Positions 1 to 35,600 of a DNA stretch of 35,600 nt are shown piece after piece (the first letter of the stretch is position 1; every line of letters starts with the position of its first letter). The stretch comes from Chiloscyllium plagiosum (taxonomy: Eukaryota): NCBI RefSeq assembly GCF_004010195.1, contig NC_057746.1, positions 33,192,074 through 33,227,673 of the forward strand, given 5' to 3'. The translations under genes were made by a program, and so were the position numbers. Under the pieces are notes generated by a model. The model saw only the letters and a program-made list of their open reading frames with translations, was not told the origin of the DNA and did not search any database.

Positions 1-1422
1 GGGGTAGTGAGGGTGACGGGGTGGTATTTGTAAGGGGTAGCAAGGTGGAGGTTACCATTATGGGGTAATGAGGTGGAGGTTACCATTATGGGGTAGTGAG
101 GTGGAGGTTACCATTATGGGTTAGCGAGGTGGAGGTTACCATTATGGGTAGCAAGGTGGAGTTTACCATTATGGGGTAGTGAGGTAGAGGTTACCATTAT
201 GGGGTAGCGAGGTAGAGGTTACCATTAGGGGGTAGTGAGGTGGAGGTTACCATTATGGGTTAGCGAGGTGGAGGTTACCATTATGGGGTAGCAAGGTGGA
301 GTTTACCATTATGGGGTAATGAGGTGGATGGTTACCATTATGGGGTAGTGAGGTAGAGGTTACCATTATGGGGTAGCGAGGTAGAGGTTACCATTAGGGG
401 GTAGCGAGTTGGAGGTTACCATTAGGGGGTAGCGAGGTGGAGGTTACCATTATGGGGTAGTGAAGTACAGGTTACCGTTATGGGGTAGTGAGGTCGAGGT
501 AACCATTATGGGGTAACGAGGTAGAGGTTACCATTATAGGTAGCTATGTGGATGTTACCATTATGGGGTAATGAGGTGGATGGTTACCATTATGGGGTAG
601 TGAGGTAGAGGTTACCATTACGGGGTAGTGAGGTAGAGGTTACCATTACGGGGTAGTGAGGTAGAGGTTACCATTATGGGGTAGTGACGTTGAGGTTACC
701 ATTATGGGTTAGTGAGGTGGAGGTTACCATTATGGGTTAGTGAGGTAGAGGTTACCATTATGGGGTAGTGACATTGAGGTTACCATTATGGGTTAGTGAG
801 GTGGAGGTTATGAGGTAGAGGTTACCATTATGGGGTAATGAGGTAGAGGTTACCATTATGGGGTAGTGAGGTAAAGGTTACCATTACGGGTTAGTGAGGT
901 AGAGGTTACCATTATGGGGTAGCAAGGTGGAGGTTACCATTATGGGGTAGTGAGTTAGAGGTTACCATTACCCTTCTGATGGGGCACCGCTGATCCCCCT
1001 ACCCATCGAGGTGTGAAATACTGACCATACCCCCGCTTGACACAAGAGGTTACCATTATGGGGTAGTGAGTTAGAGGTTACCATTATGGGGTAGTGAGTT
1101 AGAGGTTACCATTATGAGGTTATGAGGTAGAGGTTACCATTATGGGGTAGTGAGGTAGAGGTTACCATTATGGGGTAGCGAGGTAGAGTTTACCATTATG
1201 GGGTAGTGAGGTAGAGGTTACCATTACGGGGTAGTGAGGTAGAGGTTACCATTATGGGGTAGTGAGTTAGAGGTTACCATTATGGGGTAGTGAGGTAGAG
1301 ATTACCATTATGGGGTAGCAAGGTGGAGGTTACCATTATGGGGTAGTGAGTTAGAGGTTACCATTATGGGGTAGCGAGGTGGAGGTTACCATTATGGGGT
1401 AGTGAGGTAGAGGTTACCATTA
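1..1422. repeat. 28-bp G-rich minisatellite (consensus GGGGTAGTGAGGTAGAGGTTACCATTAT)
   Basis: Unit read directly with a 28-nt period (TACCATTAT at 81 and 109). Interrupted at ~971-1045 by a non-repeat block that recurs at ~1423-1497. Confidence 0.97.
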
Positions 1423-1525
1423 CCCTTCTGATGGGGCACCGCTGATCCCCCTACCCATCGAGGTGTGAAATACTGACCATACCCCCAGCTTGACACAGTT
1501 TGCATGTCCCATCACGTTGGGGCAT

Positions 1526-1848
1526 TTACCTTATCTGGAACCGTTTCTTTAACGGGCTGGTGAGAGACTCATGTCTGACCTCACACATGTACGTCTGAGT
1601 GCGGTCCACATCCACCAAGGCAATGGTCATCTGACTGACTGTACTGTAGGTGCCACTCACATCCCTCACTACTGGGAAGTTGGTCACACTGCCCGGAACT
1701 TGCAAACCCCTCTCCGTTCTCCAGTTCACGTAGATTCCAGCGGGGTAGAACCCTGATATAAAACACGCCAACGTCACAGTATGTGGCCGCCGGGAGTCAC
1801 TGGTCTGAACCTTGATGGGAGTTACCGTCGGTTGGAGGAAAATAAATT
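1526..1848 (-). CDS. Exon 5, C1-set Ig domain 3 with stop codon (or spliced at 1530)
   Basis: Acceptor TCTCTGCCTGTAACAG|. Motifs: VTLACFISGFYPAGIYVNW, GTYSTVSQM, TYMCEVRHESLTSPLKKRFQIR*. TAA at 1528-1526 overlaps the donor-like AG|GTAAAT. Confidence 0.92.
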
Positions 1849-4800
1849 CTGTTACAGGCAGAGATAAAATATTTCAATCAACAGACATTTTCCCTCAAGG
1901 TCACCACAGCCATTAACTCTACCTGAGCATTTTTACTGACCCACGGGACCTGGTTGTGTTCACAAAAGTACAATCAGCCAGAGACATGTTTCCCTCATTG
2001 AGTGGACAGAACAGGATCGCTCTGGCTGCCTGTCACATACCCAACAGTTACAGGACGTGAGTGTACAAATATCTAGTGGAACATGTAACAGGCGGTCAGT
2101 GCCTGAGAATGAAAGCAGATCAGTGCCTGACTATGCGAGGGATCATGTCACAGGCAGGTAATGCCTGAATATGAGAGGAGTTTTTAACTGGTGGTCAATG
2201 TACAAATATAGGTAATTTTTCTCAATTGTCTGAGATGCAATTCAATCTGATTGTTAGAACCAAATCAGTTGAACTAACAGTAATTTCACACGATCTAAAA
2301 CAGCTCTTGGTTTATATATTTGGTAACTTGAACTTGCTCACACACCATGTCTCTGATACCTGTGTGCCGACCACCTGTTCTCTGTTACCTTGATACCTTT
2401 ACATTTACTCCAAGTTCTATCCTGATATCTGTAAATTTATTATCTGTTCTTCACCAACACCCCCGATACTTATGCATTTACCACCTGTTCTCCATTATCC
2501 TGATACCTGTACGTTTACCGCCTTTTCTACTTTATCCAGATACCTGTACATTTAATGCCTGTTTTCCATTATCCGGATACTTGTATATTTATGGCCTTAT
2601 CATAGAATCCCTACAGTGTGGAAATAGGCCCTTCATCCCAACCAGTCCACACCACCCCTCCAAAGAGTAACCCACCCAGATCCATTCCCCCTACCCTATA
2701 TTTACCCCTGACTAATGCACCTAACCCTAAACACTGGGCAATTTATCATGGCCAATCCACCTAACCTGCACATCTTTGGACCGTGGGAGGAAAGTGGAGC
2801 ACCCGGAGGAACCCATACAGACATGGGGAGAATGGGCAAACTCCACACAGACAGTCGCCTGAGGCTGGAATGGAACCCAGGGTCCCTGGTGCAGTGGTAA
2901 CCACTGAGCCACCGTGACCCCCTGTTGTCCATTTCTTTGATATCTATGTCTATTCTCCTCTCCCTGTGTTTCTATGCACTGATCACCTGTTATCCTTCCA
3001 TCCCCCACCCGATTTGAGGTCGCTGCAGGTGTATTCAGGAATCGAGTTGGAGAAGTATTGATTGAATGGCCTAATTGAGGATGAACATATGGTTGGTTTG
3101 CAATGGACCAGTGAGGGGGTGAATAGAAAAATCACCAAACAGAGCTGCCTTACCCCGGGTTTTATTGATGGTTTGGATGATGCTGTCTGGAACTGAGACA
3201 TGCTGAATCTCACACGAGAAAAGTGCGCCCTGATTCCACATCTGCTCGGATGTGGTCAGCTCACTCTGGGAGGAGTAGGTGCCGTTTATATTGAGAACGG
3301 GCGGGTAGCTCTTGATGTTGTCGACCACCGGATTGCTGTTGATGAACCAGCGGAAAGAGATCTCCGCTGGGTAGAAGCCGGTTGCTAGGCAGACCAGGGT
3401 TGCCGTCTGCTTTGTGATGAGCTCCTGTAAGGTTGGTGACAGGAGATACAGCATCGGCTCCATGGGGTACCGCTCTGTAGAACAATCACAAGCGAGTCAG
3501 TCTCAGAGTAAAGTGGCAAATCAACAAGGCATTCTGGTAAGAAAGGCCAGCCTAGGAGACTCACACTGAAATCCAGTGGCGCCTAGCAACATGAGGTTAC
3601 CATTACCACAGGGCCAGCAGCAATGGGCTACCTGGTATCACCTGATCCTCTGACATTGCACGGTCTCGGTCATGCCATAGTAATGTTCCTACCTCTGAGC
3701 CAGGGCACCCAAGTCCAAGTCCCAACTGCTCCAGGGCTATGTCATAATATTCCTGGACAGGTGGATTAAAAAGTATTGTTGACAGTTTAAATGATTCACC
3801 ACCTTAACATCTCAGTTTTAACCATTTAGGTGCTGTCTTTTAAGGGTATCCATTTGATTATTTTCCCATGACAGTGTCAAGTTGTTCCGGGAATTACTCC
3901 AGTACCTGAGATCCGTTCCCTTTCCCTGGATTGCCCTCTTTGCGAGGAAAGTAGTTTTTGAATGCATTCATGAGATACAACCATTGCTGGTAAGGGTGGC
4001 ATTTATTGTCCTGAGAAGGTGGAGGGGGTAATGAGCTGCCTTCTCAAATTTGTCGCGGTCCTTGGGATATGACGACACACAGTGCTGTTTGGAAGGGAGT
4101 TTCCTGATTTTGACCCAGTGACACTGAAGGAATGGCAATATACTTCCAAGTCTGATTCCAGGACCACTGTATGAAGGGAGACTGGATCTGTTAGGACTTT
4201 ATTTCACTGGAGTTCAGAAGGCTGAGGAGTTATCTCGTTGAAAGTTATAAAATTCCACCAGGACTAGACAGGGTAAATGCAGAAGGATGTTCCTAATGTC
4301 CAGGGGTCTGGACCAATGGGTCACACTTTAAAACTATGAGGCAAACCATTCCGGGCTGAAGTTCGGAGAAATGTCTCCACCCAGAGACTGGGGAGGCTGT
4401 GGAATTCTTTGCCTCCGAAAGCAGGTGAGGTAAAAAAGACTGAATGTTCTCAAGAAGGTTTGTGGCTAAAGAGATTAAAGAGTCAGAGAGTCATGGAGAT
4501 GTGCAGCATTTGTCCAACCCATCCATGCCGACCAGATATTCCAACCCAATGTAGTCCAACCTGCCAGCACCCGGCTCATATCCCTCCAAACCCTTTGTAT
4601 TCATATACCCATCCAGATGCCTTTTAAATGCTGGTCACACTTTAAAACTATGAGGCAAACCATTCCGGGCTGAAGTTCGGAGAAATGTCTCCACCCAGAG
4701 ACTGGGGAGGCTGTGGAATTCTTTGCCTCCGAAAGCAGGTGAGGTAAAAAAGACTGAATGTTCTCAAGAAGGTTTGTGGCTAAAGAGATTAAAGAGTCAG

Positions 4801-7800
4801 AGAGTCATGGAGGTGTGCAGCATTGGTCCAACCCATCCATGCCGACCAGATATTCCAACCCAATGTAATCCAACCTGCCAGCACCCGGCTCATATCCCTC
4901 CAAACCCTTTGTATTCATATACCCATCCAGGTGCCTTTTAAATGCTATAATTGTACCAGCTTCCACCCACTGCCTCTCATAACTCATTCCATACACGCAC
5001 CACCCTCTGTGTAGAAAGGTTGCCCCTTAAGTTTCTTTTATATCTTTCCCCTCTCACCCTAAAACTATGCCCTCTAGTTCTGGACTCCCCCAACCCAGGG
5101 AGAAGACTTTGTCTATTTATCTATCCACACCCTTCATGATTTGATAAACCTTTATGAAGTCACCCTTCAGCCTCCTTGCTCCAGGGAAAACAGGATCAGC
5201 CTATTCAACCTCTGCCGATAGCACAAATCCTCCAACCCTGGCAACATCCAAGCTAGCAGGAACAGGGTATTGAGTGGGATGACCAGCCATGATCATATAA
5301 AATGGCACGGCAGTTCGAAGGGCTTTTTGGAGCTTTTTCCTGCTCCAATGTTTGACTGGCTCGGATGGAAACATGCAGGGAACGCTGTTCCCATGGATTT
5401 GCTGCCCTCGTCCTTCGAGATTAGATTAGATTACTTACAGCGTGGAAACAGGCCCTTTGGCCCAACAAGTCTGCACCCACCCTCCGAAGAGCAACCCACC
5501 CAGACCCATTCCCCTACATTTACCCTTCACCTAACACTACAGGCAATTTAGCATGGTCAATTCACCTCACCCACACATTTTGGACTGTGGGAGGAAACCG
5601 GAGCACCCGGAGGAAACCCACGCAGACACGGGGAGAATGTGCAAACTCCACACAGACAGTTGCCTGAGGTGGGAATTGAACCTGGGTCTCTGGCACTGTG
5701 AGGCAGCAGTGCTAACCACTGTGCCACCGTGCCACCCACAGTGTTCGTGGGTTTGGCATTGATGGTGGAGGGAGTGGATGGGAAGGTGGTGCCAATCGAG
5801 TGGGCTGCTTTGTCCTGACACACTGGCTCTTGACAGGCTGAGTCAATGTTTGCATTGACCTGATACCCAGGTGTGGGATGAGGGATGTGGGAAATTGGAT
5901 TGGGGAGAGAGTGGGTAATAGTGAAGTGTGGGCACTGGTGCTGTTTGGAATGGGCTGCTTGAAGTCAGTGAAATTGGAGTGAGTCGGTGCATCTGGAGAG
6001 AAATACATTTGCTAGAATCAGTAAAAAGCGAGGGACCTACCAGCATTACTTATGTGCTTGGTGATGGGTGAAGGCAGTGCCCCATGGGATACTTGGCAGC
6101 TGATAATCGATCCTTTGACCCACTGGGATGTATCGATCACCAGCTTACTGATGGCAGTGTAAGTGCCGTTGTCTCCTAACAGTGAAGCAGACTGCGAGAT
6201 TCCCCTGTGAACCTGGTCCCCATCGACACGCCAGGAGAAGGAGAGGTCATCTGGATAAAAGTTTTCTCCCACGCAGAGCAGCGAGATGTTCTTTTGGAGA
6301 AAGATATCCTCAGGGTGTGGGTTTTGGAAATAAACCAATGGAGGAGATGCTGAGGGAGCTGAAATGGAAATGAATCTGTTACTTAGCGACTCAACACCGG
6401 CCTGATACTGATATCACCAGATTCACTGTGCCAGGCTCGGACACCTCTGCCATGTTCAAAGGTGGTAAGGCATTAGCCTGGTGGCCTAGGGAACCAAAGT
6501 GCAGCTTGGTATGGCACAGGAGACCTCCTGGGATTGGGAGTGCTGTCACCCGGGCACAGCTGGAAGGATGTAACAGTGAGAGATACTGATTCAGAGTGGG
6601 CACACTCCATTCATTCCTGGGACAAGGAAGTTAGACAATGAGGAAAGGATGGGACAGACGAGGTCTGTAACGTTGGAGTTAGAAGAATGAGCGGCGATCT
6701 TATTGAAGAGTTGGAGGTGAACTGGGAGAGGTGCCTATCCGGAGGAGTAGGGCTGGGGTAAACCAGAACCTGGGAGACACTTGAGGAGAATTTCCTCTCT
6801 TGGCTGGTGCTGACTCTGTGGAGCTCTCTTCCCCAGAGAGTAGCAGAGGCTGGGTCCTTGAATAGATTTGAGGCTGAGTGACTGTAAGATAGATCAGCGT
6901 GTCAGTGATTGGGGGGGGGGTGCAGGGGTGTAGGGAAAGGGATTTGAGGTTCAGATGACAGCTGGATGGGCCATGTTCGTACTGGCAAGTGTAGCAGGCT
7001 CAATGAGTTCGAATAGCCTGCTCCCACTCCCATGTCCTGTGTTTCTCATTGACGCAGTGGCTCAATGTTCCCGGATAATCAGAAGGCAGGGGATTAGCTC
7101 ATAGTTCCAGTCCTGAGCATTGCCCAGTGATCTACCCTAAAAACTGTTTAATGGTGGGTTGGTGAAAATGGCCAGGTCAGATTGGAATATCAGGCCCGTT
7201 TAAATAGGACCAGGAGTTGACATTTCACTAAACCCCTCCTGGGTGTTCTCACCGGTCAGAACACCACCCACCCCCACCACCACCACCATCACCGTGTCAG
7301 CCTGTATCCCCAGGAGTCCAGGAGAGCCAGAAGTGACTAAATTGCAACATACAAGATCTTGAGGGGCCTTGACCAGGGTGGGTGTGGACAGGACGTATCC
7401 TCTTGTGAGAGAATGTAGAACTCGGGGTCAGAGTTAACAATACGGGGGCGCCCATTTAAAACCGAGAGAGGAAAGGATTTGATACAAAATGTTTAAGTAT
7501 CTTTAAGGCAGAGGAGATAAAGATTATCAGGGATTATGCAGGAATGTAGAGCTAAGGTCAAAATCAAATCAGCCAAAGTGTTTGTCTATCGGTCAGGTCA
7601 CGAGCTAACATACCACTGCAGTAAGGGGCTGATTTGGGAACTGCTCTGCAGCTAATGTAGGTAGGTTGAAAGTTTAAAGTGCACTTCCTGAGGGGTGTTC
7701 ACACAAAGTTAGGCTGATTCACCCTCTGAAAGGTATTCTGAAACGTCACTGGGTACAGACATTCAGGACAGCAGGGGGAAGGGTTGTCTTTGTACAGGTG

Positions 7801-10800
7801 CAGAGCCAATTCAATGCAGAGCCAATTCGGTATTCCCTGGCCCTGGGTCTGTTTTGCAGCCAAACAGGAAAATAAAGTGTACTCAGTCAGAGGCCTATGT
7901 GATCAACTCTGAGATCAGCTTGGCATTAAAAAGGTACTTGTTCTCATTGCTCAGTCCTTTGAGTATAGGAGTTGGGAAGTCATGTTGAGGTTGGACAGGA
8001 CATTGGTGAGGCCTCTTCTGGAATACTGTATCCAGTTCTGGGTGTCCAGTTATAGGAAGGGTGTTATTAAGCTGGACAGGGTTCAGAAGAGATTTACCAG
8101 GATGTTGCTGGGTATGGAGGGCTTGAGTTATAAAGAAAGGCTGGATAGGCTGGGAGTTCTTTCACCGGAGCATAGGAGGTTGAGAGGTGACCTGATAGAA
8201 GTTTATAAAGTAATGAGAGGTGAAGATAGAGTTCGTGGTAGTTGTCTTTTCCCTACGATGGGGGATTTCAAGATGAGAGGGTGCATTTTTAAGGTGAGAG
8301 GAGAGAGATTTAAAAAAGACATAGGGACAAATTTTTTTACACAGAGGGTGGTTTGTGTGTGGAATGAACTTCCTGAGGAAGTGGTGGATGCAGAACAGTA
8401 ACAATGTTTAAAAGTGTTTGGATAAGGACATGAATAGGAAAGGTTTGGAGGGATATGGGCCAGGAGCAGGCAGGTGGGACTAGTTTAGTTTGGGATTATG
8501 GTCAGCATGGACTGGTTGGACCGAAGGGTCTGTTTCCATGCTGTATGACTGAATCTGAATATTGGCCAGGCGAACCCTGTCCACAGGTAGGAAGGAGCCT
8601 AAAGGACCAGGCTGCAGCGATGGGATAGACAAGGTTTGAAGGCTGGCACCCTTGACCAGGCAATACCACTTTCCACTCCCAATTTGACACTGCCCCAGTG
8701 GATTATATACTGAGGTTTTGTTAGACAGCAAGGTGTATAGAGAGACCAGGTCAAAAACTGACCTACCGGCTTTTACAGTGAGCGTGACTCCACATCCGCT
8801 CCAGTCTGTGCTGAATGGGAAGTAAGTGTTGGAGCTGCCACAGTAATATCTGGCTGAGTCCTCCTGTTGGAGGCCTTTTATTGTCAGTGAGAACTTCTGG
8901 CTGGTCCAGTCTTTGGAGCCAATGAAGCGATCGCTTACCACGGACGGGTAAAGAGCAATGCTCGATCCTGGCGTCCAGTAAAGAATCCACGAGATCATGA
9001 GATCCCCCGGCTTGGCGGATCCCCAGATGAGGTAATAATTATCCACAGTCCTGGTGGTGAAACAATTCAACGTCACTGTTTCATTTTCCCAACGACTCAG
9101 AGATATGGGCGAAATATAGAGAGTGTCATCAGCTGCCAAAGGACCTGCAAGGCAAAAAAAACCCACACTCATGAGTCAGCTCTCTGTCAATCAGATTTAA
9201 AGTCATTTGCAAGAGTGTGAAAGCTGAATGGTTTGTTTTAATGCATTGAGTTACAGAAGGTGTTGTATTTATACACCGTGTGTTTCACAACCATCAGGTC
9301 TTATCCAAGAACTTGATAGCAATGGGCTTCTGGACTGAGCCATACCCTGTAGAAACTTCTCCTGAACATATCTTAGGAACCCATGGTCCTCTCTCCTTTA
9401 TGCTGTCTACATTTGGATAATTGCATTTCATCTGTCATTTCCTTGCAGATTTCTCTATACCTTTCCCATTGTCGGTCCCCTGTAGAATACACCACGTAAT
9501 GTTACGATGCAGTTATTGTCTCCGAGCTCTAACTAAACAGATTCTGTCCTTGATGTCTCTGGGATAACCCTCTATCCAACACTGTCATGTCCAGACTTAC
9601 CTTCCTTTCTGCTTTCATCCTGTCCCATTTTTCCTGAACTCCTTATACCCAGGAATCTTTAACTCCCAGTCCTGCCTCTCTCTGATTCAGGTCTCCATTG
9701 TTGTCCCACCATCAGATTTCAATGGGTCTAACTGTCCCTGTAACCTGGGGATCTTGTTTATCACACACTATTCATGTGCAGCAAACTGAGTCTGGTGTAT
9801 TCCACTCCCTTTCACTGTGACCTCCATCTTGTACATGATGGAGGTAAAGGTAAAGATACTCCTTTAGTTTTACCTCTACCAAATCTCTGTGTACATTTCA
9901 CCTCTGACATTACCTCCTGATCTGCCCATCACTGTGGTGTTTGTTTAAGCCCTACCTGCGAAGCAAGCTGACCCTACAAGGAGATCGATGCTGCTTCTCT
10001 CAGGAGTGAACTGTCAGGCCTGAGCTGACCCCAACAGCCAATGAACCCAAAATCCTCCCTCCTGCATTTGCTCTCTGCACAGTCTTCCCACTGCTGCACG
10101 CACTGGTACCTTCGCACTGGGGGGTGTCCCACAGATTATTCCTTTTGAACTCCAATTTGTTCCTTTTTCCCCAGCTCCCTGGGCTCTGCCCTCATCCTGC
10201 TTTCTGGGGGGAATTGGGAAAGGTCTAGAGGGACAAATTTGCAAGAAAATGATAGGACTAGAATAAGCAGAGGGAATAATGCACTTGAAGTATCCGAATA
10301 TAGAGACTGGTATAATGCCAGCAGAAAGCTTCCTGAAGTGTATTCGGGAGAGTTTTCTGTAGAGTATGGGCTTCAGTCCACTGTGGACTGAGACTCTGCT
10401 GTGTCTGGTTCTGGTGAACAAGATGAAGATATGGAATGGAATTGCAGAATGGTTCCGGTGGTTACTCGGCCCAGTTTTTCCATGTGGGCCTTCCGCGACA
10501 GGAATGTAGCTTGGCCCATTCCCCCCAGCTTACCCCCAAACTACTGCAATTTTATTTTCTCTTTGGTTAATTGTCCAATTCTCTCTCGAAAGCTGACAGT
10601 ACGACAAATGCCCCAATCGTCCAGGCACCAACTACTGACTCTGAGCTTGAGCGAGGGTCAGAAATGAGATTCTAACCCCGAGCCACATCCGGAAGCAGTG
10701 TAGGGGGAGCTAATATCGTGCTGGAGCTCCTCCTCCCCCTCCCCCCACACTGTCTCTGCTCCCCATTCAGTGAGCCCCATTATGTTTGTTGGTTGGGGGT

Positions 10801-11069
10801 TGGTTAGTGAGGATGTAGAGACAAAACCAGGGGATGACAGATAGGGTCACGTTCCTGTCTGTCTCCCATCGCCATCCAGACCCACGCCAACCTGTGGTGA
10901 GAAGATCGAATTTGACCCATCGTCCCCTTAAGTCTCACGTGCCTTCAAGAGGGCCAAAGAGGAGGGGGAAGGGCGAAGGGAAGGGAGGAGAAAAGTCAAA
11001 GAGGCCGACGACACCCACAGTTGGCAGCCTACCTGCATGGGCAGCGAATAAGAGCAGAAGCGACCACAT
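1526..11069 (-). CDS. UrIg: Non-rearranging antigen-receptor-like IgSF gene, L-V(J)-C1-C1-C1, 458 aa, probably secreted (UrIg-like). Exons: 11069-11033, 9144-8767, 6358-6041, 3474-3154, 1848-1526
   Basis: All four introns are GT-AG and phase 1. Exon lengths 37+378+318+321+323=1377 nt give one open frame ending in TAA. Canonical V-set and C1-set motifs are present. The symbol comes from a recalled architecture match (shark, one non-rearranged V plus three C1, no TM), not from an alignment. Confidence 0.8.
2601..2920 (-). mobile_element. tRNA-derived SINE (shark HE1/V-SINE-like), head partly deleted
   Basis: A box TGGCTCAGTGG, B-box-like GGTTCCATTCC, body GTGTGGAGTTTG.., CR1-like 3' tail. Homologous to three other copies in the window. 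Confidence 0.85.
3154..3474 (-). CDS. Exon 4, C1-set Ig domain 2
   Basis: Acceptor TTGTTCTACAG|, donor CGGG|GTAAGG. Motifs: ATLVCLATGFYPAEISFRW, NGTYSSQSELT, WNQGALFSCEIQH. Confidence 0.95.
4319..4946. repeat. Tandem duplication of 314 bp (4319-4632 / 4633-4946) spanning two oppositely oriented CR1 fragments
   Basis: Near-identical copies. Twin 72-aa ORFs at 4409 and 4723 are offset by exactly 314 nt. Confidence 0.95.
4800..5250 (-). mobile_element. CR1 LINE 3' fragment
   Basis: Translates to VEAGTIIAFKRHLDGYMN (CR1 ORF2 C-terminus) plus 3' UTR. Confidence 0.88.
5420..5737 (-). mobile_element. tRNA-derived SINE (HE1-like)
   Basis: GGTGGCACGGTGGCACAGTGGTTAGCACTGCTGCCTCAC..GGTTCAATTCCC head, (TCTAA)n tail. 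Confidence 0.9.
6041..6358 (-). CDS. Exon 3, C1-set Ig domain 1
   Basis: Acceptor TTTCCATTTCAG|, donor GCTG|GTAGGT. Motifs: SLLCVGENFYPDDLSFSW, NGTYTAISKL, SQW, ISCQVSHGAL. Confidence 0.95.
7940..8552 (+). mobile_element. CR1 LINE 3' fragment
   Basis: LVRPLLEYCIQFW...RRLRGDLIEVYK...FFTQRVVCVWNELPEEVV followed by 3' UTR. Confidence 0.93.
8767..9144 (-). CDS. Exon 2, V-set Ig domain with germline-joined J-like G strand
   Basis: Acceptor TTTTTTTTGCCTTGCAG|, donor GCCG|GTAGGT. Motifs: TVTLNC (B-strand Cys), YLIW (C-strand Trp), DRFIGS, FSLTIKGLQQEDSARYYC, then GSSNTYFPFSTDW-SGCGVTLTV (GxG-xxLTV). Confidence 0.95.
11033..11069 (-). CDS. Exon 1, signal peptide (MWSLLLLFAAHA-G)
   Basis: ATG at 11069, hydrophobic stretch, donor CAG|GTAGGC, phase 1. 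Joins in frame to GPLAA-DDTLY of the V exon to make a ~17-aa leader. Too short for the ORF track. Confidence 0.8.
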
Positions 11070-11099
11070 TCTCTAAGCTCTGTGGCAGAATCTTCGCAA

Positions 11100-11295
11100 A
11101 TGGCAATTACAATTAACCTTGGAGCTTAAGCTGTTCGAGGTGACAGAGAGGCATTTGGTTGCTCGACTGAAAGTAAGAGAGAGGCAACTGCTGAATATTG
11201 ACCTGCCGTGTACCCCTCCCCAGCCTGATCCACTTATTGCAACAGGCTATTGTGCAGGTTAATCGTTCACTCATGAAGTCTGGCGTAAATAACTC
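11100..11295 (-). promoter_or_regulatory. Putative proximal promoter of the IgSF gene with HNF1-like and forkhead-like motifs
   Basis: GGTTAATCGTTCAC at 11257-11270 (HNF1-like), TATTGAC at 11196-11202 and GTAAATA at 11285-11291 (forkhead-like), all in non-repetitive DNA just upstream of the leader ATG. Motif matches only. Confidence 0.35.
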
Positions 11296-11820
11296 CAACG
11301 GTATCTCGTACTGAACATGGAAACTTTCCTCTTAAGCCCTAGCTGGTCATTGAATTATTTTCATTTCCTGGGGTTTGGAACAAGTGCGTTGTTGCGTTTG
11401 TTACATTTTCCGGTCGTTCTGAAGGATAAACATGTGGATCATGTGGAAAAACACTGCAAGTATTTTTGGGACATCGTTTTAATGCTGAATTGACGTATTA
11501 AATGGGTAAAGTTTCACCAAGACTGGAACAAACTTAGAGCCTCTAGATGAGGGTTGAGCTATTCGGGACTGGGTTAAGGAGAGGGATGGAATTTTAAAGG
11601 CAGGAAGTTCAGAGGGGATTTGACACACGGGGGGATCTGGGAACCTGGAATGCAGTGTCTGTGAGGGTAGCACAGGTGGGAAGCAGAGGTTAGATGGATG
11701 AGCACTTGAAATGTCATAACATTCGAGGGTCAGGGCCAAGGCACAGACTTGAAGGACTGAAGGGCCTCTTCAGAACTGTATACTCTGAGGTTGTGACTCA
11801 CTAGCCACTCAGTACACATT

Positions 11821-12147
11821 AGGTAAAAACATGGACTGCAGATGCTGGAAACCAGAGTCTAGATTAGAGTGGTGCTGGAAAAGCTGTGGAGATGAAGGTG
11901 ATAGGTCAGAGAGGAGGGTGGAGTGGATAGGTGGAAAGGAAGATAGGCAGGTAGGGCAGGTCATGAGGGCGGTGCTGAGCTGGAAGGTTGGAGCTAGGGT
12001 GAGGTGGGGGAAGGGGGAATGAGGAAACTCTGCAGGTAGCCTGCCTCTATTCCTGATGAAGGGCTTTTGCTCGAAACTTTGATTTTCCTGCTCCTCGGAT
12101 GCTGCCTGACCTGCTGTGCTTTTCCAGCACCGCTCTAATCTAGACTC
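11821..12147. mobile_element. Penelope-like retroelement remnant with inverted segment and flanking direct repeat
   Basis: 30-bp inverted repeat at 11855-11884 / 12118-12147. ACTCAGTACACATT direct repeat at 11807-11820 and 12144-12157. Hammerhead-like core at 12053-12076. Confidence 0.7.
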
Positions 12148-12419
12148 AGTACACATTGTTCCATGCCCAGAGTAACATCTAGGCCAGACTGGGTATGGAT
12201 GGCAGATTTCCTTTCCTAAAGAGCACTATCAGATGGGCTGTTACAATAATCAATAACAATTTACACCCTCACCATATCTAACTTTATATCCCAAATTTAT
12301 TAATTTATATTCACCACACTGCCAAACCCCTGTTCCGACAGCATGAAACTGGGCCTCTTGCTCAATGACATGACCCCTCTGCCACTATCGCTCCCACCAG
12401 CGCCTCTCATTTCTTTGGA

Positions 12420-13090
12420 TTACCTAAACATTCAATGGTGTTACCGTGGCTGAATCCCCCACTATCAACATCCTGGAGGTTACCATTGACCAGAAATAAG
12501 ACATATAACCATCGTGACAACAATAGCAGATCAGAGTACTGCAATGAGTAACTCAACTCCAATTTCCCAAAGCCTGCCCACCATCTACAAGGCACAAGTC
12601 AGGAGTGTGACGAAATACTCTTCACTAGTCTGGATGGGTGCAGCTCCAACAACACTCAAGAAGCTTGGCACTATCCAGGACAAAGCAACCCCCCGTTTGA
12701 TTGGCATCACATCCACAAGCATCCACTCCTTCCACTACTGACATTCAGTAGCAGCAGTGGGTACTATCTGCAAAATGTATTAATTAATCAAGGCTCCTTA
12801 AACAGCACCTTATAAACCTACACTTCCACCATCCAGAAGAACAAAGGCAGCAGATACCTGGAAACATCAATCCCTGCAAGTTCCCTTCCGAGCCCCTCAC
12901 CATCCTGACCTGGAAATATATCACTGATCCTTCACTGTCAAAACCCTTAAACCTCCTCCGAACCCCTGCAGCCCCTACAATCCAAGCCTCCAGTAGTTCA
13001 AGAATACAGCTCACCACCACCTTTTCAAGGGGCAATTAGGGATGGGCAATAAATGCTGGCCTCACCAGTGATGTCAGCATCTCACAAGTG
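12420..13090 (+). mobile_element. Degenerate LINE 3' fragment (L2/CR1 group)
   Basis: TIYKAQVRSV.KYS..VWMGAAPTTLKKL.TIQDKA RT C-terminal motif, tail GGGCAATAAATGCTGGCC. Related minus-strand pieces at ~3960-4150 and ~22070-22260. Confidence 0.75.
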
Positions 13091-14816
13091 AGGAAAGAAA
13101 CCTGACTTCAGTCTCCTGTAAGAAGATGTCTTTGTCCAATCCATGGGTGTTAAATTGTGTTAGTAACATTGTTATGAAACACCTTAGGACACATGTTATA
13201 AAAGTAAATTAGGAAACAGTACAGAGAGTGGTGGAAATACAGCATTCCATTGGCCCAGAAGGCAGTGATCACTGGGGAGTTAATTGAAATGTTCAAGAGT
13301 AACATCAATTGTTGCAATGGGCAATAATAAATATGCAGCAAATGCAGGTAATGGGACTGAGAAACAGCCCAACTGTGATCCTAGAGATTAACAGAATGTG
13401 CTTGCTGGGCCAAATGGCCACATTCTCTAACCCCTCAGCTGATACAGCAAAATTATTTGTCTCTTTTCAGATCAGCATACATTGGAATCAATGTCACTGG
13501 CTGTATGAGTGATCACCTCAGTTAATAGTTAATGGGATGGGGTCATTAGCTGCACAAATATCATTCCGAATATTGAGCTTTCAACTGACCTGCTAACTAA
13601 TTTATCGTTCCAGTCCCATGTGCAAGCTCAGTATTGTTCACAAACTAAAGTGCTATTCCAAAAATAAAGCTGCACTTTGGAACTTTTAATGAAATGTTCA
13701 ATTTACTGACACAAACATGTCAGAGCAGTGAATAGTTGAACGTTGAAGGTCCAGTGAAAGATTACAAAAGTTTGTTGACATCTGAACTTGGTCAGATAGT
13801 GCCTAGGCTGCAGAATGAACAAAGTGAAATGTGTAGCAGAGGTGTAGGGGCTCCCTCTACTATCAGCAGTTACTCTGTCTAAGCTCATGTGTTAACGGGG
13901 CATGTACCAGAGTTCACCCAAGTCATTGTGAAATGGAGCTGAAGGTATTTGCTGACATTGACATATTTATCACAGCCTATAGATTTCTTCAAAACTCAGG
14001 TGTCTAATTTGTATCTTCTTAATTCAATACATGCTTAATTGTTAATGCAGCTGACCAGAGAATTACAGAATGGTTACAGCACAGAAGGAGGACACTCAGC
14101 CCATCATGTCTGTGCTCAGTCACTGCAAGAGGAATTCACCGACTGGTACACTTTTGCCATTAGCTCCTAGTCCTGGAGATCGTTCCTGTTTTGGTGATGG
14201 AAGCCTTGGTTGAATCAGCTTCCATCAGTTCCAAAGCATTGCCAGACAGACACTAGGTGTGTGCGATAACATTTGTCTCACTCTTGCCAACCACCGAGAG
14301 TCAGTGTCCTCTGTTTCCCAATCACTTCCACCAGTGCAACAGTTCCTTCCAAAATATTTCATCTTACCCCTTGTGGTTTTGAAGATCTCGATCAAATTTC
14401 CTCTTGACCTACTCTCCTCCAAGGGTTCCTCTCTGGCAGACCCCGGGGTAACTTTGGAATGTGATTTTTTTAAAGATTTCTTTGCAAATGGGAGAGAATC
14501 AAAGTCACCTTTTGGAATTTACAATTGATAGTCAAATCTCTGTTGGCATTTCGGGAGAAATGGTGTGACCAGGCACCATCTGTGTGTGTTGTCCAAGGTT
14601 AGAGATCCCAGCAGCAGATGTAAGAGAGGTTCCTACTCTCTCTCTCTCCCTCTAATGTCACCTAAGACAGCACTCCGTCTGCTGACTTCGACTGTGTCTA
14701 CAATGCTCCAAGCAAACAAAGAACTGATAAAAGACTTCAATCTCCATTGCAATTTACTTACAGACCGTCAACTCATACTTCTCCATCTCATGTGTGTGTT
14801 AAAATTAGGATGAAGA

Positions 14817-15145
14817 TCATAGAAAGCCTACAGTGTAGAAGCAGGCCTTTCAACCCATCGAGTCCACATTGACCCTCTGAATAGCATCCCATTCCTGTAA
14901 CCCTTCATTTGCCAAGGCCATTCAACCTGATCTACACTTCCCTGGACACTATAACCAATGTAGCATGGCCAATCCACCCTAACCTGCACATCTTTCGACT
15001 GTGAGAGGAAACCGGAGCACCCAGAGGACACACACAGACATGGGGAGAATGTGCAAACTTCACACAGACAGTTGCCTGAGGGTGGAATTGAATTCGGGTC
15101 CCTGGAGCTGTGAGGCAGCAGTGCTACCCACTGAGCCACCATGCC
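14817..15145 (-). mobile_element. tRNA-derived SINE (HE1-like)
   Basis: Same head, body and tail as 5420-5737. Confidence 0.88.
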
Positions 15146-15249
15146 AGTAAAATGTAGTTCTATATTTTTAATATGTTTACATGTGTATATTTTAGCTTAA
15201 TATAATAAACACATTACTTTTTAACTTGAAAAAGTTCTGCCATTTTGAT

Positions 15250-17330
15250 CATATATAAGAGCAGAATTAGGCCATTCAGCCCATCATATCTGTTCCACCA
15301 TTCAATCATGGCTGGTATGTTTCTCAACCCCATTCTCGTGCCTTCTCTCAGTTACCCTTGATCCCCTTACTGATGAGGCAGAAAGGTCAATGTTATTTAC
15401 TTGGACTTTAGTAAAGTTTTTGATACAGTAGATTAATTAGTAAAGTTGGATTGCATGGGATTCAGGGTGAGCTTGCCAATTGGCTTAATGGCAGGAGACA
15501 GAGGGTGGTGGTGGAGGGTTAGTCTTCAGACTGGAGGCCTGTGACCGGCGGCGTTTCCCAGGGATTGGTACTATGTTCATTGTTGTTTGTCAATTTTACA
15601 AATGATTTGGATGAGAATGGCAATAGGAGGCATGGTTAGTAAGTTTGCAGATGACATCAAAACTGGTGGTATAGTGGACAGTGAAGAAGGTCATCTAAGA
15701 TTACAAAGGAATCTTGATCAATTGGATCAGTGGCTGAGGAGTGGCAGATGGAGTTTCATTTGGATAAATGCGAGGTATTGCATTTTGGTAAAACAAACAA
15801 AAACAGGATTTATACAATTAATGGTTGGGCCTCGGGTAGTGTCGTAGAACAGAGAGATCGAGAGGTTCAGGTATATAATTCTTTTAAATTTGCATCACAG
15901 GATGACAGAGTGGTTAAGAAGGCATGAAGACACTTGCCTTCAATGTTCAGACCTTTGAGTATAGGAGTTGGGACGTCATGTGCAGGATGTTGGTGAGGCA
16001 TCTTCTGGAATACTGGGTTCATTTCTGGTCGCACTGTTATAGGAAAGATATTGTTAAATTGTAGAGGATTCAGAAAGCATTCACCAGTGTGTTGCCAGGA
16101 ATGGAGGATTTGAATTATTGAAATAGACTGGATAGGTTAGGACTTTTTTTCACTGGAGCATAGGAGGTTGAGGGGTGACTTATCAAGGTTTATAAAATCA
16201 TGAGGTGCATGGATAAGATGAATAGTAAGTGTACTTTCGTAAGCTAAGGGATTTCAAAACTGTTTCCATTCTGTGTGACCTAATGACTCTATAATTAAGA
16301 ACCTATCTATCTTTGTCTTAAAGACACTCAATGACTTGGTATCAACAGCCTGCTATGGCAACTCATGCTACAGATTCACTACCATCTGGCTGAAGACATT
16401 CCTCCTCATCTCAATTCTAAAGGGTTGTCACCTCACCCTGAGGCTGTAACCCTTGGTCCAAATCTCTCCTACAAGTGTAAATTTCTTCTCCATGTCCACT
16501 CCATCCAGACCGCTCAGTATCCTGTAAGTTTCAATCAGATCCCCCAATATCCTTCTACACTCCATCGAGGACAGACTCAGAGTCCTTAAGCGCTCCTCAT
16601 ATGACTAGCCCTTCATTCCTGAGAGCATTCTGGTCAACTTCATCTGGACCCCCTTCAATGCCAGCACATCCTTTCTTAGATACAGGACACAAAACTGCCT
16701 TCAATATTTCAAATGCAGTCTGACCAGAGCCTTAGACAGCTTCAACAGTACATCTCAGCTTTTGTTTTCTAGCCCTCTTGAAATGAGTGACAATGTTGCA
16801 TTTGCCTTCCAAACTGCCAACTGAACCTGCATGTTAACCTTAAGGGAATCCTAAATTAGGACTCACATTTCTGCACATGGTATTCCATCTGCCCTTTCTT
16901 TGCCCACTTGCTAAGCATGTCCAAGTCCTTTTGCAGCCTCCCTGCTTCCTCAACACTATCTGTCCTTCCACCTGCAAACTTAAGAACAGTGTCCTCAGTT
17001 CCTTCATCTAGATTGTTAACATATAACGTAAATAGCTGTGGTCCCAACATATTACCCTGCAAAACTCCACTAGACTCTGGCTGCTATCCTGAAAAAGACC
17101 CCTTTATCCCTACTCTCTGCCTTCTGCCAGTCAGCCAGTCCTCTATCCATGCCAGTATTTTGCCCCTAACACCATGGTCTATTATCTTACTTAGCGGCAC
17201 CACGTCAAAGGCCTTCTGGAAATCCAAATAGATCACATTCACTGGCTCTCCTTTGTCTAACTTGCCAGTTACATCCACAAAGAATTCTAACAGTTTTGTC
17301 AGGCATGACCTCCCCTTGACAAAGCAAAGT
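15250..17330 (-). mobile_element. CR1 LINE fragment (15250-15372 plus 16292-17330) split by the nested insertion
   Basis: VIYLDFQKAFD, WIEDWLTGRRQRVGI and LGPQLFTLYVN motifs. The 3' UTR piece lies on the other side of the plus-strand insertion. Confidence 0.8.
15375..16291 (+). mobile_element. CR1 LINE fragment nested inside another CR1
   Basis: VSKFADD..WQMEFHLDKCEVLHFG motifs with frameshifts. Confidence 0.88.
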
Positions 17331-19759
17331 TCTAGACAATTTATTAGAAATCAGATGTATTGAGTTCAGAGATAGATGTAGGGACTGAAGGAATCATAGA
17401 TGATGGGGAGAAAGCAGGAACAGGGGACTGAGTTGGATGATCAGACGTGATCATATTGGATGGTGGAGCAGGCTCAAAGGGCCGAATGGCCTACTATTGT
17501 TCCAATTTTTTTATTTTTCTGTTTCTATGAATTGGCAAATGCAGTATTTTTAAAATCAAAGCCCTGCTGCATTCCAATGAGTAAAAGAGAGGAGCCATTC
17601 CCTCTCACCTGGATGTAATAACATAAAAGAGTTGTTATTTCTAAATACAATGGGGTTTCTGCCTCTTCCACCCCCTCAGCACTGAGCTCTACAACAAAAG
17701 ATTTTTTCAGTCCCACTGACCCCCTACGAATGACTATGAATGTATTCTCGCCAGGATTCTTAGAAAAAAAACAGCAAATATCCATTCTATTTAGGCCTTG
17801 CAACTTTATAAACAGCAAATGGAAATTTCCCTTCTCTCTTGTCTCTTCCAGAGAACACAACCTTGACCCAATCAAACTTTCCTCATTGCTAAAATACTTC
17901 ATTTGTAGAAATATTCTAAGTGACCTCTGGATTGTCTCTAATCCTGCAATGCAGTGATCAGAACTCTATATTGTCCTTTAGCTATGACCTATCCACAGTT
18001 GTAGCACAATTTCCCTACTCTTTATATTCTGTTTCTCAGCTAATGAAAGCATCTGTTGAAACTAAAGTAGGAAAGTAACCCATATTCCTTTTTAACCACT
18101 TTATCTACCTGTCCTGGTACCTCCAGTGATCTGTCATCTCCATATCTGTTGGATATGCATTCTCAGGTCCCTCTGTTCCTTTACATTTCACTCCAGTGTT
18201 GCCATTTATTGTGCATGTCTCAGCTTTACTACACTCCTGTAATGCATTATCCAATATTCTGTTTGCTCCTTGTTCTCCCACCATTGATAGCTGTCTGTAG
18301 TCCCCAACTTTCTTCCACATTCTCAAATTGGTGACCAATTCTTCAAATCATGAATGCTTACATTTCCACTCAATCAATTACCACAATGTGCATGTGCCCC
18401 TGATGCTGTTGGTGAGATGAATCATTGATTATTCATAGATAATTTTGTATTTCCTTTAGTTACTAATAATGTCTTAGAAAAACAGCACGATTGTAAAAAA
18501 TACTGGTGCAATCTCACTACATTTATTCAATTCTCCATGACAGAATTATAATGATTCTTACATTCCTGCCTAATGTGGACTCTGTATCTGTGGTGCTGCC
18601 TTGTGGGAGTCTAATTTCAATGCTGGCACCAAATTAAAAACAACAAAGTGTGAACATTGGAAATCAGAAATAAAAACAGAAGGTGCTGGGAGCATACAGC
18701 CAATCTGGAGCAGCATAATGTTTCAGACCTCTCACCAGGACTGGAGAAAAGAAGATGGACAAGTTAGAGTTTTTCAGCCAGAGAAGGGGAAACAAGAAGT
18801 AAAGGGAAGCTCTTGTTTTTTTTTAAATTTCATGTTGCATTTGCCAAAAACACTGGATCAAGTTAAAAAAAGACAAAGCGTTGCATACAAATGAGCTGTG
18901 AGTGGTTTCATCTAAACCACAATTCAACCACTCAGTAACATCTCCTCACCCTGTTTAATTTGTTGTTGCCTTTCTGAATTTGGTTTTTAGGGCTGATGAG
19001 CACAAGATAAAAAGCTGCAATGCAAGTAACTTCTGAGTAATGGTCAGCAACTACGTAAAAACCATGAATGCAACATGCAGCACTCCTTCAGTACTGCACT
19101 GAAGTTTCAGCCTGGAATCTTGACACTTGGACCCACCACCTGCCAAATTTCTCACCCCCAAGTCTGGTACAGGCTGGTGTGGGGGTACTATAGATGTTGG
19201 GGAGATAAGACAGTGACAGACGGTAGATTTGGCAGTTTCGCTGTGGTGTTCACTGGGATTCTGAGGCACCTTACATATCTTCCAAGTTGCTGTTCCATCC
19301 TGTTACAGTCAATGAAAATGTAAACTGGGATCAGATATTAAACCAGCTTCCCAATCACTATCAGTTGTTCGATGCCTCTGTAGAAATTCAAAAGTAACAC
19401 TTTGGAATCTTCCAGGATGTTTTCAATCCCCATAGCAGTAGCCAATAAACAAAATAACAATTCAAAGTTACAACAAAACAGTCCCAATGCAGTAGAGCCT
19501 TCCAAACCTTGAAGTGACCTGGATAAACATCCGTGTTCAGTTTGTATTGATGTATTGATGTTCATAGTTCAAACAAAATTAGAAAATCACAGCATCTTTG
19601 ACAGATAAATCGAGGTCAAATTTACACGAAGCAATGATTTTCATAGTTTTAATATAAAAGAGTCCTATAATCTCACTGTAAATATATACCTGCCAGATAT
19701 ATTATTGAACCAGACCATTGAGGAATCTGTTATTGTTCCTTTATTTAGTCCAATGTTTA

Positions 19760-21632
19760 TAGAACCATTGAGATGTACAACAGGAAACAGACCCTTCGGT
19801 CCAACTCATCCATGCTGACCAGATATCCCAACCCAATCTAGCCCCACCTGCCAGCACCCGGTCCATATCCCTCCAAACCCTTCCTATTCATATACCCATC
19901 CAAATGCCTTTTAAATGTTACAATTGTACCAGCCTCCACCACTTCCTCTGGCAGGTCATTCCACACAAACACTATCCTCTGCATGAAAATGTTGCCCCTT
20001 AGGTCTCTTTTATATCTTTCCCCTCTCACCTAAACCTATGCCCTCTAGTTCTGGACACCCCAACCCCAGGGAAAAGACTTTGTCTATTTACCCTATCCAT
20101 GCCCCTCATGATTTTATAAACCTCTACAAGGTCACCCCTCAGCCTCCGACACTCCAGAGAAAACAGCCCCAGCCTGCTCAGCCTCTTCCTGTAGCTCAGA
20201 TCCTCCAACTCTGGCAACATCCTTGTAAATCTTTTCTGAACCCTTTCAAGTTTCACAACATCTTTCCAATAGGAAGGAGACCAGAATTGCACGCGATATT
20301 ACAACAGTGGCCTAACCAATGTCCTGTACAGCCGCAACATATCCTCCCAACTCCTGTACTCAATACCCTGACCAATAAAGGAAAACATACCAAACGCGTT
20401 CTTCACTATCCTATCTACCTGTGACTCCACTTTCATGGAACTATGAACCTGCACTCCAAGGTCTCTTTGTTCAGCAACACTCCCTAGGACCTTACCATTA
20501 AGTGTATATGCCCTGCTAAGATTTGCTTTCCCAAAATGCAGCAACTCACATTTATCGGAATTAAACTCCATCTGCCACTTCTCAGCCCATTGGCCCATCT
20601 GATCAAGATCATGTTGTACTCTGAGGTAACTTTCTTCACTGTCCACTACCCCTCCAATTTTGGTGTCATCTGCAAACTTACTAACTGTACCTCTTATGCT
20701 CACATCCAATACATTTATATAAATGATGAGAAGTAGTGGACCCAGCACCAATCCTTGTGGCACTCCACTGGTCACAGGCCTCCAGTCTGAAAAACAACCC
20801 TCCAACCTCTGTCTTCTACCTTTGAGCCAGTTCTGTATCCAAATGGCTAGTTCTCCCTGTATTCCGTGAGATCTGACCTTGCTAACCAGTCTCCCTTGGG
20901 GAACCTTGTCGAACACCTTGCTGAAGTCCATATAGGTCACATCTACCACTCTGCCCTCATCAATCCTCTTTGTTACTTCTTCAAAAAACTCAATCAAGTT
21001 TGTGAGACATGATTTCCCACACACAAAGACAGGTTGACTATCCCTAATCAGTTCTTGCCTTTCCCAATATATGTACATCCTGTCCCTCAGGATTCCCTTC
21101 AACAACTTACCCACCACCGAGGTCAGGCTCACTGGTCTATAGTTCCCTGGCTTGTCTTTACCGCCCTTCTTAAACAGTGGCACCACGTTAGCCAACCTCC
21201 AGTCTTCCGGCACCTCACCTGTGACTATCGATGATACAAGTATCTCAGCAAGAGGCCCAGCAATCACTTCTCTCGCTTCCAACAGAGTTCTAGGGTACAC
21301 CTGATCAGGTCTAGGGGATTTATCCACGTTTATGCATTTGAAGACACCCAGAACCTCCTCCTCTGTAATCTGGACATTTTGCAAGATGTCACCATCCATT
21401 TCCCTACAGTCTATATCTTCCATATTCTTTTCCACAGTAAATACTTGTTTAGTATCTCCCCCATTTTCTGTTGCTCCACACAAAGGCCGCTTTGCTGATC
21501 TTTGAGGAGCCATATTTTCTCCCTAGTTACCCTTTTGTCCTTAATGTATTTGTAAAAACCCTTTGGATTGTCCTTAATTCTATTTGCCAAAGCTATCTCA
21601 TGTCCTCTTTTTGCCCTCATGATTTCCCTCTT
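19760..21632 (-). mobile_element. 5'-truncated CR1 LINE (~1.9 kb) with 404-aa RT remnant
   Basis: PGNYRPVSLTS, DFSKVFDKVP, GVPQG..LGPLL and SKFADD motifs. Frameshifts at both ends, intact 3' UTR. Confidence 0.96.
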
Positions 21633-22439
21633 GAGCTGCCAGAGTAAAGAATTTTTATGAGTGAGACAGAAAATGGATTTCGGGTGAGGAACACCTTTGT
21701 GATCATTATATCACCCTCTGATAATTAATCTGCTGGCCACATTACAAATGCACCCTTCCTCAAAGATCAGGTCCAGGCAAGGGTCAGGAGCAGATATTAT
21801 GTCACAAGGTGTCCAAATTCTGGAGCTCACAATTCTTATTTTATTCATTCGTGGGATGTGGGTGTCACTGGCTAGGCCAGCATTGGGAATGGAGACATAT
21901 ATAGACCAGGTAAGGACAGCAGTTGTCCATCTCTAAAGCAAATTAATGAACTAGATGGGTTTCTGCAACAATCAACAGCCATTACTAAATTTTTCACTAT
22001 CTGCCCAGAACATCAAGCCCTGACCTTAACACAGGAGTCTGGAATACCAATGTGGTGATATTCTACCACCTTAACAGTATACTTGGGTTTGGAAGGTGCT
22101 GTCTAAAGAGCCTTGGTGAATTTCTACAGTGCAAGTTGTAGATGGTACATTCTGTGGCTCAGCGTTGGGATGAAGGGAGTGGATGCATTTGGGTGCGGTG
22201 CCAATCCCGTGGGCAGCTCTCTCCTGAATGGTGTCAAGCTTCTTGAGTGTTGATTGAGCTGTATTCCAATGCTTTGTGACCTCCACAGTGAATACTGTGA
22301 CCGATATGAGGAGTTTTGGGGGAGGGACCATGAGAAGCAGGAAGAAATATGTCCAACCAGAATTGGCAACATTGTTGCCAGTTTACTTGTGTTGTTTGAG
22401 ACAGTAGGTGCTGATGCACAATACAGCAACATCAACTGC

Positions 22440-22700
22440 AAGAGGCAGAGAGGAGACACAGTCGAGAGGTGGGGAAGTGGGAGGGGAGAATAGAGAGGAG
22501 GTGAGGTGCTAAAACCTTGAGGAGGAGAGGTAGGGAAGAGGGAGAGGGGGAATAGAGGAGAGGTTGTGCAGAGAGGGAAAGGGGTATTGAGAGGGACAGA
22601 GAAGAGGCGGGGAAGAGGGAAAGGGGATAGAGAAGAGGAGTGGTGGGGAAGAGGGGGATAGAGAGGAGAAGTGAGGGAGAGGGAGTTAGAGAGGCGGGAA
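22440..22700 (+). repeat. Polypurine (GA-rich) low-complexity tract just upstream of the TRIM ATG
   Basis: About 260 nt that are almost all G/A, with recurring GGGGAAGAGGG / ATAGAGAGGAG units. Confidence 0.85.
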
Positions 22701-22761
22701 CTTGGGGGTGCTCACTCAGGAGAGGTGCTCAGTGGGGGCAGGGAAACCCTGAAGCTGGGAG

Positions 22762-23214
22762 ATGGCATCGAAAGAGCAGGCAGAGAGCCTGAGCAAGTAC
22801 CTGCGGTGTGGCCTGTGCCGGGAGCTGTTCCAACAGCCAGTCATCCTGGAGTGCGGCCACAACTTCTGTCGGGGCTGCATCCAGAGCGAGTGGGAGAAGG
22901 TAGAAGGGGGAGGCTGCTGTCCGGAGTGTCTGACTCTGTCCCAAGGCAGTCACCTCAAACTCAACAGGGCCCTAGCTAACCTGGCCGACAGGCTGAGGAA
23001 CCTGAAGCCGGCTCGAGAGCGCACTCCTTGGGCAGAGCCTCCGGGGGGAGAGCCTGGCTTCGGCCTCTATTGCAGTGAGCACCGGGAGGAACTGAAACTG
23101 TTCTGTGAGACTGACCGCCAGCTGATCTGTGTGATGTGCCTGGATGGCAGAGGGGGTCACAGCCACAAGTTCCATGACTTCATGCTCATCCATGAAGCTG
23201 TCATCAAATACAAG
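22762..23214 (+). CDS. TRIM exon: RING and B-box2
   Basis: C3HC4 RING: CGLC..ECGHNFCRGC..CPEC. B-box: CSEHREELKLFCETDRQLICVMC..H..H. Donor AAG|GTAAAG. Confidence 0.95.
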
Positions 23215-26200
23215 GTAAAGGGCAAGTAAAAAACTGGGTTCTCAGTACAGTCAGAGCGAGTCTAACTCGGGCAGATTTCTCACCGAATTGAGAATGCCTT
23301 TCTGAGGGAGAGGGCCATTCAGCATTCGAGAGTGTGGTGCTGGAAAAGCACAGCAGGTTAGGCAGCATATGAGGAGCAGGAGAGTCAGTGTTTCGGGCAT
23401 TAGCGTTTCATTAGGAATGCCATTCAGCATTGCCCACGTTAACTTTAATTGGTGCGTTCAGATTGCCCTCCTGCCCCTAGGCCAGGAGCTCCAGATACAG
23501 CTCCCACCCCTCAGACTTGAAGGTGTTGTCCATCGCACCCGTTCCCGGTGGGTAGGTTATCACTTGTGGCACAGTAGTAGTGTTCGTAACTCTGGACCAG
23601 GAGGCCTGGGTTAAAATCCCACCTGCTCCAAAGGTGTACCATGATGTCCGGGTGGTGGTAAACTTTGTAACTCCCTCTGTCACTTTGCCAGCATTGGGTG
23701 ATGCGCGGGAGAGAGATTCCCAGTGGACTGGGGTGGACAGGATGGGACAAAGCTCATGGCTCTCTTCCCCCTTTGCACAGCCCTATCCAGAACTCCAGTC
23801 CACAAGTGAAAGTGGATGTTACTCTGACCACTGAGAATTGCTAGTAAATTGAACCAGGAGCATGAATAAGCTGCTTGGCCCTTTGAGACTAATCCGCTAT
23901 TCAGCAAGATCATGACTGATCTGATCTTAACCTTAACTCTACACTTCTCCCAACTCTCCCCCCACAATAATCTTTCATCCCTGCAGCCCTGCCTATGATA
24001 TCAGCCTGAATCTCCCCTCCAATCTCCACCCCATACAAATAAACATTTCTCGAAAAAAGGCTGTTTTCACCTTGTTTTGAGAGAAGGCTGAGCAGGGATC
24101 TGATTGAAGTGTAGAAGATTATGCGAAGCATGGACAGGGTGGATAGAAAGCAGCTGCTCCTCTTAGAAGATGGTTCAGTAGCAAATGGCCAAGTTTTAAG
24201 ATGAAAAGTGGGAGATTTAAAGACAATTTGAGGAAAAATATTTTCACCCAGAGAATGGTGGGGCCTGGAATGTGCTGCCGAGGAGACTAGTTTTAGTGAA
24301 AATCCTCACAATCTTTAAAAACTGCTTGGTGTGCAATATAAATGTCGTAACATTCAAGGCTACAGGCCTGCAAGATGGGATTATTGTGAATAGGTTGGTG
24401 CAGATTTGATGGTGTGTTGCTGTGCTTTGTGATTCTATGTCTCTATGATCCTAGGAAAGACTGAAAACATCCCTGGACAACCTGAGACAGAAAATCATCA
24501 TCCTAGAAGCAAAGTTGAAAGAGAAACAGGGCATTTCGGAAATTGGAGTAAGTTCACTTGCACTCTCCTTGCACTCTCCATCTGTCCCCCAACTCCATAA
24601 CCTGCTGTCCCAGCACTACACTCTACCTGCTTTGTTGTGTTGCTCTGTTCCTGCAGGAGAAATCAGCCAGCCTGCAGAACCTTATCTCTTCCGAATTCGC
24701 TAAAATGCACCAGTTCCTGAACAGGAGAGAAGAGAGTTTGATTCGGGAGCTGAAGGACCATGAAGACAACCTTTCAGGAGTGATGGAAAAGAACCTTCAA
24801 GAGATAAAAAATCATTTAGATTCTGTTCAGCGAAAACTGTCGCGATTGCACACGAAAATGGACCAGCGAGCATCAGTCCACTTCTTGGAGGTACCAGGGG
24901 GGTCGTAGGGAGTGGGGAAGTATCTGTAAGGTTTAAAATCCTAACAGCTTCAAAATGCTCAATGAAATTTGGAAACTTTGTGATTTTGTTTGTGTAGTAC
25001 AGAGAAACATGATCTTTGTTTATTGAGTGCACTGCCCGAGAGTGTGGTGGAGACGGCAGCTTCAGGTGAGACATTCAGAAGGGACTGAGGCTGCAAGGGA
25101 AGAATGTGCAGGGTTACGGGGAGAAGGCAGGGGGATGGTACTGAGTGAGAAGCTCATTCAGACAGTGGGCTGAATGGTCTCATTCGATGTGAATATGATT
25201 CAGGAAAAAAATATCAAGTTGCCAAAACAAAATGTGTGAAACAATTCCTCCAATGGATTTTGAGGTTACCTGCCCTCTCAAACATCATTCATCAATGGTT
25301 AATAAATACAATTCTCTCTAAACATCTCCATGACAGCCACAGTTATAACCATAACGTTCTGTGCCAAGCACATTATGTCATCGGTCTGTCTTAGGATGTT
25401 GGCAGGAACACATCTCAGGAACAGGTGGGACTTGAACCCTGGTCTCCCTGTTCAGGGTTATAGATACCAGTTTTGTGCCACAAGAGCCCTCAGTGGCTTT
25501 GTATTTTTCCATAGAATCCATACAATGTGGAAACAGGCCCTTCGGCCCAACACGTCCACAACGACTCTCTGAAGAGTAACCCACCCAGACCCATTCCCTC
25601 CCCTATATTTACACCTGACTAATGCACCTAGCCTACACATCCCTGAACACAATGGGCAATTTAGCATGGCCAATTCACCTAACCTGCACATTTTTGGATT
25701 GTGGGAGGAAACTGGTGCACCCGGAAGTAATCCACACAGACACAGAGAGAAGGTGCAAACCCCACACAGACAGTTGCCCGAAGCTGCAATCGAACCTGGG
25801 TCTTTGGCGCTGTGAGGCAGCAGTGCTAACCACTGAGCCACCGTGTCACCCAAATAACTCTGTGATTGTAATGTCACCCACCTGAACCTCGCTGAGATTG
25901 TGAATAGTGTTGAAGCTAATTTCCCAACTGAAGAGCATGGCCAGGAGAGTGGAACTAAGACTGGAATTGCACTAGCTGCGATTTTCGAAACAGTGGGGTC
26001 ACCTTGAAGGCCTGAATGCTTTTATGTAACAGAGCAGAATAGATAGCAGACTGGTTTTACACCCTGCCCAACATCGCATCATTTAGAGTTCACTGAGTAG
26101 AATGGGAAACAGGCCTTGCGCACTACTGTCTGATTGGTAGGCAAGGTTAAGATTGCTCCCTTAGTGGAGAAGGGATGACCTAGTTGAATGTTAATCCAGA

Positions 26201-29200
26201 GAACTGGTCATGTTCTGAGAACCCATGTTTAAATTCTACTACAGCAGATAAGTGGAATTTGAATTCAATTTTAAAAAATCTGGAATGAAGAGTCTAATAA
26301 TGACCATGGATCCATCACTGATTGTTGGAAAAACCCATCTGGTCCACTAATGTCCTTTCGGGAAAAAAACTGCCATCCTTACCTGGTCTGACTTAAAGGT
26401 GACACCAGACCCACAGCAATGTGGTTGACTCTTAACTGCCCTCTGGGCAATAAATGCTGGCCTAGCCAGCAACACCGTCATCCCATGAATGAATAAAAGT
26501 TTAATAACTATTGCAAAGTTATGTCTATACAGTGGACCGACCAGATGAAGAAATGGCAGTGTTGAGGTGGTTGCTGGAGCTGAAACTAAGACATTTATGT
26601 GCCAGTATCTTATGCATCATGTCAGAGACCCAGAAATGATTGTCCTTGTGTGAGCCCACACTGTCAAGCTCGACCCTGGAAGGATGTTATTCAGGCTAAA
26701 ATAAAGAGGCTGCAAAAGTGGGTTCTTGTGTCAACAGAAGTTCTAAGAACAGTGTCACTTCCTCAGTGAGGTTTTTCTTTGTGCCTTCGAACAGGATAAG
26801 GCCACTGAGCCTCATATCCGCTGGGCCATTCACTTCAAACACGGTTAATTAGTATCTTCACCCTGTTTACTCAACATAGCTCCATGCTGCCTGGTACTCT
26901 CACACAATAACATTTTGTCAACTCATCTTGAAATATCTAATTGGATCCACATCCTGTTGGGAGACAGAATTCCTGATTCCGATATAAGCTATACATGGGA
27001 AGTATTTGTGTCATCAAATTTAATGACGTAATTGCTCTCAGCTATTTTGGGATTCTATTCCATTCTGTCCTAACGTTTCATGAGTACTGTACAATACCCA
27101 GCTCAGATACCTCTTCTGTTTTATATTTAGGAAGAAGCTTGGGGACAAAAGAGGTATGGGAAATTCCTCACAGAAACTTTAAATATCTAGCAAAAATAAA
27201 ACTAATAGTCTTTAAAGTCACTCTGTAATGCAGATTAATACATTTCTATTGTTAGTGAAGACGGTCACCATATATTAATCAGTGGAAATCAGCCACTGGG
27301 ACTGTTCAAAGGACCATTACAGTACACAGTTTGGAGAGAAATGATCAGCACTATCTACCCAGGTAAGGAGATCTTCTTGAGTTTGAGAAGGAAAAAGACT
27401 TCAAACATGAACTATTATTATGTTATACACATTGCTATGCAGAGATCAGATATCGTTGCCTCTTTAATGTTGAACAATTTCCTTAGATATGTTCAATAGA
27501 TTTCTTTTAAACTGTCTCCCTACCTCCACTCATTATAGGAACTGCTGGACACAGCAACTTGTGTTGTAGAACAGAGAGTACATAATTCATTTAAATTTGC
27601 ATCACATATAGGTAGGGTGGTTAAGAAGATATTTAACATGCTTGCCATCACTGCCCTAACCCTAACTCTAACCCTATCACTGTCCTATGAGTATAGGGAT
27701 GGGGACATTATGTTGAGGCTGTACAGGATTTTGGTAAGGCCACTTCTGGAGTACTGTGTCCAATTCTGGTCTCCCAAGTAACAGGAAGGATGTTATTCAG
27801 CTGGAGAGGGTTCAGAAGAGATTTATTGACATGTTACTGGGAATGGAGAGTTTGAGTTATAACGAGAGGCTAGATAGGCTGGGACTTGTTTCAGTGGAGC
27901 ATAGAATGTTGAGAAGTGATCTGATAGAGGTTTATAAAATAATGAGGGATATAGATAAGGTGAATAGCAGTGTCTTTTTCTTAGGGCAGGGGATTTCAAG
28001 ACTAGAGGGCATATTTTTAAGGTTCGAGGAGAAAAATTTAAAGAAGGCATTGGGGCAGTTTTATTTGGACAGGGCGGTTTATATGTGGAATGAACTTCCA
28101 GAGGAAGTGATGGATTTGGGTCCAGTTATAACGTTTAAGAGACATTTAGATAAGTATATGAATAAGAAATGTTTGGAGGGAAATGGGCCAAGTGCAAGCA
28201 GGTGAGTCTGGTTTAGTTTGAGATTATGGTGGGCATGGGCTGGTTGGACCAAAGGGTCTGTTTCTGTGCTGTATGACTATAACTGAGAATCAGTCAATTC
28301 TGTAACAAGCCGTGAGTCCACATGTTGCAAATCTCTGTCTTGTTTTGATGATAATGGAATGACATTGGTGCTCTGTGTTTTTCTAAGCCTCAAGGTTATG
28401 CAATAGTTCATGTTGAATAGAAAGGAAATTTTCTTTTTGCCTTCATTGTAGCAGATACAAGGAGTGCCAGTATTGCAGCTCTTCAATAACGACTTGTTCT
28501 CCCAAACTCAATAACCATTAAAACCGATTAAAAATAAACATTGTTGGCTCGCAGAACGAAATGTGCTTGAGATGCAGCTGTAACCAAAGCAAGTGTCCAT
28601 GAAACACTTTTAGCCCATTCAGTCCCAGTGTAAACATCAATTTGTTGCTCCTTCTAGTTACATAGATGCATTAACAGTTCAGTGCTTGCATCAGTCGAGA
28701 TGATAACATTTGTTCAATGTTTTCTTGTTCTGTCCTCAAAATGGATATTAACGTTGCCCTCTGTTCTCCGAGTGTGAGCTGGGCCTTTCTCCAGTGTTGA
28801 TCTGGGTGGAGAAAATTAATAAACATAACTCCTCCAAAAAACTCATGGGAGAAATCAGTTAATGCTCAGTCAGGTGAAAGACTTGTGGAGGATTAGGAGC
28901 TTGTGTCAGATTCAATATTACTTTCCATTGTGAATGAAATTGGATGTTAAGGAAGAGCAAAAACATATCGGTCGTCATATTCTGCCACGTGCCTGAAACT
29001 TAATTCTGTAGGAGGTAGTGGAATAAAGTATCAGGTGGGGTGCATAATAGACGATGGATTCAATATGATTCCAGAGCTCTTATGGTTTCAGTGGTAGTGT
29101 CCTGTCTCTGAGCCAGGAAGCCTAGTTTCAAATCTCAACAGTATTATTAAAAATATCTGGAATAGGCTTTTAATGTGTCAGCAACCAGTTTTTCACCCTT

Positions 29201-31194
29201 CCTCCCCATTTGTATTTCCCATGAAAGAAAGTAGGACAAATGATAAAATCCCTATCTCTACAGCTTGGTTATAAAGGTTATCTCAGTCTTTAATCAGTGT
29301 TTCCTCTCTTATTGGTGACTCCCAAACAATGAAAATGTTTCGCTGTTAATCAAAATAAAACCTTCCCAAATCAATAACATTCCGTGCTGCATTTCTGAAA
29401 AACATGGAGAAGTAGAAAATAGGAGCAGGAGTAGGCCATTCGGCCCTATGATCATCCAACTCGACAGCCTGGTCCTGCTTCTCCCCCATAACCTTTGATC
29501 CCCGTGTACTTGAAGTAACTCCAAAAAGGCTGGTATCCACTCACCAAGTCACTCTTTATTTACACATGGACAGCCCTTGACACTGATCCAAGTCCCTCAG
29601 AACCAGCTCTCAGAGTGAACAGGATGTCTGACCCTCCTGTTTATATCTGTCAGGCAAGGCTCCCTGATTGTACCAGGTTAACAGCCCCAGTCAGGGAGCT
29701 CATATTCTGTGAGATCCAGCTGTCTGACCTTGTGCAGTCACTAGCAGTGCTATACACATTTCCTACTGGACATCATACAATAATTTGGCCTCACCTTCTT
29801 TCTGCAGTAGCAAATTCCACAGGCTCACCCTTCTCTGGGTGAAGATGTTTCTCCTCACCTGTACTCTGTATCCTCTGTATCCTCTGTATCCTCTGTTTAC
29901 TCTGTATCCTATGAGTGCTGATACTGGATTCCCCTGCCTTTCTTCACTGACCTACTATTGTCTGGGCCAGTTAGAATTTAATAGGTTTAGTTTTTCTGAA
30001 CTCCAGTGAATATAATCCTAACTGAGTTAACCTCTTTTCCAATGTCAGTCCTGCCATCCCAAGAAATTGGTAAACCTTCACTGTTCTCCCTCCATCGCCA
30101 AAACAATTTTCCTCAGATAAGGAAACCAAAACTGCACAGCATATTCCAAGTGTGGTCTCACCAAGACTCTGTACAACTGCAGCAAGACACACTTGCTCCT
30201 GAAAGACATCCCTGCTTTCCTTACAGAATTCCCAGTCTGTGAAGTTACTCTTCGTTCCTCTCTGGGATAATTTCAAGTCTTGGTGATCGGCGAGAGATTT
30301 CATTCAAAGTCTTTTTCTCACAGATTTATTGTGCAGTACAGAAGAGGCTCTTGGTCTATCGACTCAACACCAAGAGAAATCTACCCTAAATCTGCACCCA
30401 CTTTCCGATTCTTGGCCTATAGCCTTGAATATTATGATGTTTCAAGTGCTCATCCAAGTATTTTTGAAAGGTTGTGAGGTTTCTCTCCTCCAGTACTCTC
30501 CCAGTGCATTCAAGACCCCTAGACATCTCTGGGTGAACGTTTTTTAAACTATCAGTGACTGATGGAATTGTGTTGATAGGTAATAGCTGTTCTGTGATTA
30601 GATAATTCAAATGTCATTCTGTTTTTGTCTCTCTGTCTTCCAGCTCCAACCTGTTTGACTTTGGATCCCAATACTGCACATTCCTGGCTCATCCTGTCCG
30701 ATGATCTGACCAGCGTAAGATACGGAGATAGGGGACAGTCTCTCCCTGAGACACCCGAGAGGTTTTATCCCTGTGTGTGTGTACTGGCGTCGGAGGGATT
30801 CAACTCAGGCAAACACTACTGGGAGGTTGAGGTGGGAAACAGCGCTGAGTGGGATCTTGGAGTGGTGACGGAATCCATCAACAGGAAAGGAGATATCACG
30901 GCCATGCCAGAGGCTGGTTACTGGATCGTGTGGCTGAGGAGGAGTGAGTATAAAGCTGGCACATTTCCACGTACCCTCCTGACCGTGGACATCAAGCCCC
31001 GGAAGATCGGGGTCTACCTGAACTACGAGGAGGGGCAGGTGTCATTTTACAATGCAGACAACATGTTCCATCTCCACACCTTCATCGACATCTTCACTGA
31101 GAAACTTTACCCTTTCTTCAGTCCTTGCTTGAGTGGTCATGGGGAGAACACAGAACCACTCAAAATCTGCTCCATGAAAGGTCATTATCGGTGA
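22762..31194 (+). CDS. TRIM E3 ubiquitin ligase, RING-Bbox2-CC-PRY/SPRY (TRIM69/TRIM39/NF7/A33-like), 486 aa. Exons: 22762-23214, 24455-24547, 24657-24890, 27131-27153, 27256-27362, 30644-31194
   Basis: All introns GT-AG with phases 0,0,0,2,1. Exon lengths 453+93+234+23+107+551=1461 nt form an open frame. The exon-size pattern, including the 23-nt micro-exon, is typical of PRY/SPRY TRIMs. Orthology cannot be assigned by eye. Confidence 0.92.
23327..23418 (-). mobile_element. Short Penelope-like pLTR fragment with 13-bp target-site duplication
   Basis: Homologous to 12050-12140. GCCATTCAGCATT at 23314-23326 and 23419-23431. Confidence 0.75.
23565..23655 (+). mobile_element. Short degenerate tRNA-head SINE-like repeat (related copies at ~3670-3775 +, ~25370-25485 -, ~29085-29170 +)
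   Basis: Shared pattern GGCACAGTGGTAGTGTCCCTACCTCTGxxCCAGGAGGCCxGGGTTCAAxTCCCACCTGCTCC. Confidence 0.55.
24455..24547 (+). CDS. TRIM coiled-coil exon (93 nt)
   Basis: CTAG|GAAAGA...GGA|GTAAGT. Encodes ERLKTSLDNLRQKIIILEAKLKEKQGISEIG. Confidence 0.85.
24657..24890 (+). CDS. TRIM coiled-coil exon (234 nt)
   Basis: CTGCAG|GAG...GAG|GTACCA. Encodes ISSEFAKMHQFLNRREESLIRELK...VHFLE. Confidence 0.9.
25509..25851 (-). mobile_element. tRNA-derived SINE (HE1-like)
   Basis: Same head (B box GGTTCGATT), body and tail as the other copies. Confidence 0.9.
26185..26500 (+). mobile_element. Older SINE with LINE-derived tail (possibly Deu-domain/SacSINE1-like)
   Basis: Shares the GGGCAATAAATGCTGGCC..ATCCCATGAATGAATAAA tail with the LINE at 12420-13090. 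Family name from recall only. Confidence 0.5.
27131..27153 (+). CDS. TRIM 23-nt micro-exon
   Basis: TTTTATATTTAG|GAAGAAGCTTGGGGACAAAAGAG|GTATGG. Needed to keep the frame into the next exon. Confidence 0.8.
27256..27362 (+). CDS. TRIM linker exon
   Basis: Encodes ...PLGLFKGPLQYTVWREMISTIYP, a TRIM69/TRIM62-type linker motif. Donor CCAG|GTAAGG. Acceptor chosen because the alternative AG at 27233 gives a stop. Confidence 0.85.
27560..28280 (+). mobile_element. CR1 LINE 3' fragment
   Basis: LERVQKRF...LRSDLIEVYKIM...WNELPEEV...FKRHLDKYMN plus 3' UTR. Confidence 0.92.
29511..29746 (-). mobile_element. Solo LTR (236 bp) inserted in a degenerate minus-strand CR1 (~29400-30200)
   Basis: TG...CA ends. 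Flanks GTACT (29506-29510) / GTGCT (29747-29751). On the minus strand CAATCA, TATAAA (29645-29640) and AATAAA (29560-29555) occur in LTR order. Confidence 0.75.
30644..31194 (+). CDS. TRIM PRY/SPRY (B30.2) terminal exon
   Basis: Acceptor TCTCTGTCTTCCAG|. Motifs: LTLDPNTAH, GKHYWEVEV, WDLGV, KIGVYLNYEEGQVSFYNA, LYPFFSP. Confidence 0.97.
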
Positions 31195-31544
31195 AAAGTT
31201 CTTGTAGTTCATTTCTTTCTGTAAATACACAGTCACTGTTTCTGATACTGGCTTTTTTTTTCTCTTAATTTCAGATTTATTTCATTAATTGAATTTAAAT
31301 TCCACTGAACTGCCTATAATGGGATTTGAACAGATCTCTCTGGACTATTGACGACTAATCCGGTATCAAAGCCATTGCTATGCCCATTGCTGAGCTGGAT
31401 ATGAATCCCAGAACAAGACTTTGAAGAATATGTTGACCCCTCCTCACTGATTTCTGGCTCAGCTTACTTTCCCTTTTCCACCCGTCACAACAGGCTTATT
31501 AAAATTAAGGTTTGAAAAGGCCTTGGATGTTAAAAGCTTGACGA

Positions 31545-34500
31545 AATAACTGTACACAGGGCAATCTTACAGTGCTGAACACAGCAGAGTGTGACTGTAC
31601 ACAGGACTATATTACAGTGCTGAACACAGCAGATGGAGTATGACTGTACACAGGGCTACGTTACAGTGCTGAACACAGCAGAGTGTGACTGTACACAGGG
31701 CTATATTACAGTGCTAAACACAGCAGACAGAGTGTGACCGTACACAAGACTATGTTATAGTGCTGAACACAGCACACAGTGTATGACTGTACACAGGGCT
31801 ATATTACAGTGCTGAACACAGCAGATGGAGTATGACTGTACACAGGACTATATTACAGTGCTGAACACAGCAGACAGAGTGTGACTATACACGCGGCTAT
31901 ATTACAGTGCTGAACACAGCAGACAGAGTGTGACTGCATATTGGGCTATATTACAGTGCTGAACACAGAAGACAGAGTGTGACTGTACGTGGGGCTATAT
32001 TACAGTGCTGAACACAGCAGATGGAGTATGACTGCACATAGAGCTATATTACAGTGCTGAACACAACAGATGGAGTATTACTGTACACGGGGCTATATTA
32101 CAGTGCTGAACACAGTAGACAGAGTGTGACTGTACACGGGGCTATATTACAGTGCTGAACACAGCAGACAGAGTCTGCCTGTACATGGGGCTATATTACA
32201 GTGCTGAACACAGCAGACAGAGTGTGACTGTACACGGGGCTATATTACTGTGCTGAACACAGCAAACAGAGTGTGACTGTACACGGGGCTACATTGCTGA
32301 GTCAAACACAGCAGACGGAGAATGACTGTATACAGGGCTACATTACTGAGTCGAACACAGCAGACGGAGTATGACTGTACACAGGGCTATTTTACTGTGC
32401 CGAACACAATTGACAGAGTGTGGCTGTACACTGGGCGATTTACCGTGCTGAATACAGTGAACAGAGTAACTGTACATAGGGTGCTATTACTGTGCAGAAT
32501 ACTGTGGGCAGTGTGTGACTATACAGGGCGATATTACTGTGCTGAACACAATGGACAGTGTGTGACTGTACACAGGGCTATATTACTATTCTGAACTCAA
32601 TGGATAGAATGTGACTGTACACAGGGCTATATTACTGTCCTGAAAACAGTGTACAGTATGTGACTGCACACAGGGCTATATTACTGTGCCAAACACAATG
32701 GACAATGCGTGACTGACACAGAGCTATGTTACCATGCTGAACCCAATGGACAGTGTGTGACTGTACACAGGACTACATTACTGTGCTGAACACAATGAAC
32801 AGAGTGTGACTGTACACAGGGCTACATTACCATTTTGAACAAAGTGGACAGAGTGTGACAGTAAACAGGGCTATATTACTACACTGAACACAGTGGGTAG
32901 AGAGTGACTGTACACAGGGCCACGTTACCATGCTGAACACAATGGACAGAGTGAGACTGTACACATTTCTACATTACTGTGTGGAACACAATGGACATAC
33001 ACAGGCTATAATACCTTGTTAAACAAAGTAGACAGAGTTTACTGTAGACAGGGCTATATTACTATGCTGAACACAATGGACAGAGTGTGACTGTACATTG
33101 GGTCACATTACTGTGATGAACACAATGGACAGAGCATGACTGTGCACAGGGCTACATTACCGTGCTGAACATGGTGGGCAGAGTGTGACTGTCCACAGAT
33201 CTATATTACTGTACTGAACACAATAAACAGAGAGACACTATACACAGGGCTATAATACCGTGTTGAACAAAGTGGTCAGAGTGTGACTGTACACAGATCT
33301 ATATCACTGCACCGAACACAGTGGACAAAGTGTGACTGTACACAGGGCTATATTACTATACTGAACACAGCGGACAGTGTGACTGCACGCAGGGCGATAT
33401 TATTGTGCTGAACATAGTGGACAATGTGTGACTGTACACAGGGCTGTATTACTGTGCTGAACATAGTGGACCGAGTGTGACTGTACACAGGGCTACATTA
33501 TTGTGCTGAACACATGGACATCGTGTGACTGTGCACAGGGCTATAATTACCATGCTGAACACAGAGGACAGTGTGCAACTGTACACTGGGCTACAATACT
33601 GTGTTGAACAAAGTGGACAGAGTGTGACTGTACACAGGGCTATATTACTGCACTGAACACTGTGGACGGAGTGTGATTGTACACAGGGCTACGCTACGTG
33701 CTGAACACAATGGACAGTGTGTCTGTAGACAGGGCTGTATTACTATGCTGAATACAATGGACAGAGTGTGACTGTACATTGGGCTACATTGCGGTGCTGA
33801 ATACAATGGACAGAGTGTGACCGTATGCAGGGTGATATTACTGTCCTGTACACAATGGACAGTGTGTGACTACACAGCACAATATTACTGTGCTGAACAC
33901 AGTGGACAGAGTGTGACTGTACATGGGGCTATATTACTGTGTTGTACACAGTGGACAGAGTGTGACTGTACATCAGGTGATATTACCATGCCGAACACAG
34001 TGGACAGTGTGTGACGGTACACAGGGCTATATTACTGTGCTGAACACAGTGGACAGAGTGCGACTGTACACGGGGCTATATTACTGTGCTGAACACAGTG
34101 GACAGTGTGTGACTGTTCATAGGGCTATATTACTGTGTTGTACACAGTGGACAGAGTGTGACTGTACACCAGGTGATATTACCATGCCGAACACAGTGGA
34201 CAGAATGTGACTGTACACAGGGCTATATTACCACACTGAACACAGTGGAAAGAGTGTGACTGTACACATGGCTATATTACTGTGCTGAACACAGTGGACA
34301 GTGTGTGACTGTACATAGGGCTATATTATCATGCTGAACACAGTGGGCAGTGTGACTGTACGCAGGGCGATATTATTGTGCTGAACATAGTGGACAATGT
34401 GTGACTGTACACAGGGCTGTATTACTGTGCTGAACATAGTGGACCGATTGGGACTGTACACAGGGCTACATTACTGTGCTGAACACAATGGACAGAGCAT

Positions 34501-35600
34501 GACTGTGCACAGGGCTACATTACTGTGCTGAACACAATGGACAGAGCATGACTGTGCACAGGGCTACATTACCGTGCTGAACATGGTGGGCAGAGTGTGA
34601 CTGTACACAGATCTATATTACTGTACTGAACACAATAAACAGAGAAACACTATACACAGGGCTATAATACCATGTTGAACAAAATGGACAGAGTGTGACT
34701 GGACACAGATCTAAATCACTGTACGGAACACAGTGGACAAAGTGTGACTGTATACAGGGCTATATTACTATGCTGAACATAATGGACAGAGCGTGACTGT
34801 ACACAGGCCTATATTACTGCACTGAACACAATGGGTAGAGTGTGACTGCACACAGGACAATATTATTGTGCTGAACATAATGGACAGAGTATGACTGTGC
34901 ACAAGGCTACATTACCCCTGCTGAACACAGTGGACAGTGTGTGACTATACCTGGGGCTATAATACCATGTTGAACAAAGTGGACAGAATGTGACTGTACA
35001 CAGGGCTATATTACCACACTGAACACAGTGGAAAGAGTGTGACTGTACACATGGCTATATTACTGTGCTGAACACAGTGGACAGTGTGACTGTACGCAGG
35101 GCGATATTATTGTGCTGAACATAGTGGACAGTGTGTGACTGTACACAGGGCGATATTATTGTGCTGAACATAGTGAACAACATGTGACTGTACACAGGGC
35201 TACATTACTGTGCTGAACACATGGACATCGTGTGACTGTGCACAGGGCTACATTACCATGCTGAACACAGAGGACAGTGTGCAACTGTACACTGGGCTAC
35301 AATACTGTGTTGAACAAAGTGGACAGAGTGTGACTGTACACAGGGCTATATTACTGCACTGAACACTGTGGACAGAGTGTGATTGTACACAGGGCTACGC
35401 TACATGCTGAACACAATGGTCAGTGTGACTGTAGACAGGGCTGTATTACTATGCTGAATACAATGGACAGAGTGTGACTGTACATCGGGCTACATTACAG
35501 TGCTGAATACAATGGACAGAGTGTTATTACTGTCCTATACACAATGGACAGTGTGTGACTACACAGCACAATACTACTGTGCTGAACACAGTGGACAGAG
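31545..35600. repeat. 49-bp tandem array, more than 4 kb, running off the window (consensus CAGGGCTATATTACTGTGCTGAACACAGTGGACAGAGTGTGACTGTACA)
   Basis: Period of 49 read directly (ATTACTGTGC at 34031 and 34080). Units are diverged, with higher-order duplications. Confidence 0.97.

What the first reader, a model, noticed from the sequence alone, without database searches (positions are those of the whole stretch)
8767..8850. The only unpaired cysteine sits inside the J-like diglycine bulge (W-S-G-C-G-V-T-L-T-V)
Seen: the mature protein has 9 Cys, namely two canonical per domain plus one at the x of the GxG motif. The conserved F/W before GxG is Ser, with a Trp one residue earlier. There is no hinge exon, no extra Cys in the first C1 domain for a light chain, and no tailpiece Cys. 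Inference: any covalent dimer or partner link must go through the V domain, unlike IgG, IgM or IgNAR where chains are tied through hinge or C domains. This would lock two V domains together.
Basis: partly seen in the sequence, partly recalled or inferred. Interest (0 to 1): 0.7.

Follow-up and report, generated by a model that had tools for sequence, protein, structure and literature searches.

The report
Cysteine staple of shark UrIg dimer
This is the known shark protein UrIg, an antibody-like protein whose gene does not rearrange; its one spare cysteine sits at the position that staples two chains together in the crystal structure of its sister protein UrIg2, so it likely does the same here, which is largely already published.

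Summary
The gene is shark UrIg (V 96% identical to whale shark UrIg; on the MHC-bearing contig). V-C1-C2-C3 has 9 Cys, one spare, at 8792-8794, invariant in 4 of 4 orthologues. A sixth exon does exist outside the window but adds only Ser-stop.

Mostly known: Kondo 2023 notes the single extra Cys; Flajnik 2025 calls UrIg a disulfide-linked homodimer, and its UrIg2 crystal shows Cys114-Cys114' joining the V domains; our Cys aligns with Cys114. So the V-V staple is very likely (0.88), though not shown directly for UrIg in what I could read.

Correction: the Cys is probably not in a bulge. UrIg2 lacks it, and my UrIg model has an unbroken G strand while a light-chain control breaks at GxG.

Extra: two head-to-head, membrane-type paralogues on contig C14 carry the same Cys; not found in my paper searches. 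The scan noted a similar relative earlier on other DNA (e1-10131656).

The parts
8792..8794 (-). TGT codon of the single non-canonical Cys (residue 113 of the V domain; aligns with UrIg2 Cys114)
   Evidence: invariant in alignment A4, 16 of 16 rows; fig. S2/S3 of PMC12227049
8774..8803 (-). G strand of the V domain, W-S-G-C-G-V-T-L-T-V; predicted unbroken beta strand (no bulge)
   Evidence: sequence; AF2 strand 111-120 continuous versus break at G-K-G in the control
8767..9144 (-). Single-exon VJ domain of UrIg, with the last residues of the split leader
   Evidence: Pfam V-set 4.3e-10; AG/GT borders; 96% to P0001; single copy in the genome search
11033..11069 (-). Leader exon (12 codons plus one base, phase 1), no Cys
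   Evidence: matches the N-termini of P0001 and P0002; not checked against reads
6041..6358 (-). C1-set domain exon 1, two canonical Cys only
   Evidence: Pfam C1-set 8.6e-17
3154..3474 (-). C1-set domain exon 2, two canonical Cys only
   Evidence: Pfam C1-set 2.4e-20; an X5 contig joins it to the next exon (loose end at 1849)
1530..1848 (-). C1-set domain exon 3; spliced at a phase-2 donor at 1530 to a sixth exon outside the window (L006:5044 downward, G000:C37 about 33,187,117) that adds one base and a TGA stop
   Evidence: Pfam C1-set 1.1e-15; contigs of 4 of 4 runs cover 1530-1849 and run on; exon 6 located

Best explanation
The cysteine at 8792-8794 is the only spare cysteine of shark UrIg, aligns with Cys114 of UrIg2, and likely bonds to the same cysteine of a second UrIg chain, stapling the two V domains of a secreted homodimer edge to edge through their A and G strands. 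Shown here: gene identity, Cys count, conservation, no Cys from any further exon. [quoted passage not shown] Inferred: UrIg keeps only the second of these two bonds (Ser stands at the Cys112 position) and has no C1-C1 bond, so this one bond is its whole covalent link. Also inferred: the Trp one residue earlier is what a bulge-less strand needs to keep the aromatic on the outer face (W-to-L spacing 7 without a bulge, 6 with one), which puts the Cys on the core side of the edge strand, where UrIg2's 114-114 bond packs against Trp36 and the canonical disulfide. The result would be a rod-shaped V2-C2-Fc-like dimer closed at the tip instead of at a hinge, with no light chain.
For: 9 Cys, one spare. 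STDWSGCGVTL invariant in 4 of 4 orthologues whose V domains are 72-96% identical. Cys present in 13 of 13 family proteins at E<=1e-20 and 13 of 13 single-stretch hits among the 150 listed by the representative search; 0 of 45 control motifs. Terminal exon gives Ser-stop. [quoted passage not shown] S2-S4 text. Profile alignment puts 9DMX T-D-F-C-S-C-G on the family's t-d-w-c-G-C-g without a gap. AF2 model: G strand unbroken, control broken at GxG; Foldseek ranks 9DMX second with the lowest rmsd listed, 1.6 A over 111 columns. The residue after Trp36 is Gly in 16 of 16 family rows, where Fv-pairing domains have a large interface residue (recalled).
Against: No structure or Cys mutant of UrIg itself was seen; the primary UrIg paper (Flajnik 2023) was not held, so the homodimer claim is second-hand via PMC12227049. 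UrIg and UrIg2 V domains are only about 32-36% identical, and UrIg lacks both Cys112 and the C1-C1 bond, so the geometry may differ. The profile used for the family searches contained the Cys, which favours hits that carry it. DSSP continuity in a 16-sequence AF2 model is indirect evidence for the lack of a bulge, with one control only.
Confidence: 0.88

Rival explanations
1. The Cys links UrIg, in part or mainly, to a different partner in vivo: a UrIg-family paralogue (UrIg2 or one of the two C14 genes, which carry the same Cys) or an extracellular-matrix or serum protein.
For: All four family branches carry the Cys at the same position; UrIg and UrIg2 are both expressed in liver and the authors leave open whether they act as a team; UrIg is found in the matrix (PMC12227049 section 16).
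Against: [quoted passage not shown] The V domains of the branches are only 35-43% identical to UrIg.
Confidence: 0.07
2. The G strand keeps an ordinary diglycine bulge and the V domains pair Fv-style; the Cys is exposed at the position used in engineered disulfide-stabilised Fv and is free or capped, or bonds only between separate dimers.
For: UrIg orthologues keep both glycines (4 of 4); overall fold matches VH domains (Z 17.5-18.4, rmsd 1.4-2.2 A over 111-119 residues). Engineered vH44-vL100 bonds show this region tolerates Cys (PMC6640685 passages; that vL100 is the x of FGxG is recalled Kabat numbering).
Against: In Fv geometry that position pairs with residue 44 of the partner, where UrIg has no Cys, so it would not explain the reported covalent homodimer. 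UrIg2 has no bulge and a non-Fv interface. The glycines vary across the family (S-C-G, G-C-A, A-C-G) while the Cys does not. The model shows no break.
Confidence: 0.04
3. Other cysteines, from an alternative exon (hinge, tailpiece or membrane form), make the interchain bond.
For: The C3 exon has a working donor, so other downstream exons could exist; batoid UrIg2 has hinge exons. Only the C3 exon end was checked against reads.
Against: The loose ends shown (runs X1 and X5) go to Ser-stop; cDNA-based P0002 has the same 9 Cys and no hinge; 0 hinge candidates; Kondo 2023 reports 6 exons, the number found here.
Confidence: 0.01

Closest known systems
UrIg / tsIgH of elasmobranchs (Flajnik 2023, not read; Kondo 2023, PMC10331284; described in PMC12227049 and PMC10751288)
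   Same: This is the orthologue: single-exon VJ plus three C1 domains, six exons, secreted, MHC-bearing contig, 88.7% identical to whale shark P0001 over 444 aligned residues. Kondo's abstract already reports the one extra Cys.
   Different: Kondo places the Cys in a 'linker/hinge between VH and CH1'; it is in fact inside the V exon, in the G strand, 7 residues before the end of the domain.
UrIg2 (PMC12227049; PDB 9DMX)
   Same: Same Cys position (Cys114) with a solved V-V interchain disulfide; bulge-less G strand; same clade of V domains (100/100).
   Different: UrIg2 has a second G-strand Cys (112), in nurse shark a C1-C1 bond (182), up to nine or more C domains and a transmembrane segment; V identity to this gene only 36%.
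Rearranging Ig/TCR J segment (F/W-G-x-G beta bulge) and disulfide-stabilised Fv (vH44-vL100, PMC6640685)
   Same: G-x-G followed by x-x-L-x-V; V-set fold closest to VH.
   Different: No F/W directly before GxG, no predicted bulge, no RSS; the bond would be a symmetric Cys-Cys' at the A/G edge, not a framework-2 to framework-4 bond across an Fv interface.
IgG, IgM, IgNAR heavy-chain dimers (established knowledge, recalled)
   Same: Covalent dimer of V plus C1-set domains with an Fc-like C-terminal pair.
   Different: Tied through hinge or C domains; UrIg has no hinge, no light-chain Cys, no tailpiece Cys.

Membership tests
UrIg | VJ domain in one exon, no RSS | tested here: met
   One 378-base exon; no heptamer-nonamer site in 6401-11100 (consensus motifs recalled)
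UrIg | Three C1-set domains, one exon each | tested here: met
   Pfam C1-set in 3 of 3 exons
UrIg | Secreted only, no transmembrane segment | tested here: met
   Spliced C-terminus is Ser-stop in the 2 runs whose loose ends were shown; orthologues P0001-P0003 end the same way
UrIg | Split leader | tested here: met
   Phase-1 leader exon 11069-11033 matching orthologue N-termini; not checked with reads
UrIg | V domain highly conserved across elasmobranchs; clusters with UrIg, not UrIg2 | tested here: met
   72-96% identity; tree group of 5 UrIg rows, support 82/92, UrIg2 rows apart at 100/99
UrIg | Linked to the MHC | tested here: met
   24 of 37 MHC class I matches lie on the same contig C37; the nearest is about 16 Mb away
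UrIg | Position in the class III region | not tested
   No class III marker was searched
UrIg | Liver expression | not tested
   Runs laid carry no tissue label
UrIg | Disulfide-linked homodimer | not testable with these tools
   Needs gels or a structure; literature statement in PMC12227049
UrIg2 | C-x-C in the G strand | tested here: not met
   S-G-C here; C-x-C in L002 and P0006, P0007, P0009, P0011
UrIg2 | Repeated C2-C3 units and a transmembrane segment | tested here: not met
   Three C exons then stop; a separate UrIg2 V lies on contig C77634
Canonical J-segment diglycine bulge | F/W directly before G-x-G | tested here: not met
   Ser, with Trp one earlier, in 5 of 5 UrIg rows
Canonical J-segment diglycine bulge | Beta bulge breaking strand G | tested here: not met
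   Prediction only: strand 111-120 unbroken, control broken at 102-104; agrees with the UrIg2 crystal

The most novel reading that the evidence does not exclude
The G-strand cysteine marks a four-branch family of non-rearranging VJ-C1 receptors in sharks: UrIg, UrIg2 and two apparently undescribed membrane genes that sit head to head on contig C14 (V-C-C-C-TM and V-C-C-TM). The tip staple through the A/G edge would be the old way these V domains paired, and the C14 pair could form a disulfide-linked two-chain receptor, a non-rearranging counterpart of heavy/light or TCR pairing. The bulged F/W-G-x-G strand of Ig and TCR would then be the change that moved pairing to the Fv face.
Probability: 0.25. 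Interest if true: 0.7.

Novelty: already known. Interest (0 to 1): 0.27.

Why it matters
UrIg-family V exons are the leading candidates for the gene that the RAG transposon invaded (PMC12227049). How their V domains pair bears on how Fv pairing arose. For UrIg itself the finding confirms and tidies published work: it places Kondo's 'linker' Cys in strand G, ties it to UrIg2 Cys114, and gives a one-residue test of the whole covalent dimer. The two further paralogues are the part that could add something new.

Tried and rejected
Complex prediction of two copies of P0001 residues 18-245, without alignment: no verdict (scores 0.03 and 0.09, mark 0.32); not used as evidence either way. Flajnik 2023 (J Immunol) was not held under DOI, PMC id or PubMed id, so I cannot say whether it already names this Cys as the dimer bond; its supplements may bear on this too. 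VIA-align's top 50 rows were all antibody V domains and did not list 9DMX; not informative. No listed sequencing run is on record as RNA; the splice evidence rests on contigs that cover the exon exactly and run on. Only the C3 exon was laid; leader, V, C1 and C2 joints were not checked with reads apart from one C2-C3 loose end. Pfam scan of 72 of 144 long ORFs flanking the C14 pair gave only retroelement-type domains and one P450 exon, so their synteny is unresolved. Rejected: that the genomic TAA at 1526 is the real stop; that P0004 is a real TRIM-UrIg fusion (likely a merged gene model, not tested); that the gene is UrIg2 or a germline-joined IgH/IgL. One control exon (L031) had no V motif and was left out of the tree. 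Sequence look-ups in earlier scan notes with the two C14 V exons found nothing.

Full report
Observation. The finding lies at the 3' end of a V-set exon on the minus strand (Pfam V-set). Rebuilding the gene gave exons V 9144-8767, C1 6358-6041, C2 3474-3154 and C3 from 1848, all with AG/GT borders, and 9 cysteines: two canonical per domain and TGT at 8794-8792 in W-S-G-C-G-V-T-L-T-V. A phase-1 leader exon at 11069-11033 has no Cys. No Cys-bearing hinge-exon candidate was found in the 3 introns scanned and no RSS-like site in 6401-11100.

The downstream exon. One exists. Orthologues P0001-P0003 end F-Q-I-S whereas genomic read-through gives F-Q-I-R. Contigs of 4 of 4 runs laid (guessed RNA, four studies) cover 1530-1849 exactly and run on; loose ends were shown for X1 and X5. 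They map to an exon about 4.96 kb beyond the window start, behind a pyrimidine tract and AG, that adds one base and TGA. So the gene has six exons, as Kondo et al. report, and no further Cys.

Identity. The V domain is 96% identical to whale shark P0001, whose V reads the same as the nurse shark UrIg V printed in fig. S2 of PMC12227049 (compared by eye). The four domains are 88.7%, 73.8%, 61.5% and 59.7% identical to P0001-P0004. The genome search found one copy (150 of 339 candidates scored). 24 of 37 MHC class I matches lie on the same contig, the nearest about 16 Mb away. This is UrIg.

Conservation and chance. STDWSGCGVTL is invariant in 4 of 4 orthologues. A family profile found 13 proteins at E<=1e-20 and all 13 carry the Cys; the 13 single-stretch hits among the 150 listed by the representative search carry it too. 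The flanking glycines vary (S-C-G, G-C-A, A-C-G); the Cys does not. Controls: x is Cys in 0 of 45 GxG-type motifs from 19 of 138 other proteins, and in 0 of 5 GxG motifs among 21 other V exons from this genome, of which 15 had no GxG and 1 no V motif. The profile held the Cys, so the family counts lean towards it.

What is in print. Kondo 2023 (PMC10331284; abstract passage and Results section read) states that the protein has only one Cys beyond the domain pairs, placing it in a VH-CH1 linker. [quoted passage not shown] Its fig. S2 and my profile alignment to 9DMX put our Cys on Cys114. Verissimo 2023 (PMC10751288; passages) places UrIg in class III. Flajnik 2023, the primary UrIg paper, was not held; it may already assign this bond. 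A search for UrIg with disulfide, G strand and elasmobranch returned only PMC12227049.

Structure. An AF2 model of the window's V domain (16 sequences, no templates, pLDDT 87) has strand G unbroken over residues 111-120, across G112-C113-G114. A control light-chain VJ exon from the same genome, folded the same way, breaks at G102-K103-G104. Foldseek ranks 9DMX second, with the lowest rmsd listed (1.6 A, 111 columns, TM 0.82). So 'inside the bulge' is likely wrong structurally. Inference from strand alternation: without a bulge, a Trp seven residues before the core Leu faces outward as the canonical Trp does at six with a bulge, and Ser111 and Cys113 fall on the core side of the edge strand, matching what fig. 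S4 describes for Cys114. In an Fv the equivalent position pairs with residue 44 of the partner (vH44-vL100, PMC6640685 passages; numbering recalled), where UrIg has no Cys, so Fv-type pairing would not give the reported covalent dimer.

Mechanism. Most likely (0.88) a symmetric Cys113-Cys113' bond closes the tip of a secreted V-C1-C2-C3 homodimer. Shown: sequence, conservation, lack of other Cys. Published: covalent homodimer; the homologous bond in UrIg2. Inferred: that UrIg uses the same geometry with one bond instead of three. What the dimer binds is unknown; the authors suggest an innate role in the matrix. Rivals are a mixed bond to a paralogue or matrix protein (0.07), an Fv-type domain with a free Cys (0.04), and other exons (0.01).

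Further paralogues. The genome search also returned a UrIg2 V (L002) and two unsplit VJ exons about 10 kb apart and facing away from each other on contig C14. Gene A has V, three C exons and a hydrophobic exon; gene B has V, two C exons and a hydrophobic exon; their last C exons are 306 of 312 bases identical; two assembly gaps lie between them. Both have W-C-G-C. Database models in other sharks match them (P0005, P0008, P0010, P0012, P0013, labelled hypothetical, uncharacterized or kappa-like). All 17 family rows form one clade (100/100) against 20 other V exons, midpoint-rooted, with the C14 genes grouped at 94/86 and joined to UrIg2 at 96/88; P0013 is partial and its place is unsure. I did not find them in paper searches or among the 8 'UrIg' entries of table S1, but papers outside the library could describe them under other names. 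An earlier unreviewed scan note (e1-10131656) reports a similar third membrane relative on other DNA of this genome; I met the genes before reading it and could not confirm that it is the same locus.

Verdict. Observation confirmed, interpretation supported with one structural correction, and largely already known: interest 0.27. The boldest reading left open, a four-branch family with an ancestral tip staple and a possible heterodimeric C14 pair, has probability about 0.25 and would merit 0.7.

Noticed in passing
G000:C14:79,726,000-79,739,130 (L011, L012, L004; minus strand): UrIg-family gene A: unsplit VJ exon with W-C-G-C-A, three C1-type exons and a predicted transmembrane exon; extra Cys in its first two C exons; matches model P0005.
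   Followed up: partly
G000:C14:79,748,500-79,757,250 (L013, L014, L003; plus strand): UrIg-family gene B, head to head with gene A: unsplit VJ exon with W-C-G-C-G, two C1-type exons and a predicted transmembrane exon; orthologue models P0008, P0010, P0012 are labelled kappa-like or uncharacterized.
   Followed up: partly
L011:6700-7011 and L014:3656-3967: The last C exons of genes A and B are 306 of 312 bases identical while their V exons are about 41% identical as protein: recent gene conversion, as reported for UrIg2 C domains.
   Followed up: partly
L002 (G000:C77634:2867-3232, minus strand): UrIg2 V exon on a small 3.5 kb contig, with F-C-G-C-G.
   Followed up: partly
window 1530 and L006:5044: UrIg ends with a sixth exon that codes one base plus the stop, behind an intron of about 6.5 kb; the donor sits where Ig heavy chains splice to membrane exons, so it may be the remnant of a lost transmembrane exon (inference).
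   Followed up: partly
window 22753-31194 (plus strand): TRIM gene (RING, B-box, PRY-SPRY) facing away from UrIg; the stingray model P0004 fuses a TRIM N-terminus to UrIg, likely a merged annotation of neighbours.
   Followed up: partly
window 1-1440: Long tandem repeat of a unit of about 30 bases in the last UrIg intron.
   Followed up: no
window V exon, residues 36-39 of the domain (about 9014-9025): Gly follows the conserved Trp36 in 16 of 16 family rows, replacing the usual Fv interface residue; a second family hallmark beside the G-strand Cys.
   Followed up: partly
L009:762-1163 and L018:817-1188: Neighbours of the C14 pair: an exon that looks like a matrin-type zinc finger (recalled resemblance, no Pfam hit) and a cytochrome P450 exon.
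   Followed up: no
L034-L036 (G000:C9, 3.2-3.9 Mb): Another set of single-exon VJ domains with Y-G-R-G and a very short CDR3-equivalent loop, outside the UrIg clade.
   Followed up: no
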